A DNA stretch of 61,633 nucleotides. Origin: Candidatus Omnitrophota bacterium (lineage in GTDB: Bacteria; Omnitrophota; Gorgyraeia; Duberdicusellales; Duberdicusellaceae). The notes beneath the pieces are model-generated. The model was not told the origin of the DNA and made no database searches. It saw only the letters and a list, made by a program, of their open reading frames with translations. A program made the translations under genes and the position numbers. Of the stretch, positions 1-61,633 are shown piece by piece; position 1 is the first letter of the stretch, and each line of letters begins with the position of its first letter. Location of the stretch: contig JAGGWS010000067.1 of NCBI GenBank assembly GCA_021163425.1, positions 1-61,633 on the forward strand, written 5' to 3'.

Positions 1-808
1 AAGGCCCAGTGGTGGCCAAGAAAAACATAATAGTAGTAGGAATAAGCCAGGATTTGGTTAGGTAGCCAATAATAAAGGGGATACCTAAAACAAGACTATA
101 AACAAAAGCAAATATCCCTGCCCGGGTTACAGCTACCTTTATATCCATAAGGTGGTGCTTGATAATGGCGTAGGCAATTAGCCCTGTATATCCTATAAGA
201 AGAAAGTCATGAGGAAAAGGTTCTATTCTAAAAAAGGCTGCTGTAAAATGAAGAACTCCACTTAAAAAACCAAGAATAAAAGAAAGTAATATAAATATCA
301 GCTGATTCTTATGGTAACTTACCGAAACTTTAAGATTATCACAAATTGTTTTTATAATATAAGTAAATATTATTACAAATCCAACAACAAAATAGAAGTA
401 GAGTTCTCCAGGAACAACTGCAAAAAAAGGAACAAACTGAATCGTACCTTTAATAAAAAGGGGGCTAAAGTTGAAAAATAGAAATATCCCCCCAAAAGAA
501 TAACTTAAAATTAAAATAAACCTCTGACCTTTAGATAACTTTTCTCTTACTACTGTGAATACAAAATATAGCCAAGTAGGAGCCACAAAAACAGCCGGTA
601 TGTAAATTAGGCGAGCAAGAAACAAAGCTAATTCTTTACTCTTACTAAGGCTTAGGGCAAAAGGTAATAAAGTCCACACTCCAGTAAGAATACTTGCTAT
701 TCCAAAAGACTTACATTTTCTATCTTTATACCTTTTACTAATTACAAAGATGCCTAATATAAAACAAAAAATTGATGCACTAAGAGAAGCAAATGAATAA
801 ATATTCAT
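1..808 (-). CDS. Polytopic membrane protein, N-terminal multi-TM sensor-type domain (5' part only; CDS runs off the window start)
   Basis: Manual minus-strand translation from ATG (808-806) stays open to base 1: MNIYSFASLSASIFCFILGIFVISKRYKDRKCKSFGIASILTGVWTLLPFALSL...HHLMDIKVAVTRAGIFAFVYSLVLGIPFIIGY. Several hydrophobic helices. Absent from the ORF track because it is truncated by the window edge. Similarity to 7TM N-terminal domains of sensor kinases/cyclases is from memory only. Confidence 0.55.
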   Translation of the reverse strand, partial: MNIYSFASLSASIFCFILGIFVISKRYKDRKCKSFGIASILTGVWTLLPFALSLSKSKELALFLARLIYIPAVFVAPTWLYFVFTVVREKLSKGQRFILILSYSFGGIFLFFNFSPLFIKGTIQFVPFFAVVPGELYFYFVVGFVIIFTYIIKTICDNLKVSVSYHKNQLIFILLSFILGFLSGVLHFTAAFFRIEPFPHDFLLIGYTGLIAYAIIKHHLMDIKVAVTRAGIFAFVYSLVLGIPFIIGYLTKSWLIPTTIMFFLATTGP

Positions 809-824
809 GGTAACATCCTATTTT

Positions 825-1823
825 TCAATATACCACTTCGAAACCATATCGAGTTGACATTTCAGCTACTTCATCTAACTTACCCACATCTATATTATCT
901 CCTAAGGAAAAACACTCAAATCTTTTTTCTAATGCAAGGAGCATCGTCTCTGCTATACAAGCAAATACCATATTCTTAGGCAATCCAATATCAATACCTA
1001 AGTCTACATCAAAAGGGATTCTTATAATTCCGCCTTTTAAAAAAAATATATGTCTCTCGGTTCCCTTCTCTAAACAAACATTTTCTGGCAGAGAAACGTC
1101 ACAAACAATAGCGCCCTTCTTAAATTCGTCTCCAGTTAAAATAGCTTCAGGAGTACTAGTAGTTACAATAACTATATCGGCTTCCTTTACTGCCCTATGA
1201 CTATCTTTTTCTATAATTACATTTGTGGAATTAAAATGGGAAATTTCCTTCTTCAATACTTCTAACTTTTCTCTCCTCCGACTAGTCAAAATAATTCTAG
1301 GAACATAATATGCTAATTTTTTAGCACACAATGAACCTATAGAACCACCAGCTCCAATTATTGCTGCAGTAGCTTGACTTAAGTCTTTCTTTTCCCTTTG
1401 TTTAGCAATATCAAAAATGGCTTTCAAGACAGAATAAGCAGTGTAAGTATTTCCTGAAGTTACCGGAACTCGTGTATTTTTAGCAATAAGCAACCCCTTA
1501 TTTCCTACTATAGAAGTAAACCCCCCTAACCCCACAATTTTAACTCCTAACTTTTCTGCTATTCTAACGGCCAAGATTATCTTACCTAAAACAGAATCTT
1601 TATCTAAATCGAGAATTTGTTGAGGCAAAAGGGGACAACCAATAAAATAACCTCTCAATATCTCCTTTTTAGAAGAATTAATTTTAATAGTGGAAATCTT
1701 ATAAGGAGGAATATATTTCAGAAATTTTTTTAGAAATCGGGGGGGGCATATTCTTAAAATTTTATTGACCCGAAACAAGTCTCTAATATACAAAGGATGA
1801 ATAATAAAACCAAAAGAATCCAT
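825..1823 (-). CDS. Acyl-ACP reductase (AAR)-like NAD(P)-dependent oxidoreductase
   Basis: 332 aa. Motifs shared with cyanobacterial AAR as I recall it: GGFTSI, TSGNTYTAY, Rossmann IIGAGGSIGS, MVFACIAETMLLALE (Cys in the FAC motif), C-terminal FSLGDNIDVGKLDEVAEMSTRYGF. Confidence 0.7.
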   Translation of the reverse strand: MDSFGFIIHPLYIRDLFRVNKILRICPPRFLKKFLKYIPPYKISTIKINSSKKEILRGYFIGCPLLPQQILDLDKDSVLGKIILAVRIAEKLGVKIVGLGGFTSIVGNKGLLIAKNTRVPVTSGNTYTAYSVLKAIFDIAKQREKKDLSQATAAIIGAGGSIGSLCAKKLAYYVPRIILTSRRREKLEVLKKEISHFNSTNVIIEKDSHRAVKEADIVIVTTSTPEAILTGDEFKKGAIVCDVSLPENVCLEKGTERHIFFLKGGIIRIPFDVDLGIDIGLPKNMVFACIAETMLLALEKRFECFSLGDNIDVGKLDEVAEMSTRYGFEVVY

Positions 1824-1995
1824 TTTTAAGCTATTAGTTAAATCTTACTTTATATTTTAATTTAACCTTCCTCTCCTGTAAAGAAAAATCCTCACCCTTA
1901 AAAAGTAGAATCTAAACACAGGGATAACACCCTTTTAATTTGTTATAATTAAAGGGTAAACAATTTTGTTCTCTAAAATTATATCTGGTCTAAAC

Positions 1996-2126
1996 GTAAC
2001 TTGACATTTTATTTTGAAAAGATTCTGTCAAGTTACAGCCCTAACTTGACATTTTACTTTCAAAGTATTTTGTCAAGTTACAGCCCTAACTTGACATTTT
2101 ACTTCCAAAGTATTTTGTCAAGTTAC
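1996..2126 (+). repeat. Mosaic repeat locus A: three tandem 41-bp nested palindromes (H module)
   Basis: Units at 1996-2036, 2042-2081 and 2087-2126: GTAACTTGACA-N19-TGTCAAGTTAC. Period 45-46 bp. The first unit has the loop TTTTATTTTGAAAAGATTC; the next two have TTTTACTT(T/C)CAAAGTATTT. Confidence 0.9.
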
Positions 2127-2336
2127 GAAGGCGGGCGGGGGAAATATAACAAAATTTATTGCTATAGCAATTAAATTTGTTAACATTTGTTTTGGGCTGA
2201 GATTTTCTTATCAAAGGTTTTTTCTTCTTTTCAACAAAAATTCTTAATATGTTGTTACAATAACAAAATGTTAAAAATAATTACTACAATAAAATGTTTT
2301 TCAGCCTGGTTTTTGCAGGAAATACACTTCATCCTA

Positions 2337-2870
2337 TTACTTATTTAATTGAGAAAATTTTTCTTTATAAATATTAAAAGCAGGCTTCTCAAAAAGGACA
2401 AATCTTATTCTTTTGACCTTTTTTAATTTAGGAGCTAATTCTTTTATAGTACCAAAAACCACCTCTACCGCCTCTTCTAAAGGATAGCCAAAAATCCCGC
2501 AGGATATAGCAGGAAAAGCAATAGAAACAATTCCTTTCTCTTCAGCTAACTTTAAAGAGTTTTTATAGCAATTAGAAAGTAACGCCGGTTCAGATTTGTC
2601 TTTTCCATAGATGGGACCTAAAGTATGGATAACATATTTATTAGGAAGATTATAACCAGAGGTAATGACTGCTTCGCCTACTTTTATCGGAGCAAGAGTC
2701 TTTGCTTCTTCATAAAGTTTCCGACCGGCTGCTTTATGAATAGCCCCTGAAGCTCCTCCGCCAGGAGTTAAGTAAGCATTAGCTGGATTGACTATAGCCT
2801 CTATATCTTTTTGGTCAGTAATATCTCCTCTTATAATCTCCACTACTAAATCAAAAACTTTTACCTCCAT
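2337..2870 (-). CDS. Macro domain protein (ADP-ribose/O-acetyl-ADP-ribose hydrolase type, YmdB-like)
   Basis: 177 aa. GDITDQKDIEAIVNPANAYLTPGGGASGAIHKAAG and SIAFPAISCGIFGYP are typical macro-domain motifs. SD GGGAGG lies upstream of the ATG. Confidence 0.85.
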   Translation of the reverse strand: MEVKVFDLVVEIIRGDITDQKDIEAIVNPANAYLTPGGGASGAIHKAAGRKLYEEAKTLAPIKVGEAVITSGYNLPNKYVIHTLGPIYGKDKSEPALLSNCYKNSLKLAEEKGIVSIAFPAISCGIFGYPLEEAVEVVFGTIKELAPKLKKVKRIRFVLFEKPAFNIYKEKFSQLNK

Positions 2871-3136
2871 AGCTAAACCTCCCTAATTTAGAAACTTTCT
2901 GTTAACTTAACATTCTAACTATAACCCTACCATTAAAACTTTATGCCCCATAATCCCATAATACAGAAAAATAGATTTTAAGCCTGTTTTACCAGGAATA
3001 TGGTTTTTCAGCTTTTTCCATTTTAAGTTAAGAGCTTCTCTAAAAAATATTATACCAGATTTTACTCAAGATTATAGAGTGTTTATAACTTTGAAATTAA
3101 CCTGATAAACAGCTTCTCCTTTCAAAGCCCACTCTA

Positions 3137-3216
3137 ACGTTAAAACGTATGAACGTGTGAACGTATAAACGTTAAAACGTGGGAACGTATAAACGTTAAA
3201 ACGTGGGAACGTCTCC
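3137..3216 (-). repeat. Mosaic repeat locus B: 10-unit ACGT-core octamer array (O module)
   Basis: ACGT at 3137+8k for k=0..9 with exact phasing. Plus strand reads ACGTTAAA ACGTATGA ACGTGTGA ACGTATAA ..., the reverse complement of ACGTTYAY. Contains a 24-bp higher-order repeat (ACGTATAA ACGTTAAA ACGTGGGA, twice). Confidence 0.9.
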
Positions 3217-3250
3217 CAAATACTTGACACAGTGCGAACAATAGATATTT

Positions 3251-3280
3251 TTGACAAAAAAAAGATTATGTGTTACACTT
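3251..3280 (+). promoter_or_regulatory. Putative ftsH promoter, near-leaderless geometry (second candidate upstream)
   Basis: TTGACA(3251-3256)-N18-TACACT(3275-3280)-N10-ATG(3291). Upstream alternative: TTGACA(3224-3229)-N16-TATTTT(3246-3251). Confidence 0.45.
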
Positions 3281-3290
3281 ATCTTTGCTT

Positions 3291-4982
3291 ATGGATACTC
3301 GAAAACTTAAAAAATTTATAAAACTCCACTGGATAAAACTTACCCTCCTAATAATAGGAAGTATCCTCCTTATCTTAGTTACATATATGGTAATTCTGGG
3401 GATAAAATCCTTTATCACCTTAGAATCCTTCTACAAGAAAATGACCTTAGCAGGGATTCCCATCCAGCTTCTTTTTAGTATTGTAACTGCCTTTATCTTT
3501 GCTACAATTTATACTTTTATGTGGATACATATGATTTACGGAGGAGGCTTAGCCAAATTAGGCCAGAAGAAGATAAAATCCACCCAGGTAAATGTAAAGT
3601 GGGAAGATGTAGTAGGTATGGAGTCAGTAAAAAAAGAAGTAGCTGAAGTAGTAAACTTAATAAAAGATAGAGCCTATTTAAGAAAAATTGGCGGTAAAAT
3701 CATAAAAGGAGTTTTAATGGTAGGACCTCCCGGCTGTGGCAAGACCTACTTAGCTAAAGCCATTGCCACTGAAACCGGCCTTCCCTTCTTAGCCGCAGTG
3801 GGAAGTGAATTTATAGGGATGTTTGTAGGACAGGGAGCGGCCCGGATGAAAAATCTTTTCAAAGAAGCTAGAACCTTAGCTGAACTTCAGGGAGGGTGTA
3901 TTATATTTATTGATGAAATAGATAGTATTGCCCGGCCCCGGGTAGGAGTAACTGGGTTAGGAGGAGGTATTTCTTACAATGCCACCATAAATCAGCTTCT
4001 AACTGAATTAGATGGTTTGCGTCAGGAAGAAAATAATATCGTGGTAATTGCTGCCACTAATGTAAAAGAAGATGAATTAGATCCGGCTTTAATGCGGGCA
4101 GGAAGATTTGATAGGAAAATATACGTGGGAAAACCAGGCTTAGAAGATAGAAGAAAACTCTTTGCATACTATCTTAAAAAAACAAATTATGAGACTTCTA
4201 TAGACTGTTCAATATTAGCCAGAAAGACTGTAGGATTCTCTCCTGCAGATATTGCCAATATGGTAAGAGAAGCTTCTTTAATTGCAGTAAGAAACCAGAG
4301 AGAAAAAATAATTTACAAGGACTTATCTGAAGCCTATGATAGGGTAGTATTTGGCTTAAAGTCAGAAATAACTCTATCCGAAAGAGAAAAAGTCTGGGTT
4401 GCTTACCATGAAGCTGGCCACGCCATAATTGCCTACCTTACCCATCCTACTGACGATGTAATAAAAGCTTCTATTATTCCTCGCAAAGGAGCTTTAGGCT
4501 ATACCGGGCAAAGACCTCCTGAAGAAATCCATATTTATAATAAAGAGCATCTTTTGGCTAACATTAAAACTTACTTAGCCAGTTTCGTAGCTGAAAAACT
4601 CAAATTTGGAACAACTTCAGCAGGGGTGGACCAGGACTTTGCTTATGCTTTACAGCTTGCCCATCAGATGGTCTGGCGCTGGGGGATGGGAGAATCAGGC
4701 CTATTAGGAAATTTCTATACTTTAGGAAGCTCCTCTCTGTGGAGTCAAAACTTTCCTCTAAACATCTCTGAAAAAACTAAAGAAAAATTAGACGAAGACA
4801 CCCAGAAGATAATCCAGACCTGCCTAAAAGATGTTGAAGAAATCTTAACTCGGGAAAGAGAACTCTTAGAATACTTTGCTCAGGAACTCCTCAAAAAGGA
4901 AGAATTAGAATACGATGAGATTATAGAGATATTTAAAAAGTATGGCAAGGAGAAACCTAATAAAGATAGCCTTCCTGCTTAG
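3291..4982 (+). CDS. ftsH: FtsH-family AAA+ zinc metalloprotease (short N-terminal membrane anchor)
   Basis: Walker A GPPGCGKT, Walker B IIFIDEIDS, second region of homology ATNVKEDELDPALMRAGRFDRKIYV, zinc motif HEAGHA, two N-terminal TM helices. The ORF track starts at GTG 3270; I prefer ATG 3291 (MDTRKLKK) because a promoter occupies 3251-3280. Confidence 0.85.
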   Translation: MDTRKLKKFIKLHWIKLTLLIIGSILLILVTYMVILGIKSFITLESFYKKMTLAGIPIQLLFSIVTAFIFATIYTFMWIHMIYGGGLAKLGQKKIKSTQVNVKWEDVVGMESVKKEVAEVVNLIKDRAYLRKIGGKIIKGVLMVGPPGCGKTYLAKAIATETGLPFLAAVGSEFIGMFVGQGAARMKNLFKEARTLAELQGGCIIFIDEIDSIARPRVGVTGLGGGISYNATINQLLTELDGLRQEENNIVVIAATNVKEDELDPALMRAGRFDRKIYVGKPGLEDRRKLFAYYLKKTNYETSIDCSILARKTVGFSPADIANMVREASLIAVRNQREKIIYKDLSEAYDRVVFGLKSEITLSEREKVWVAYHEAGHAIIAYLTHPTDDVIKASIIPRKGALGYTGQRPPEEIHIYNKEHLLANIKTYLASFVAEKLKFGTTSAGVDQDFAYALQLAHQMVWRWGMGESGLLGNFYTLGSSSLWSQNFPLNISEKTKEKLDEDTQKIIQTCLKDVEEILTRERELLEYFAQELLKKEELEYDEIIEIFKKYGKEKPNKDSLPA

Positions 4983-5775
4983 CCTCCTCATACTTTTCTC
5001 TTCCTGTTTGGATATTGAACCTACCTACCAGAGAAAAAATATAGAAACCGCTATCAAAAATCTATGCAAAGAAGAATATAATCTAAAAGTAGAAGTTAAA
5101 GAAGCAGAAGACACTATCTGGATATATGCCCCTTTTAATAACTTAACTGATGGGAAGGGAGAATTGGACAAAAAAGTTACTGAAGAAATTGGAGATATAA
5201 TCCTTTCTTTACAGAGAGTTATTTTAAGCATTGATAAGCCTCCTAAATTTTATATTTTTGTAGCTTCCGATATTAAAAATACAGGAGCAGACTTAATCCT
5301 GATAGGTTTTGTTCCTGATTTGGTAAAGTTTCAATTGCGATTTATCTCCCGGGACGAGTTTTTTAAGAGGCGCTATCTTAACTTTAGAATTAACCCTCAG
5401 GCTTTAGGAGATGAAAAGGGTTATCATATTAAGAAATTTAATTTAGACTTAGAAGACTTTACAGCCTTGATAATAGGGCAACAAATAAGGAAATTCTTTA
5501 CATCTGCTGAATATAAAGAATATTTTGAAGTGAAAAAAGTTGAAGCTGGATTTAATCCTCAGAATAAAGACTTAACCATCATCATAGATATAAAGAAGAA
5601 AAAACATAAACCCCCTCTCCCCAATCCCCTTGAAGAAACCTTAAAGATAGCTCAGTATTATACCTGCAAAGTCTATGAACTAAAGAATTTCAGCTCTCTG
5701 CGGATAGAAGATTTAGACTCAGGAAAAATTAAAATTCTCAGTAAAAAAGCCTTACAGGAACTATCTTTTGATTAA
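4942..5775 (+). CDS. Hypothetical lipoprotein
   Basis: 277 aa. Signal peptide with lipobox (LLILFSSC). Overlaps the ftsH 3' end by 41 nt. No recognisable catalytic motifs. Confidence 0.6.
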   Translation: MARRNLIKIAFLLSLLILFSSCLDIEPTYQRKNIETAIKNLCKEEYNLKVEVKEAEDTIWIYAPFNNLTDGKGELDKKVTEEIGDIILSLQRVILSIDKPPKFYIFVASDIKNTGADLILIGFVPDLVKFQLRFISRDEFFKRRYLNFRINPQALGDEKGYHIKKFNLDLEDFTALIIGQQIRKFFTSAEYKEYFEVKKVEAGFNPQNKDLTIIIDIKKKKHKPPLPNPLEETLKIAQYYTCKVYELKNFSSLRIEDLDSGKIKILSKKALQELSFD

Positions 5776-5780
5776 AAAAA

Positions 5781-6383
5781 CTAAGCTTTAATCTCTACTT
5801 TTCTTCCCTTTATCTTTAATCTTCCCTCTAAAAATAACTTTACGGCTAAAGGATAAAGCCTGTGTTCCAGTTTATGGATTCTCTCTTCTAAGGATTGTAA
5901 ACTCTCCTCCTCTCTTATTTTTAAAGCTTCCTGTAAAATTATTGGGCCAGTATCTATCCCCTCATCAACAAGGTGAACTGTAACCCCGGTAACTTTTACT
6001 CCGTAGTTATAAGCTCTCTCTATAGCATTTACTCCTCCAAAAGAAGGCAAAATTGCAGGATGGATATTTAAAATTCTATTTTTAAAAGCTCTAACAAAAT
6101 AAGGGGTAATTATCCGCATAAATCCGGCTAAAACTACTAAATTTATCTTTTCTTTTTTTAAAATCTTTACTACTTCTCTATCAAAATCTTGGCGACTTTT
6201 AAAATTTTTAGGGTCTATAAAGATGTCTTTAACTGCAAATTTTTTAGCCCGCTCTCTTACTCCGGCATTTTCTTTATCAGTGATTAAGAGTTTTAATCTT
6301 GCTCTTATAAAGCCTCTCTTTACTGCCTTAGCTATTGCCTCAAAATTAGTTCCTCTTCCTGAAGCCAAGACCGCTATATTCAT
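5781..6383 (-). CDS. purN: Phosphoribosylglycinamide formyltransferase
   Basis: NIAVLASGRGTNFEAI, VVLAGFMRIITP, NIHPAILPSFGG. Start moved to ATG 6383 (MNIAVL), which forms an ATGA overlap with the stop of the upstream gene (6380). Confidence 0.9.
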   Translation of the reverse strand: MNIAVLASGRGTNFEAIAKAVKRGFIRARLKLLITDKENAGVRERAKKFAVKDIFIDPKNFKSRQDFDREVVKILKKEKINLVVLAGFMRIITPYFVRAFKNRILNIHPAILPSFGGVNAIERAYNYGVKVTGVTVHLVDEGIDTGPIILQEALKIREEESLQSLEERIHKLEHRLYPLAVKLFLEGRLKIKGRKVEIKA

Positions 6384-6763
6384 TCCTCCTCCTTTCTTGC
6401 TACCTGGCAAAAAACTCTTTTTCTCAGTCGATAATTTAAAAAAAAGAAATAGATAAATAAAATACTTATACTTAATAAGAAACTTAAAAACACTCCTAAA
6501 TTTTTTAAAAAAACAAGAACTAAAATAAATAAAAGAGAAGGGACAAGAAAAGTTAGTATAGTTAACAGAAAGAAAGAACTACTTCTTATCCTTAATTCTA
6601 CTTCTTCTCCTATCTTAAAATCTCCCTTAGCTTTAACAGTCAGCTTACCCTGGCCTACCTTACAAAAAAAATTTCTACAGCCCACACAACCTCCTTCTCT
6701 TTCAAAACTCAATACTAACTTATTACCCTCCTTAGCAACAACTTTGGCTTTCTTTTTAAGCAT
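6380..6763 (-). CDS. RseC/MucC-family small membrane protein (SoxR-reducing-system-associated type)
   Basis: 127 aa. N-terminal soluble domain with Cys cluster (GGCVGCRNFFC) followed by two TM helices, matching the RseC architecture as I recall it from E. coli. Confidence 0.5.
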   Translation of the reverse strand: MLKKKAKVVAKEGNKLVLSFEREGGCVGCRNFFCKVGQGKLTVKAKGDFKIGEEVELRIRSSSFFLLTILTFLVPSLLFILVLVFLKNLGVFLSFLLSISILFIYFFFLNYRLRKRVFCQVARKEEE

Positions 6764-6765
6764 CT

Positions 6766-7653
6766 TTAATTTTGGTAAAGCCAGCAGGCTACTTTTCTAC
6801 CTTCCTTTAAAAATAAAGGAGGTTGATTTTGACAAATATTCATCTTAAAAACACACCTGTCTCTAAAAATACAACCTTCTTCTGGAAAATCTTCTTCTAA
6901 ACTCAAAGAAAAATCTCTTTTAGCTGAACTTACTAAAAGCTGAGAATAAGGGTGTAAAGGTTTTTTAAGAATATCAGAAGTTGGGCCTTCTTCTACTACT
7001 TTTCCCTTATAGATTACTAATAAATCCTCAGTTATGTAAGAAAGAAGACCTAAATCATGAGAGATAAAAATATAATTTATCTTAAGCGTTTGCTTTATCT
7101 TTAAGAGGTTGTCTATTATCTTCTTAGAAACTACTACATCTAAGTTAGAAGTGGGCTCATCTAAAATTAAAACTGAAGGATAAGATGCTAAAGCTCTGGC
7201 TATAGCTACTCTTTGACACTGGCCTCCGCTAAGCTGAGAAGGTAACCTATCTATTAAAGAAAAGGGAAGTTCTACCAAAGAAAGTATTCTCTCTAGTTCT
7301 GCTCTCTGAGAACTTAAGCCCTGATAATAAAGAACTTCTTTTAATGCTTTTCCTATTCTCATTTTAGGGTTTAGGGAAGTATAAGGATTTTGAAAGATAA
7401 GCTGGACTTTTCCTTTTTCCAATAAATTACCCTGGTAAATTAAATTGCCTTCTGAAGGTTTAATCAAACCTACCAATATCTTAGCTAAGGTAGATTTGCC
7501 TGAACCACTTTCTCCAGCAATCCCTAATATCCGCTCTTCTGACAAAAGAAAACTCACCTTGTTTAAAGCTTTTATAAAAAAAATCTGCCAGCCTCTTCTT
7601 AATTTAAAGGTTTTAGAAAGAGCTTCTCCTTTTATAAGAAAGTTCTTGCTCAT
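6766..7653 (-). CDS. Oligopeptide/dipeptide ABC transporter ATP-binding protein (OppF/DppF type)
   Basis: Walker [10 protein letters not shown], signature [15 protein letters not shown], Walker B LILDEPTS. 4-nt overlap with the upstream ATPase gene. Confidence 0.85.
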
Positions 7654-8432
7654 AATTTAAAAACTGAATTCAGAAGTTGCCGGGTGTATCCAGTTTGAGG
7701 ATTCCTAAAAATATTTTCAGTTTCTCCTTCTTCTACAATTCTTCCCTGATGAAGAATGGCTAACTTTTTAGAGAACTTTTCCACTAAACTTAAATCATGA
7801 GTTACAAAAAGGATAGAAAAACCCAGCTCCTGCTGTTTGGCTTTAAGCAATTTGAGAATCTGGAGTTGAACAGTTAAATCCAAATTAGAAGTGGGCTCAT
7901 CACAAATTAAAAGATGAGGTTCAGAAGCTAAAGCCATAGCAATCATTACTCTTTGAGCTTCTCCTCCACTTATCTGGTGAGGAAAACTTAAATAAACTCT
8001 TTGAGAATTCTTAAACCCTACGCTCTTTAAAAGTTCTAAACTCTTTAAGTAAGCAGGCTTCTTACTAAACTTTTTATGGTAGATTAAAACTTCCTCTATC
8101 TGATAGCCTATTCTTAAAAAGGGATTCAAAGAAGCTAAACTTTCCTGGAAGATATAAGAAATTTTTGTTCCTCTAAATTTTCTTAATTCTTCGCCAGAAA
8201 GATTTAAAAGATTTATCTTTTTATCAGGGAGATAAAAATTCACTTCTCCCGAATAATAAGTATCTTTAGGTAAAAGCTTTGTTAAAGAGAGGCAGAGCAA
8301 AGTTTTACCTTCGCCTGACTCTCCTACTAAGGAAAATACTTCACCTTCATTTATATTAAAACTTACCCCTTCTAAAACAGGTTTTTTGGAAAAACCCAGC
8401 TTTAAATCCTTTACCTCTAAGATAACCCCCAT
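7650..8432 (-). CDS. Oligopeptide/dipeptide ABC transporter ATP-binding protein (OppD/DppD type)
   Basis: Walker A GESGEGKT, signature [15 protein letters not shown], Walker B LICDEPTS. Confidence 0.85.
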
Positions 8433-8436
8433 AGTT

Positions 8437-9246
8437 TTATTTAAGTTCTTCTCTTATGGCTTCGCCTAAAAGATTAAACCCTAAAACTGTGATAAGAATA
8501 CATAATCCCGGAAAAAAAGTAATCCACCAAGCTACTCCTAAAGTAGACTTTGCTTCCATTAAAATATTACCCCAGGAAGGTGTGGGAGGCTGAACCCCCA
8601 AGCCTAAAAAACTTAAAGAACTCTCCACCAATATTGCTGAAGCTATACCTAAAGTAGCATTAACCAATACTGGAGACAAGGCATTAGGGATCAAGTGTTT
8701 TAAAATTATGGCAGGAGTAGGTATTTTCAATATTTTCAAGGCTAAAATAAAGTTTTCCTCTTTCAAAGAAAGAATCTCAGCTCTTATTAACCGGGCTGGT
8801 CCCATCCAGCTGGTCAAGCCAATTATTACCATAATAAGATAAATTGAAGGTTTAGCTAAAAGAGCCACTAAACTTAGAATCAAAAAGAAAGAAGGAAAAC
8901 AAAGCATAATATCAGTAAATCTCATAATTACTGCATCTATTATCCCTCCAAAAAAACCAGCTATTGAACCTAAAATTATCCCAATAACTACTGCTATACC
9001 CACAGCTACAAATCCTACAGATAAAGATATCCTTGCTCCATATGCTATCCGGGAAAATAAATCTCTCCCTAAAGAATCCGTGCCTAATAAGTGTTCTGGA
9101 CCGGGAGGTAATAACGCTTCTTCAATATTTAGAGAAATAGGCTCATATTTAGTAATAAAGGGAGCCAATAATGCTAAAGAAGATATAAATAAAACAATCA
9201 ATAAACCTGACAAACCTAACTTATTTTTTAAAATTCTCTTAATCAT
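8437..9246 (-). CDS. Peptide ABC transporter permease (OppC/DppC type)
   Basis: 269 aa polytopic protein. Position and size fit the second permease of an Opp/Dpp operon. Confidence 0.8.
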   Translation of the reverse strand: MIKRILKNKLGLSGLLIVLFISSLALLAPFITKYEPISLNIEEALLPPGPEHLLGTDSLGRDLFSRIAYGARISLSVGFVAVGIAVVIGIILGSIAGFFGGIIDAVIMRFTDIMLCFPSFFLILSLVALLAKPSIYLIMVIIGLTSWMGPARLIRAEILSLKEENFILALKILKIPTPAIILKHLIPNALSPVLVNATLGIASAILVESSLSFLGLGVQPPTPSWGNILMEAKSTLGVAWWITFFPGLCILITVLGFNLLGEAIREELK

Positions 9247-9267
9247 ATCTTTTTACAGCCTGATTTT

Positions 9268-10239
9268 TTACTTACTATATTTAATCCGAGGGTCAGCCCA
9301 GATATAAGCTAAGTCAGCTAAGAAATTTCCTAAAAGAGTAAGAAAAGCTCCAATAACTAAAAGCCCCATAATCAAAGGGTAATCTCTCATCATTACTCCC
9401 TCATAAAAAAGTCTGCCCATGCCAGGGATAGAAAAGATAGTCTCAAAAATAACACTTCCTCCCAAAAGCCCGGGGACAGATAATCCTAAAATAGTAATTA
9501 CCGGAAGAAAGACTGGCTTTAAGGCGTGCTTATAGATTATCTGAGAAGAAGGAAGCCCTTTGGCAAAAGCTGTGCGAATATATTCCTTATCTAAAACTTC
9601 TAAGAATTTCTCCCGGCTATACCGTGATAAACCTGCTAATGACCCAAAACTGGCTACTAAAACTGGAAGGCTTATATGCCATAAAAAATCTAAGACTTTC
9701 TTATACCAGGGAAAATATTCAAAATCTATAGAAGTTATCCCTGAAATGGGAAACCAGCCTAATTTTACTCCTAAAAACTGCATAGATAAAAGAGCTAACC
9801 AGAAAGAAGGCGTAGCAAACCCAATAAAAACAAAAATAGTAGTAAACCTATCAAAGAAACTTCCCTTTCTCCATCCTGAATATAGCCCTAAAGGTATGGC
9901 TGTAAAGAAAATTATCAATAAAGAGAGGATATTTATAGTCAAGGTTACTGGAAGCCTCTCTAAAATTTTAGAGGAAACTTTTCTTCCATCAACTAAAGAG
10001 TAGCCAAAATCAAACTTTAAGATGTTTTTTAGCCAGTTAAAATACTGAATATGGACAGGTTTATCTAAACCATAGAGTTTATTTAACTTTTCTCTTGCCT
10101 CCAGACTTATCTTGGGGTTAAACAGAGAAACACTGACAGGACTCCCCGGAGCAAGGTGAATAACTAAAAAAGAAATAAAACTTATTCCTATTAATAGAGG
10201 GACCATATTTATTAGACGCTTAATTATATATCTGAGCAT
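9268..10239 (-). CDS. Peptide ABC transporter permease (OppB/DppB type)
   Basis: 323 aa. N-terminal MLRYIIKRL...PGSP is typical of OppB/DppB permeases. Confidence 0.8.
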   Translation of the reverse strand: MLRYIIKRLINMVPLLIGISFISFLVIHLAPGSPVSVSLFNPKISLEAREKLNKLYGLDKPVHIQYFNWLKNILKFDFGYSLVDGRKVSSKILERLPVTLTINILSLLIIFFTAIPLGLYSGWRKGSFFDRFTTIFVFIGFATPSFWLALLSMQFLGVKLGWFPISGITSIDFEYFPWYKKVLDFLWHISLPVLVASFGSLAGLSRYSREKFLEVLDKEYIRTAFAKGLPSSQIIYKHALKPVFLPVITILGLSVPGLLGGSVIFETIFSIPGMGRLFYEGVMMRDYPLIMGLLVIGAFLTLLGNFLADLAYIWADPRIKYSK

Positions 10240-11832
10240 TTACCTTCTAAATTCTATTTTGTATCTCTGTTCCTTTAAAGGGACCCACCAATCAATAAAA
10301 TTATACCAATACCCGGCTTTAGCTGGCTTCACCCCCCTAAATCTCTTGTGAAGGCAGGATAAGCTATTAGGGATATATATAAACATATAAGGCTGATCCT
10401 CATAGATAAGCCTGTTTATTCTCTGATAAAGTTGTCTTCTTTTCTGGCGGTCAAAAGTTTTCCGGGCCTCTACTAATAGTTTATCTACCTCAGGATTATT
10501 ATAACCTACAAAATTAAAATCAGAAGGAGAAGTTTTTGAAGAATGGAAAATATCATAAATATCAGGGTCCCGGGATAAGCTCCAGCCTAATAAAACCGTT
10601 TCAAATTTTCTCTTTCTTATAATCTCATCAATAAATACTGACCATTCCACCACTTTAATCTCTACCTTTATCCCGATATTTCTAAGTTGAGCCTGAATGA
10701 TTTCAGCAACTCTCTGTCTTTCTAAATTCCCCTGGTTAGTAATTATAGTAAATTTAAAGGGCTCCCCTTCTCTTTCTAAAAACCCATCGCCATCCTCATC
10801 TTTAAATCCTGCTTGAGAAAGCAAAGTTTTAGCTTTTTCAGGAGAAAATTCCGCTGGTTTAAAGTCTGGGTCATAAGCCCAACTTTCGGGAGTAAAAGGA
10901 CCAGTAGAGACTTTTCCTTCTCCTAAAAGCACAGCTTTGATTATCTCTTCTTTATTTACAGCATAATTTAAAGCTTGCCTTACTTTTTTACCTTTAAACA
11001 GAGGATTGTTTAAATTATAACCTAAATATAAGAAACTATTAGAAGGATAACGGAATTTAATATAGTTTTTCTTAAATTGAGAAGCCTGGCTATGCCTTAA
11101 AAATTGAAGAGGGCTAAGCCCAGCATTATCTACACCTTGGGCTAATACTTCTAAAAATAAGGTAGCGGTATCAGGAATAATTCTGAAAATAACCCTATCT
11201 ATATTAGGTCTTTTTTCAAAATAATCCTCATTAACAACTAATTCAATCTTTTCCTGGGCTATCCATTTTTTAAATTTGTAAGGACCGGTACCAATGGGAC
11301 TCCTGGAAAATTCAGAGTTTAAAAGATTCTCTTCTTTTTCCAAAATATGTTTAGGAATAATACCTATAGTCCAGCTATCTAAACCTGGAGAAAAAGGCTC
11401 TTTATAGGTTATTTTCACAGTGTATCTATCCAAAATTTCTAAATTTTCAATCCTTTCAAAATCTCCGCTGTAAGGAGTAGGGGTATCAGGGTCAATTAAC
11501 TTTTTATAAGTAAACTCTACGTCATAAGCAGAAAACTCTTCTCCATCATGCCAAAGGACCCCCTTTCTTAAATGAAAGATTATGACTTTGCCTTCAACTT
11601 CCTCCTGCCAACTCTGGGCTAAATCTCCTACTAAATTTAGACTCTTATCATATTTAAGAAGCCCATTAAAAATAAAAGAGCATACCTCTGCTGAGGCTGA
11701 ATCAGAAGCCAAGATTGGGATTAAAACTCGAGGAGAAGCAATACTCCCAATAATAATAGCATCTCCCCTATCCTGGGGAAAGACTAAATAAGGAAGAAAA
11801 GAAAAAATGAAGAAGAAAAAAAAATTCTTCAC
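10240..11832 (-). CDS. ABC transporter substrate-binding protein, family 5 (OppA/DppA type)
   Basis: 530 aa, signal peptide, family-5 SBP-like sequence (GTGPYKFKKW). First gene of the opp-like block. Confidence 0.8.
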   Translation of the reverse strand: MKNFFFFFIFSFLPYLVFPQDRGDAIIIGSIASPRVLIPILASDSASAEVCSFIFNGLLKYDKSLNLVGDLAQSWQEEVEGKVIIFHLRKGVLWHDGEEFSAYDVEFTYKKLIDPDTPTPYSGDFERIENLEILDRYTVKITYKEPFSPGLDSWTIGIIPKHILEKEENLLNSEFSRSPIGTGPYKFKKWIAQEKIELVVNEDYFEKRPNIDRVIFRIIPDTATLFLEVLAQGVDNAGLSPLQFLRHSQASQFKKNYIKFRYPSNSFLYLGYNLNNPLFKGKKVRQALNYAVNKEEIIKAVLLGEGKVSTGPFTPESWAYDPDFKPAEFSPEKAKTLLSQAGFKDEDGDGFLEREGEPFKFTIITNQGNLERQRVAEIIQAQLRNIGIKVEIKVVEWSVFIDEIIRKRKFETVLLGWSLSRDPDIYDIFHSSKTSPSDFNFVGYNNPEVDKLLVEARKTFDRQKRRQLYQRINRLIYEDQPYMFIYIPNSLSCLHKRFRGVKPAKAGYWYNFIDWWVPLKEQRYKIEFRR

Positions 11833-11838
11833 TGATTT

Positions 11839-12204
11839 TTATTCTTCAGAAGGTTGAGGATTTTTTCCTTCTGTTTTTTCTTTAACCTGGGGAGATTCTT
11901 TCTTTTGTTCAGGAGAAACTGGTTTTTCTTTGGACTCTGTTATCTTTTCTTCAAACTTCTTTTTTTGAAGTAAAGATTTGCCTCTCTCTTTAGAAAGGAA
12001 AGCTAAACTGGTAGAAGTTATAAAGAAAATAATAGCTAAAGTAGTTGTAGTCTTTACTAAAAAAGAAGAAGTCTTCGTACCAAATAAGGACTCAGCTCCA
12101 GCTAAAGCTTCCACTAAACCTCCGCCTCTTCCTCTCTGAATAAGGATTACTATTATCAAAAGGACGCTCACTATTATATGTAAGGCTAAGACTAAATTAT
12201 ACAT
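11839..12204 (-). CDS. secG: Preprotein translocase subunit SecG with Lys/Glu/Pro-rich C-terminal extension
   Basis: N-terminus MYNLVLALHIIVSVLLIIVILIQRGRGGGL plus a second TM is classic SecG. Conserved tpiA-secG neighbourhood. About 45 aa charged tail. Confidence 0.8.
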   Translation of the reverse strand: MYNLVLALHIIVSVLLIIVILIQRGRGGGLVEALAGAESLFGTKTSSFLVKTTTTLAIIFFITSTSLAFLSKERGKSLLQKKKFEEKITESKEKPVSPEQKKESPQVKEKTEGKNPQPSEE

Positions 12205-12206
12205 TT

Positions 12207-12971
12207 TTAGGCTTTTATAGACTTTTCTACAATTAGAGAAAATGCCTCTAATTTAAGAGAAGCTCCACCCACTAAAGCTCCGTCGATATCTTCTTGAGAG
12301 ATTAAACCTTCTATATTCTCAGGATTCACGCTACCCCCATAAAGAATTAATATATTCTGGGCTAATTCTTTTGAATAGAGCTTTTCTAAAAGTTCTCTTA
12401 TAAACTGGTGAACTTCCTGAGCTTGAGAAGGAGAAGCAACCTTTCCCGTACCAATTGCCCAGACTGGTTCATAGGCTATAATTACCTTTAAAGCTGAATC
12501 TTCAGGTATATCTTTAAAAGCACCTCTTATCTGCTCTTCTATAATCCTGAAGGTGGAGCTTTCCTCTCTCTCCTCTAAAGTCTCTCCTACACAAACTATG
12601 GGAGTTAAGTCAAAAGATAAGGCAGATTTTAATTTTTTATTTACAATCTCATCAGTCTCAGAAAAATACTTCCTTCTTTCGGAATGTCCAATTATCACAA
12701 AACTACACCCTACATCTTTAAGCATCTTTGCAGATATCTCACCAGTAAAAGCACCTTCTTCTTCCCAGAACAAGTTTTGTGCTCCTAATTTTATAGAAGA
12801 TTTCTCAATTATTCTCTTAACTTCACTTAAAGCAGTAAAAGGAGGGAAAATAGCCACACACCCTTGAGAAAAAGGTCTTCCTACCCTCTCTGCCAATCCC
12901 CGGGCTAAACTCTTAGCCTCCTCTATTGTCTTATGCATCTTCCAGTTTCCGGCAATTACCTTTATCCTCAT
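12207..12971 (-). CDS. tpiA: Triosephosphate isomerase
   Basis: AGNWKMH, IIGHSERR, AYEPVWAIGTG. Start moved from 13013 to ATG 12971 (MRIKVIAGNWKMH); the 14-codon extension in the ORF track reads into a repeat element. Confidence 0.92.
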   Translation of the reverse strand: MRIKVIAGNWKMHKTIEEAKSLARGLAERVGRPFSQGCVAIFPPFTALSEVKRIIEKSSIKLGAQNLFWEEEGAFTGEISAKMLKDVGCSFVIIGHSERRKYFSETDEIVNKKLKSALSFDLTPIVCVGETLEEREESSTFRIIEEQIRGAFKDIPEDSALKVIIAYEPVWAIGTGKVASPSQAQEVHQFIRELLEKLYSKELAQNILILYGGSVNPENIEGLISQEDIDGALVGGASLKLEAFSLIVEKSIKA

Positions 12972-12984
12972 CTTTCTAACCTCG

Positions 12985-13104
12985 CACTTTTTATTTTCAA
13001 AACATTTTGTCAAGTTTTCACGTTTTCACATTTACACGTTTTAACGTTCATACGTTTATACGTTTTAACGTGACATTTTCTTTTCAAAAGATTTTGTCAA
13101 GTTA
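12985..13104 (+). repeat. Mosaic repeat locus C (pgk-tpiA intercistronic): palindrome half-unit, 7 octamers, degenerate palindrome
   Basis: TTATTTTCAAAACATTTTGTCAAGTT (about 12990-13015). ACGT at 13020+8k for k=0..6 (the k=1 unit is ACAT). Then AACGTGACATTTTCTTTTCAAAAGATTTTGTCAAGTTA (13067-13104). Confidence 0.85.
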
Positions 13105-14289
13105 GGAAGTTTTATCAGGAATAGCTGAAATACCTGGCAATTCTTTGCCCTCTAAAAACTCTAAAGAGGCTCCTCCACCAGTAGAAACCCAGGAAAGTTT
13201 ATCAGCTACTCCAAATTTCTTGGCTGCACTTGCTGAATCCCCTCCTCCTACTACTACTAAAGCTTCTATTTGGGTTAAAAATTCAGCTATTTCTCTGGTG
13301 CCTTGAGAATATTCAGGGTTTTCAAAAATTCCTAAAGGACCATTCCAGAGAACGGTCTTAGCCTGAGAGATTATTTGTTTATACTTCTCTATAGTTTCAG
13401 GACCAATATCCACACCTTTATATCCTTGAGGAATATCCACAGATTGGCTAAACTTTTTGGTTTGAGGCTTTTCTATATCTTCTACACATAAATGGTCAAG
13501 AGGGAGAAGAATCTCTACCTTTTTTTCTTTTGCCTTTTCAAGAATATCTTTAGCTAACTCTAATTTGTCTTCTTCAACCCGAGAAGCACCTACTTCTATG
13601 CCCTGAGACTTCAAAAAGGTATAAGCCATTGCTCCGCCGATTAGAATCTTATCTACCTTCTCTAACAAATTCTCCACTACCCCTATCTTGTCAGAAACCT
13701 TTGCTCCTCCCAAAATAGCTATAAAAGGTTTCTGGGAAGCTTGAGAAACTTTACTCAAATAATTTATCTCCTTCTCCATTAGAAACCCTATACAAGAAGG
13801 CAGAAACTTAGCAATAATTGTGGTAGAAGCATGGGGTCGGTGGGCTGTTCCAAAAGCATCATTTACATAGATATCAGCTAAACTGGCTAATTCCTGGGCA
13901 AAATTTTCATCACCAGCTTCCTCCTGAGGATAAAACCTTAGATTCTCTAAAAGGATTACCCTTTTATCAGTATTTTCAATAGCTTCTTTTACCTTTTCTC
14001 CTCTACAATCATCCAATTTCTCAACTTCCTCACCTAAAAGTTCTGAAAGCCTCCCTGCCACTGGACCCATCCTTAATTCTTCAACTACTTTTCCTTTAGG
14101 CCTTCCTAAGTGGCTCATTAAGATTAATTTCTTTACACCTTTATCTAAAAGATATTTTATTGTCTCTAAAGCTGAGATTATTCGAGAATCATCTTCAACT
14201 TTACCTTCTTTTAAAGGAACATTAAAATCTGCCCTCATTATAACTCTTTTATCTTTAAAATCAAAATCTCTAACTGTAAGCTTAGCCAT
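13102..14289 (-). CDS. pgk: Phosphoglycerate kinase
   Basis: RADFNVP, GGAKVSDKI, STGGGASLEFLEGK. SD AGGAGGGAGGA. The stop codon lies inside the right arm of a palindromic repeat unit. Confidence 0.95.
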   Translation of the reverse strand: MAKLTVRDFDFKDKRVIMRADFNVPLKEGKVEDDSRIISALETIKYLLDKGVKKLILMSHLGRPKGKVVEELRMGPVAGRLSELLGEEVEKLDDCRGEKVKEAIENTDKRVILLENLRFYPQEEAGDENFAQELASLADIYVNDAFGTAHRPHASTTIIAKFLPSCIGFLMEKEINYLSKVSQASQKPFIAILGGAKVSDKIGVVENLLEKVDKILIGGAMAYTFLKSQGIEVGASRVEEDKLELAKDILEKAKEKKVEILLPLDHLCVEDIEKPQTKKFSQSVDIPQGYKGVDIGPETIEKYKQIISQAKTVLWNGPLGIFENPEYSQGTREIAEFLTQIEALVVVGGGDSASAAKKFGVADKLSWVSTGGGASLEFLEGKELPGISAIPDKTS

Positions 14290-14332
14290 TCCTCCCTCCT
14301 TTTAAGAGCTCTAACTATGAACTATGAATAAT

Positions 14333-15349
<1,017 letters not shown>

Positions 15350-15365
15350 TCACCTCCTACTTTAA

Positions 15366-16367
15366 TTACATTTCTCCTCTTAAAAATTTAGCTGCTACTT
15401 CCGGAGGGGTTCCTACTACATAAAAACCTGAACCCCACTCAAAACCTGCAGTTCTACTCAACTTAGGCATAATCTCGATATGCCAGTGATAACCTAAAGG
15501 CTCCTCACTGTTTACTGGAGAAGTATGGATAATATAATTGTAAGGAGGATTAAACAAAACTTTTCTTATTTTGGAAATTATCTCCTTTAAAATCTTACCT
15601 AAGTAAGGGATTTCCTCATCTTTTATATCCATAAAGTGGGTTCTGTGTTCTTTAGGAAGAATCCAAGTCTCAAAAGAAAACCTGGCCGATAAAGGAGAAA
15701 GAGCAATAAACTTTTCATTTTCAGTTATAATTCTCTCTCTATCATTGGTTAATTCTTGAGAAATTATATCACAAAATATACATCTTTCATGATAACTTAT
15801 ATAACGGGTAGAGCCTCTTATTTCTTCAGAAACATTTTTAGGCACCATCGGTAAAGCTATAAGTTGAGAATGGCCATGTTCTAAAGAAGCTCCTGCAGCT
15901 AATCCCACATTTTTAAAGATTAAGATGTATTTAAACCTTCTGTCTTTAACTAAGTCCTGACTCCGGGAACGATAGGTTTTTATCAGAAATTGCACTTCTT
16001 CGTCTTCTAATTCGTCTAAACCTTTATAATGGTAAGGACTATCAATAATAACTTCGTGGGCTCCAATCCCATTAGACATATCATATAGTCTAAGACCTCT
16101 CTTATCTAAATCTCCCTCAATCCTTAAAGCTGGATATTTATTAGGCACAACCCTTACTTTCCAACCAGGAGTATTGGGCTTGCTTCCATCTAACCTTATA
16201 GCTTCTATTTCGGGAGGAGTTAAATTTTCATTACCATAACAGAAAGGACATCCCTCTTCACCTTTCCATTTATAAGGCTCAATATGGAAATCAGAAGGAC
16301 AAAGGGGAGATTCTACATTTACTATTACCCACCTTCCGGTAATGGGGTCTCTTCTCAATTCCGGCAT
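15366..16367 (-). CDS. GalT-family (HIT superfamily) hexose-1-phosphate nucleotidyltransferase, canonical active site
   Basis: CPFC zinc motif, GAHEVII, active-site HGHSQ (HxHxQ), HWHIEIMP. 333 aa. Confidence 0.8.
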   Translation of the reverse strand: MPELRRDPITGRWVIVNVESPLCPSDFHIEPYKWKGEEGCPFCYGNENLTPPEIEAIRLDGSKPNTPGWKVRVVPNKYPALRIEGDLDKRGLRLYDMSNGIGAHEVIIDSPYHYKGLDELEDEEVQFLIKTYRSRSQDLVKDRRFKYILIFKNVGLAAGASLEHGHSQLIALPMVPKNVSEEIRGSTRYISYHERCIFCDIISQELTNDRERIITENEKFIALSPLSARFSFETWILPKEHRTHFMDIKDEEIPYLGKILKEIISKIRKVLFNPPYNYIIHTSPVNSEEPLGYHWHIEIMPKLSRTAGFEWGSGFYVVGTPPEVAAKFLRGEM

Positions 16368-17386
16368 TATTTATCACCTCTAAGATACTTTGCTGCTTCT
16401 TCCGGAGGAGTAGGGCAAATGTAAAACCCTGTACCCCACTCAAAACCAGCCACCCGGGTAAGCCGGGGAATAATCTCAATATGCCAGTGATAATCTTCCT
16501 CAATAGTAGTCCAATAGCCTCGGTGCTCCCTTCTAAAAGGGGCTGTGTGAATAACATAATTATAAGGGGGGTCATTAAGTAAGTTCTTAATTCTTGAAAG
16601 AATCTCTTTTAAAACTGAGGCTAAATTTTTCTTTTCTTCAGGCGTCAGTTTATAAAAATCCGGAGAGTGTTTTTTGGGAAAAATCCAGACCTCAAAAGGA
16701 AAACGGGGAGCAAAAGGAACAACTGCTAATATCCCATCTCTATCTAAAACAACCCTTTCTCCTAAGTCCAGTTCTTCTCTAATAATATCGCAGAAGACGC
16801 AACGCTCGTGATAATCGTAATACCTTTTTGAACCTTCCAATTCCTCTTTTACTCTCTTTAGATTCACCGGAGTAGCAATTATCTGAGACCGAGAATGTTT
16901 TACCCTGCCTCCTCCGGCCTCCCAACCATAATTTTTAAATATTAAAACATACTTTATCTTATCGTCTTTACTTAAAGAGTTTATCCTCTCTACATAAGCA
17001 GTAAGAACATCTTCAATTTGAGAAACTTCTAAATCACACATATTAGCTATATGTTGAGGAGTTTCTATTACTACCTCGTGAGAACCCCGGGCTCCTATAA
17101 GGTCGTAAAGGCCTATGCCTTTTCTCCATAATTCTGTATCTAACCTTAAAAAAGGAGCAATACTGGAAACAACCCTTACTTTCCAACCCGGCTTATTAGG
17201 AGAACTTCCTTCTTTCCTTATAGCAAAAATCTCTTGAGGGGTATGGTCTTCTTTACCCTCACAAAAAGGGCATTCTCCTTCTACCGGCCCACTCTGGACA
17301 GGTTTAAAATCACAAGGCCGTTTAGCTCTCTCTGTAGAGATTATTACCCATCTACCAATAATTGGGTCTTTTCTTAACTGAGGCAT
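16367..17386 (-). CDS. GalT-family paralogue with His-to-Arg change at the nucleophile position
   Basis: Same fold markers (CPFC, GSHEVVI, HWHIEIIP), but the HxHxQ motif reads KHSRSQ. Shares 1 nt with the downstream paralogue. Confidence 0.75.
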   Translation of the reverse strand: MPQLRKDPIIGRWVIISTERAKRPCDFKPVQSGPVEGECPFCEGKEDHTPQEIFAIRKEGSSPNKPGWKVRVVSSIAPFLRLDTELWRKGIGLYDLIGARGSHEVVIETPQHIANMCDLEVSQIEDVLTAYVERINSLSKDDKIKYVLIFKNYGWEAGGGRVKHSRSQIIATPVNLKRVKEELEGSKRYYDYHERCVFCDIIREELDLGERVVLDRDGILAVVPFAPRFPFEVWIFPKKHSPDFYKLTPEEKKNLASVLKEILSRIKNLLNDPPYNYVIHTAPFRREHRGYWTTIEEDYHWHIEIIPRLTRVAGFEWGTGFYICPTPPEEAAKYLRGDK

Positions 17387-17441
17387 ATCTTAAAAATCAG
17401 GCTAATTTTCTAAATAAGTTGAAAAGATATTATAACAACAA

Positions 17442-18251
17442 TTATTTCTCTTGCAAGAGTTTTATTGCCTTAACCGGACACTTCTCTATAACCTTAACAA
17501 CTTCTTCTGAAGATATACTCTTTAACTTTGAATAATCTATCTTAGCTAATCCTTCTTCCAGATAAAAAGGACTGTTTCTTATAAGCTTAGTACAAAGCCC
17601 ACAACCAATACAGCCTTTAGAACAAACTTTCTTAGTAGAAACTCCTTTTTCTCGGTTATTACAACCCACATAAACCTTATCTTCTTTATCTATCAATTTA
17701 AGCACACCCCGGGGACAAACTTCTACACACTTCCCACAACCAATACATTTCTTATAATCTACATATACCCTCCCTTTCTCTACTTTTAAAGCCTGGGTAG
17801 GGCAAACCTCTACACAATCACCAAAACCTAAACATCCATATCTACAATCAATATTAGCTAAACTTATATTAGCTAAAAAACAAGTTTCTGGGCCCCTATA
17901 TTCAAAAGAAGAGTATTTTTCACCTTCTTCAGCTGAGCATAAAACTACGACTTTTTTAGAAGAAAAACTCCTCTCTTTTATACCTAAGACTTTAGCTAAC
18001 TTTTTATTTACTTCTTCTCCTCCCGGAATACACCCTCCAAAAATATTATTTTCCTTAACTACAGCCTGGGCAAAATCTCTACAACCTTTAAACCCACAAG
18101 CCCCACAATTTATCCCCGGAAGAAGAGATAGAACCTCTTCTACTTTACGGTCTTCTTCTACTTTTAATCTCTTATCTAAAATAGAAAGAATCAAGCCAAA
18201 AACAAAAGCTATACCTCCCAAACTAAATAGAGAAATTAAAATTTTACCCAT
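17442..18251 (-). CDS. rnfB: Rnf complex subunit B (polyferredoxin)
   Basis: N-terminal TM, CGACGFKGC cluster, several CxxCxxCxxxCP 4Fe-4S motifs (CIGCGKCVEVCP). Last gene of rnfCDGEAB. Confidence 0.85.
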   Translation of the reverse strand: MGKILISLFSLGGIAFVFGLILSILDKRLKVEEDRKVEEVLSLLPGINCGACGFKGCRDFAQAVVKENNIFGGCIPGGEEVNKKLAKVLGIKERSFSSKKVVVLCSAEEGEKYSSFEYRGPETCFLANISLANIDCRYGCLGFGDCVEVCPTQALKVEKGRVYVDYKKCIGCGKCVEVCPRGVLKLIDKEDKVYVGCNNREKGVSTKKVCSKGCIGCGLCTKLIRNSPFYLEEGLAKIDYSKLKSISSEEVVKVIEKCPVKAIKLLQEK

Positions 18252-18254
18252 ACC

Positions 18255-18836
18255 TCAAGAACTGATTAAGCCGGAAAATCCCATAAAAGCTAAAGCTAAT
18301 ATTCCTGCGGTTATCAGAGTAATACTTGCTCCTTTCAGAATCTGGGGAATATCTGAAAATTTAAGTTCTTCTCTAATACCAGCCATCATCACTAAAACTA
18401 AACTAAAACCTAAACCAGAAGAAAAACCAAAAACCACACTCTGAATAAAATTATAATCTCTTATTACCATAAACAAAACTAAACCTAAAATTGCACAATT
18501 AGTAGTAATCAAAGGAAGGTATATCCCTAAAGACTGATACAAAGAAGGTGAATATTTTCTTATAAACATCTCCACTATCTGAACTAAAGAAGCTATAACT
18601 AAGATAAAAACCACATATTCTAAAATAAGAAGACCAAACTTGACTAAGATAAGATGGTAGAATATCCAACAAATAGAAGAAGCCAAACTCATCACAAAGG
18701 TAACAGCTAAACCCATACCCACTGCCTGCTCATAAGAAGAAGATACCCCCAAGAAAGGACAGATTCCCAAAAAGTAAGTAAGAACAAAATTGTTAACTAA
18801 TACTGCACTCAAAAAAATTAAAAACAAATCTCTCAT
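18255..18836 (-). CDS. rnfA: Rnf complex subunit A
   Basis: MRDLFLIFLSAVLVNNFVLTYFLGICPFLG is typical RnfA. Start moved to ATG 18836, which forms an ATGA overlap with the rnfE stop; the 29-codon extension in the ORF track overlaps rnfE. Confidence 0.88.
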   Translation of the reverse strand: MRDLFLIFLSAVLVNNFVLTYFLGICPFLGVSSSYEQAVGMGLAVTFVMSLASSICWIFYHLILVKFGLLILEYVVFILVIASLVQIVEMFIRKYSPSLYQSLGIYLPLITTNCAILGLVLFMVIRDYNFIQSVVFGFSSGLGFSLVLVMMAGIREELKFSDIPQILKGASITLITAGILALAFMGFSGLISS

Positions 18837-19420
18837 CTTCTTTTTCTCTCTATATAATTTATAACCCCTACTAAAAACCCTAAGACTAAAAATGCTCCTG
18901 CTGGCAACACCATAACCACCCACTTTTCAAAAAAATCTCCTAATACCTTAATCCCAAAAATAGTTCCTGCTCCTAAGAGTTCCCGGAGAGAACCTAATAA
19001 TACCAGGCCCCACAAAAAACCTAAACTCACACCGAGTGAATCTAACAAAGCTAATTTAGGAGGATTCTTAGAAGAAAAAGCTTCAGCTCTTCCTAAAATT
19101 ATACAGTTAACTACAATTAAAGGCACATAAGGACCTAAGGCTTTACTTATTGAAGGAAAAAATGCTTTTAAGAACAAATCAGCTAAAGTAACAAAAGTAG
19201 CAATAATAATTGTATACACTGCTATCCTTACCTGGGGAGGAATAAATTTTCTGATTAAAGATACTATTCCTGAAGAAAAATTTAAAACAAAGATTATTGC
19301 TAACCCCATAGATAAACCATTTATTGCTGAAGTAGTAACAGCTAAAGTAGGACACATCCCCAACAACTGCTTAAATATTGGGTGATTTTCCCACAAGCCT
19401 TTTTTAAACACATTCTTCAT
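18833..19420 (-). CDS. rnfE: Rnf complex subunit E
   Basis: NPIFKQLLGMCPTLAVT, polytopic, paralogous to RnfA. Confidence 0.88.
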   Translation of the reverse strand: MKNVFKKGLWENHPIFKQLLGMCPTLAVTTSAINGLSMGLAIIFVLNFSSGIVSLIRKFIPPQVRIAVYTIIIATFVTLADLFLKAFFPSISKALGPYVPLIVVNCIILGRAEAFSSKNPPKLALLDSLGVSLGFLWGLVLLGSLRELLGAGTIFGIKVLGDFFEKWVVMVLPAGAFLVLGFLVGVINYIERKRR

Positions 19421-19956
19421 CTTTTCTTAAATTCCTTTCTTATTTGGTCTATCTTCTTATTTAAAATATTCACTACTGACCGCGAAGAAACTGTGGCTGC
19501 AGTAATAGCCTGAATCTGATTGGGAAGAGAAGGCTTTTTCTTTAAGTATTCTATTTTAGGTAAAACTCTAAGCCTTCTAAATTGCTGTTTAAACTCTCCA
19601 CTATCAATTTTAGCTCCTAAGCCCGGTGTTTCCTGATGAGAAATTATTTCTATGCCTAAAAGTTCTTCTAAATTAGGCTTAAGCCCAAAGAGGATTTTTA
19701 CTGGGCCCTGATAACCCTGGCCCTCAGCTAAAAAGATATAACCTAATAAATCACCTTCTTTATCAAATAGTTTATAATAATCTTTTACCTCTTCTATCTT
19801 CTCAGTTTGAGGAACTATAGTGAATATAGATTCTTCAATTTCTCTCTTTTCATTTTCAGCTATCCTCTTTTCAGCTAAAAGCTCAAAGAAAGATAAAGTT
19901 CCTGCTGAAAACACTGAGACTAAAGTTAATACTAAAACCACTCTTAAAGTCTTCAT
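19417..19956 (-). CDS. rnfG: Rnf complex subunit G (FMN-binding)
   Basis: N-terminal anchor. FMN attachment-type motif ITAATVSSRSV. Confidence 0.85.
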   Translation of the reverse strand: MKTLRVVLVLTLVSVFSAGTLSFFELLAEKRIAENEKREIEESIFTIVPQTEKIEEVKDYYKLFDKEGDLLGYIFLAEGQGYQGPVKILFGLKPNLEELLGIEIISHQETPGLGAKIDSGEFKQQFRRLRVLPKIEYLKKKPSLPNQIQAITAATVSSRSVVNILNKKIDQIRKEFKKR

Positions 19957-20879
19957 CTCCCTAGAGGTCTGGGTTTAGTAAGTCTGTTTATTAAGGGAGT
20001 AAAGCCGTTCATAATAAGAATTGAATACATAACTCCCTCAGGCAATCCCGAAAACTTCCTTAAAATTATTACCAAAAACCCACAAAACAACCCAAATAAA
20101 AACCTTCCTAATTTAGAGACAGGGGTAGTTACCGGGTCAGTAACCATAAAGAACATACCTAAAAGAGCACCTCCAGAAAAGAGGTGGAAAAGAATACTTC
20201 CCCCAAGAGGGTTAACCAAATAAAATATCCCGGAAAGAATACTCATTCCTAAAAACATCCCTAAAGGAGCCCGCCAATCAGCAATTTTTCTCATAATTAA
20301 GTACCCTCCTCCTAAAATTATGGCTAATGAAGAAGTCTCACCTAAACTTCCAGCTACATTTCCTAAAAATAAGTCTTTAAGAGGAGTAAATTCTTTAGAA
20401 AACTTCCATAAAGCTAAGGGGGTAGCTTTAGTTACTGCATCTAAACTAAAGGGCTCAACCCAGCTCGTAAGCATCACCGGAAAAGCAGCCATTAAAAAGG
20501 CTCTCCCTACTAAAGCTGGATTAAAAATATTCTGGCCTAACCCCCCAAAAACCTGCTTACCTAAAATTATAGAAATTACTCCTCCTAAGAAACCTACCCA
20601 AAGAGGAAGCTTAGGGGGTAAAACCAAAGCTAAAAGAATCCCCGTAATTACAGCTGAATAATCTCTAAGAGAAGAAGGTTTTTTTCTCAACCGCATCCAA
20701 ACTTCTTCAGATATAACAGCTCCCAATAAGCAACTGATAATCAAAAAAACTGCTCTTATTCTAAAAAATATAATTGAAGCTAAGATAACTGGGGCCAACC
20801 CAATTAAAACCTCCTTCATTAACCAAGGAATACCATAGTCAGCCTTCTTATGGGGACTTACTTCTACTATTAACTTCAT
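19953..20879 (-). CDS. rnfD: Rnf complex subunit D
   Basis: Polytopic. FMVTDPVTTP motif typical of RnfD/NqrB. Confidence 0.88.
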   Translation of the reverse strand: MKLIVEVSPHKKADYGIPWLMKEVLIGLAPVILASIIFFRIRAVFLIISCLLGAVISEEVWMRLRKKPSSLRDYSAVITGILLALVLPPKLPLWVGFLGGVISIILGKQVFGGLGQNIFNPALVGRAFLMAAFPVMLTSWVEPFSLDAVTKATPLALWKFSKEFTPLKDLFLGNVAGSLGETSSLAIILGGGYLIMRKIADWRAPLGMFLGMSILSGIFYLVNPLGGSILFHLFSGGALLGMFFMVTDPVTTPVSKLGRFLFGLFCGFLVIILRKFSGLPEGVMYSILIMNGFTPLINRLTKPRPLGR

Positions 20880-20880
20880 C

Positions 20881-22191
20881 TTAAGTCTTATTAAGACTCT
20901 TAAGCTTTTCTTTACCAGCCTTAATATAATTCACCAGAGGTATTTTAGCTGGACAAACAAATGCACAACTTCCGCACTCAATACAATCAGAAATATAGAA
21001 TTCTTTTAATTCTGACCATAATCCTTTTTTAACCAGACGGACGAACTCTAAAGGAAGTAAATTCATAGGGCAAATATCTACACACCGACCGCATTTGATA
21101 CAGTTAGATTCTTCTCTTAAATCTAAGTCCTCCCCAGTTAAAAATAAAACTCCAGAGGTAGTCTTAATAATAGGGTAGTCTAAAGAATCTAAGGCTATCC
21201 CCATCATTGGCCCGCCAAAAATAACTTTCTCAGGCTCCTTCTTGAATTTGAGAATTTCTCTTTCCACTAATTCTTCCAGAACTGTGCCAATCCTTATTAA
21301 GAGATTTTTAGGTTCTTCTAAAGCTGAACCAGCAAAAGTAACTATCCTTTCTATTAAGGGCTTATTAAAATAGACAGCTTCATAAACAGAAAAACAAGTA
21401 CCTACATTCTGAACTACACATCCTACATCAAAAGGTAAACCTCCTGAAGGAACTTTTCTCCGGGTAAGTCTATAAATCAATTGCTTCTCAGCACCCTGAG
21501 GATAAAAACTTTTTAAAACTACAACTTCTGCAGAAGGAAGGGCATATTTTTTAGTGTGGAGCTTGGAATTAAATCTTTTTACCGCCTCAAGTTTATTATC
21601 CTCAATAGCTATGTAAACCTTATTTACTTGTAAAATTTTAGCTATTACCTCTATACCTTTTAAGATGCTTTCAGTGTGCTCAATCATTAACCGGTAATCA
21701 CAGGTTAAATAAGGTTCGCACTCACAACCATTAACTATTAAAGTATCTACCTTCTTGGAAGGAGAAAGTTTCACATAAGTGGGAAACCCTGCTCCTCCTA
21801 AGCCCACCACTCCTGAGTTTCTTATCAGGGAAATAAGCTCAGAACTCTCCATATTTTTCACCTGCTCCTCTCCTCTAATATAAGGAGGCTCGAACCTCTC
21901 CGAGGAATTTTTTTCCGCTGAAATTATTACAACTTTAGCCTTTTTTAGAACAGGATGATTGTATATTCTGATATCTTTAACTTCTCCAGAAACAGAAGCG
22001 TGAATAGCTGAACTTATAAAAGAAGAGGGTTCTGCTAAAATTTCGCCCAGTTTAACCTTATCTTTAACTTTCACCAAAAGCTTAGGTAAGCTGCCTGTAT
22101 GCTGAGATAAAGGGATAACTACTTTTTGAGGCAAAACCTTTTGAGTATAAAAATTTTTTTGAGGGCCTTTTTCTTCCTCTATTCTAAGCAC
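20881..22191 (-). CDS. rnfC: Rnf complex subunit C
   Basis: GLGGAGFPT nucleotide-binding motif. Two 4Fe-4S motifs, CIKCGRCVDICP and CIECGSCAFVCP. Confidence 0.9.
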   Translation of the reverse strand: MLRIEEEKGPQKNFYTQKVLPQKVVIPLSQHTGSLPKLLVKVKDKVKLGEILAEPSSFISSAIHASVSGEVKDIRIYNHPVLKKAKVVIISAEKNSSERFEPPYIRGEEQVKNMESSELISLIRNSGVVGLGGAGFPTYVKLSPSKKVDTLIVNGCECEPYLTCDYRLMIEHTESILKGIEVIAKILQVNKVYIAIEDNKLEAVKRFNSKLHTKKYALPSAEVVVLKSFYPQGAEKQLIYRLTRRKVPSGGLPFDVGCVVQNVGTCFSVYEAVYFNKPLIERIVTFAGSALEEPKNLLIRIGTVLEELVEREILKFKKEPEKVIFGGPMMGIALDSLDYPIIKTTSGVLFLTGEDLDLREESNCIKCGRCVDICPMNLLPLEFVRLVKKGLWSELKEFYISDCIECGSCAFVCPAKIPLVNYIKAGKEKLKSLNKT

Positions 22192-23437
22192 TCTTTACCC
22201 CTTTTACCAGGATTAACCCCGAAATAAAGATTCCTATTATACCAACCAAAATAATAATTGAAAAGGGTGAATATATCTCCGCTAATAAGGAAGTAATAAA
22301 CATAAAAATAAGGAAAGAAAAATACATAACTATTTCTAAACTGCTAAAAATTCTTCCCCAGAAATTACCCTTACTATTCTTATGGATCAGGGAATTTACT
22401 CCAATAACTATAGGTGAAATTAATCCTCCTAAAATAAAAGAAAACAGACAAACTAAAATTCGAGAAGGAAAAAACCTTAAACTTACCACAAAACTCAAAA
22501 GGAAGAGATTACTTAAAAAAAACATAAAACTGATAGTGTTATTAAGAGAAAATTTAGGAGCTATTCTTCCATAGATTAAAGAGCCTAAAAAAAGTCCTCC
22601 TCCCAAGAAAACCGCTAAAAATCCTAAATCTTTAGTGGCGGTATTGAGGGTTTCCTGGATAAAGACTATAAACACTACGTATAAAGCTCCTAAAGAAGAA
22701 AATAAAAGGCTAAAGGCTTTGATACTAAAAATAGTACTCTCCTTAGAGAGCAAGTATTTTATCCCTTCTTTAAATTCTCTAAATAAAGACTCCTCTACCC
22801 TTATTAAATCTCTTCCCATTTCTAAAATATCTTCTTTTTTAAATGCTCCCTTGGGTTTGGTAGCTATAAAAATTATAAATAGAGCGGAGAGGAAAAAGGT
22901 TATACTATCTATAATAAAACCTCCCTGAGCTCCCCATCTTTCTACAATTAAACCTCCTGCTCCAAACCCTAAGACAGCAGCCACATTAGCAGTAATAGAA
23001 ACTAAAGAATTAGCCATAAAAATATCTTCTTCTCTTACCAAAGAAGGTATTATAGACATTTTTGCCGGAATAAAAAACCTCCCCACACAGAAAGTTAAAA
23101 ATATAAGAAGGTATAAAGGAATAAAATTTTTAAGAAAAGGTACATATAAAGCTAAACCCAGCACAATCAAACCCCTTAATAAATCGGAAATATACATACA
23201 TTTACGCTTATCCCACCTATCTACATAGACTCCAGCTAAAGGATTTATTAAAAATACAGGTAATATAGTAAAGAACATAACTTTAGCCAACCCTAAAGAA
23301 CTTGCTCCTATCTTAGAATAGACTAATCCTACCAAGGCAATCTGGGTTAGCCTATCCCCAAACTGAGAGATAAGCTGAGCTAACCATAAAAAAAAGAAAT
23401 TCCTGTTTTTTAGGACCTTAAAATATGTTTTTATCAT
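22184..23437 (-). CDS. MFS transporter
   Basis: 417 aa, about 12 TM. N-terminal NFFFLWLAQLISQFGDRL is typical of MFS exporters. Overlaps the rnfC start by 8 nt and starts 13 nt after tRNA-Thr. Confidence 0.75.
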   Translation of the reverse strand: MIKTYFKVLKNRNFFFLWLAQLISQFGDRLTQIALVGLVYSKIGASSLGLAKVMFFTILPVFLINPLAGVYVDRWDKRKCMYISDLLRGLIVLGLALYVPFLKNFIPLYLLIFLTFCVGRFFIPAKMSIIPSLVREEDIFMANSLVSITANVAAVLGFGAGGLIVERWGAQGGFIIDSITFFLSALFIIFIATKPKGAFKKEDILEMGRDLIRVEESLFREFKEGIKYLLSKESTIFSIKAFSLLFSSLGALYVVFIVFIQETLNTATKDLGFLAVFLGGGLFLGSLIYGRIAPKFSLNNTISFMFFLSNLFLLSFVVSLRFFPSRILVCLFSFILGGLISPIVIGVNSLIHKNSKGNFWGRIFSSLEIVMYFSFLIFMFITSLLAEIYSPFSIIILVGIIGIFISGLILVKGVKSA

Positions 23438-23450
23438 CCGCGAAGAAATT

Positions 23451-23522
23451 AGCCGGGAGAGGGATTTGAACCCTCAACCTGAGCATTACGAATGCCCTGC
23501 TCTACCTTTGAGCTATCCCGGC
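23451..23522 (-). tRNA. tRNA-Thr (anticodon CGU)
   Basis: Minus strand reads GCCGGGATAGCTCAAAGGTAGAGCAGGGCATTCGTAATGCTCAGGTTGAGGGTTCAAATCCCTCTCCCGGCT. Full cloverleaf: acceptor GCCGGGA/TCCCGGC, D stem GCTC/GAGC, anticodon loop TTCGTAA, T arm GAGGG-TTCAAAT-CCCTC. CCA is not encoded. Confidence 0.92.
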
Positions 23523-23532
23523 AATTAAAAAA

Positions 23533-23561
23533 ATTTTAACAGATTTAAAACTCCTACTCAA
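23533..23561 (-). promoter_or_regulatory. Putative sigma70-type promoter of tRNA-Thr (and possibly the downstream MFS-rnf operon)
   Basis: Minus strand TTGAGT(23561-23556)-N17-TAAAAT(23538-23533). The -10 element ends 10 nt before the mature tRNA 5' end. Confidence 0.5.
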
Positions 23562-23731
23562 GGTATTCTTAAGCTTAAAGAAAAAAGTGTTCCCAGATGA
23601 AGAGTTATGTAGAATAACAAGTTAACTTCAGCTGAAAGAGACTTATTGAAAACCACTAAGTGGGCAGAACTGGAAACTGGTAAAAATTCAGTCAACCCCT
23701 GAATTACTCCTAAGATTATATATTTAATCAT
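23558..23731 (-). pseudogene. uppP: Undecaprenyl-diphosphatase (UppP/BacA) 5' remnant, 57 codons
   Basis: Manual translation: MIKYIILGVIQGLTEFLPVSSSAHLVVFNKSLSAEVNLLFYITLHLGTLFSLSLRIP*. It carries the UppP N-terminal signature GLTEFLPVSSSAHL and HLGTL, but stops after about 57 of an expected roughly 270 aa. Only about 35 nt remain before tRNA-Thr. Confidence 0.6.
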
Positions 23732-23741
23732 TGTTTAAAAG

Positions 23742-24878
23742 TTAAAGCAGTTCGCGGGCTACATAATCAGCAAGAAGAAAGCCTTTTTTAGTAAGCCTCA
23801 ACCCATAAACCTGGGAATTCTTCCTCTTTAAAGCTACTAATTTTCTCTTTAACAGTTCTTCTAAGAAGGCTCTATCTTCTATCTCCAAGAAATCAAATCC
23901 TGTAGCTTTCTTAAACTCAGCAAAGTCTATACCCTTTCTCCTTCTTATATTTAACACAGCGGTCTCTTTAGCCTTCTGTAAAGGGTTTAAGCTTTCCTCC
24001 CCAGCAAAAACTCCTCTCTCCGGCCTGACTTTAGCTATGTATTCATAAACATCATCAATATATTTCTTCCTTACTCCTTTAATATAACTTACTGCTGAAG
24101 GCCCTAACCCTAAATAAGAAGAATTAGCCCAGTAAGAAAGGTTGTGCCTACATTCATAACCTCGTTTAGAAAAGTTGGATACTTCGTACTGATAAAACCC
24201 TTTCTTCTCTAAAAAATCTAAAGCGTACTTATACATCTCTGCTTCCTCTTCAGAATTTAAAGGAGTAAATTCTTTATTTTTAAGTTTAAGAAATAAGGGG
24301 GTGCCTTCCTCGTAACTGAGCGAGTACAAAGATATATGGGTTATAGGTAGACTGACAGCTAATTTTAATTCTTTTTTCCAAAGCTTAAAATCTTTATTGG
24401 GAACTGCGTAGATTAAATCAATATTTATATTTTTAAATCCTTTTTTCTGAGCTAACTCTATTGCCTTAACTGCCTGTTGAGAATTATGAGCTCTTTGTAA
24501 AAATCTTAATACTTTATCTTCAAAAGATTGAACCCCTATACTTAATCTGTTTATTCCTAAATCTAAAAGGAGCTTTAATTTTCTTTCAGCCAGACTTTCA
24601 GGATTTGCTTCTAAACTTACTTCTTGGGTAGGCTTTAAATCCAAACTCTTAAGAAGCTTGGCTAGCAAATCTTCGGTTAAAACTGAAGGAGTACCTCCTC
24701 CAATGTAAACAGTAGAGAAGAGATATTCTTTTTTGAAATACTCTATCTGATTTATTAAGACTTTAATATAACTCTGGGCTAAGCTCTGGCTATACTCTAC
24801 ACTGTAAAAATCGCAATAAGCACACTTCTTCCTGCAAAAGGGGATGTGCAAGTAAAGAGGAATTTTTAAAAGAGGCAT
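23742..24878 (-). CDS. hemW: Radical SAM heme chaperone HemW / oxygen-independent coproporphyrinogen oxidase-like
   Basis: CxxxCxxC motif CRKKCAYCDF, GGGTPS, HemN-like C-terminal domain. 378 aa. Confidence 0.8.
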   Translation of the reverse strand: MPLLKIPLYLHIPFCRKKCAYCDFYSVEYSQSLAQSYIKVLINQIEYFKKEYLFSTVYIGGGTPSVLTEDLLAKLLKSLDLKPTQEVSLEANPESLAERKLKLLLDLGINRLSIGVQSFEDKVLRFLQRAHNSQQAVKAIELAQKKGFKNINIDLIYAVPNKDFKLWKKELKLAVSLPITHISLYSLSYEEGTPLFLKLKNKEFTPLNSEEEAEMYKYALDFLEKKGFYQYEVSNFSKRGYECRHNLSYWANSSYLGLGPSAVSYIKGVRKKYIDDVYEYIAKVRPERGVFAGEESLNPLQKAKETAVLNIRRRKGIDFAEFKKATGFDFLEIEDRAFLEELLKRKLVALKRKNSQVYGLRLTKKGFLLADYVARELL

Positions 24879-24904
24879 AATTCCAGAATTTAACGGAATC
24901 TTGA

Positions 24905-26185
24905 TTAAGAAGCTTTAGCCAGTTCAACTAACTTATAGATAAGTTCTCTTCCCAAGAATCTGCCCAAACTTCCCCTTTTAGCCTGCGACTCTCCAAAACT
25001 TTCAGTACTATCTTTAAAGTTTGGAGCAAAAATTAAAAGAGGAACAGGGTCAGAAGTATGAGCTTTAACTTTACAGACTGTGGAATGGTCAGCAGTTATA
25101 CAAATTACAAAATCTTCTTTGTTAATTTTAGATAAGAGATTTCTAAAGAAGTATTTGTCTATTAATTCTATTATTTCTTTCTTTTTTAAGAAATTTCCGT
25201 CGTGGGCCGGCTCATCAGGTCCTTTTATATGGATATATAAACCATCAAAATCTTTTATCTTTTCTAAGGCTAACTCTGCCCATAATTTATAATCTCTTGG
25301 TAAATCGCCAGAGGCAAGAGGCACATCTACTACTTCCATCCCTGACAATAAAGCTATACCTTTTTCTACTGGCATCTGGACAAAGCAACCAAAGTTTAAA
25401 CCGGTTGATTCTCTAACCGGCTTAAACTTAGGAAGGCAATCTCCAGCATCTCGCGAAAGGATAACATTAGCTAAGAGCTTTCCTTCTTCTCTTCTTTTTT
25501 TGTTTATCTCTGAAGCTTCTAAGACTTCCCTGGACTTTTTAGTGAACTCATTGAGAAGTTGGGCTGATAATCTTGCCTTTTCATCTTCTGAAAAACCTTC
25601 TATAGGTTCAGCTTCTTTCAAGAAAGGCTCAAAGCTCTCTAAAGCTACTCCAAACACCCCTTCTTTCTTGTAAGCAGGGTCAGTATTAGTGATATTTCCT
25701 GAGAGTTTTCCTTCTTTCTGAATAAGTAATACTCCTCTATGACCAATAGTATTCTTAAATATAAATTCTGCTCCTTCTAACTTAACTTTATCATTAATCT
25801 CTTTAGCTAATTGAACAGCTTCCTCAGTAGTTAAATTCCTTCCTACCCTTCTGTCTAAAATTTTCCAGGAGGCTTCTTCACAGGTAGCAAAATTAACTCT
25901 TAAAGCCAAATCTCCATCTTTAACCTCCAAACCTTCAGCAAAACACTCTAAAGGGCCTCTACCGGTATAGACTTCTTCTGCTGAATATCCCAAAAGAGAA
26001 ATCACTGCTATATCTGATTCTGGAGCCACTCCTTCTCTTACCGGGTAAACTATACCCTGAGAGCCTTCTTTAGCTAAGGAATCCATAAAAGGAGTATCTG
26101 CTGACTCTAAAGGGGTTTTGCCTCCTAATTCCTCTAAAGGTAAATCTCCTAAACCATCCAAAACAATATAAAAAACCTTCTTCAT
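24905..26185 (-). CDS. apgM: Cofactor-independent phosphoglycerate mutase, archaeal ApgM type
   Basis: MKKVFYIVLDGLGD...TPFMDSLA N-terminus and ADHST/metalloenzyme C-terminal region (ITADHSTVCKVKAHTSDPVP). SD AAGGAG. Confidence 0.8.
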   Translation of the reverse strand: MKKVFYIVLDGLGDLPLEELGGKTPLESADTPFMDSLAKEGSQGIVYPVREGVAPESDIAVISLLGYSAEEVYTGRGPLECFAEGLEVKDGDLALRVNFATCEEASWKILDRRVGRNLTTEEAVQLAKEINDKVKLEGAEFIFKNTIGHRGVLLIQKEGKLSGNITNTDPAYKKEGVFGVALESFEPFLKEAEPIEGFSEDEKARLSAQLLNEFTKKSREVLEASEINKKRREEGKLLANVILSRDAGDCLPKFKPVRESTGLNFGCFVQMPVEKGIALLSGMEVVDVPLASGDLPRDYKLWAELALEKIKDFDGLYIHIKGPDEPAHDGNFLKKKEIIELIDKYFFRNLLSKINKEDFVICITADHSTVCKVKAHTSDPVPLLIFAPNFKDSTESFGESQAKRGSLGRFLGRELIYKLVELAKAS

Positions 26186-26218
26186 CTTACTCCTTTCTTA
26201 ACTTTTCAAAGTTAAACT

Positions 26219-26246
26219 ATTTTAAAGGAAGGTAAAGTTTTGTCAA
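26219..26246 (-). promoter_or_regulatory. Putative sigma70-type promoter of apgM (leadered)
   Basis: Minus strand TTGACA(26246-26241)-N16-TAAAAT(26224-26219). About 33 nt to the ATG, including SD AAGGAG. Confidence 0.5.
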
Positions 26247-26382
26247 GATTAGTTTGTTGACCATAGTGTCAAGGAAATTGTGGACTTTTTATTTCATTGT
26301 TATACTTTTCTATCAAACTGGCCCCTTCAGCTTAAAATCAAATGTTAACAATTTATTTTGTCATATTTTTTCTAAGTGCCTT

Positions 26383-26590
26383 GTAACTTGACAAAATACT
26401 TTGAAAGTAAAATGTCAAGTTAGCGTAACTTGACAAAATACTTTGAAAGTAAAATGTCAAGTTAGCGTAACTTGACAAAATACTTTGAAAGTAAAATGTC
26501 AAGTTACGGCTATGTGTTACGTTAAAACGTATGAACGTGTGAACGTAAAAACGTGAGAACGTGAGAACGTATAAACGTGAGAACGTGACA
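26383..26590 (-). repeat. Mosaic repeat locus D: 9 octamers + three tandem palindromes (inverted relative to loci F/G)
   Basis: GTAACTTGACAAAATACTTTGAAAGTAAAATGTCAAGTTA units start at 26383, 26425 and 26467 (period 42). ACGT at 26519+8k for k=0..8. Confidence 0.9.
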
Positions 26591-26594
26591 GAAT

Positions 26595-27644
26595 CTAATG
26601 ATTTCGGGAAGAAGGAGGATAAGAAGTTGAATCCCCTATAATAAGCCGTGTAGGTAAAACCTTGGTTATTATTAGATTTGATTTAGAATTTATATTCTCC
26701 TCTAAAATCTTTAAAGCTTTCTTAACCATTTCAGCTAAAGGTTGTTCAATAGTAGTAAGAGTAAGTGGACCGTAAAGATACTGAGGGTTATTATCAAAAC
26801 CTACTACGGAAACTTCTTCAGGCACTCTAATCTTCTTTTCTAACAAATATAATACAACTTCATAAGCCATATCATCTGAAGCACAAAATACAGCTGTAGG
26901 TCTTAACTTTTGCTGAAAAAGAAAATCTATTGCCTTGCGAGCTTGAACTCTGGAGAAATTTCCTTCTTGAATAAAATAATCCGGCACGGTTATATCCACC
27001 TCTTTTAAGGCTCTCCTAAATCCAGCTAATCTTTCCTGAGCACATTGAGTATGGAGATCTCCTGTGATGTGAGCAATCTTTTTATGGCCTAACTCTATTA
27101 AGTACTTTGTAGCTTCAAATCCTCCCTGCTCATTATCTATAGCCACGAAACTCACTGGAGGTTCTTTTACTTTTTTATTAATCACTACACAGGGAACCCC
27201 TTCTTGAACTACTCTCTGAAACTGGATTTCGTTTCTAATTATATCTGCAAATACCACTCCTTCTACATAGTCGGAATTAAAATTATCCTTTTCCCAAAAA
27301 ATATGGAGGAACAAATCTTTCTTCAAAATTTCTAAATACAGACCCACTTCTCTTATTATCTCCTGAGCATAGTAAGAATAAAATATTCCTTCATAACCAG
27401 GGATAATTAAACCTATGGCTTCAAGTTTACCACCAGCAAGCTTTTGAGCAAATATATTAGGCTTATACCCTAATTTCCTTATAGTCTGCAATACTTTTAA
27501 TTTATTTTTTTCCTTTACTGAAAGAGAATTATTTAAGACTCGAGAGACAGTAGCTATAGAAACCCCCGCAGCCTCAGCTACATCTTTTATGGTAGGATAT
27601 TTCTTTTTCTTTAAAGATTTATTATCAGGGAGTGAACTTAACAA
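26595..27644 (-). CDS. LacI-family transcriptional regulator
   Basis: N-terminal HTH PTIKDVAEAAGVSIATVSRVLNN plus a periplasmic-binding-protein-like sugar-binding core. Confidence 0.88.
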   Translation of the reverse strand: MLSSLPDNKSLKKKKYPTIKDVAEAAGVSIATVSRVLNNSLSVKEKNKLKVLQTIRKLGYKPNIFAQKLAGGKLEAIGLIIPGYEGIFYSYYAQEIIREVGLYLEILKKDLFLHIFWEKDNFNSDYVEGVVFADIIRNEIQFQRVVQEGVPCVVINKKVKEPPVSFVAIDNEQGGFEATKYLIELGHKKIAHITGDLHTQCAQERLAGFRRALKEVDITVPDYFIQEGNFSRVQARKAIDFLFQQKLRPTAVFCASDDMAYEVVLYLLEKKIRVPEEVSVVGFDNNPQYLYGPLTLTTIEQPLAEMVKKALKILEENINSKSNLIITKVLPTRLIIGDSTSYPPSSRNH

Positions 27645-28788
27645 TATCTCCTTCTTTAAGCCTTTGCTTTGTAACCTTTATATCGCAGGCAGAAATATCT
27701 TGCCGGGTTTCAATAACTTCTAAAGAACCGATTTCTTCTCCTCTTCTTACTACTGAGAACTTATTTCCGGGCTTAATTCCTGAAGAAGAACCTAAATCGA
27801 TTATCACAAATTTTTCTTTCTCATTTACTGCTAAAATTTTACCCTCTAAAGTAGTTGTAGGCAGGCTAGCCTTAGTCTCTGGTTTTACCACAATAGGAGG
27901 AAGCTCTACAGCTTTGCTTTCTTCAGGTATCACTTCTTTAGCTGAAAATATAGCTTGAGAAAGCTGTTTCTGTAAAGCAGACATCTCCAGAGCTTTCTCC
28001 CTCAAGGTAGTTTCCATATCTTTAACCTTCCTCTCTAAGATTTGTTTCTCATCCTGAAGTTTAGAAAGGGTCCTTTCTAAATCTGCTCTCATCTTTTTAG
28101 TCAAGGTAAGTTCTCTACCTAAAGAAATGTTTTCTCCTTTTAACTTCCTAATCTCTTCCAAAATTGATTTCTTATCTTCTCTCTCTCTCACTAAATCCCT
28201 GGTAAGGATTTCTATAGTTCTACTATTAAAGTTAAGTTTTCTTTCCAGTTCTTCCTTTACATTTTCTAAAGAAGAAATTTTACTAACTAACTCTTCATTT
28301 TTCATCTTCAGGGATTTAACTTGAGCATCTTTCTCCTTAAGCTCAGAAAGAAGTTCTTCTACCTGAGCCTGGAATTCAGCCTTTTTCTGAAGAACATCCT
28401 GCCAATATTCATCAGATACTTCTCCCTTGACAGGAGAAGGTCTTTCTACTCTTATCTGTTTTAATTTCTTTAATTCTTCTACTAAGCTTTCTCTCTCTTC
28501 CTTTATATCTTCATACCTTCTCTTATACTCGTCTCGTTCTTTCTCTATTCTGTCTAAATCATCTTCAATCTTAGCTAACCTTAAAGAAAGCTTTTTATTC
28601 TTAGAAATAAGTCTTTGGTTTTCTCCTTTGTATCTATCTAAATCCTTACTAAGTTCTCTGTTCTCCCGGATAAGTGTTTGCTTTTCCTGAAATAATCTTT
28701 GAGCCTGATTATAATAATTAAAAGCTAAAAAACCACTACCCAGAAAAAGAACAATTAAGATTACTAAAATTACTTTGCTCTTCTCCAT
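27625..28788 (-). CDS. Membrane-anchored coiled-coil protein with small C-terminal beta domain
   Basis: N-terminal TM (VILVILIVLFLGSGFLAF), about 250 aa of Glu/Lys/Leu heptad-like sequence, and a C-terminal roughly 70-aa non-coiled domain. No enzymatic motifs. Confidence 0.6.
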   Translation of the reverse strand: MEKSKVILVILIVLFLGSGFLAFNYYNQAQRLFQEKQTLIRENRELSKDLDRYKGENQRLISKNKKLSLRLAKIEDDLDRIEKERDEYKRRYEDIKEERESLVEELKKLKQIRVERPSPVKGEVSDEYWQDVLQKKAEFQAQVEELLSELKEKDAQVKSLKMKNEELVSKISSLENVKEELERKLNFNSRTIEILTRDLVREREDKKSILEEIRKLKGENISLGRELTLTKKMRADLERTLSKLQDEKQILERKVKDMETTLREKALEMSALQKQLSQAIFSAKEVIPEESKAVELPPIVVKPETKASLPTTTLEGKILAVNEKEKFVIIDLGSSSGIKPGNKFSVVRRGEEIGSLEVIETRQDISACDIKVTKQRLKEGDIVKFTP

Positions 28789-28859
28789 AAATCACCTCCT
28801 TCTTTAAAAAATTATACACAATCAATTAACTTCTGTAAAGAGATTTATTCAAAAATAAT

Positions 28860-30047
28860 TCAGACGCAGGTAAAGATATTTCTCACTACTAAATTAGCAG
28901 CCCCTAAACTTACAGCTTCGTCACCTAAAGAAGAAGGGATAATCTTCAAATTTTTAGTCATCGCATCAAAAGCATACTTTTTAACCTGGGAATAAACTTC
29001 CTCTATAAAATCAAAACCACCTTTCTCCAGACCTCCACCAATAATTACCATTTGAGGATTAAGAAGATTAACTAACAAAGCTACTTTTATCCCTAAAGCT
29101 CGTGCTGATTCCCTTACTAAGTCTTTTACTCTCTTATCTTTCCTAGCCCAAAAGAAGACATCTTCTAAGTTGTCTATTTTATTATTAGCTCCCTCTCCTA
29201 AAATCCTTCTTGTTCTCTCTACAAGTTCTAAATCTGCCCTCCACTGTCTAAAAAAGGAGTACCCCCCTAAATAAGAAAAGCCTTTCTCCGAGAGATTAAT
29301 AAAAATCTCTCCAGCACATCCATCTTGACCAGTATAAAGTTCTCCGTTTATCATCATCCCTACACCCACCCCCGAAAACATATATAAGAGATTCTTAATC
29401 TCCGGTTCCAGACAGAGCCAATACTCAGCAAAACAAGCTAAATTGGCATCATTCTCAATAAAAACTGGAAGACCAAATCTTTCCTCTAAATATCTCTTAA
29501 TCGGGACAGAAATATAGGAATAAAAAAACTCGTGGTTCTGCTTCTGGGGCCAGCGAATAAGACCGCCTTTCTTATCGACTATACCTCCAATACCTAAACC
29601 TATCCCTTTTATCTTACTCTTTATACGAGAAGAACAATTTAAAAGCTCTTCAGTTATAGAAATGACTCCCTCTAAAATCTCCTCAGGAGAATTAAGAGGC
29701 TTTTCTTGTTTATATTTATAGAGAACTTTACCTTCCAAGTCAGTAATTAACCCCATACTGTTAAAAAGATTTATACCTATTCCTAGCGAATACCCTGCAG
29801 AAGAATTAATATCCAAAAGCATAGGTGGCCTTCCTCCTGAAGAAGTATCTAATTCTTTTTCATAAACTATGTTTTGAGAAATCAGCTTATCTAAGTAAGA
29901 AGAGATTGTAACCGGATTAATCCCCGAAACTTTAGAAATCTCTGCTCTGCTTAAAGGACCCCTCCTTCTTAAAATCTCTAAAATCAATAAAGTCCTTTTA
30001 GTGCGCTCGTTAAGTTCTTCTTCAAAGAAAGGATTTTCTTTCTCCAT
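28860..30047 (-). CDS. ROK-family transcriptional regulator (NagC/Mlc/XylR type)
   Basis: N-terminal winged HTH (LSRAEISKVSGINPVTISSYLDKL) plus a ROK sugar-kinase-like domain. 395 aa. Confidence 0.82.
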   Translation of the reverse strand: MEKENPFFEEELNERTKRTLLILEILRRRGPLSRAEISKVSGINPVTISSYLDKLISQNIVYEKELDTSSGGRPPMLLDINSSAGYSLGIGINLFNSMGLITDLEGKVLYKYKQEKPLNSPEEILEGVISITEELLNCSSRIKSKIKGIGLGIGGIVDKKGGLIRWPQKQNHEFFYSYISVPIKRYLEERFGLPVFIENDANLACFAEYWLCLEPEIKNLLYMFSGVGVGMMINGELYTGQDGCAGEIFINLSEKGFSYLGGYSFFRQWRADLELVERTRRILGEGANNKIDNLEDVFFWARKDKRVKDLVRESARALGIKVALLVNLLNPQMVIIGGGLEKGGFDFIEEVYSQVKKYAFDAMTKNLKIIPSSLGDEAVSLGAANLVVRNIFTCV

Positions 30048-30048
30048 A

Positions 30049-32691
30049 CTAAAACTTCCTCCTATAATAAATCCTGAATAAATGTTGAGTATCTAAACTA
30101 GACAAACTCCACTCTCCTTGCTGGTATTCATAATCATAACCCGGAGTTTCTCCAAAAATAAAATCCAAGAGAGAATTTTCATCTACTCTATATCTTAAGC
30201 CTATAAATATATTATGGTGCCCATCGTAATGAATCCCTTCTCCTTTAACCTGACGATATAAATCAATAAATTTTGAATATACATATTGAAACCATAAATT
30301 TATTTTTTCTGTGGGTAAATACTCAACTTCTAAACCCAAATGATTTATATTATCGTCTAAACCTGCAGAATATTTATTAGTATTTCTTGCGCCTTTAAAA
30401 ATTATCCTCCAATTTTGATTAGGTTTCAAAATAAACTTTCCCTTCACTATACTGTAATAGTCATAGGGAGGCAAATCAAAAAAACCCTGGTTATACAAAA
30501 GGGGAACTACCTTATCATATAAAATTCCATTTATAGTTTCACTAGTAACATAAGTATTAGCTAAAAGAGCTCGGGGAAAATTTTCAGGGTCATTAGTACG
30601 CTCATAAATTCCTTCTAGGGAAAAATAATCGGTAAGGTCGTATTTGAACCCTAAACTAAAATGCCCTACAGAAGGGTTCTTCCCGTCCACCACTTGAGAA
30701 TTCTCTACAAACTCCCACCTATCACTGAAATAATCAGTCAAGGAATAGACAATATCAGAAGTAATAATAGGGTCATATCCGGCTTTAGTAAGAGGTAAAT
30801 CTCTATACCAGAAGAGAGTCTTTAATAAAAGAGAAGGGTTAACTCTGTAGTTGGTTTCTAACCTGGAAACTGTCTCTAAGTATTTACCATTATCCTGATG
30901 GGCGTTTCTTAAATTAAACAGGAAATCAAAATCTGAGGAAATTGCTCTCTGAAAAGTTAAACCCGCTACATATCTTCCCCGGTTTATGCTATCTCCTAAA
31001 TAAATAGCTTGGTTCTCGGGACTAATCTCTTCAAACCTTATGTGTTTGGACCAAAAAGGGTCTAAACAAGTATAGCGATAATTAGAAAGAGCAGGATAAA
31101 AATCATCCTCTAAGTAAGCAAACCAAACTTCATCTCTGTAAACCTCTTTTTCTTCTTCTTTCTTAATACTCTTAAACCCTAAACTATAAGCTCCTCCCTC
31201 ATAACTAGTCTCTATCCCATTTGCTTCATCTATATCAGTAGTAGAGTAAGCAGTCTGAAAGTAAAAAGAACTCTCTTCATCTAAGGAATAAGCATAATCA
31301 AGACTATAGACAAAATTCTTAGCTTCAAAACTCCCCCCGGTTATTCCTAACTTAGTAGTCTGAGTAAAACCTAAGGTATGGTTATCTAAAAAGTCATACT
31401 TAATTCTTAAAGCTTCTGCTAAGGAGTGAACTCTCTCATACTCATCCCAGAAATTCATTGGTGAAGCCAAAGTAAATTGGGTAATTAGTCTATCTAAATC
31501 CCAATCCCAAGAAAATCCTCTCAAAAAAGTTAATCTTTGTAAATCACTGTCTCGAGCTACAAAAGACCAGCGCCTTTGCCATCTTCCTTTTTTTAAAGGG
31601 TTACCTGTTCTAGTAAAAACCCGAGAAGGCTCATAATCATCAAGCCAGGGGCTTTCTTCCCACCAGATATGTTTATTAGAAAGAACAAGAGGGTCATCAG
31701 TAGTTAATGCCTGATCCTGATAAGCTATGGGGAAAAACCTGAACTTAAAACTTTCTCCTTTATAATCAATAAAGCACTGCCTAAAAAACCTGTACATCCT
31801 ATCTATCTGAGTAGGAGTTATCTGATTAAAGTTAGTAAACCAGTTAGAAAGTCCACTAGGAGTAGTAGGAGTAGTTTTGCCATCTATTACCTTTATTTCA
31901 CCTACTGTAACAATATTTCCTAATTCTGAGCGATAAACTTCATCAATAGTCTTTCCTGAGCCAGCCCAGTACTTTAAATCCATCTTTACTTTGTCATTGC
32001 CCACTACTGAACTCACTTCTACTCGGGTCTTTCCCACAAAACTCCAAGGGTCAACCACCATCTGCAAAAAACCTCCCCAACCTTCCTCAACCTCAGAATT
32101 TATATCCAGATTCACCCTTAATCTATCATAAATAGCCTCATCAAAGGTATTGTAACGCTCTTTACCCCAGAGATAACGCCAATTCTTTTCATAGGGGACT
32201 CCCGTCTTATCAGCATTTGCTTCTTTCCAAATAAAATCTGAAGAGTTTACCCCAAAACTCAATTGATAATCACCGCTAACTTTTACATTGGGGCTTTTCT
32301 TTTCAGGTTGCTCCTCTCTAATTTTTTCCTCTGGTTTTTCTTTTCTTCTCTCCAGAGGCTTTTGTACATAAACTTCTTTTTCTCCTGCAGGAGAAGGCGA
32401 AGTAATTTTTTCTTTTCCCGTATCTAAATAATCTAAGTAATTATTAATAACCTCTTTTCTCGCTTTCTCTTTAGCCAATTTAAGATATTCCTGAGATAAC
32501 TCATCTGAAGAATCAGCTAAAACCGCTTTAGTAAACTCAGTGATTGCTGACTGATAATCACCTTTAAGGTAATATTTCTTCCCCAATTCCCGAAAATACT
32601 CCGAAGTAGAAGAAGAAAACCCTGCCTTCAGAAAAGAAAATAAAAAAAGAAATAAAAGGAAAAAGAGATTATTACTCCTTAATCTACCCAT
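30049..32691 (-). CDS. Large secreted protein, probable outer-membrane beta-barrel (N-terminal TPR-like segment)
   Basis: Signal peptide. About 700 aa rich in alternating aromatic/polar residues (Y/F/W/D/N). C-terminal ...RIYYRRKF ends in Phe, as in many OMPs. I prefer ATG 32691 (MGRLRS) over TTG 32694. Confidence 0.6.
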   Translation of the reverse strand: MGRLRSNNLFFLLFLFLFSFLKAGFSSSTSEYFRELGKKYYLKGDYQSAITEFTKAVLADSSDELSQEYLKLAKEKARKEVINNYLDYLDTGKEKITSPSPAGEKEVYVQKPLERRKEKPEEKIREEQPEKKSPNVKVSGDYQLSFGVNSSDFIWKEANADKTGVPYEKNWRYLWGKERYNTFDEAIYDRLRVNLDINSEVEEGWGGFLQMVVDPWSFVGKTRVEVSSVVGNDKVKMDLKYWAGSGKTIDEVYRSELGNIVTVGEIKVIDGKTTPTTPSGLSNWFTNFNQITPTQIDRMYRFFRQCFIDYKGESFKFRFFPIAYQDQALTTDDPLVLSNKHIWWEESPWLDDYEPSRVFTRTGNPLKKGRWQRRWSFVARDSDLQRLTFLRGFSWDWDLDRLITQFTLASPMNFWDEYERVHSLAEALRIKYDFLDNHTLGFTQTTKLGITGGSFEAKNFVYSLDYAYSLDEESSFYFQTAYSTTDIDEANGIETSYEGGAYSLGFKSIKKEEEKEVYRDEVWFAYLEDDFYPALSNYRYTCLDPFWSKHIRFEEISPENQAIYLGDSINRGRYVAGLTFQRAISSDFDFLFNLRNAHQDNGKYLETVSRLETNYRVNPSLLLKTLFWYRDLPLTKAGYDPIITSDIVYSLTDYFSDRWEFVENSQVVDGKNPSVGHFSLGFKYDLTDYFSLEGIYERTNDPENFPRALLANTYVTSETINGILYDKVVPLLYNQGFFDLPPYDYYSIVKGKFILKPNQNWRIIFKGARNTNKYSAGLDDNINHLGLEVEYLPTEKINLWFQYVYSKFIDLYRQVKGEGIHYDGHHNIFIGLRYRVDENSLLDFIFGETPGYDYEYQQGEWSLSSLDTQHLFRIYYRRKF

Positions 32692-32698
32692 CAAAAAA

Positions 32699-32726
32699 AT
32701 TTTATCAGAAAGGAGTATTTTTGCAA
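32699..32726 (-). promoter_or_regulatory. Putative internal promoter placed 7 nt upstream of the barrel-protein ATG
   Basis: Minus strand TTGCAA(32726-32721)-N16-TAAAAT(32704-32699)-N7-ATG(32691). No SD. Confidence 0.4.
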
Positions 32727-32734
32727 CAAAATTA

Positions 32735-34273
32735 TTAACTTTTTAAAAAATCAAGGGGAATCTCTTCAGAATAGATTACCTTTCCCAAAAATGAAAGATA
32801 GACCCGGAGAAGATAATCAGGAGAAAGCTCACCAGAAAAAGTCTTTCCTTCTTTCTCCCAGACTACTTTGCCCTCTTTCTCTGCTCTCCAGAAAACCTCT
32901 AAAAGACTTTCTGGTAAAGGCGGGAAAACTTTAACTTCTAATCCTATACTTTTTCCTTTAACTTTTTTCTTAATTACCTCCAACCTGTAAATATTGAAGA
33001 AACAAGAGTCAAGCCCAGAAAAAGTATCCCCAGTTACTACTTCTACTAAATTGATGATTTTAAAACCTTCTTTTTTAAAAGACGTTTGAAAACTGGGAGT
33101 ATTGGTAGCTATCTTAACCCCTCCTAAATCTCCTGACCAGAGAAAAAGACCTTGAGGTTGTAAACACCCTGTATCCGGAGAGAGAGAAAGACTTTTTAAA
33201 TTCACTCTTTGACCTAAAAAAGCTCTGGCTGGACAAGAATCTATCTGCAGTCTCCCTTTTAAAAAAAGATCTTTTTCCTTTAAGGCTCTTAAGAACATCT
33301 CCTCATTATAAGAGAGCTTTTCTAAATTTACTCTATCTTTCATAACATTTAAGTATCTATCTACCTTAAAACCTCTATCCTTTAATTTCAGAAAATACTC
33401 TTCAGCCTGAGAAAAATCACTCAATTTATACAAATAAATAAAACCTAACCTCCAGATAACTTCGTCCAGCAAAGGAGATTCAGGAAATTTGTCTAAAAAA
33501 TTTTTGTAGGCTGAAACAGCCTTCTCGTATTCAGAAGCTTTCTCCAAGTTATAGGCTCTTAAATAAAGCCAATCAGAAGATATATCGTCTAAATCAGAAA
33601 ATTCTTTAAAGAGTTCTTCAGCAAAATAAGGCTGACAATATTCTTTAAATCCATCACAGATACTCCTCTCAATAAAATTCTTAGCTTCCTCCTTAAATTC
33701 TTTTTCCCCTCTGATTAGATTAAGATAGCTCTTAGCCAATTTAGAAAAAGTCTCTATATCCTTCTGGTTGTAGAAAGATTCCAATTCTTCTCTAAGAACC
33801 TGGGAAGATTTACTCTTTTGGAGGAATTCTATATAGAGAGAGGTAACCTTTCTCTTAAATTGCCTATTTTCAGGAGGGATTTCTGAAAGAACTTTTTTTA
33901 AGAAAGAAATAAGCTCAGGGTCCCCTGTTTTTACTCCTTCTAATTCTTTAAGAAATAATTCCTCCTCCTGTTTAACATCCTTTAAGTCTAAGAGGTATTT
34001 TAATCTTAAAAGGAGGTAGTGAGCCTGGAGTTTAAGAAGAAGGGGTTTGTCTATCGGACTAAGAAGCTCAACAATTTCTTTAAAATACTTCTCTTTAAAA
34101 GAGAAGAAATTTTCCCAATCTTTATCTTCCTGCCATTTTTTAAGTTGAAGAAACAACTCTTCAGCTTTTTTAATATTCTCCCTAAAAAAGGTCAGACCTT
34201 GAGGATGTTGAGCTAAACTCTGAACAGAAAGATAAAAAAGAACGAAAAAGAGAAAACTAAACTTCCTAATCAT
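32735..34273 (-). CDS. Secreted TPR-repeat protein
   Basis: Signal peptide. TPR-like helical repeats (SEYEKAVSAYKNFLDKFPESP, FSQAEEYFLKL). C-terminal beta-rich region. Confidence 0.6.
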   Translation of the reverse strand: MIRKFSFLFFVLFYLSVQSLAQHPQGLTFFRENIKKAEELFLQLKKWQEDKDWENFFSFKEKYFKEIVELLSPIDKPLLLKLQAHYLLLRLKYLLDLKDVKQEEELFLKELEGVKTGDPELISFLKKVLSEIPPENRQFKRKVTSLYIEFLQKSKSSQVLREELESFYNQKDIETFSKLAKSYLNLIRGEKEFKEEAKNFIERSICDGFKEYCQPYFAEELFKEFSDLDDISSDWLYLRAYNLEKASEYEKAVSAYKNFLDKFPESPLLDEVIWRLGFIYLYKLSDFSQAEEYFLKLKDRGFKVDRYLNVMKDRVNLEKLSYNEEMFLRALKEKDLFLKGRLQIDSCPARAFLGQRVNLKSLSLSPDTGCLQPQGLFLWSGDLGGVKIATNTPSFQTSFKKEGFKIINLVEVVTGDTFSGLDSCFFNIYRLEVIKKKVKGKSIGLEVKVFPPLPESLLEVFWRAEKEGKVVWEKEGKTFSGELSPDYLLRVYLSFLGKVIYSEEIPLDFLKS

Positions 34274-35471
34274 TGTCTAAAAAGTTAGCGGGATTTTGAA
34301 AAAATTCTCTTAAAATATAGTAAGCTTTACGAGGCCTTTTCTTAAAACCTTCCTCAGACTTCTCCCAGGCTACAATCCCAAACCATTCCTCATTCATATT
34401 TAAATTCCGGGGTGCTTTTATATCAAAATAATAAGCTCCGTTTGACCAGCCTCCCAAAGTATCGTGGTAACCCCATAAAGACCTATCTGAAGGATTGTGT
34501 TTCCACCACTCATCTGACCACTCAAAGATAACCCCTCCTAAACAATTTCCCCTTTTTTTGAAAAAAGTACTATTTCTATAGATATCTATCCACTGAGAAA
34601 GCAAGAATTTTGCCTGAATATCCTGGTCTTCTCTTTTCCGGTAAGCATCGTAAGCATCACAACCTGTCTCAGAAATCAAAACTGGCTTATTAAAGATATG
34701 CTTTAGGGAATTGAAGATATTGCCAAATCTTTTCCCCCGGTAGAAAATTAAAGCAAGAAAGTCTACAGCTTTAGCCTTCTGAGAAGCTGTATCTAAAGTT
34801 ATAAGCTCTCCATTCCCCAGACCTACTGGATGGTCTTTATCTATTTCTTTTATAGCCTTGGCTATCTCGTTAACAAAACTATAGTAAATCTCAGCTTTTT
34901 TATCTATTCTCTCCCGGGGAGATTCCAACTTTTCAACTTCAGGAGAGGTCCAGCCATTAACCTTTCCTGAAAAAGAATAATTGTTTTCGTTCCCTAATAT
35001 CCAGCAAAGTAAACCTTCCTCTTCTTTTAAGGCTTCCACCATTCTTAAAACATCTTCTTTTACCTTATTTCGGAAATCTTTATCTCCATAGAAAGGAGAA
35101 GGGTAGTTCCAAAACCCCAACCAGTGACCCATTATGGTGTAGATACCTTCTTCGTAAAAAACCCCTATTACTTTCCTGGTCTGCTCTAAATCTAAACAAG
35201 GCTCATAAAATCTAACTGTATTAAACCCTGCCTGTTTTATCAACTTTGCGTCTTCTCTTATACTCTCTAAATCCTGCCAGAAGTTATAGGTAAAATCTTT
35301 TCCCGGAGGAATGGGATGGTAAATTACTCCTTTTACTAAGAAGGGTTTACCTTCCACAAGAAGCTGAAATCCGCCTTCTTTATTCTCTCTAATCTCTATA
35401 GGGATAGCCTCTAAGTTAGTTAAGTAAATAACGCCTGCTACCCAGCAGAAAATAAAAAATCTTCTTCTCAT
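34266..35471 (-). CDS. Secreted clan GH-A-like (TIM-barrel) glycoside hydrolase, family unassigned
   Basis: Signal peptide. NTVRFYEP, acid/base-like GNENN, nucleophile-like ISETG, FEWSDEWWK. Paralogous to the C-terminal half of 36822-39107. Confidence 0.65.
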   Translation of the reverse strand: MRRRFFIFCWVAGVIYLTNLEAIPIEIRENKEGGFQLLVEGKPFLVKGVIYHPIPPGKDFTYNFWQDLESIREDAKLIKQAGFNTVRFYEPCLDLEQTRKVIGVFYEEGIYTIMGHWLGFWNYPSPFYGDKDFRNKVKEDVLRMVEALKEEEGLLCWILGNENNYSFSGKVNGWTSPEVEKLESPRERIDKKAEIYYSFVNEIAKAIKEIDKDHPVGLGNGELITLDTASQKAKAVDFLALIFYRGKRFGNIFNSLKHIFNKPVLISETGCDAYDAYRKREDQDIQAKFLLSQWIDIYRNSTFFKKRGNCLGGVIFEWSDEWWKHNPSDRSLWGYHDTLGGWSNGAYYFDIKAPRNLNMNEEWFGIVAWEKSEEGFKKRPRKAYYILREFFQNPANFLDND

Positions 35472-35561
35472 CTCTCCTCTTTTACAGGAAAATACATCCC
35501 TTCTGAAGAGACTTCTCTCCTTTATCTATTCTTTAATTTTAAACCTTACCTGCCTAAATTT

Positions 35562-36716
35562 TTAGTCTTTTTCGTACCTTATCTCGTCTAAATAAAAAAC
35601 CGCACCTTCAGGGTTAACATCAGCATTAGTTGACCAGCAAAAACCCCCAATTATGTAAGATAAATCTTTTCCCCTTAAGTCTATGGTATATTTTTTCCAT
35701 TCGGGGGTCAAGACTACCGGTCCTATACCTGCAGAGTCAGAGTCTGAATATTCTCCCATTATTCCACCTATCTTAAACTCTTCAATTCTTTCTCCACCTT
35801 CTTCTCCCCGAGCCCAGAAAGTAAGTTTAGTAGCTCCAGTTAAGTCATAACCTCCATCTTTTGAACCCCAGTTATTAGCAGGATTCTGCCAGTAGATACC
35901 AGCCCAGCGGGCTCCCTGCGAGGCTTTAGCAGTATAGACTATCTTTATACAGGAAGAACCGGAATAAGGATTATCTTTACAATTCTGGTCAAACTTTATA
36001 TCCTGAGCATCACCCATCCAGCCTGAAGGGATATAGTGATTGTCTAAAGAGGTGGCATCAGCATAAACATAGAAAGGGAATTCCACTCTCTTTGATTCAG
36101 GTTCTAAATCAGGGTCAAAAGTAAAATAGATGTCATCTAAGTAGACAACCGCACCCTGAGGATTGTGGTCAGCAGTTAAAATTATACCTAAACCACCGCT
36201 TATATAAGATAAATCAACTCCTGCCAAATTTACTGAATACTCCTGCCAATCAGAAGTAAGTTGAACAGGTCCTGCTTCTTTTTCTCCAGAGTCAGGATAA
36301 GCTACCTCTGTGCCTATCCCAATACCCCCTACTTTTACTTTGCTTATTACCTCTCCTCCTTGAGCACCTCTGGCTCTAAAGACCAGCTTATTAAAACCGG
36401 TTAAATCAAATCCTCCTTTTCTGTTCCCCCAGTTATTAGGTGGAGACTGCCAGTAAATCCCGGCCCAACCTTTACCCTGGCTTCTCTTAGCTGAATAGGT
36501 TATCTTTATACAGGTAGCTCCGGAAAAAGGCTCTTCCATACTCTGATCATCAAGACCTATGTCTCCATAATCACCCATCCAGCCCGAAGGAGCATAATGA
36601 TTAGAAGAAGAAGTCTTATCAGTATAGATATCAAACCTCTTCTCTTCCTGGCTATAACCAGAAACTCCTAAACCTACTAATCCCAAAATCAGCAACAACC
36701 TCAGATACCCCCTCAT
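35562..36716 (-). CDS. Secreted protein with two tandem carbohydrate-binding-module-like domains
   Basis: Signal peptide. Internal duplication: NHYAPSGWMGDYGDI...CIKITYSAKRSQGKGWAGIYWQSPPNNWG...DLTG versus NHYIPSGWMGDAQDI...CIKIVYTAKASQGARWAGIYWQNPANNWG...DLTG. SD AGGAGG. Confidence 0.65.
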   Translation of the reverse strand: MRGYLRLLLILGLVGLGVSGYSQEEKRFDIYTDKTSSSNHYAPSGWMGDYGDIGLDDQSMEEPFSGATCIKITYSAKRSQGKGWAGIYWQSPPNNWGNRKGGFDLTGFNKLVFRARGAQGGEVISKVKVGGIGIGTEVAYPDSGEKEAGPVQLTSDWQEYSVNLAGVDLSYISGGLGIILTADHNPQGAVVYLDDIYFTFDPDLEPESKRVEFPFYVYADATSLDNHYIPSGWMGDAQDIKFDQNCKDNPYSGSSCIKIVYTAKASQGARWAGIYWQNPANNWGSKDGGYDLTGATKLTFWARGEEGGERIEEFKIGGIMGEYSDSDSAGIGPVVLTPEWKKYTIDLRGKDLSYIIGGFCWSTNADVNPEGAVFYLDEIRYEKD

Positions 36717-36821
36717 TTCTTACCTCCTTTTTTACTTTTACATCTTGAATTTTTAAAAACCCTTATCTCCACACCTCCTTTCTTACCTTATATATAAGTA
36801 TTGCTCTCCCAACAAAACTAT

Positions 36822-39107
36822 CTATTTCCAAAGTCTTTTGTAAGTAAAATAAGCTTTTCTCAGTTGCCTTAAAAAGGGCGAACTTCTTCCATCTCCCTGA
36901 GAACACAGGCCTAACCATTCTTCGTGCATATAACCATCTAAAAATGGCCCATTAAATAAGCCTTTCTTATCATGGTAGGAAGGTTCATAAGCTTTCCACC
37001 ACTCATCCAGCCATTCAAAGACTATCCCTCCTAAAGCATTCCCTTCTCCAGAACCAGCCAAATTATTCTGAATATCCTCCCAACAACCCTGGTGGTACTC
37101 AGCCTGAAACTCTTCAGCTTCTGGTAAACTCCAGCCTTGAGCATAAGCAGGCGCGCCAAATTCAGTAATAACTACTGGCTTATCACAGCATTCTCTCACA
37201 TCGCTCCACAAAAAGCCAAAACCATATTTACCTCTATAAGCATTCGTTCCAAATATATCTACATCCGGACAATACTTACTAAATACATCCAGATAAAGAG
37301 TATCTCCCCAGACTACACCTACCGGCCGAGTAGGATCCAATTCTTTTATTAACTTAGCGGCTCTATTTAAAAATTTAGCAAAACTTACGGGGTCTTTATC
37401 AGCATTACAACCTAAACCATAGAGATTTTCGTTGCCTACAACCCAGATTAGAATATAAGGTTCGCCTTTGAACTCTTCTACCATTTCTCGCACTGATTTA
37501 AGCATATTCTCCTGATGTTCAGGATTGGAATAATCTGTACCTTCTGACCACTCCGCTCCTGAACCCAAGGTATACTTACCCAAAAAATCACCCATTATTA
37601 CCATTATACCATAATCTTTATAGAGCTTTCTTAAAAGCTGTTTGTCGGGTTTATGAGGCTGATGATAGACTCTTATACAATTTACTCCCATTTCTTTCAG
37701 TAAAGTAAAATCTCCTGTTTTCTTTTCGTCTTCATCTTTTTTATTATTTCTATTTTTATCTACCCAAGCCTCAAAAGGCGCATCTATTAATCCGTTATTA
37801 TTTATATCCTGAGTCATCCATTGAGAAAGAGTTCCTTCGTCAGGAGATTCACCTACCCGGGTAGGAGCATAAGTTATGCCCTTTATTATAAAGGGTTTAT
37901 TATCTACCAGCAACTCCCAATCTCCGGACTCATACTGGACTAATTTAACTTTTGAACCTATTTCTCTCCTGACTTTACCAAGACATCTCTTCTTTTTAAA
38001 ATTGAAAAAGTTCATAATTCTTTTCTTAACAAATCTTCCTGGATTAACAATAAAAATATCGTTGCTTACATCGTGGTCAAAACCATTTATTACCTTAATA
38101 TAACTGGACTTCAACTCTAATCCTAATTCGGGATGCTTTCTTAAAAGGTATTTAATTCTGGTGATAGCAGCTCTTCCTATATACCAGGGAGTACCCCAAT
38201 AAGTCTTGCCATAAGCTTGAGGAAAATGAACTACTACTGCATAATAGGCTTTTATTGCCTGCTTTATCAAGCCTGACCTTTCTAATAAATCAGCTAAATA
38301 AAATTGTTTTACTCCCCAAGGTTCGGCACAGATATTCCATTTATAAAAAGCTAAGCTCAAATCTCGGGAATTCAAAATCTTCCAGTGGTCAAGTTTAAAA
38401 AGTCTCTTTTTTACTTTGACAAATTCAGGGTCATATCTAAAAGAAGTAGTATTGGGATAAACCCCCTCCCCACAGGCAGAACTTAATCCTTCAGGGTCTT
38501 CTATTAAATATTTATAATCTTTTGTGCCTAAGCCGGAAAACTTTCCATATTTTTCGTAATTTACTGGAAATTCCTCACCGGGATCAGCTAAGACTATTTT
38601 AGTAATAACTACTTTCTCTTCTTCCTCCTCTTCTATTATGCCTGTTTTAAGTTTTTTCAGGGTAATCTCTGCCTTCTCCTTTAAGGACCAGAACCAGCCC
38701 CGAGGATCCCAGGCCTGAGCATAAGGATACTTCTCTATAATTGTATTAAAAGCCTCAACTGCCTCCTCAATCTTACCCTGGCGCATCAAGGCTTCACCTT
38801 TAATAAAATAACAAGTAGCTAAATCATTCATTACCTTATATACATTCTCTTTTCCTTTAGGAGGAAAACCCCTTAAAGACTGAGAAATTTTATCTGCATC
38901 TTTTTTAAATTCAGCTATACACTCATCAGTAAGTTCATAAACCCTCTCAAAATTTCTTCTCCCTAACTCTTCCCAACTCTGGTTTACATATTCTCCTGAA
39001 TCTTGCCCTTGAGAAAAAACCTTAAAGAGAAAACATAATATAAAAATAAAACTACCTCCCAGAAAACTAATTTTTAATTTTGAAATTCTCCTCATCTTAA
39101 TCAACAT
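36822..39107 (-). CDS. TPR-like N-terminal region fused to a clan GH-A-like glycoside hydrolase domain
   Basis: 761 aa. Signal/anchor sequence. NCIRVYHQP, VGNENLYG, VITEFGAP, FEWLDEWWK. Confidence 0.65.
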   Translation of the reverse strand: MLIKMRRISKLKISFLGGSFIFILCFLFKVFSQGQDSGEYVNQSWEELGRRNFERVYELTDECIAEFKKDADKISQSLRGFPPKGKENVYKVMNDLATCYFIKGEALMRQGKIEEAVEAFNTIIEKYPYAQAWDPRGWFWSLKEKAEITLKKLKTGIIEEEEEEKVVITKIVLADPGEEFPVNYEKYGKFSGLGTKDYKYLIEDPEGLSSACGEGVYPNTTSFRYDPEFVKVKKRLFKLDHWKILNSRDLSLAFYKWNICAEPWGVKQFYLADLLERSGLIKQAIKAYYAVVVHFPQAYGKTYWGTPWYIGRAAITRIKYLLRKHPELGLELKSSYIKVINGFDHDVSNDIFIVNPGRFVKKRIMNFFNFKKKRCLGKVRREIGSKVKLVQYESGDWELLVDNKPFIIKGITYAPTRVGESPDEGTLSQWMTQDINNNGLIDAPFEAWVDKNRNNKKDEDEKKTGDFTLLKEMGVNCIRVYHQPHKPDKQLLRKLYKDYGIMVIMGDFLGKYTLGSGAEWSEGTDYSNPEHQENMLKSVREMVEEFKGEPYILIWVVGNENLYGLGCNADKDPVSFAKFLNRAAKLIKELDPTRPVGVVWGDTLYLDVFSKYCPDVDIFGTNAYRGKYGFGFLWSDVRECCDKPVVITEFGAPAYAQGWSLPEAEEFQAEYHQGCWEDIQNNLAGSGEGNALGGIVFEWLDEWWKAYEPSYHDKKGLFNGPFLDGYMHEEWLGLCSQGDGRSSPFLRQLRKAYFTYKRLWK

Positions 39108-40626
39108 CCCTTAAGGAAGACCGCCTCTCTCCTTTCCGTCTTTCCTGCTGGCGTCTCTCTATCTCTACTGGCCTTTTTTCTTTACGCCTCTCTACTCTAC
39201 GCCTCTCTACTTCCTTTCTAATCTCATAAGCTCTATCTTCAGAAATCTTAAAAGTCACCATAATCAAAATAGCTATTATTGAGGCTACAATAGGAATCCC
39301 TATATCACAAAGACGCATATAAAGAAGAGTTTGGCTACTCTGGTCAAGACCTAATTTTACATCAAATCCGGTTAAGTTCAAGAGAATACCCGAAGCTAAA
39401 GAAGAAACTGCCAACCCCAACTTCACCATCCACCAGTAAATAGCTCCAAACAGACCCTCTCTGCGGGTCCCTGTAGAAAGTTCATCGTAATCACAAACAT
39501 CAGCTATCATTGAACTGACTAAAGTAAAAAGAGAGCCTAACCCAAAAGCAATAAAAGGAGCTGATATTAATAAAAGATAAGGATAATCAGGGTTATACCC
39601 TACCCATTTCAAAGCATAACCTACTATAGATATAGAGAGAGTAGTTAGAAATGTCTTTCTTTTCCCAATCTTGGTAGAAAGCCAGGTAGCCAGAAAAATT
39701 ACACAGAAAGTGCAAAGAGAACTAACTGAACCAAACCAGCCTAAAAGTGTGCCTCCCTGAGCATAGGCTTTATCTAAACTGGGAGCGTGTTTAAAAATAT
39801 AGAAGAAAATAACATAAGCAGTAAAAGCTGAAGCCAGCATAAACCCATTAAAAACTAAAAAAGTAGCTGCACAAAGTTTAACAAAAGGTCTGCATTTAAA
39901 AGCTACCAAAAACCCCCGGAAAAAATCTTTAGTGATATTCCAGAGACCTTTACCTCTCTCCGGTTTAGGTAAATCAGCAAAACGCTCTTTAATGAAGACT
40001 GCCGGAAGTATACCCCCAAAAATAATAAAAGCTCCCACGCCTATAGAAAGAATTCGGGCTCCCTGAACAATATCAGTAAATAAGCCCTTGTTACTCATAA
40101 CCTTAAAGAACCAAGGAGCTACCAGCCAGGCAATTTGACCTACAAAGTTAGCTGCTCCCTGTAAACGAGTCCTTTCATGATAATCAGGAGTCATCTCATA
40201 ACCCAGAGCAATCCAGGGGATAGAAAAACAGGTAAACCCCAGAAAATAAAGGCACTGAAAACACAAAAAATACCAGAAATAAAAACTTTCGGAATACCCT
40301 TTATATAATTGAAACATTACTGCATAAAAAACTCCTCCCAGAATTGCTCCTAAAAATATTACTGGCCGGCGCCGGCCCCAGGGAGTGCGGATATTATCGG
40401 AGATATAACCAGTGACAGGATCAGAGATAGCATCAATAATCCTGGGAATAGCTCCTACTAAACCTACTAAAGCTGGATTTACTCCTAAACCTAAATTCAA
40501 GACAATAACCATAGCTCCCAAAGCAGCAGCCTGAATATTATTAACCAATCCTCCTATACTATAGACTGCTTTTTGAAAAATAGGAATGCGGTCCTCAGGA
40601 GCAGTAATGTGGTGAGTTTTTTTCAT
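39097..40626 (-). CDS. Glycoside-pentoside-hexuronide (GPH/MelB-type) cation symporter with Arg/Glu-rich tail
   Basis: About 12 TM. N-terminal IPIFQKAVYSIGGLVNNIQ is typical of the GPH family. C-terminal RKEVERRRVERRKEKRPVEIERRQQERRKGERR. SD AAGGAG. Confidence 0.75.
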   Translation of the reverse strand: MKKTHHITAPEDRIPIFQKAVYSIGGLVNNIQAAALGAMVIVLNLGLGVNPALVGLVGAIPRIIDAISDPVTGYISDNIRTPWGRRRPVIFLGAILGGVFYAVMFQLYKGYSESFYFWYFLCFQCLYFLGFTCFSIPWIALGYEMTPDYHERTRLQGAANFVGQIAWLVAPWFFKVMSNKGLFTDIVQGARILSIGVGAFIIFGGILPAVFIKERFADLPKPERGKGLWNITKDFFRGFLVAFKCRPFVKLCAATFLVFNGFMLASAFTAYVIFFYIFKHAPSLDKAYAQGGTLLGWFGSVSSLCTFCVIFLATWLSTKIGKRKTFLTTLSISIVGYALKWVGYNPDYPYLLLISAPFIAFGLGSLFTLVSSMIADVCDYDELSTGTRREGLFGAIYWWMVKLGLAVSSLASGILLNLTGFDVKLGLDQSSQTLLYMRLCDIGIPIVASIIAILIMVTFKISEDRAYEIRKEVERRRVERRKEKRPVEIERRQQERRKGERRSSLRDVD

Positions 40627-40654
40627 ATCTTTCTCCTTTCAATCTAAATAATCC

Positions 40655-41620
40655 TCATAATCCTACTTCAGCAGTTATGCCCCGAACAATATACTTCTGA
40701 AACAAAAGATAGATTACAATTACCGGGAGAGTAGTTATAGTAAGTGCAGCCATTAAAAGAGGATAGTTAGTTAAATGCTCTCCTCTAAACACTACTAAAG
40801 CCCTCTGTAAAGGCATAAAGTATTTACTGTCAAATACAACTAAAGCTAATAAATATTCATTCCAAACATTCAAAGTATTAAAAATAGCTACCACTCCTAA
40901 AATAGGCTTAGCAAAAGGTAAAGCAATATTCCACCATATCCTCAACTTAGAACAGCCATCTATACGGGCAATATCTTCTAACTCCTGAGGCATTTTATCC
41001 AAGAAAGTTTTAAATAAAAATATACTTAGAGGCAGGCCTCCGCTAATCATACAGAGAATATAACCTAAAGGGGTGTTGCGGAGGTGGAGTTTATTTAATA
41101 ACACATATAGAGGCACAAAATTTCCTGGAGTAGGAATCATCATTGCTCCTATAAAAATTATGAAGATAAGATTTTTAGCGGGAAAGTTGAGACGGGAAAA
41201 AGCATATCCGGCTAAAGAAGCAATAATTATTATTGAGAAGACCACACTCCCCGTATAAAAAATGCTATTTAAAAAATAGCGGCCAAAATTTTCTTGAGTA
41301 AGGACGCGATAATAATTTTCAAAATGAAATCTCTCAGGGATAAGAGAAAGGTTAGTAAATATTGTCTGTTGGGTCTTAAAGCTGGAGAAAACCATCCAGA
41401 GAAGAGGATAAATACAGCTTACTGCCACTACTAACAAGAATAGATGGATAATTGCAGTAAACCCTGCACCACGACTTAACCCCGCCCTTCCAAGGAAAGG
41501 AGAGGATGGCTTTTGGGCGTGACCTTTCAGAATCTTTCTCTTCATCTGCGGATTTACATCTTTGGCTTTCTGATGGTGCAGGGTAAAAGTGTATTTTTTA
41601 AGCCAGGAGTTTATCTCCAT
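40655..41620 (-). CDS. Carbohydrate ABC transporter permease (MalG type)
   Basis: Polytopic, follows the MalF-type permease by 3 nt. The N-terminal roughly 50 aa are unusual, so the true start may be an internal Met. Confidence 0.75.
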   Translation of the reverse strand: MEINSWLKKYTFTLHHQKAKDVNPQMKRKILKGHAQKPSSPFLGRAGLSRGAGFTAIIHLFLLVVAVSCIYPLLWMVFSSFKTQQTIFTNLSLIPERFHFENYYRVLTQENFGRYFLNSIFYTGSVVFSIIIIASLAGYAFSRLNFPAKNLIFIIFIGAMMIPTPGNFVPLYVLLNKLHLRNTPLGYILCMISGGLPLSIFLFKTFLDKMPQELEDIARIDGCSKLRIWWNIALPFAKPILGVVAIFNTLNVWNEYLLALVVFDSKYFMPLQRALVVFRGEHLTNYPLLMAALTITTLPVIVIYLLFQKYIVRGITAEVGL

Positions 41621-41623
41621 AAT

Positions 41624-42517
41624 TTAAATTAGATCCCGTACTTTCTTAAAAAACTTATATTGAATAAAAGAAGCTACTACTAAAATAATCCCTAAATTAA
41701 TACCCAAAGCACAGGCATAACCAAAACGCGAAGAATTCCGCATAACCCAGAGTATCCTTAGCACTGGCACTGAAGTATACCCGGCAAGCTCTCCTCCCAC
41801 CAGACTAATTATCAATACAAATGACTGCATTGTTCCTAAAATAGTTAAGATAGCTACCAGGATAATTACCGGTACCAGTAAAGGAAAGGTTATATTCTTA
41901 AATACCTGCCAGCTATTAGCTCCGTCTACTCGGGCAGATTCATAAAACTCTCGAGGAATAGTCTGCAGCCCGGCCAGAAAAATCAAAAAAGCCCAGCCAA
42001 ACCCTTTCCAGGAATGGACTAAAGCCACTACATTCAAGGCAGTATTAGGGTCAGAAAGCCAGGCCCGGACAAACTGGTGTAAACCTAAATAGGCTAAAAC
42101 CTGGTTAACAATATTAGCTCCATCCACATCATTAATAATAAACCGCCAAACCATACCTACTACAACCTCCGAAAGAATAGGAGGAATAAAAAATATTATC
42201 CGGTAAACACCTCTTAAGACTATCCTCTTACTGCAAGCTAAAGCTAAGAGAAAAGCTAAACTATTCTGAAAAGTAAGAGCAATAAAAGTAATCCAGCCAG
42301 CATTACTAACTGAGCGCCACCAATTAGAATCCCGGAAAATTATCTCTTTAAAATTGGCTAAACCTACAAAAGTAGCTGAACTCAACCTTCCAATACCATC
42401 CCACTCAAAAAGACTTAACCGAAAAATAAAGAAAAAAGGGACAATATAGAATATAATAAATATACCCACTGCCGGGAGAATAAAAGTATAATCCTCCAAT
42501 ACCTGCCGCAATTTCAT
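41624..42517 (-). CDS. Carbohydrate ABC transporter permease (MalF type)
   Basis: 297 aa, 6 TM, abuts the SBP gene (0-nt gap). Confidence 0.78.
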   Translation of the reverse strand: MKLRQVLEDYTFILPAVGIFIIFYIVPFFFIFRLSLFEWDGIGRLSSATFVGLANFKEIIFRDSNWWRSVSNAGWITFIALTFQNSLAFLLALACSKRIVLRGVYRIIFFIPPILSEVVVGMVWRFIINDVDGANIVNQVLAYLGLHQFVRAWLSDPNTALNVVALVHSWKGFGWAFLIFLAGLQTIPREFYESARVDGANSWQVFKNITFPLLVPVIILVAILTILGTMQSFVLIISLVGGELAGYTSVPVLRILWVMRNSSRFGYACALGINLGIILVVASFIQYKFFKKVRDLI

Positions 42518-43822
42518 TTAATTACTCTTTTTAGCTAATTCTCTTTCCTTTACTCTCTGGACCTCTTCAGCTACAACCTCCGGGGTTTTTTTGCCCAGGA
42601 TTATTGCTTGAATACCTCGGGCTAAGGTCTCATTAACCAACGGAGATTCCCAGACATCCCAGCTATTAGGGTGGGTGGATTTCTCCAATAACCGAGAAAA
42701 ACTCACCAAAATCTGAGGTAAACTCTCCTTACATTCTTTAATTGCCGGTAGATTATTAGTCTCTCTCACTAAATAACTTTGTTGTTCAGGAGCAGTGAGC
42801 CACTTTAAAAATTTAACTGCTTCCTCTCTATAGGGAGAATGAGCATTAACCATAAAAGAAGAGCCCGCCCCTCCCCAGACTAACAAAGGAAACTTATTAG
42901 AAATGCGGGGAGGCAACATTACTCCGTAGTCTAAATCAGGATTCATACCTTTATAAACATTAACACACCAGGAACCATTAAAGGCAAATACTGCTTTTTC
43001 ATTAGCAAAAATCTGCTCAGCAGTTTTATTAACCATACTTACCACTTTACTAGTAATAATCCCTGAATTCTTCATCTCTTCAAATAATCTTAAAACCTCA
43101 ATCCAGGCAGGATCAGTATAAGGGACCTCTCCCCGAATAGTAGCCAAGACTTTTTCTTCGCCCATAATATTAAAAGCATAATTTTGGGCAAAACAATAAA
43201 TCAGCCAGAGTTCGCCCCATCCCGAGACCAAACCCTGCAATTTCTCTTCTTTTATTTTTCTTCCTAAGTCTAAAAATTCCTCAAAATTCTGAGGTGGCTG
43301 AGAAGAATCAAGCCCCAACTTTCTTAATAAATTTTTATTATAAACTATAGTTATAGCTACCATATCTATAGGCACAGCATATATACCGGGATTCACTCCG
43401 TAAGTATTACCCTGAGAAAACTCATTCACAGCTAAAGCCTGAGGAAAAAATCTATTACGCCAGGAAGAATCTCCTTCTTCCATATAGGGGGTAAGGTCTA
43501 AAATATATCCAGCCTTAATAAGAGAGGCAAAATCTCTTTTTTCACTTAAAACCCCAAAAATATCGGGCAAATTCCCTCCTTGAGCAGCTGCCCGCACTTT
43601 TTGGGAATAAGCCTCGGAAGGTGCATAGAGTTGAAAATCTACCTGAATACCTGTTTGAGCCTGATAACTCTGGGCTAATTCTTGAAAGGCAGGCTGACGG
43701 TCAGTCATCCAGTGCCAGATAACTATCCTCTTTTTTCTGGCTTCTGGAGGAGAGCACCCTAAAAAGAACAAACTTAACAATAATATCCCCCCTCTTACAG
43801 AATTCACCTTACCAGGCTTCAT
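42518..43822 (-). CDS. Carbohydrate ABC transporter substrate-binding lipoprotein (family 1)
   Basis: Lipobox LFFLGCS. Family-1 SBP-like sequence. First gene of the ABC block. No cognate ATPase in the window. Confidence 0.78.
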   Translation of the reverse strand: MKPGKVNSVRGGILLLSLFFLGCSPPEARKKRIVIWHWMTDRQPAFQELAQSYQAQTGIQVDFQLYAPSEAYSQKVRAAAQGGNLPDIFGVLSEKRDFASLIKAGYILDLTPYMEEGDSSWRNRFFPQALAVNEFSQGNTYGVNPGIYAVPIDMVAITIVYNKNLLRKLGLDSSQPPQNFEEFLDLGRKIKEEKLQGLVSGWGELWLIYCFAQNYAFNIMGEEKVLATIRGEVPYTDPAWIEVLRLFEEMKNSGIITSKVVSMVNKTAEQIFANEKAVFAFNGSWCVNVYKGMNPDLDYGVMLPPRISNKFPLLVWGGAGSSFMVNAHSPYREEAVKFLKWLTAPEQQSYLVRETNNLPAIKECKESLPQILVSFSRLLEKSTHPNSWDVWESPLVNETLARGIQAIILGKKTPEVVAEEVQRVKERELAKKSN

Positions 43823-43854
43823 TAAGCTTACCCAAAAATTTAAAAAAGTATTAA

Positions 43855-43884
43855 ATTATACCATAAAAAGAAGCTCACTGACAA
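43855..43884 (-). promoter_or_regulatory. Putative extended -10 promoter of the sugar ABC genes
   Basis: Minus strand TTGTCA(43884-43879)-N18-(TGg)TATAAT(43860-43855). About 32-nt leader. Confidence 0.45.
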
Positions 43885-43915
43885 TATCAAAATCAAATTT
43901 TTTGAAGCCTTATAT

Positions 43916-43978
43916 TAACTTGACATTTTACTTTCAAAGTATTTTGTCAAGTTACGCTGGTGATTGGTTATTGGTTCA
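43916..43978 (+). repeat. Mosaic repeat locus E: one palindrome + three heptamers
   Basis: TAACTTGACATTTTACTTTCAAAGTATTTTGTCAAGTTAC (43916-43955), GC, then TGGTGAT TGGTTAT TGGTTCA (43958-43978). Confidence 0.85.
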
Positions 43979-43986
43979 CGTTAGAA

Positions 43987-44445
43987 TTAAAGAGGGAAAA
44001 TATCCGCAGAAAGGCTGAGGGTGTCTAAAATCGCTACTGTAGGTTTTCCCGATAACCAGCCACAAGCCTCTCCGGGATTAACAATAAGGGTATTTTCCTG
44101 TCTCTCTACCTGGGGTAAATGAGTATGGCCAAAAATTATTACTTCAGCAGGTAATTCCTGAAATTCGTGAATTAAGGCTATCTTCTTAGAATCAAGTTCT
44201 AAAAATAAAGGTCCCTCTTCAATCTTGCCTCCTGAGGCTTTTAAGAGCCCTTTTCTTTCTCCATCGTTATTTCCAAAAACTCCTCTCCAGGGAGACTGCA
44301 ATTCTTTTAAGGGCTTTAGAGAAAAGGGGGCTACAAAGTCTCCAGCGTGAAGAACCAACTCCACTTTCCTTTCATTAAAAAACTCCACTGCCCTTTTAAT
44401 TAAAGGAAGGTTATCGTGAGTATCAGAAATTAAACCAATCTTCAT
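43987..44445 (-). CDS. YfcE/MJ0936-family metallophosphoesterase
   Basis: Motifs SDTHDN, HAGDF, GNNDG, GHTH. 152 aa. Confidence 0.82.
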   Translation of the reverse strand: MKIGLISDTHDNLPLIKRAVEFFNERKVELVLHAGDFVAPFSLKPLKELQSPWRGVFGNNDGERKGLLKASGGKIEEGPLFLELDSKKIALIHEFQELPAEVIIFGHTHLPQVERQENTLIVNPGEACGWLSGKPTVAILDTLSLSADIFPL

Positions 44446-44446
44446 T

Positions 44447-44851
44447 TTAAGGAGAGAAAAATGAAGACTTATCCAAAACCTCTTCTTCTACAAATATAGG
44501 CGCTCCTGCTCTTACTGCTAAAGCAATACTATCAGAAGGCCGAGCATCTACTCTCCTGGTTAAACCTTTATCCGTTTTTAGTATTAATTTAGCATGAAAA
44601 GTAGAATCTACCAGCTTATCTATTATAACTTTCTCTAATCTGGCTTCTAAGTTATCAATTATTGATTTAAGTAAATCATGAGTAAGGGGCCGGGGTGGAG
44701 TAAACCCGCCAAACTTCATTCTTATGGCTGCTGCCTCATTTATCCCAATAACTATAGGTAAAAGCCTTGAGCCCTGTTTCTCCTTTAAAACAACTACCTG
44801 TTCTTGAGACTTCTCATCAATTATTATTTTAGATACTTCAACTTCTACCAT
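44447..44851 (-). CDS. Bifunctional nuclease (BFN/DUF151) family protein
   Basis: VVLKEKQGSRLLPIVIGINEAAAI and PRPLTHDLL are characteristic of the family. Confidence 0.75.
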   Translation of the reverse strand: MVEVEVSKIIIDEKSQEQVVVLKEKQGSRLLPIVIGINEAAAIRMKFGGFTPPRPLTHDLLKSIIDNLEARLEKVIIDKLVDSTFHAKLILKTDKGLTRRVDARPSDSIALAVRAGAPIFVEEEVLDKSSFFSP

Positions 44852-44864
44852 TTCCTTAAATAAA

Positions 44865-45329
44865 TTAAGAGAGTCTTCTTTTACTTAGAATATCCTTAAG
44901 TTCGCGCATAAACTCATTCACATCTTTAAATTGCCGATATACTGAGGCAAAGCGCACATAAGCAACATCATCTAAGCGGGCTAATCTCTGAATTACTAAT
45001 TCTCCTATTACCTTTGACTCTATTTCCCGGTCGTATTTTTTCTGAATCTCCTTTTCTACCTCCTCTACTAAAGACTCAAGCTGAGCCATACTAATGGGTC
45101 TTTTTTGAGAAGCCTTAATTAATCCCTGCAAAATTTTATTTCTATCAAAGGGTTCTCTTCGAGAATCTTTCTTTATTACCATAAGAGGGATCTTTTCTAT
45201 ATATTCATAGGTAGTAAATCTCTTCCCACACTGAAGACACTCTCTCCTCCTTCTTATAGAGGAATCGTCCTGGATTGAACGAGAATCAATAACTTTATCC
45301 TCTTTATGACCGCAAAAAGGGCACTTCAT
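44865..45329 (-). CDS. nrdR: Transcriptional repressor NrdR
   Basis: MKCPFCGH...[12 protein letters not shown] zinc ribbon plus ATP-cone. 154 aa. Confidence 0.92.
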
Positions 45330-45336
45330 CTCTAAT

Positions 45337-45795
45337 CTACCTTTTTATAATTCTGCGTAATTTTACCCCTGCTTCTTTGAGGAAATCTTTAGCCATTTCA
45401 TCAGGATAATTTCCCTCAAAGACTATTTCAGCTATCCCGGCATTTATTAACATTTTAGCACAGATTATACAAGGTGTCACGGTAACATATAGAGAAGCCC
45501 CCTGGGTAGAAACTCCGTAGAGAGCAGCCTGAAGTAAAACATTTTGCTCAGCATGTAGCCCCCGGCACAACTCATGTCTTTCTCCTGAGGGTACTTTAAG
45601 TTTTTCTCTCAAACAACCAGTAACTTCACAATGGGTTATATTGCGGGGCGCTCCATTATAACCTGTAGCTAATATTCTTTTGTCTCTTACTAATACCGCT
45701 CCTACTTTTCTTCTTAAACAGGTAGAGCGCTCACTTACTAAATAAGCTATCTTCATAAAATACTCATCCCAGTCTGGTCTCTTTGCCCTTTCCAT
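45337..45795 (-). CDS. Deoxycytidylate (dCMP) deaminase
   Basis: HAEQNVLL and PCIICAKML zinc motifs. 152 aa. Confidence 0.88.
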
Positions 45796-45804
45796 CTTTT
45801 AACC

Positions 45805-47070
45805 TTAAATTTCTATATCAGGATACAAAGGAAATCTTTTCACTAACTCTCCTACTTCTTCTTTAAGTCTATTTAAAATCTGTTGATTATCAAAAGAAGT
45901 TAAAGCCTTATAGATTATCTGAGAAATCTGTTTAACCTCCTCTTCTCCCATACCCCGGGTAGTAATTACTGGTGTTCCTATCCTAATCCCGCTACTCAGA
46001 CTGGGAGGTTTAGGGTCGTGAGGGATTAAGTTCTTATTAACAGTAATACCGATATCTTCTAAAACTAAAGAAGCTTTCTTACCGGAAATTCCAATCTTCC
46101 TTAAATCTAAGAGAAGTAAGTGAGAATCTGTTCCTCCACTAACTACTCTTAAGCCTAAATTTTTAAACTCTTCGCAAAAGGTCTTACAATTCTCTAAAAC
46201 TCTTTTCTGATACCTCTTAAATTCTCCAGTTTGAGCTTCCTTAAAACATACAGCCTTAGCCGCTATTATATGCATAAGAGGACCTCCCTGGATTCCCGGA
46301 AATAAAGCTGAATCTATAGCCTTAGAAAATTCTTTTTTAGCTAAGATAAATCCTCCCCGCGGACCACGCAGAGTCTTATGGGTAGTGGCAGTAACAAATT
46401 CAGCATAAGCACAGGGGTTAGGATAAAGACCAGCTGCCACTAACCCTGCAAAATGAGCCATATCTACCAGCAAGAAAGCTCCTACTTTATCAGCAATCTC
46501 TCTAAAGCGAGAAAAATCTATTATCCGGGGGTAGGCTGAAGCACCAGCTATAATAAGCTTAGGTTTAAATCTCTTAGCTAATTCTTCTACTTCTCCATAA
46601 TCAATCAACTCAGTCTCTCTATCTACTCCATAAGTAATCACCTTATAGAACTTTCCCGAAAAATTTAAAGGGTGTCCGTGAGAGAGATGACCTCCACAGG
46701 CTAAATCCATAGCCAGGATAGTATCTCCTGCTTCTAACACAGAAAACATAACTGCCATATTAGCTTGAGTCCCCGAGTGAGGCTGGACATTAGCATATTC
46801 AGAAGAAAAAAGAGATTTTACTCTCTGGCGGGCTAAATCTTCTGCTTCATCTACAAATCTACAGCCCCCATACCAGCGGGACTTAGGATAACCTTCAGCA
46901 TACTTGTTAGTCAAAGGAGAACTCTGAGCTTCCAAAATAGCTAAGGAGGCTGCATTTTCTGAAGCTATCAATTCTAAAGTATTTTCCTGCCTTAAAATTT
47001 CCTTCTTTATTGCTGAAAAAATCTGGGGGTCTTTTTCTTTCAAATGCCTAAAGTCCATAACCCTCCTCAA
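45805..47070 (-). CDS. glyA: Serine hydroxymethyltransferase
   Basis: [21 protein letters not shown] lysine in [12 protein letters not shown]. The start may be the internal ATG at 47058 (MDFRHL). Confidence 0.93.
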
Positions 47071-47497
47071 TTTTTCTTATTTGATTAATTCTTCTCTGGT
47101 GTCTTCCTCCTTCAAATTCAGTATTAAGCCAAATTCCTACTAATCTCCTGGCATACTCAAAACTAACAAAATCTGCTCCTAACACTAAAACATTGGTATC
47201 GTTATGTAAACGAGAAAACTTAGCTGCCTTTATATTATAAACTAAACCGGCTCTTATTCCTTTAACTTTATTAAGGGCAATACAAGAACCAATCCCGGTC
47301 TTACAGATAAATATTCCTCTCTGAGCTTTTTTAGAAGAAACAGCTTCTCCTACCTTAAAACAATATAGAGGATAATCACAGGAGGTAGAAGAAAATGTCC
47401 CCAAGTCTAATACTTTATGACCCTTCTTTTTAAGGTAGCTTACCAGCTCTATCTTTAATTCAAAACCACGATGGTCAGAACCTATAGCTATCCTCAT
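47048..47497 (-). CDS. rpiB: Ribose-5-phosphate isomerase B
   Basis: [28 protein letters not shown]. 149 aa. Confidence 0.9.
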
Positions 47498-47501
47498 TCT
47501 T

Positions 47502-48563
47502 TTATAGCCAGTTAATTATCTCCTCAATTGCTTTCTTAATAAGATAAAAAACCTCTTCAAAGTATTGAGGCGGCTTTCCTATAGGATCAGGAATATCATC
47601 TTGATACTCTTTCAAAAAATTACCCATCAAGAATATCCTATTTACAGCTGAAGCTTCCATACCAATTATAGCTTCTCTCTGCCTCTTTTCCATTACTATA
47701 ATTATATCTGAAGAACGAATCAAGTATTTATTTACCCTTTGAGAAGTGTGTTGAGAAACATTTATACCTTCTTTAAGGAGAAGTTCTATTACTTCTGAAG
47801 AAGGAGGAATTCCTTCAGAGGCAGAAACTCCACAGGAAAGAATTTCTAACTTTTCAGCTAAAGAAGGTTTCTTCTTAAGATAAAGCTTTAACAAATACTG
47901 AGCCATTATTGACCGGCAGGTATTACCGGTACAAACAAAAAGTATTCTCTTACAATCTAAAACTTTAACAATCTCTTTTTCAGGAATAGCTCCTGACCTT
48001 ATTACTTGAGGAGGTTTTAAAGTTAAATCAACTATAGTTGAAGAGACTTTAAGAGAAGGAGGAAGAGAATCTACAATAAAATCTATCTGGCCATTAAACA
48101 TTCTCTGGGTTTCTTCTGAACTTACTGCTGGAGGCTCACCAGAAATGTTAGCTGAGGGCATAATTACCCGGCAAAGAGCCTCCTTCAAAATCAAAGAAGT
48201 TACTGGATGATCAGGGCACCTCAAACCAATATTTTGCGGTGAATCTTTTTGATAATAGATAATAGTCAAAGGACCTGGCCAAAACTTTTCTATAAGCCTA
48301 TAACCAGAAGGAGGTAAAATATCTAAAAAGAAATCTACATCCTCAGGAGAAGCTATATGAATAGTGGAAGGTTTATTTCTATCTCTTTTCTTAAGAAGAT
48401 AAACCCTGTTAACAGCATCTTGCCTATCTAAATTAGCAGCTAAACCATAAACAGTCTCAGTAGGCAAAGCTCCAACCTTGCCTTCTCTTATCCAGGAAGC
48501 AACTTTTTTAATTAAGTTTAAATCAATATTCTCAGGGTCAATGTGGATTAATTGAGGCTTCAT
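47502..48563 (-). CDS. Fusion: L-threonylcarbamoyladenylate synthase (TsaC/YwlC) + low-molecular-weight protein phosphatase (YwlE-like)
   Basis: N-terminal YrdC-like domain ([14 protein letters not shown]). C-terminal CX5R(S) loop [15 protein letters not shown] with a downstream DP motif (IPDPIG). Confidence 0.8.
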
Positions 48564-49018
48564 CTCTTCTTAAATTTCTTTTTAACTTTTTTAAGCAGGC
48601 TTTTTTCTTTTCTGCCAGAAAGAGCTAAAATTCTTAAAGCTAATACTACTGCATTAACTATCCCTGAACCATCTACAGTAGTACAAGCCACCGGCACTCC
48701 CTTGGGCATCTGGAGAATAGAAAGTAAAGAGTCTATACCTTTGAAAGCTTTACTGTATAAAGGGACTCCAATCACCGGGATATCTACATAAGAAGAAACT
48801 ACTCCTGGTAAAGCTGCTGATAATCCTGCACAAGCAATAATTACTTTTACTCCTTTCTTATCTATATTTTTAAGATAGTTTCTAAGTTTATCAGGGTCTC
48901 TGTGAGCAGAGATAACCTTAAGCTCATAGTCAACCTTTAAATCTTTAAGAAGTTTAAGTCCTTCCTCTACCTGAGGGAAATCAGAATTACTTCCTAACAA
49001 AATCAAAATCTTTTTCAT
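48560..49018 (-). CDS. purE: PurE-family protein (N5-CAIR mutase / AIR carboxylase fold) with atypical active-site loop
   Basis: [29 protein letters not shown] (where E. coli has AGAGGAAHLPG), [14 protein letters not shown]. Confidence 0.8.
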
Positions 49019-49033
49019 AAATTACCTCTAAAA

Positions 49034-50308
49034 TTATAAATACTTTAAGGCTTTATTCCCGATATCTTTGCGATAGTGTATACCTTCAAAATAAATATTC
49101 TTTATAGCTTCATAGACTTTAACTTGAGTTTCAATTAAACCCTCAGCTAACCCTACTACATTTAAAACCCTCCCCCCAGCAGTGATAAATTCTCCATCTC
49201 TTCTTTTAGTCCCGGCGTGAAAGAGAAAAAGGTCTCTTAAGCCCTCTACTTTCTCTAAACCCTTAATAACTTTCCCTTTTTCATATTTCCCAGGATAACC
49301 TCCCGAAGCTAAAACCACACAGAGGCAGAAACGCTCATCCCAAACCAGGTTAACCTCAGCTAAATCCTCCCCAATAGTCTTAAGCATAACTTCTAATAAA
49401 TCGCTTCTTAACTTAGGGAGAATAACCTGAGTCTCAGGGTCGCCAAACCTTACGTTAAATTCCAGAACATAAGGTTGATTATCTTTAATCATCAACCCCG
49501 CATAAAGCATTCCTTTATAAACTTTACCTTCCTTCTTTAAGCCTCTAATTAAAGGCTCAAAAATCTCCTCGGTTATCTTTCTAAACACAACATCATTTAC
49601 TACTGGAGCTGGAGCATATGCTCCCATACCTCCGGTATTAGGTCCCCGGTCTTCATCAAAAACTTGTTTATGATCCTGAGAAGGCACTAAAGGAAAAATG
49701 GTTTCTCCGTCGGTAAATACTAATACTGAAGCTTCTTCTCCGGATAAAAAATCTTCAATTACTATATTTTCTCCTGCTGAACCAAATTTTTTCTCAGTCA
49801 TTATTAAGTCTATGGCTGAATAGGCTTCTTCTCTATTCTTACAAACTATAGCCCCTTTGCCTGCAGCTAACCCATCAGCCTTAATTACCAAAGGAAACCG
49901 TTTACTCCTTACATAATCTTTGGCCAAATCTGGCTGAGAAAAAACTTCAAAGTCAGCAGTAGGAATACCGAACTTTCTCATTATCTTCTTAGCATAAACT
50001 TTACTTCCTTCTAAGAGAGCTAAATCTCTTTTAGGCCCGAATATCTTAAGCCCCTTACTCTCAAACCTATCTACAATACCTCCCACTAAAGGAGCTTCTG
50101 GTCCTGCTACGGTTAAGTCTATCTTACTATTTTCAGCAAATTTTACCAGCCCTTCTAAATCCTGAGGGTTAATATCAACATTTTCTCCAATTAGAGAAGT
50201 TCCGGCGTTGCCAGGAGCAATATAGAGCTTATCCACCAGCTTAGACTCTTTCAACTTCCAGGCTAAACAATGCTCTCTCCCTCCTGAACCAATTACCAAT
50301 ACCTTCAT
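49034..50308 (-). CDS. purD: Phosphoribosylamine-glycine ligase
   Basis: MKVLVIGSGGREH, ATP-grasp core, PNTGGMGAY. 424 aa. Confidence 0.93.
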   Translation of the reverse strand: MKVLVIGSGGREHCLAWKLKESKLVDKLYIAPGNAGTSLIGENVDINPQDLEGLVKFAENSKIDLTVAGPEAPLVGGIVDRFESKGLKIFGPKRDLALLEGSKVYAKKIMRKFGIPTADFEVFSQPDLAKDYVRSKRFPLVIKADGLAAGKGAIVCKNREEAYSAIDLIMTEKKFGSAGENIVIEDFLSGEEASVLVFTDGETIFPLVPSQDHKQVFDEDRGPNTGGMGAYAPAPVVNDVVFRKITEEIFEPLIRGLKKEGKVYKGMLYAGLMIKDNQPYVLEFNVRFGDPETQVILPKLRSDLLEVMLKTIGEDLAEVNLVWDERFCLCVVLASGGYPGKYEKGKVIKGLEKVEGLRDLFLFHAGTKRRDGEFITAGGRVLNVVGLAEGLIETQVKVYEAIKNIYFEGIHYRKDIGNKALKYL

Positions 50309-50326
50309 CTCAACCTAAATTTATGG

Positions 50327-51322
50327 TTAAACTAAAACTATTCCTTCTTTTTCTCTCCTTACTACCTCACCAATAATATAAGTAGTAATCTTCTTCTTTA
50401 AGAAGTTAAAAACTTTAAAGGCTTCGCTTTTCCCTGCTACCACCACCATCCCAATCCCCATATTAAAAATAGAATACATCTCTTTATCTTCTAAGTTAGC
50501 TTTTTTCTGGATTATTTTAAAAATTTCAGGAACTTTCCAGTGATTCCGGTAAATTTTAAAAGAGAATTTTTCAGGTAAAATCTTAGTTAATTTATTATAA
50601 AAACTGCCTCCGGTATTATGGGCAATCCCCTTAATAGATAGTGGGTTTAAATTCCTGTTAGACAACAAAGAGAGGACAGGCTTAACATATATACGGGTAG
50701 GCTTAAGAAGTTCCCGGTAATATTTCCTGATTTCCTTCTCCGAAAAAACCTTTCTTACCAAGGAAAAACCATTAGAATGAAGCCCACTGGAAGCTAAACC
50801 TAAGACTACATCTCCTTCTCTTATCTTTTTCCCGTCTAAAACCCTTCTCTCCCCAATCCCTACGCAGAAACCTGCTAAATCATATTCATCCTTCTTGTAC
50901 ATACCGGGCATCTCGGCAGTCTCACCACCTAAGAACAAACAGCCCGCCTCTTCTAAGCCTTTGTTAATACCTCTTACCACTTCTTTCAAAACCTCAGGGT
51001 TAAGCTTTCCACAAGCTATATAATCTAAGAAGAAAAGGGGTTCTGCTCCCAGACAGACTACATCATTTACATTCATTGCTACTAAATCTATACCTACCGT
51101 ATTATGAATACCTAACTCCTGGGCAATCTTAAGTTTTGTGCCTACGCCATCTGAAGAAGAAACTAATACTGGTTCGTGGTATTTCTTAAGCTTCTTAGAT
51201 AAATCATAAACACAACCAAAAGCAGAAATCCCTCTATTTTTTAAGAACTTCTTAATGCTGGCCACAAATTCTTCAGCCTTACCTACATCTACACCAGCTT
51301 TTTTATAAGTGATTTTACTCAT
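50327..51322 (-). CDS. purM: Phosphoribosylformylglycinamidine cyclo-ligase (AIR synthetase)
   Basis: YKKAGVDV, SSDGVGTKL, GGETAEMPG, SSGLHSNGFSL. Confidence 0.93.
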   Translation of the reverse strand: MSKITYKKAGVDVGKAEEFVASIKKFLKNRGISAFGCVYDLSKKLKKYHEPVLVSSSDGVGTKLKIAQELGIHNTVGIDLVAMNVNDVVCLGAEPLFFLDYIACGKLNPEVLKEVVRGINKGLEEAGCLFLGGETAEMPGMYKKDEYDLAGFCVGIGERRVLDGKKIREGDVVLGLASSGLHSNGFSLVRKVFSEKEIRKYYRELLKPTRIYVKPVLSLLSNRNLNPLSIKGIAHNTGGSFYNKLTKILPEKFSFKIYRNHWKVPEIFKIIQKKANLEDKEMYSIFNMGIGMVVVAGKSEAFKVFNFLKKKITTYIIGEVVRREKEGIVLV

Positions 51323-52617
51323 CAGAGAAGATTAAGCTTTCTGTAAATAGTGTTGATATTTTTTAAATAGTTGTGGGGTAAAAATATCTCTTCAATCTCT
51401 TCAGAACTTAAATACTTCTTTACCTCTTTGCTCTTAAGAAGTTCCTCTTTAAGATTAATGGAGTTTTTAATAACTTCAAAAGAAATTTTCTGAACTAAAT
51501 CGTAAGCCCGTTCTCTTTCTAATCCTTTTATCATCAGTTTAAGAAGCACTGCCTGAGAATAGATTAAACCTTGAGAAATTTCCAAATTTTTAAGCATATT
51601 TTCAGGATAAACCGAGAGATCTCTTATTACCTCTCTAAATTTACGCAAAATATAAACAACAAGACTTATAGAATCAGGAATAATCACTCTTTCTGCTGAA
51701 GAATGAGAAATATCTCTTTCATGCCAAAGGTTTATATTCTCAAACCCTGCTAACATATTTGCCCTAAGAAGCCGGGATAATCCCGACATTCTCTCACAAA
51801 TTATAGGGTTCCTTTTATGAGGCATAGCTGATGAACCTTTTTGTCCTGAATAGAAAGGCTCTTCTGCCTCTTTAGTCTCTGTTTTCTGAAGATGCCTTAT
51901 CTCGGTAGCAAACCTCTCGATAACTGAACCTAATAAAGCTAAAATACTTAAAAGATAGGCTAATCTATCCCGAGAAACTACCTGAGAAGAAATTTTGGCC
52001 GGAGTTATGCCAATCTTCTTACAAACAAATTCTTCTACTTCAGGAGGAAGGTGGACGAATGTGCCTACTGCTCCGGAAATCTTTCCACAGCAGACAATAC
52101 CTTTAGAATCTTTAAGTAATCTCCTTACTCTTACAAGTTCATCATAGAAGAAAGCAAACTTTAAACCAAAACTGTAAACTTCAGCATGGACACCATGGGT
52201 TCTCCCTGCACAGATTGTATCTTTGTATTTCAGAGCTTTCTTTTTTACTTCTCTTATTAAAGCTTCTAAGTCTTTTAAGATAATCTCTAAACAATCCTTT
52301 ATCTGCCAGGCCAAAGTAGTATCTAAAAGGTCTGAAGAAGTTAAACCAAAGTGGATATATTGGGAAGATTTGCCTAAACTTTCTGACAAGTTAAGAATGA
52401 AAGATACTACATCGTGGTGAGTTTTTTCCTCAATCTTTTTAATCTTATCTACAGAAATTTTTGCTTTCTGACGGATTTCTCTGTAGGCACTTTGAGGAAT
52501 TATCTTCAACTTAGCCAAAGCTTCAGAAACCAAGACCTCTATCTTTAAAAACCTTTTAAACTTCGATTCTTCAGAAAAAATACCAGCTATATCTTGAGGA
52601 GCATATCTTTCTATCAT
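51322..52617 (-). CDS. purB: Adenylosuccinate lyase
   Basis: Signature GSSAMPHKRNP. I prefer ATG 52617 (MIERYAPQ) over TTG 52623, because a promoter -10 element ends 9 nt upstream. Confidence 0.92.
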   Translation of the reverse strand: MIERYAPQDIAGIFSEESKFKRFLKIEVLVSEALAKLKIIPQSAYREIRQKAKISVDKIKKIEEKTHHDVVSFILNLSESLGKSSQYIHFGLTSSDLLDTTLAWQIKDCLEIILKDLEALIREVKKKALKYKDTICAGRTHGVHAEVYSFGLKFAFFYDELVRVRRLLKDSKGIVCCGKISGAVGTFVHLPPEVEEFVCKKIGITPAKISSQVVSRDRLAYLLSILALLGSVIERFATEIRHLQKTETKEAEEPFYSGQKGSSAMPHKRNPIICERMSGLSRLLRANMLAGFENINLWHERDISHSSAERVIIPDSISLVVYILRKFREVIRDLSVYPENMLKNLEISQGLIYSQAVLLKLMIKGLERERAYDLVQKISFEVIKNSINLKEELLKSKEVKKYLSSEEIEEIFLPHNYLKNINTIYRKLNLL

Positions 52618-52626
52618 TGCCAAAAC

Positions 52627-52655
52627 ATCTTACCAAACCAAGCCCTTCTCGTCAA
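52627..52655 (-). promoter_or_regulatory. Putative sigma70-type promoter of the purB operon, leaderless geometry
   Basis: Minus strand TTGACG(52655-52650)-N17-TAAGAT(52632-52627)-N9-ATG(52617). No SD. Confidence 0.55.
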
Positions 52656-52731
52656 ATAAAATAAGCCAAGAAAATTGTCTATCGGCTTCGTCTGTTGGTT
52701 TCGGCTGAGTATCCCTGCCTGCCGTCTTTTA

Positions 52732-52929
52732 ACGTTCACACGTTCATACGTTCATACGTTTATACGTTTATACGTTCACACGTTCACACGTTTTAACGTT
52801 CACACGTTCACACGTTTTCACGTTCATACGTTTTTACGTTTATACGTTTATACGTTTATACGTTTATACGTTTTAACGTAACACATTATTTTGAAAACAT
52901 TTTGTCAAGTTACGCTGGTTATTGGTTAT
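52732..52929 (+). repeat. Mosaic repeat locus F: 19 octamers + degenerate palindrome + two heptamers
   Basis: ACGT at 52732+8k for k=0..18 with no phase slip (ACGTTCAC/ACGTTCAT/ACGTTTAT/ACGTTTTA variants). ACGTAACACATTATTTTGAAAACATTTTGTCAAGTTAC (52876-52913). TGGTTAT twice (52916-52929). Confidence 0.92.
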
Positions 52930-53047
52930 TTATCTCTTTTTAAATAGCTCAAAAAGCCTTCTTTAAAAGAAATAGGGTAAGTTAAAAATGGTGTAATGGA
53001 AAACCTAAACTTAAAATAAACCAAGGCAGGTTTATATTTTTAAGAAA

Positions 53048-53124
<77 letters not shown>

Positions 53125-53133
53125 ATTAAGTTT

Positions 53134-53430
53134 TTATTCTTCTATCTTAACTACTACTTCGTTTTCTTTCAAAAGGCCTAAACTTTCTCGAGCTACTTTC
53201 TCCAAATAAAAGAGGTCTTTATCCCAGGAACCAATCTGAGTTTTTAAAGTTTCAATCTCCTTTTTGGTATCTTCTATACTCTTAGATAAAATATTATACT
53301 CTTCTCTTAGTTCTTTTATTTTAGTATAACTTGGCAAAAATAAAAAGAAAATTATTAAAAATAAGATTACTCCTAAAAAAAGAAACCCTAAGACCTTAAA
53401 GAAATCTATCCTTAAGGGTTTTACCGGCAT
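53134..53430 (-). CDS. ftsB: Septum formation initiator FtsB/DivIC family
   Basis: 98 aa, one TM plus coiled coil. Conserved position immediately after eno. Confidence 0.7.
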
Positions 53431-54670
53431 ATTCCGCCCTCTTGCCTAATTCTTCCTCAATCCTTAAAAGTTCATTGTATTTACAAACTCTATCCGTCCG
53501 GGATAAAGACCCGGTTTTAATCTGGCCAGATCCGGTAGCAACTGCTAAGTGAGAAATGGTTGTATCTTCAGTTTCTCCCGAACGATGAGAAATAACTGCT
53601 GTGTAGTTATTTTTAAAAGCCAGATTAACTGTATCTAAAGTTTCTGATAAACTTCCTATCTGATTAACCTTTATAAGGATAGAATTGGCAACTTTTCTTT
53701 CTATGCCTTCTCTTAATCTCTTAGTATTAGTAACAAATAAATCATCTCCTACTAACTGAATTTTTTCTCCCAGTTCCTCAGTAAGAGTTCTCCAGCCTGA
53801 CCAGTCATCTTCACTTAAGCCGTCCTCAATTGAAAATATAGGGTATTTTTTGATTAACTTAGAATAAAAATTTATCAGATACTGAGTGCCAACTTTCTTC
53901 TCCTCAAAAAAGTATCTTTCTCTCTTATAAAAAGAACTGGCTGCAGAATCTAAAGCAAGGCAAATCTGTTTCTCCGGAGAATAACCGGCCTTGTGTATAG
54001 CCTCTATTATCAATTTAATCGCCTGTTCATTCCCTTTTAAATTAGGAGCAAAACCTCCTTCATCGCCTACAGATGTAGAAAGCTTGCGGGACTTGAGGAT
54101 ACCTTTTAAAGTATGGAATACTTCTGAACTTGCCTGCAGAGCCCTCCTAAAACTATTAAAGCCAAAAGGAACAATCATAAACTCCTGAATATCTAAGTTG
54201 TTATCGGCATGCAGGCCTCCATTTAAAATATTCATCAAAGGAACTGGCAAAAGTTTTGCCCTAGAATCTCCTAAATATCTGTAAAGAGGTAAGCCCTTAC
54301 TTAGAGCATCGGCTTTAGCTACTGCTAAAGAAACCCCCAAGACAGCATTTGCTCCTAAATAAGATTTATTCTCTGTAGCATCTAACTTTAGAAGTATCTT
54401 ATCAATCTTTCGGAAATCAGGCTGAAGCCCCTTTATCTTAGGAAAAATTTTTTTATTTACATTCTCTACTGCTTTTAAGACCCCCTTACCTTTATACCTT
54501 TTAGGGTCCTTATCTCTCAACTCTAAAGCTTCATATTCACCGGTTGAGGCTCCTGAAGGAACCGCTGCCCTTCCTAACACCCCATTATCCAGAATAATAT
54601 CTACTTCTACAGTAGGATTTCCTCGAGAATCTAAAATTTCTCTGGCTCTAACTTTCTTAATCCTAGGCAT
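53396..54670 (-). CDS. eno: Enolase
   Basis: [34 protein letters not shown]. Confidence 0.95.
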
Positions 54671-54827
54671 ACCTTCCTCCCTTTCTATCCAAAGACTTTA
54701 TTAACTATTATACAAACAAGTCCTGAGAAGTCAACATATTTGGCCACTTCGAATTGACTCATATTAAATGTTACCCAGATTAAATCTGAAATGTTTCGTT
54801 GACTCATAAACTCAGAAGATTAAAATC

Positions 54828-54856
54828 TTGTCTTAGTCTCTTAAAAATGCTATTAT
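54828..54856 (+). promoter_or_regulatory. Putative extended -10 promoter of trmI, leaderless geometry
   Basis: TTGTCT(54828-54833)-N17-(TGc)TATTAT(54851-54856)-N6-ATG(54863). No SD. Confidence 0.55.
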
Positions 54857-54862
54857 TTTTCT

Positions 54863-55621
54863 ATGCTTAAAGAAGGTGATCTCATACTCCTCTATAAAGA
54901 CCCTCAGAGAAACTATCTTTTAAAAGTAGAGAATAAAAAGTTCCATACTGATAAAGGATTTATTGATTTATCCAGCCTTAAGAATAAAGATATAGGCCAA
55001 AATATAGAAACCAACTTAGGAGAAAAATTCTATATCCTGACACCTTCTCTCTGGGATATAATTATGAAGATAGAAAGAAAGACCCAGATAATCTACCCTA
55101 AAGATATAGGGATAATCCTTCTTAAAAGCAATTTATTTCCAGGAGCAAGAGTTATAGAATGTGGTTCAGGAAGTGGAGGGATAGCTTTAGCCCTGGCTAA
55201 TTTTATAAGGCCTGGAGGCAAGGTCTTCAGTTATGAAAGGAATAAAGAATTCTTAGAAAATGCCCGTAAGAATGTAAAAAAAGCCCAATTAGAAGATTAT
55301 GTGGAATTTAAACTTAAAGAAGTAAAAGAAAGATTTGACGAAGAAGATATAGATTCAGTAATAATAGATATTGGGAGTCCCTGGGAGTTAATTCCAGCTA
55401 GTTTGCAGGCTTTAAAGCCCGGGGGGAGATTTGCCACGATTTGTCCTACTTTTGAACAATTAACCCAGACTGTATTCTCCTTAGAAAAAGCAGGCTTTAC
55501 TCAAATAGAAACTTTGGAAGTCTTAACCCGGAGAATTCTGGTAAGAAGAGGAAAAACCCGGCCAGAACAAAGAATCCCTTCTCATACTGGTTTTTTAGTT
55601 TTTGCCTCCAAAGTAATCTAA
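54863..55621 (+). CDS. trmI: tRNA (adenine58-N1)-methyltransferase TrmI/Gcd14 type
   Basis: N-terminal beta domain plus SAM motif VIECGSGSGGIALALA. 252 aa. Confidence 0.8.
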   Translation: MLKEGDLILLYKDPQRNYLLKVENKKFHTDKGFIDLSSLKNKDIGQNIETNLGEKFYILTPSLWDIIMKIERKTQIIYPKDIGIILLKSNLFPGARVIECGSGSGGIALALANFIRPGGKVFSYERNKEFLENARKNVKKAQLEDYVEFKLKEVKERFDEEDIDSVIIDIGSPWELIPASLQALKPGGRFATICPTFEQLTQTVFSLEKAGFTQIETLEVLTRRILVRRGKTRPEQRIPSHTGFLVFASKVI

Positions 55622-56409
55622 CCTAAATACTCTAAAAGTTGAGAGAAAAAAATATTAGCGGATTGAGAAATCTTAATATCAGCTATTGAGGATAAGGGTG
55701 TTAATTCGGGATTAATTTCTAAAATCTGGCAACCTCTTTCTTTAGCCTGAAAAGGCAAATTTACTGCAGGATAAACCACACCACTTGTTCCAATAATTAA
55801 AAGAAGTTCAGCTTTATCAATTAACTGGTAAGCTTTAACTAACTCTTCTTCGGGTAAAGGCTGGCCAAAAAATACTACTGAAGGAGCAAGCCTCCTCCCG
55901 CATTCACATCTTCCTATAAAAGATAAGAGCTTTCTTATTAAATCTTTGCGGGTGTGAAGTTTCTTAACCTCCTCTAAAAACTCAGCTACTTCCTTCTTAT
56001 CTCTTGTCTCTTCTCTATTACAAACTCTACACCTGAATTTATAAGCATTACCGTGAAGTTCAGAAACTACCTTTGAGCCAGCCAACTGATGAAGGTTATC
56101 TATATTCTGAGTAATTACTCCTAAAAGACTGCCTCTCCTTTCTAACTCCGCTAAGGCATAATGGGTAGAATTCGGCTCAGCCTTGAGCAAGACCTCATAA
56201 AAATCTACAAAAAACTGAGAAATCTTATCAGGAGACTTCAGAAAGGTAAACAGAATCCCCGGGACACTAGCGTATATCTGAGGGTCATACTTTTCCCATA
56301 AACCGCCCTTTCCCCGAAAAGTAGGTATCCCGCTTTCTAAGGAAGCCCCTGCTCCAGTAAAAGCTACTGTTTTCTTTTCTCTGAGAAGCTTAGCTACTTT
56401 TTCTACCAT
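55618..56409 (-). CDS. cobB: NAD-dependent protein deacylase (sirtuin, CobB type)
   Basis: GAGASLESGIPTFRG, ITQNIDNLH, Zn ribbon CRVC...CECG. 263 aa. Confidence 0.88.
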   Translation of the reverse strand: MVEKVAKLLREKKTVAFTGAGASLESGIPTFRGKGGLWEKYDPQIYASVPGILFTFLKSPDKISQFFVDFYEVLLKAEPNSTHYALAELERRGSLLGVITQNIDNLHQLAGSKVVSELHGNAYKFRCRVCNREETRDKKEVAEFLEEVKKLHTRKDLIRKLLSFIGRCECGRRLAPSVVFFGQPLPEEELVKAYQLIDKAELLLIIGTSGVVYPAVNLPFQAKERGCQILEINPELTPLSSIADIKISQSANIFFSQLLEYLG

Positions 56410-56410
56410 A

Positions 56411-57103
56411 CTATCTCTGAAGAATAAAAGAAAGGGTTCTATTTTGAGTCCTGTCTCTGCGAAAAGAATAAAAATTCTCTAAACAGTAGCTGCAGAATCG
56501 AGTATCTAAAACATTCTTTTCTTTAAAACCTCGCTTAATAAATTCATTCTTTACAAAACTACCCAAGTCTAAAAAGTATTTCTCCTTTCTTTTAAGAATA
56601 AAATTCTTAAAAAAATTAAAACCTATAAAATCTCTCTTAACTTCAAAACAGCATTTTCTCAGTCCTGGACCTATCAAGAGGTAAGAATTCTCTAATTCTA
56701 TCTTAAACTTCCCAATTTTATTAAAAAAATTCTCTAAGATACCCTTATAAGCAGGCTTCCATCCTAAATGAAATAAGCCTACTAAGTTATCTTTATAAGA
56801 ATAAAAGAATAGAGGTAAACAATCAGCAGTTCTTATTAAAAGAACTCTTAACTTTTCTAAAGTAAAGAGGCCGTCTCCGGAATAAATATCTCCTGAATCC
56901 CTCGCCCGGAAAATTTTTGAACTATGAATCTGCTTAAGGCAGGATAAAGCCTTAAAATCAAAGCCCAAAATATCAGCTACCTTTTTTACTTCCTTGCTTA
57001 CATTAACTCCTAAAAAACTCTTATCAGTAAAACCCAATAAAACATTCTCCTCTTCAAAAAAATATACTCCTTTCTTATAACTAAGCCTCATCTTTAACTT
57101 CAA
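56411..57103 (-). CDS. pgeF: YfiH/PgeF family (laccase-domain, DUF152) protein
   Basis: LKQIHSSKI, TADCLPLFF, HLGWK, C-terminal CSYC...FYSFRRD. Confidence 0.8.
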   Translation of the reverse strand: MKLKMRLSYKKGVYFFEEENVLLGFTDKSFLGVNVSKEVKKVADILGFDFKALSCLKQIHSSKIFRARDSGDIYSGDGLFTLEKLRVLLIRTADCLPLFFYSYKDNLVGLFHLGWKPAYKGILENFFNKIGKFKIELENSYLLIGPGLRKCCFEVKRDFIGFNFFKNFILKRKEKYFLDLGSFVKNEFIKRGFKEKNVLDTRFCSYCLENFYSFRRDRTQNRTLSFILQR

Positions 57104-57311
57104 TAAGTTTAAGAGGAGAAGTTGCCCCTTTAATTATTCTTAGAGAAGATTTCTTAACGTTAAAATAATCACAGAGAACTTCTAAAAGTCTTTTATTAGC
57201 TTTTCCTTTTTGAGGAGGAAAGGTCAGGTATATCTTTAGAAAATCTTCGGTCTCTATTATCTTTTCCTTAGAAGCAGAAGTAACAACTTTTACTTTTATT
57301 ACTTTTCCCAC
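57081..57311 (-). CDS. DUF167 (YggU) family protein
   Basis: 76 aa. PQKGKANKRLLEVL...IKGATSPLKLIEV is typical of YggU. Confidence 0.75.
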   Translation of the reverse strand: MGKVIKVKVVTSASKEKIIETEDFLKIYLTFPPQKGKANKRLLEVLCDYFNVKKSSLRIIKGATSPLKLIEVKDEA

Positions 57312-58213
57312 TTTTTCTCGTAGGCTATCTTGGAAGAAATATTCTGAAGTTTCTGAGAAATCTCATTATATTTAGCTAAAGCATTATGAAGATGAGACCC
57401 CAAGATAGAAAAACTCTTTCTTAAATCCTCTATGTCTAATTCTAACTCTTTTATATGCTCTAAAATCTTTTTAGCTTCCTTCTCAATTTTTAAACCCTTA
57501 AAACCTAAAACAGCTGTAGTTAAGTAAGCATAGAGAGTAGAAGGGCTCACCACAAAAACTCTTTTAGATTTAGCATATTCCAAAGTTTGAGGGTCATTTA
57601 CAATCTCATAATAGATGTTTTCTGAAGGCACATACATAAAAGAAAAATCAAAAGTGTTTTGTTGAGGCAAAATATATTTAGAAGCTTCGTCTATTCTTTC
57701 CCGGACTGCTGAGAAAAATTTTTTCTTTAGTCTTTCCTTCTCTTTTTCTTCAGAAGATAAGATATAATTCTCAAACGACTCTAAAGGAAATTTTGAATCT
57801 ATAGCTACTAAACCCTGAGGAAAGAACAAAACAGCGTCAGCTGTCCGGCCATCTTCAAAAGAATACTGGAATTTAAAGCTGGAAGGGGGCATTAACTCTT
57901 TTATTATATTCTCTAAGAATGCTTCTCCTATACCTCCCCGGGGAGAAGGGCTTCGGAATACCCTTTCAAAAGACCTGCTTATTTCTAATACTGCCCGGCT
58001 ACTTTCGTAAATACTGCCTAAATTCTTATACAGCTCTCCTAAACTCTTATTAATACTTTCCTGGAGAGTAAAAAGATTATTCTGAGAAGAAGAAATAGTT
58101 TCAGCAATCTCCTTCCTTAAAGAACCCAATTCTTTAGAGAAGAGGTATTTAAAGAAAAATAGGAAAAAGATAAACACCCCTATTATCAACAGGATAATAA
58201 TCAAATTCTCCAT
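57299..58213 (-). CDS. rmuC: DNA recombination protein RmuC
   Basis: N-terminal TM, coiled coil, C-terminal nuclease-like core (ADAVLFFPQGLVAIDSKFPLESF). Confidence 0.78.
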   Translation of the reverse strand: MENLIIILLIIGVFIFFLFFFKYLFSKELGSLRKEIAETISSSQNNLFTLQESINKSLGELYKNLGSIYESSRAVLEISRSFERVFRSPSPRGGIGEAFLENIIKELMPPSSFKFQYSFEDGRTADAVLFFPQGLVAIDSKFPLESFENYILSSEEKEKERLKKKFFSAVRERIDEASKYILPQQNTFDFSFMYVPSENIYYEIVNDPQTLEYAKSKRVFVVSPSTLYAYLTTAVLGFKGLKIEKEAKKILEHIKELELDIEDLRKSFSILGSHLHNALAKYNEISQKLQNISSKIAYEKKWEK

Positions 58214-58217
58214 AAGA

Positions 58218-58754
58218 TTAAAGATAAGGCTTAACAGCTTTTAAAATATCTTCTAAGTCAGCCAGAACCCCTTCTCCTTTCTCTCCTGAGGCTAAAACTC
58301 CTTTTTTAGGAGGGATTATTTTAAACCCAGATTCTTTGAGTATTTTAATATTTCTCTGAGTTAAAGGGTTCTTCCACATATTACTATTCATAGCCGGAGC
58401 TAAAATTTTAGGTAAAGAAGAAGGTAAAGCCAGGAAAGTAGAAGTCAAAAGGTTATCAGCTAAACCCCAGGCTAATTTAGCCAAAGTATTAGCTGAAGCA
58501 GGAACTATCAAAGAAACTTCAGCCCACTTAGCTAAAGAGATATGTTCTAAAGAATACTGGTAAGAAGAAAACATATCTACATAGACCTTGTCCTGAGTTA
58601 AACTTTCTAAAAGCTGAGGAGAAATAAGCCTGGTAGAATTAGGAGTCATTATCACTTTAATAAGATAGCCTTCTTTTTTTAAAACCCTTATTAAAGAACA
58701 GCTTTTATAAATACTGACGGAAGCAGTAACCCCTAAAATAATCTTCTTAGACAT
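58218..58754 (-). CDS. coaC: Phosphopantothenoylcysteine decarboxylase (stand-alone CoaC flavoprotein)
   Basis: ILGVTASVSIYKS, PAMNSNMW. 178 aa. Confidence 0.82.
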   Translation of the reverse strand: MSKKIILGVTASVSIYKSCSLIRVLKKEGYLIKVIMTPNSTRLISPQLLESLTQDKVYVDMFSSYQYSLEHISLAKWAEVSLIVPASANTLAKLAWGLADNLLTSTFLALPSSLPKILAPAMNSNMWKNPLTQRNIKILKESGFKIIPPKKGVLASGEKGEGVLADLEDILKAVKPYL

Positions 58755-59409
58755 TTTCCTCTCCTAATTTTTTTATTACTCTAAATAATTTCTGAGCTAA
58801 ATCCCTTCTCCCCTTTATTACTTCTACATTCTTTTCTCTATCGACTAAATAAGCTCTATAATTTGAATTTCTTATATCCTTTAAATCATTAGCTATAACT
58901 AAATCTGAATTGTTCTCCAGTAAGCTCCTGTAAGCTCTATCTATTAACTTATTCTTTGTTTTCCCTGCTTCTAATTTAAACTGGATAAGATATATATCCG
59001 GTCTTAACTTTCTTATCTCCTTTATTATCTTAGGAGCAGGTTTAAGTTCTATTAAGAGCTTATCTTGAGAAGAAGAAATCTTCCCCTTATAGACCTTAAG
59101 AGGCTTATAATCAGAGACTGCTGCTGAATGAATGACTACCTTATAGCTTCTATCTTTCAATTCCTTTTTAATTAATCTCCTTAACTCTTCAAAATACTTA
59201 AACCTTATAAGATTTAACCCCTTAGCTTCAGGCATAAACCTTGCTGGGCCTAAAAGCAAAGTGACAGGAAAACCTTTCTCTTTTAAAAACTTAGCAATTA
59301 AAAACCCTGTTCTTCCACTAAACAAGTTAGTAAGAATTCTTACTCTGTCAATCCTCATCCAGGTCGGTCCAGCAGTAACTAAAACCCTTATTTTTTTAGG
59401 TCTAGCCAT
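58747..59409 (-). CDS. coaB: Phosphopantothenate-cysteine ligase (stand-alone CoaB)
   Basis: VLVTAGPTWMRIDRVRILTNLFSGRTG, AAVSDY. 220 aa. Confidence 0.8.
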   Translation of the reverse strand: MARPKKIRVLVTAGPTWMRIDRVRILTNLFSGRTGFLIAKFLKEKGFPVTLLLGPARFMPEAKGLNLIRFKYFEELRRLIKKELKDRSYKVVIHSAAVSDYKPLKVYKGKISSSQDKLLIELKPAPKIIKEIRKLRPDIYLIQFKLEAGKTKNKLIDRAYRSLLENNSDLVIANDLKDIRNSNYRAYLVDREKNVEVIKGRRDLAQKLFRVIKKLGEENV

Positions 59410-60503
59410 CTTTTTAAAAAAAAGAAACTCTTTTCTTTTCTGCGGATACTCTCTTTAAATTCTAAAATTCTTTCCCGAGGAATTAAATACTCTCTATCAG
59501 TTAAGGCTTCTATCTGAAAACCATGCCTTAACGACAATCGGAAAATCTCCTCAGCCTTCTCTAAGGAAAAATCTTTACCTAAAGAATAGTTCTCAAATCT
59601 ATCTTCTAAAAATAGAGTTAGAGGCTCAGCCATACAGGGGAAGCACAAACCTTCAGGAAGACCAAAATTAAAGTTGAACTGAGGCTTGCCTGGAGGCCTC
59701 ATAGCTACACCGTCTATTACCAAAACATCTTTTCTTAATGAAACTATCCTGCGAGGATAGGAGGCATCAAGAATTATTGTGCCTTTTCTCAAATATTCTA
59801 AATTAAACCCAGAAGGAATCCTGTTGGTAGTTATCGCTATAAAATTGACCCATTTAAGGATATACTTAAATCTACTGCCAATAGATTCTACCTTCTTCTT
59901 CACTCTTAAAGGGAGTAACCCTTTCATTTCTTCTAGTTTCTCTTTGTTCCGAGAATAGATATAAATTTTCTTTGCAGAATTCCCTAATTTTGAAATTAAG
60001 AAAAAAGAAAGGGGATTTAAACCAAAAATAAGAAAAACCATTTCTTCTAAATTATAGTGGGCTTCTCTTAAAGCTCTTAATACAGCTTCCGGCAGAGTAG
60101 CAATAGTTAAATGATGCCCGGTAGTTATTGGAATATTCAAATACTCTTTAAGCCTTGAACCTCTTTCTCCTATTAAAGCTGTATAAGCAACTAAACCTAA
60201 CAAATTTATACCTCTGTTTTCAGCAAATTTAGCTGCCCTTTTAACTTTAAAAAATATCTTGCGGGGATTTAAAGAAACCATCTGTTCTGTGAGTAAAGGA
60301 CACATTATTAATTCTCCTTTAACTTCTTTTCCGTTATGTTGAGATTTTATCCCTTCTATATCTGAAGCTTTAAAAGGACTCATCCATTCCAAAACCTTCT
60401 TTACTATACTTATGGATTTAGCTCTCATACCTGGTTCATATAAATAGAGAAGCTCCCGGTTTACAGGATGGATAAGAATTGCCAATTTCTTATTATCCAT
60501 CAC
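59388..60503 (-). CDS. Divergent AAR-like protein lacking the dinucleotide-binding glycine motif
   Basis: Collinear with 825-1823 and AAR (ILIHPV, LVAYTALIG, TTGHHLT, CFPCMAEPLTLFLE, YSLGKDFSLEKAEEIFRLSLRHGF). IIGAGGSIGS is replaced by IFGLNPLSFF. Confidence 0.65.
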   Translation of the reverse strand: MMDNKKLAILIHPVNRELLYLYEPGMRAKSISIVKKVLEWMSPFKASDIEGIKSQHNGKEVKGELIMCPLLTEQMVSLNPRKIFFKVKRAAKFAENRGINLLGLVAYTALIGERGSRLKEYLNIPITTGHHLTIATLPEAVLRALREAHYNLEEMVFLIFGLNPLSFFLISKLGNSAKKIYIYSRNKEKLEEMKGLLPLRVKKKVESIGSRFKYILKWVNFIAITTNRIPSGFNLEYLRKGTIILDASYPRRIVSLRKDVLVIDGVAMRPPGKPQFNFNFGLPEGLCFPCMAEPLTLFLEDRFENYSLGKDFSLEKAEEIFRLSLRHGFQIEALTDREYLIPRERILEFKESIRRKEKSFFFLKRWLDLKK

Positions 60504-60939
60504 TCTCTAAAGCTTGCTTTACAGCCTGGAGAAAACTCTTCCACATTACTCTGGTCTTCTTCTCTAAAACTCTTTTTACATAAGGTTCAAGAATGGGTAT
60601 GCCCCAGTCATAATTTACTTTGAGTTCTAATCTTAACTTATTTCTCCTGGTAGGAGTTATTCTCCAGTAACCAAAAAAATCTCCAAAATCTCCACTGCGC
60701 ATCTTAAAATTTATAAGCCCCTTCTCCCTATCTAAAACATCCTCTTCATACCAGGAAAGAGTAGCTCCTTCTATATCCACTTCCCAGCGGGTGTAAAGCT
60801 TATCTTTCTCTTTCCTAATCACCTTAAGAGTTTTTATTTTATCTGCCTTCCTCAACAAAGAAGCAGGATTATCCCAAACAGAAGATAAATCTCCAACTTC
60901 AGGCTGGTTGATATAGATTTTTAAAAATAAGGAATACAT
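60493..60939 (-). CDS. SRPBCC (START/polyketide-cyclase-like) ligand-binding protein
   Basis: 148 aa. Size and pattern (W..W.V...G..L.W.E...D) resemble polyketide_cyc2/SRPBCC. Overlaps the downstream AAR-like gene by 11 nt. Confidence 0.55.
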   Translation of the reverse strand: MYSLFLKIYINQPEVGDLSSVWDNPASLLRKADKIKTLKVIRKEKDKLYTRWEVDIEGATLSWYEEDVLDREKGLINFKMRSGDFGDFFGYWRITPTRRNKLRLELKVNYDWGIPILEPYVKRVLEKKTRVMWKSFLQAVKQALESDG

Positions 60940-60947
60940 TTTATTTT

Positions 60948-60976
60948 ATTATATTACAAATAAAAGAAGGTGTCAA
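60948..60976 (-). promoter_or_regulatory. Consensus sigma70-type promoter, leaderless geometry, of the SRPBCC-AAR-like-coaBC-rmuC-cobB operon
   Basis: Minus strand TTGACA(60976-60971)-N17-TATAAT(60953-60948)-N8-ATG(60939). No SD. The ACACCGGTGT palindrome abuts the -35 element. Confidence 0.65.
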
Positions 60977-60992
60977 AACACCGGTGTAACCC

Positions 60993-61213
60993 TCGTTTTT
61001 ACGTTCACACGTTCTCACGTTTATACGTTTACACGTTTATACGTTCATACGTTTATACGTTTATACGTTTATACGCTCATACGTTTACACGTTTTAACGC
61101 AACACATTATTTTGAAAAGATTTTGTCAAGTTACGCTAACTTGACATTTTACTTCCAAAGTATTTTGTCAAGTTACGCTTATTCCTGGTTCCTGGTTACT
61201 GGTTACTGGTTAA
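60993..61213 (+). repeat. Mosaic repeat locus G: about 13 octamers + two palindrome units + four heptamers
   Basis: ACGT (two units ACGC) at 61001+8k for k=0..12. AACGCAACACATTATTTTGAAAAGATTTTGTCAAGTTAC (61096-61134). TAACTTGACATTTTACTTCCAAAGTATTTTGTCAAGTTAC (61137-61176). TGGTTCC TGGTTAC TGGTTAC TGGTTAA (61186-61213). Confidence 0.92.
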
Positions 61214-61633
61214 GAATATAGCAATTAAACTTACCCCAATTATTAGAAGGATATAGGGAAAAGAGAAAGTTGCCTTAAGAGGAGTTACTTTTTTAAAATA
61301 AGGGCTTTTATAGAGATAAGTTATATCATTTTCAAATATTTTTTCCCATTTAAATCTCTGAACATACTTCTCCAAAATTAGGTCTTTTTTCTCAGGGAAC
61401 AAAGATTTAACCCAGATAATTATCCTGGAAGCTGAGTAAGGAGCAAAATTAAAAAAGGGGTTTACTTCTCCAAATATAGAAGTAGAAATTGCCCTGTTGA
61501 CAATACTTCCTAAAAGAACAGCTACTATTTTATTATTAGAGGCAATTATATCCTGAGAATCACTATTCTCTAAAATAATCTTCTTAAGAGGAAAGAAAAA
61601 CTTAGGATAAGTAAATTCTCTAAACTCTAAAAA
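61196..61633 (-). CDS. Hypothetical protein with C-terminal TM anchor (3' part only; CDS enters from beyond the window end)
   Basis: Manual translation shows the frame of ORF 61196-61402 stays open upstream to base 61633 (FLEFREFTYPKFFFPLKKIILENSDSQDIIASNNKIVAVLLGSIVNRAI...). The last codons (LTSNQ*) are encoded by the TGGTTAC heptamer repeat. Confidence 0.5.
   Translation of the reverse strand, partial: FLEFREFTYPKFFFPLKKIILENSDSQDIIASNNKIVAVLLGSIVNRAISTSIFGEVNPFFNFAPYSASRIIIWVKSLFPEKKDLILEKYVQRFKWEKIFENDITYLYKSPYFKKVTPLKATFSFPYILLIIGVSLIAIFLTSNQ

Follow-up and report, generated by a model that had tools for sequence, protein, structure and literature searches.

The DNA analysed here, referred to as the window, is the 61,633-nt stretch at positions 1–61,633 of contig JAGGWS010000067.1 from a Candidatus Omnitrophota bacterium. 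At the focal site, between a tRNA-Met gene and the purB promoter, 19 octamers of the form ACGTTYAY (the O module) run along the + strand from 52732 to 52883. The array leads into a palindrome of the H type (52873–52913, +), the left arm of which is mutated to AACGTAACA. This variant, termed H*, folds no better than shuffled sequences (z = −0.7). Two copies of TGGTTAT (52916–52930, +) form the third, or 7, module. The intact H palindrome has the form TAACTTGACA-N19-TGTCAAGTTA.

Starting at the left end of the window, site 1 comprises H only, with three tandem copies (1996–2036, 2041–2081 and 2086–2126; overall 1996–2126, +) that have a period of 45 bp, the linker AGCC and a T-rich bubble on the + strand. 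As single-stranded DNA the triplet folds with z = −9.3. A promoter-like module, TTGCTA-N16-TATATT, lies at 2146–2190 on the − strand and reads into the triplet; the same module is also found ahead of H in five loci of the relative B32_G15. Site 2 is an O array only, of ten octamers on the − strand (3137–3216, AACGTNNN on the + strand), that stops 7 nt before the −35 box (TTGACA, 3224) of an ftsH-like gene. At site 3 a decayed H (12980–13016, +) retains an intact right arm TGTCAAGTT at 13008–13016, while its left arm has degenerated into the Shine–Dalgarno region of tpiA. It is followed by about seven octamers (13017–13071, +), which constitute a 42-nt insertion compared with the orthologous H–H spacer of B32_G15, and then by a second H (13065–13105, +) with left arm AACGTGACA. 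The terminal TAA of this last copy, read on the − strand, is the stop codon of pgk.

Site 4 is inverted. Three identical tandem H copies (26383–26507, −) with a 42-bp period carry the A-rich bubble on the + strand and have a single-stranded fold of z = −12.7. They are accompanied by nine octamers (26519–26590, −), the end of which facing H, TGTGTTACGTT, is the reverse complement of the arm-like AACGTAACACA. Site 5 has H and the 7 module only: a single H (43915–43955, +; single-stranded DNA hairpin of −9.1 kcal/mol, z = −5.6) with TGGTGAT TGGTTAT TGGTTCA directly on its 3′ side (43958–43976, +). The focal site is site 6. At site 7, about 13 octamers (60994–61094, +) precede an H* with left arm AACGCAACA and an intact H at 61136–61176 (together 61096–61176, +), and four copies of CTGGTTA (61185–61212, +) complete the site. 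The H* at 61096 is the same derived variant as that of site 6. The original prediction had proposed a fixed order and polarity of O, H and 7, and this holds once the strand is taken into account, sites 2 (3137–3216) and 4 (26383–26590) being inverted. Sites 1, 2 and 5 lack one or two of the modules, and site 3 has its additional decayed H.

Over the whole window, H palindromes number 11 and are spread over six loci, phased ACGT-octamer arrays number five and TGGTTAY arrays three, where none would be expected by chance. The pattern GTAACTTGACA-N19-TGTCAAGTTAC with up to three mismatches gives ten matches, compared with none in 100 dinucleotide shuffles, and a shorter pattern recovers the eleventh, at 61096, whose left arm is degenerate. 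The pattern (ACGTN4)x4-ACGT occurs at 32 overlapping positions in the five arrays and is absent from the shuffles. TRF assigns 18.4 copies to 52728–52873, 12.6 to 60994–61094 and about 7–8 to each of 3143–3204, 13010–13071 and 26533–26588, together with TGGTTAT/CTGGTTA repeats at 43958, 52916 and 61185. The 9-mer AACTTGACA is present 20 times, each within an H or the H remnant. Inside the O arrays lie 55 of the 65 ACGT sites of the window; CpG is depleted elsewhere (observed/expected 0.38). The real genes of the window are free of all repeat copies, and the ORF at 60969–61221 is a by-product of the repeats. The repeat family is thus real, with the unit counts, nested inner palindrome and T:T or A:A bubble that had been described for it. 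It is also not CRISPR, as had been stated, the O units being contiguous and the H copies separated by linkers of 1–5 nt.

The Rfam search that had been suggested returned no family for the repeats. Only two tRNAs pass the gathering threshold in the whole window; at the focal site the best match scores 25 bits against gathering scores of 84–100, and a search by E-value is likewise empty. Literature searches on palindromes in Omnitrophota, on octanucleotide repeats, on STRR and on the sequences themselves gave no relevant paper. The H, O and 7 sequences are therefore without description in any Rfam family or paper found.

H with exact arms is present in 86 stretches, distributed over 22 species-level assemblies of which 13 are labelled Omnitrophota; the matches elsewhere comprise only six singletons. 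It is strictly intergenic, with no copy inside a real ORF of the 22 assemblies, and this bears out the expectation of a structured, lineage-restricted intergenic family. The arms are invariant, while the palindromic core has one form in each genome and changes from one genome to the next. Among 120 aligned copies the arms (T+AACTTGACA) are 94–100% paired and conserved, and positions 9–11 are unpaired. The inner positions 14–17 covary, with 87–97% complementarity compared with 33–52% in shuffles and two to four pair types at each position. Complementarity continues as far as the one central base (92% at positions 17:19); this is not needed by a hairpin but is needed by a duplex site read by a dimer, and so counts against the hairpin reading. 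The ends of H have the form (G/C/T)TAAC...GTTA(C/G/A), and flanking positions −2 and −3 pair in 48–49% of cases, compared with 27–35% by chance.

The upstream stop codon lies a median of about 5 nt from H, and 23 of 119 copies themselves supply a TAA stop. The 3′ flanks are G-rich and Shine–Dalgarno-like. The genes around H are co-directional in 71 cases, divergent in 10 and convergent in 6, against a background of 501, 31 and 32 respectively. These classes match the background, so that the preference for operon boundaries that had been proposed falls away. A link between the strand of H and transcription was also rejected, the ratio being merely 31:16 for copies that are not independent. Neither can the suggested role as an intrinsic terminator be sustained, since the stem is A+T-rich and six or more T occur in the next 8 nt at only one of 238 hairpin sides. 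The two TTGACA hexamers of H face inward and have no −10 box at 16–18 bp, which excludes them as a promoter. A DNA uptake sequence of the Neisseria/Pasteurellaceae type was discarded because AACTTGACA is never single, but is always in H or a remnant. Direct flank duplications beside H (three observed against 1.5 expected for k = 3, none for k = 4–5) reveal no target-site duplication, ruling out a MITE.

H is associated with a transposase gene. The protein, of about 290 aa, has an IS200-like Y1/HUH domain and a C-terminal HTH, and H is found on both sides of its gene at all five loci where both flanks can be read (L035, L071, L093-95, L096 and L229/L230). The H-flanked ORFs of L035 and L071 match Y1_Tnp (PF01797; E = 3.8e-8 and 2.8e-12 respectively) and have the HTH in addition. 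One of the five is the organism's own copy (P0015), which is located about 28 kb beyond the window on a JGI contig that overlaps it, and its flanks are H carrying the window's own core, AATAACTTTCAAAGTAAAA. In Omnitrophota contig QNCO01000074 a homolog has two H on each side. The family comprises 1,397 homologs, and most are found on 1–5 contigs each, P0015 being on two, in genomes that are incomplete. Where the enzyme belongs to another clade the arms change, but the arm-N19-arm plan is common to Elusimicrobia, WOR-3 and one paralog. The homolog on an Elusimicrobia contig is flanked by TAACTTTACA-N19-TGTAAAGTTA and that of WOR-3 by AAACTACACA-N19-TGTGTAATTT, while one H-bearing genome (L039) contains a paralog with its own palindrome, AACGCAATACGCAACA-N19-TGTTGCGTATTGCGTT. 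Such clade-specific palindromes flank the transposase gene in L098 and L039.

The best NCBIfam match of the transposase is the REP-associated tyrosine transposase model NF047646, although the scores of 54.1 and 60.2 bits fall below the equivalog cut-off of 80. Among 44 homologs there is no variation at N69, H70 and H72 (the HUH motif) or in Y129-I-H-L-N-P. An AF2 model (pLDDT 87.8) has a helical C-terminal domain, where HTH_7, HTH_38, HTH_23 and HTH_28 match at residues ~250–290, and the weak HTH matches include Sigma70_r4_2 (E = 0.009). A phmmer search against the PDB gave no match, and a fold search was needed. The top Foldseek match in the PDB is 4ER8_A, the complex of the E. coli RAYT with a REP hairpin (E = 1e-6, TM 0.72); next come the TnpA proteins of IS608, IS200 and ISDra2 (2VJV, 2F4F and 2XMA, E about 1e-4). 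The association with the transposase, the RAYT–REP-like fold and the distribution together point to H as a REP/RAYT repeat of the TIRYT type. The original prediction had found no transposase, TIR or target-site duplication and no resemblance to REP. The absence of target-site duplications stands; the flanking of a Y1/HUH gene and the match to the RAYT–REP complex overturn the statements on the transposase and on REP.

Like H, the REPs of the REP/RAYT system (REPtron) of E. coli and Pseudomonas are short extragenic imperfect palindromes, both dispersed and in tandem clusters (4ER8; PMC3116915, PMC6006769). In both systems the Y1/HUH gene is flanked by its own type of repeat, the repeat tracks the transposase clade and target-site duplications are absent. 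Unlike REPs, H lacks the GTAG/CGTC tetranucleotide at its ends and is repeated in tandem in direct orientation. In classical REPs the entire sequence is species-specific, whereas the 10-bp arms of H are invariant across a phylum-level group and the core alone is genome-specific. The H protein also differs from RAYT in its length and C-terminal HTH, and in falling below the equivalog cut-off. In E. coli BIMEs the REPs alternate in orientation, with defined linker motifs. The blocks of H are similar in having several palindromic units per spacer with short conserved linkers (AGCC, GC and CGC), but their units are direct tandem copies. As with the subterminal hairpins of the IS200/IS605 elements IS608 and ISDra2, a DNA hairpin accompanies a Y1/HUH enzyme, which is predicted to recognise H; unlike in those elements, H is not an IS end and far outnumbers the transposase gene.

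The TIRYT/TIRtron class (Di Nocera et al. 2013, PMC3733652) has been equated with TnpA-REP subclass 2.1 (Quentin et al. 2018, PMC6006769). Some of its flanking repeats are self-complementary, and some form families in dimers or clusters (PMC3733652). Common to both are a long Y1 protein with a C-terminal HTH (Bac_DnaA_C, HTH_23 or HTH_28-like) and a transposase gene flanked by inverted repeats. The published TIR motif GGGGWSAS is however absent from the transposase flanks here, which are H palindromes. No REP-like sequences were found beside subclass 2.1 genes by Quentin et al. 2018 (PMC6006769), whereas here the gene is flanked by an evident hairpin repeat, of which each genome has tens of copies with exact arms.

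The O and 7 modules behave differently from H. Neither accompanies H at the loci of the 22 other assemblies, nor at the orthologous sites 3 and 4 of B32_G15 (~91% identical), so that the three modules do not form one element as had been supposed. Site 5 was left out of this comparison as synteny breaks there. At site 4 of B32_G15 unique sequence replaces the O array, and there are two H rather than three. The positions of H are conserved between the species at these two comparable sites, which counts against current mobility. Site 7 differs between assemblies of one strain: the window has 13 octamers, whereas JGI 3300017593, with identical flanks, has about 18 units in another order, which bears out the suggestion that the arrays are VNTRs. 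O and 7 are young, hypervariable satellites found in this species only.

They are plausibly derived from H arms, judging by their sequences. The O array closes with a unit that is the mutated arm ACGTAACA, and there is a likeness between TGGTTAC and AGTTAC, the end of the arm. An H or H-like arm adjoins four of the five O arrays with the same relative polarity; the derived H* arm is common to sites 6 and 7, and the site 4 array also ends in the AACGTAACACA motif. In L039 an 11-copy heptamer array lies beside H, and the same heptamer builds the arms of the second palindrome. ACGTT-octamer arrays are also present in at least 120 unrelated metagenome contigs of 23–70% GC, and a relaxed H pattern matches at only two of 120 such loci, so that the origin from arms is no more than plausible. 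The metagenome query was selected for the ACGTT motif, and its frequency there therefore says nothing about the motif being special. Linkage of these arrays to a Y1 gene is limited to one weak tblastn match in 630 kb, about 1.6 kb from the array. A first count of 13:3 for their orientation towards downstream genes was lost under a stricter test (19/18/19), with ORF calls being unreliable in high-GC contigs. Short tandem repeats show no clear excess around H (19 near and 62 elsewhere), a comparison confounded by intergenic location. The cyanobacterial STRR2, TT(G/T)GTCA, resembles TGGTTAY, though it comes from a different phylum, and we know of no link of STRR to a palindrome or transposase. 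ACGT-core octamer arrays are likewise not known for STRR. Mazel and colleagues in 1990 reportedly described STRR heptamers as intergenic arrays of 7–8-nt units with no known function.

H is probably the REP-type repeat of a Y1/HUH-HTH transposase of the RAYT/TIRYT type, with O and 7 as young satellites expanded from H-arm-like sequence. A mechanism may be drawn by analogy with E. coli TnpA-REP and with IS608 and ISDra2. When single-stranded, for example during replication, H would fold into a hairpin with a 10-bp invariant stem (TAACTTGACA/TGTCAAGTTA), a 3 × 3 bubble and a short inner stem. The transposase would recognise this hairpin, and cut and rejoin the DNA beside it. In this way copies of H could have reached numerous intergenic spacers, in many cases precisely at a TAA stop, and built up tandem blocks, with one core variant kept uniform in each genome and the protein-read arms fixed across the phylum. 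The genome-uniform core, the three and two H copies at orthologous sites and the H* common to two loci are indirect hints of such cleavage and mobility. In this species octamers would have expanded on the 5′ side of H and heptamers on the 3′ side, from H-arm-like sequence, and the satellites may sometimes have been copied together with H as a composite. H, O and 7 may also affect the neighbouring genes.

H could instead be mainly a duplex-DNA operator, where a dimeric HTH protein, possibly a domesticated Y1-HTH, binds TTGACA arms 28 bp apart and the neighbouring promoters are regulated or insulated, tandem H and O units being iterated binding sites. This would be consistent with invariant arms in 22 assemblies despite a drifting core, an N19 spacing that is fixed even with other arms, core symmetry that reaches the centre base and the Sigma70_r4_2-like HTH. 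H often lies a few nt upstream of canonical TTGACA-N17-TATAAT promoters, and three O arrays end 7–75 nt upstream of a −35 box. Yet H shows no preference among convergent, divergent and intra-operon spacers and often overlaps stop codons, and a regulon could not easily change the core at all its sites together in each genome. The N-terminal domain, moreover, retains all the catalytic residues, as would suit a protein that cuts DNA and does not simply bind it. An operator is unlikely as the main function, but is compatible with the transposase-linked repeat as an added role. Alternatively the RNA hairpin, located between cistrons or at the 3′ end, could be what matters, as an exonuclease block, RNase III target or mask of the next gene's Shine–Dalgarno sequence, with the spread of H secondary. 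E. coli REPs stabilise upstream mRNA, as in the malE-malF case. The closeness of the upstream stop codon, the supplied TAA codons, the Shine–Dalgarno-like 3′ flanks, the flank pairing above chance and the stability of the hairpin (z about −6) would all suit such a role. However, H occurs in both orientations to transcription, ten copies are in divergent spacers, a U-tract follows almost none of the hairpin sides, a hairpin could not accommodate the innermost complementary pair and there is no Rfam match. It also leaves unexplained both the H that flank transposase genes and the clade-linked change of arms, and we regard it as improbable.

The O arrays might be an independent functional element that is merely located beside H, either a methylation/restriction cluster of ACGT sites or a phase-variable promoter spacer. 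The concentration of ACGT sites in arrays within CpG-depleted DNA, the variation in array length and content between assemblies of one strain, and the metagenome arrays with almost no H nearby would agree with this. Against it, the absence of arrays from the orthologous sites of the relative indicates no conserved function linked to the genes there, all but one of the five arrays adjoin H or an arm resembling it in the same relative polarity, and the metagenome arrays have no orientation bias; such independence therefore seems doubtful. That the long arrays are artefacts of short-read assembly is very improbable. Near-identical 8-mer arrays are hard to assemble and JGI 3300017593 differs at site 7, but the units are heterogeneous enough for k-mer anchoring. 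Sites 3, 6 and 7 are moreover base-for-base identical in independent assemblies from ENA and Logan (site 3 in three assemblies, site 6 in two including ENA assembly L222, and site 7 in the window and four ENA or Logan assemblies of separate runs), which answers the concern raised with the original prediction. A further possibility, for which we hold out little expectation, is that the HTH reads the −35-like TTGACA arms as duplex and that a cut-and-rejoin 'stutter' at the foot of the hairpin lays arm-derived octamer and heptamer arrays just upstream of promoters, varying by strain. If true, a domesticated transposase would generate contingency loci, as tunable promoter-upstream arrays, in an uncultured, host-dependent phylum.

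REP/RAYT systems have been studied mostly in Proteobacteria, as vertically inherited populations of sequences inside genomes. With H as the repeat of a Y1/HUH-HTH transposase, the range of such systems would take in Omnitrophota, as well as Elusimicrobia and WOR-3 with their altered arms, and the HTH-bearing Y1 subclass would gain a clear hairpin repeat where the 2018 survey had found none (PMC6006769). In practical terms H is an aid to annotation, as a marker of intergenic spacers and a source of stop codons; it also breaks short-read assemblies, and the O arrays serve as strain markers. The invariant arm, variable core and fixed N19, with arms that change with the clade of the enzyme, would constitute a natural experiment on DNA recognition.

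The repeats of the window are built from a 41-bp palindrome of the form arm-N19-arm (H), arrays of ACGT-cored octamers (O) and TGGTTAY heptamers (7). The H pattern GTAACTTGACA-N19-TGTCAAGTTAC is matched 10 times at three mismatches or fewer and never in 100 dinucleotide-preserving shuffles; a shorter pattern picks up an extra copy at 61096, with a degenerate left arm. Within the window the 9-mer arm is confined to H and its remnants. The pattern (ACGTN4)x4-ACGT gives 32 overlapping matches in five arrays, in exact 8-bp phase, and none in the shuffles. Tandem Repeats Finder places O arrays at 52728–52873 (18.4 units), 60994–61094 (12.6 units) and three further sites (∼7–8 units each), with TGGTTAT/CTGGTTA repeats at 43958, 52916 and 61185. 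Modules, octamer phase and loci were thus accurately described by the original prediction, as confirmed by pattern scans, Tandem Repeats Finder and reading of the sites. The modules are present at the seven sites, but the claimed O-H-7 order and polarity apply only after allowing for strand: site 2 (3137–3216) and site 4 (26383–26590) are inverted, and direct reading finds all three modules together only at site 6 (52732–52929) and site 7 (60993–61213). Site 3 (12985–13104) includes a decayed H at 12980–13016, while the H at 13065–13105 provides the stop codon of pgk (13102–13104). Window genes are almost all on the minus strand, and those beside the repeats have ordinary housekeeping functions (pgk, tpiA, purB, ftsH-like, a LacI-family regulator and a solute-binding protein). 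An 83-codon ORF at 60969–61221 (plus strand) is made wholly of O-H-7 repeats, and is likely a false gene call.

The anatomy of H is drawn from 120 aligned copies. The sequence T+AACTTGACA and its complement are 94–100% conserved, and the three positions that follow on either side show no complementarity above chance. The four inner positions are 87–97% complementary (33–52% after shuffling of partners) and show two to four pair types apiece. Beyond the arms, pairing is modest at the first two or three bases of the flanks (48–49% versus 27–35%). Folded as single-stranded DNA, intact H copies reach −9 to −10 kcal/mol (z of about −6), and the copy with a mutated left arm (H*) at site 6 folds no better than shuffles. 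The core is near-uniform inside one genome and differs from genome to genome, for example TACTTTCAAAGTA in the window, GTCAATGAC in SAG AM-311-J02, CGAGTATTACTCG in KR11 and AAGGTTGAACCTT in CSMAG_1507; such a pattern is characteristic of concerted evolution.

A scan for AACTTGACA-N19-TGTCAAGTTA covered one genome per GTDB species and returned 92 exact-arm stretches. Of these, 86 fall in 22 assemblies, 13 labelled Omnitrophota or Omnitrophica and the rest Planctomycetia, Elusimicrobia or ‘uncultured bacterium’; the remaining six are singletons in unrelated taxa. No ACGT-octamer arrays or TGGTTAY repeats were found next to H at the scanned loci of other assemblies. The relative MAG B32_G15 is 90–92% identical to the window across blocks of 6–8 kb. 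In its orthologous pgk-tpiA spacer two H are linked by ACGGCTTT, in place of which the window carries an O insertion of 42 nt, and its ortholog of site 4 has two H and unique sequence where the window has three H and an O array. Its H flanks carry other short repeats, comprising TTTTCAA heptamers, CG-containing heptamers (for example ATAAACG and CCGATAG) and octamers such as ACGAATAT. By these comparisons H is conserved well beyond the genome of the window, and O and 7 are not. The latter are species-specific hypervariable satellites flanking H and not parts of a conserved three-part element; the proposed ‘three-module’ family dissolves as a single entity, since O and 7 are absent beside H both in other assemblies and at the B32_G15 orthologs of sites 3 and 4.

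The O arrays are genuine and can be reproduced, as a check for assembly artefacts bears out: the site 3 array is the same in three assemblies, that of site 6 in one ENA assembly and that of site 7 in four ENA or Logan assemblies. In the JGI assembly the site 7 array has ∼18 units in another order between identical flanks, and so its turnover is far faster than that of its surroundings, though this difference might conceivably be a graph error in one assembly. O arrays of the window are located on a constant side of H when the latter is read in its T-rich form, and H or an arm-like motif adjoins four of the five. At sites 4, 6 and 7 the array closes with ACGTAACA or ACGCAACA as its final unit, which differs from the H arm AACTTGACA by two substitutions, and the derived H* common to sites 6 and 7 indicates that the O-H* junction was copied as one unit. 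TGGTTAY is similar to the arm end AAGTTAC. At locus L039 (L-numbers denote loci from other assemblies or metagenomes) an 11-copy heptamer array adjoins H, 6 kb from a second palindrome whose arms correspond to the doubled heptamer. From these similarities we infer that the satellites could be expansions of arm-like sequence. At least 120 metagenome contigs, of 23–70% GC, carry ACGTT-octamer arrays, but the query itself selected the motif, so the count indicates only that the lineage is not alone in having such arrays. The metagenome arrays have no orientation bias to genes; H matches a relaxed pattern at only 2 of 120 of these array loci, and the single weak Y1-like match is ∼1.6 kb from its array. 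Individual loci with related satellites include a 48-nt in-frame ACGTT-octamer array within a glycosyltransferase-like ORF (L118 10805–10852), a tRNA gene bracketed by TGGTTAT-like heptamers, themselves followed by AACNTTCA octamers (L151 6700–7160, a 56% GC contig), and an AACGT-octamer array passing directly into (GA)TTGGTTT repeats in an Omnitrophota relative (L121 4980–5160).

Within the window, 55 of the 65 ACGT sites lie in the five O arrays, and CpG is depleted (observed/expected 0.38). CTAG (0.12), GATC (0.15), GTAC (0.35) and CATG (0.44) are far rarer than expected; such a bias against 4-bp palindromes suggests restriction-modification pressure.

H was not found within a real ORF, either in the window or at the H loci of other assemblies. 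The surrounding genes are co-directional in 71 cases, divergent in 10 and convergent in 6, matching the background of the same loci (501/31/32), and the preference for operon boundaries suggested by the original prediction is not borne out. H lies a median of ∼5 nt from the upstream stop codon and ∼40–50 nt from the next start codon. In 23 of 119 copies (86 Omnitrophota-type loci plus the window) the terminal TAA of TAACTTGACA itself terminates an ORF 80 or more codons long, including pgk and the transposase genes themselves. The sense strand carries the A-rich form in 31 cases and the T-rich form in 16. No target-site duplication was found around H. A T-tract after the hairpin was rejected as a feature (1 of 238 sides). 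IS remnants adjoin H or the transposase, with an rve fragment by two H copies (L047 2081–2272) and a DDE_Tnp_1 gene ∼0.5 kb from a Y1 gene (L229 5031–6326), and synteny with B32_G15 ends exactly at site 5 (window ∼43892–43915 compared with L059). H may be a hotspot of insertion or rearrangement.

Several promoter-like sequences are located near the repeats. A conserved module of ∼75 nt (aatgttaacaa..TTGCTA-N16-TATATT) lies ∼20 nt upstream of H arrays, and transcription from it would run directly into the hairpins. There is one copy in the window (2146–2190, minus strand) and there are five in B32_G15 (L017 77, L060 77 and L075 1737, plus strand; L024 and L029, minus strand); the orthologous copy at site 4 of the window has lost its −35 box in an 18-nt deletion. 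The module may serve as promoter of a small RNA, or it may mark where a larger composite repeat ends. Canonical promoters TTGACA-N17-TATAAT (60947–60976) and TTGACG-N17-TAAGAT (52640–52670), both on the minus strand, are only ∼8–10 nt from the start codons of gene 60493–60939 and purB, whose mRNAs would be leaderless or near-leaderless. At L042 4210–4260 an H copy is followed directly by a TTGACA promoter and then by a CIRCE-like inverted repeat, TAGCACTC-N9-GAGTGCTAA (left arm 8/9 bases), placing H upstream of a heat-shock-type promoter.

Among the ORFs lying between two H copies, two, at L035 2192–3076 and L071 4289–5179, encode IS200-like Y1 transposases. They match PF01797 at E = 3.8e-8 and 2.8e-12 and carry a helix-turn-helix (HTH) at the C-terminus. 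The top NCBIfam model for both is the REP-associated tyrosine transposase, at 54 and 60 bits, below the cut-off of 80. The family comprises 1,397 proteins (E ≤ 1e-10) with lengths of ∼285–305 aa. They come from records of Omnitrophota, Elusimicrobia, WOR-3 and the ‘PVC group’, and the majority occur on one to a few contigs. Across 44 homologs there is no variation in the HUH motif (N69, H70, H72) or in the tyrosine motif Y129-I-H-L-N-P. Sequence search alone gave no match in the PDB, but an AlphaFold2 model (mean pLDDT 87.8) best matches 4ER8_A, the Escherichia coli REP-associated tyrosine transposase with bound REP hairpin (E = 1e-6, TM 0.72, RMSD 2.1 Å, 140 columns), followed by the IS608, IS200 and ISDra2 transposases.

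All the homolog loci that were retrieved share this bracketed layout. A homolog in Omnitrophota QNCO01000074 has two H on either side. An Elusimicrobia homolog is bracketed on both sides by TAACTTTACA-N19-TGTAAAGTTA, that of WOR-3 is flanked by AAACTACACA-N19-TGTGTAATTT and the L039 paralog by AACGCAATACGCAACA-N19-TGTTGCGTATTGCGTT. The arm sequence varies with the enzyme, with the arm-N19-arm layout constant. The L039 paralog is a second Y1+HTH protein of MAG Maj_2_bin.4. The arms of its palindrome are made of two ACGCAAY heptamers, the unit of the 11-copy array; palindrome and array lie at L039 266–320, 1205–1345 and 6943–7022. A copy belonging to the organism of the window, P0015, is encoded on JGI contig Ga0187538_155984. 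This contig and the right end of the window overlap at essentially 100% identity; coordinate arithmetic places the gene ∼28 kb past the window. H occurs once upstream of the gene and twice downstream, in the window's own core variant AATAACTTTCAAAGTAAAA, and the stop codon of the gene lies inside an H.

TnpA-REP proteins have been divided into subclasses, of which 2.1 has a C-terminal HTH (Bac_DnaA_C, HTH_23 or HTH_28-like), is reported to have yielded no REP-like sequences near its genes in automatic or manual searches, and is equated with the TIRYTs (Quentin et al. 2018, PMC6006769). TIRYT genes lie between terminal inverted repeats, many sharing GGGGWSAS and some self-complementary; some form moderately abundant families in a REP-like arrangement (Di Nocera et al. 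2013, PMC3733652). Judged by architecture, the present system resembles these in having a Y1+HTH gene between copies of its own dispersed palindrome, and fits this known kind. It differs in its new repeat sequence, new host phyla and unusually clear hairpin repeat. The exclusion of REP-like elements in the original prediction was mistaken, since H brackets Y1 transposase genes including P0015. We conclude that H is a REP-type palindrome of a RAYT/TIRYT-type Y1 transposase; confidence is high for its association with the enzyme and lower for any current mobility. The system is unusual in the phylum-wide invariance of its arms, its fixed N19 spacing and its arm-like satellites.
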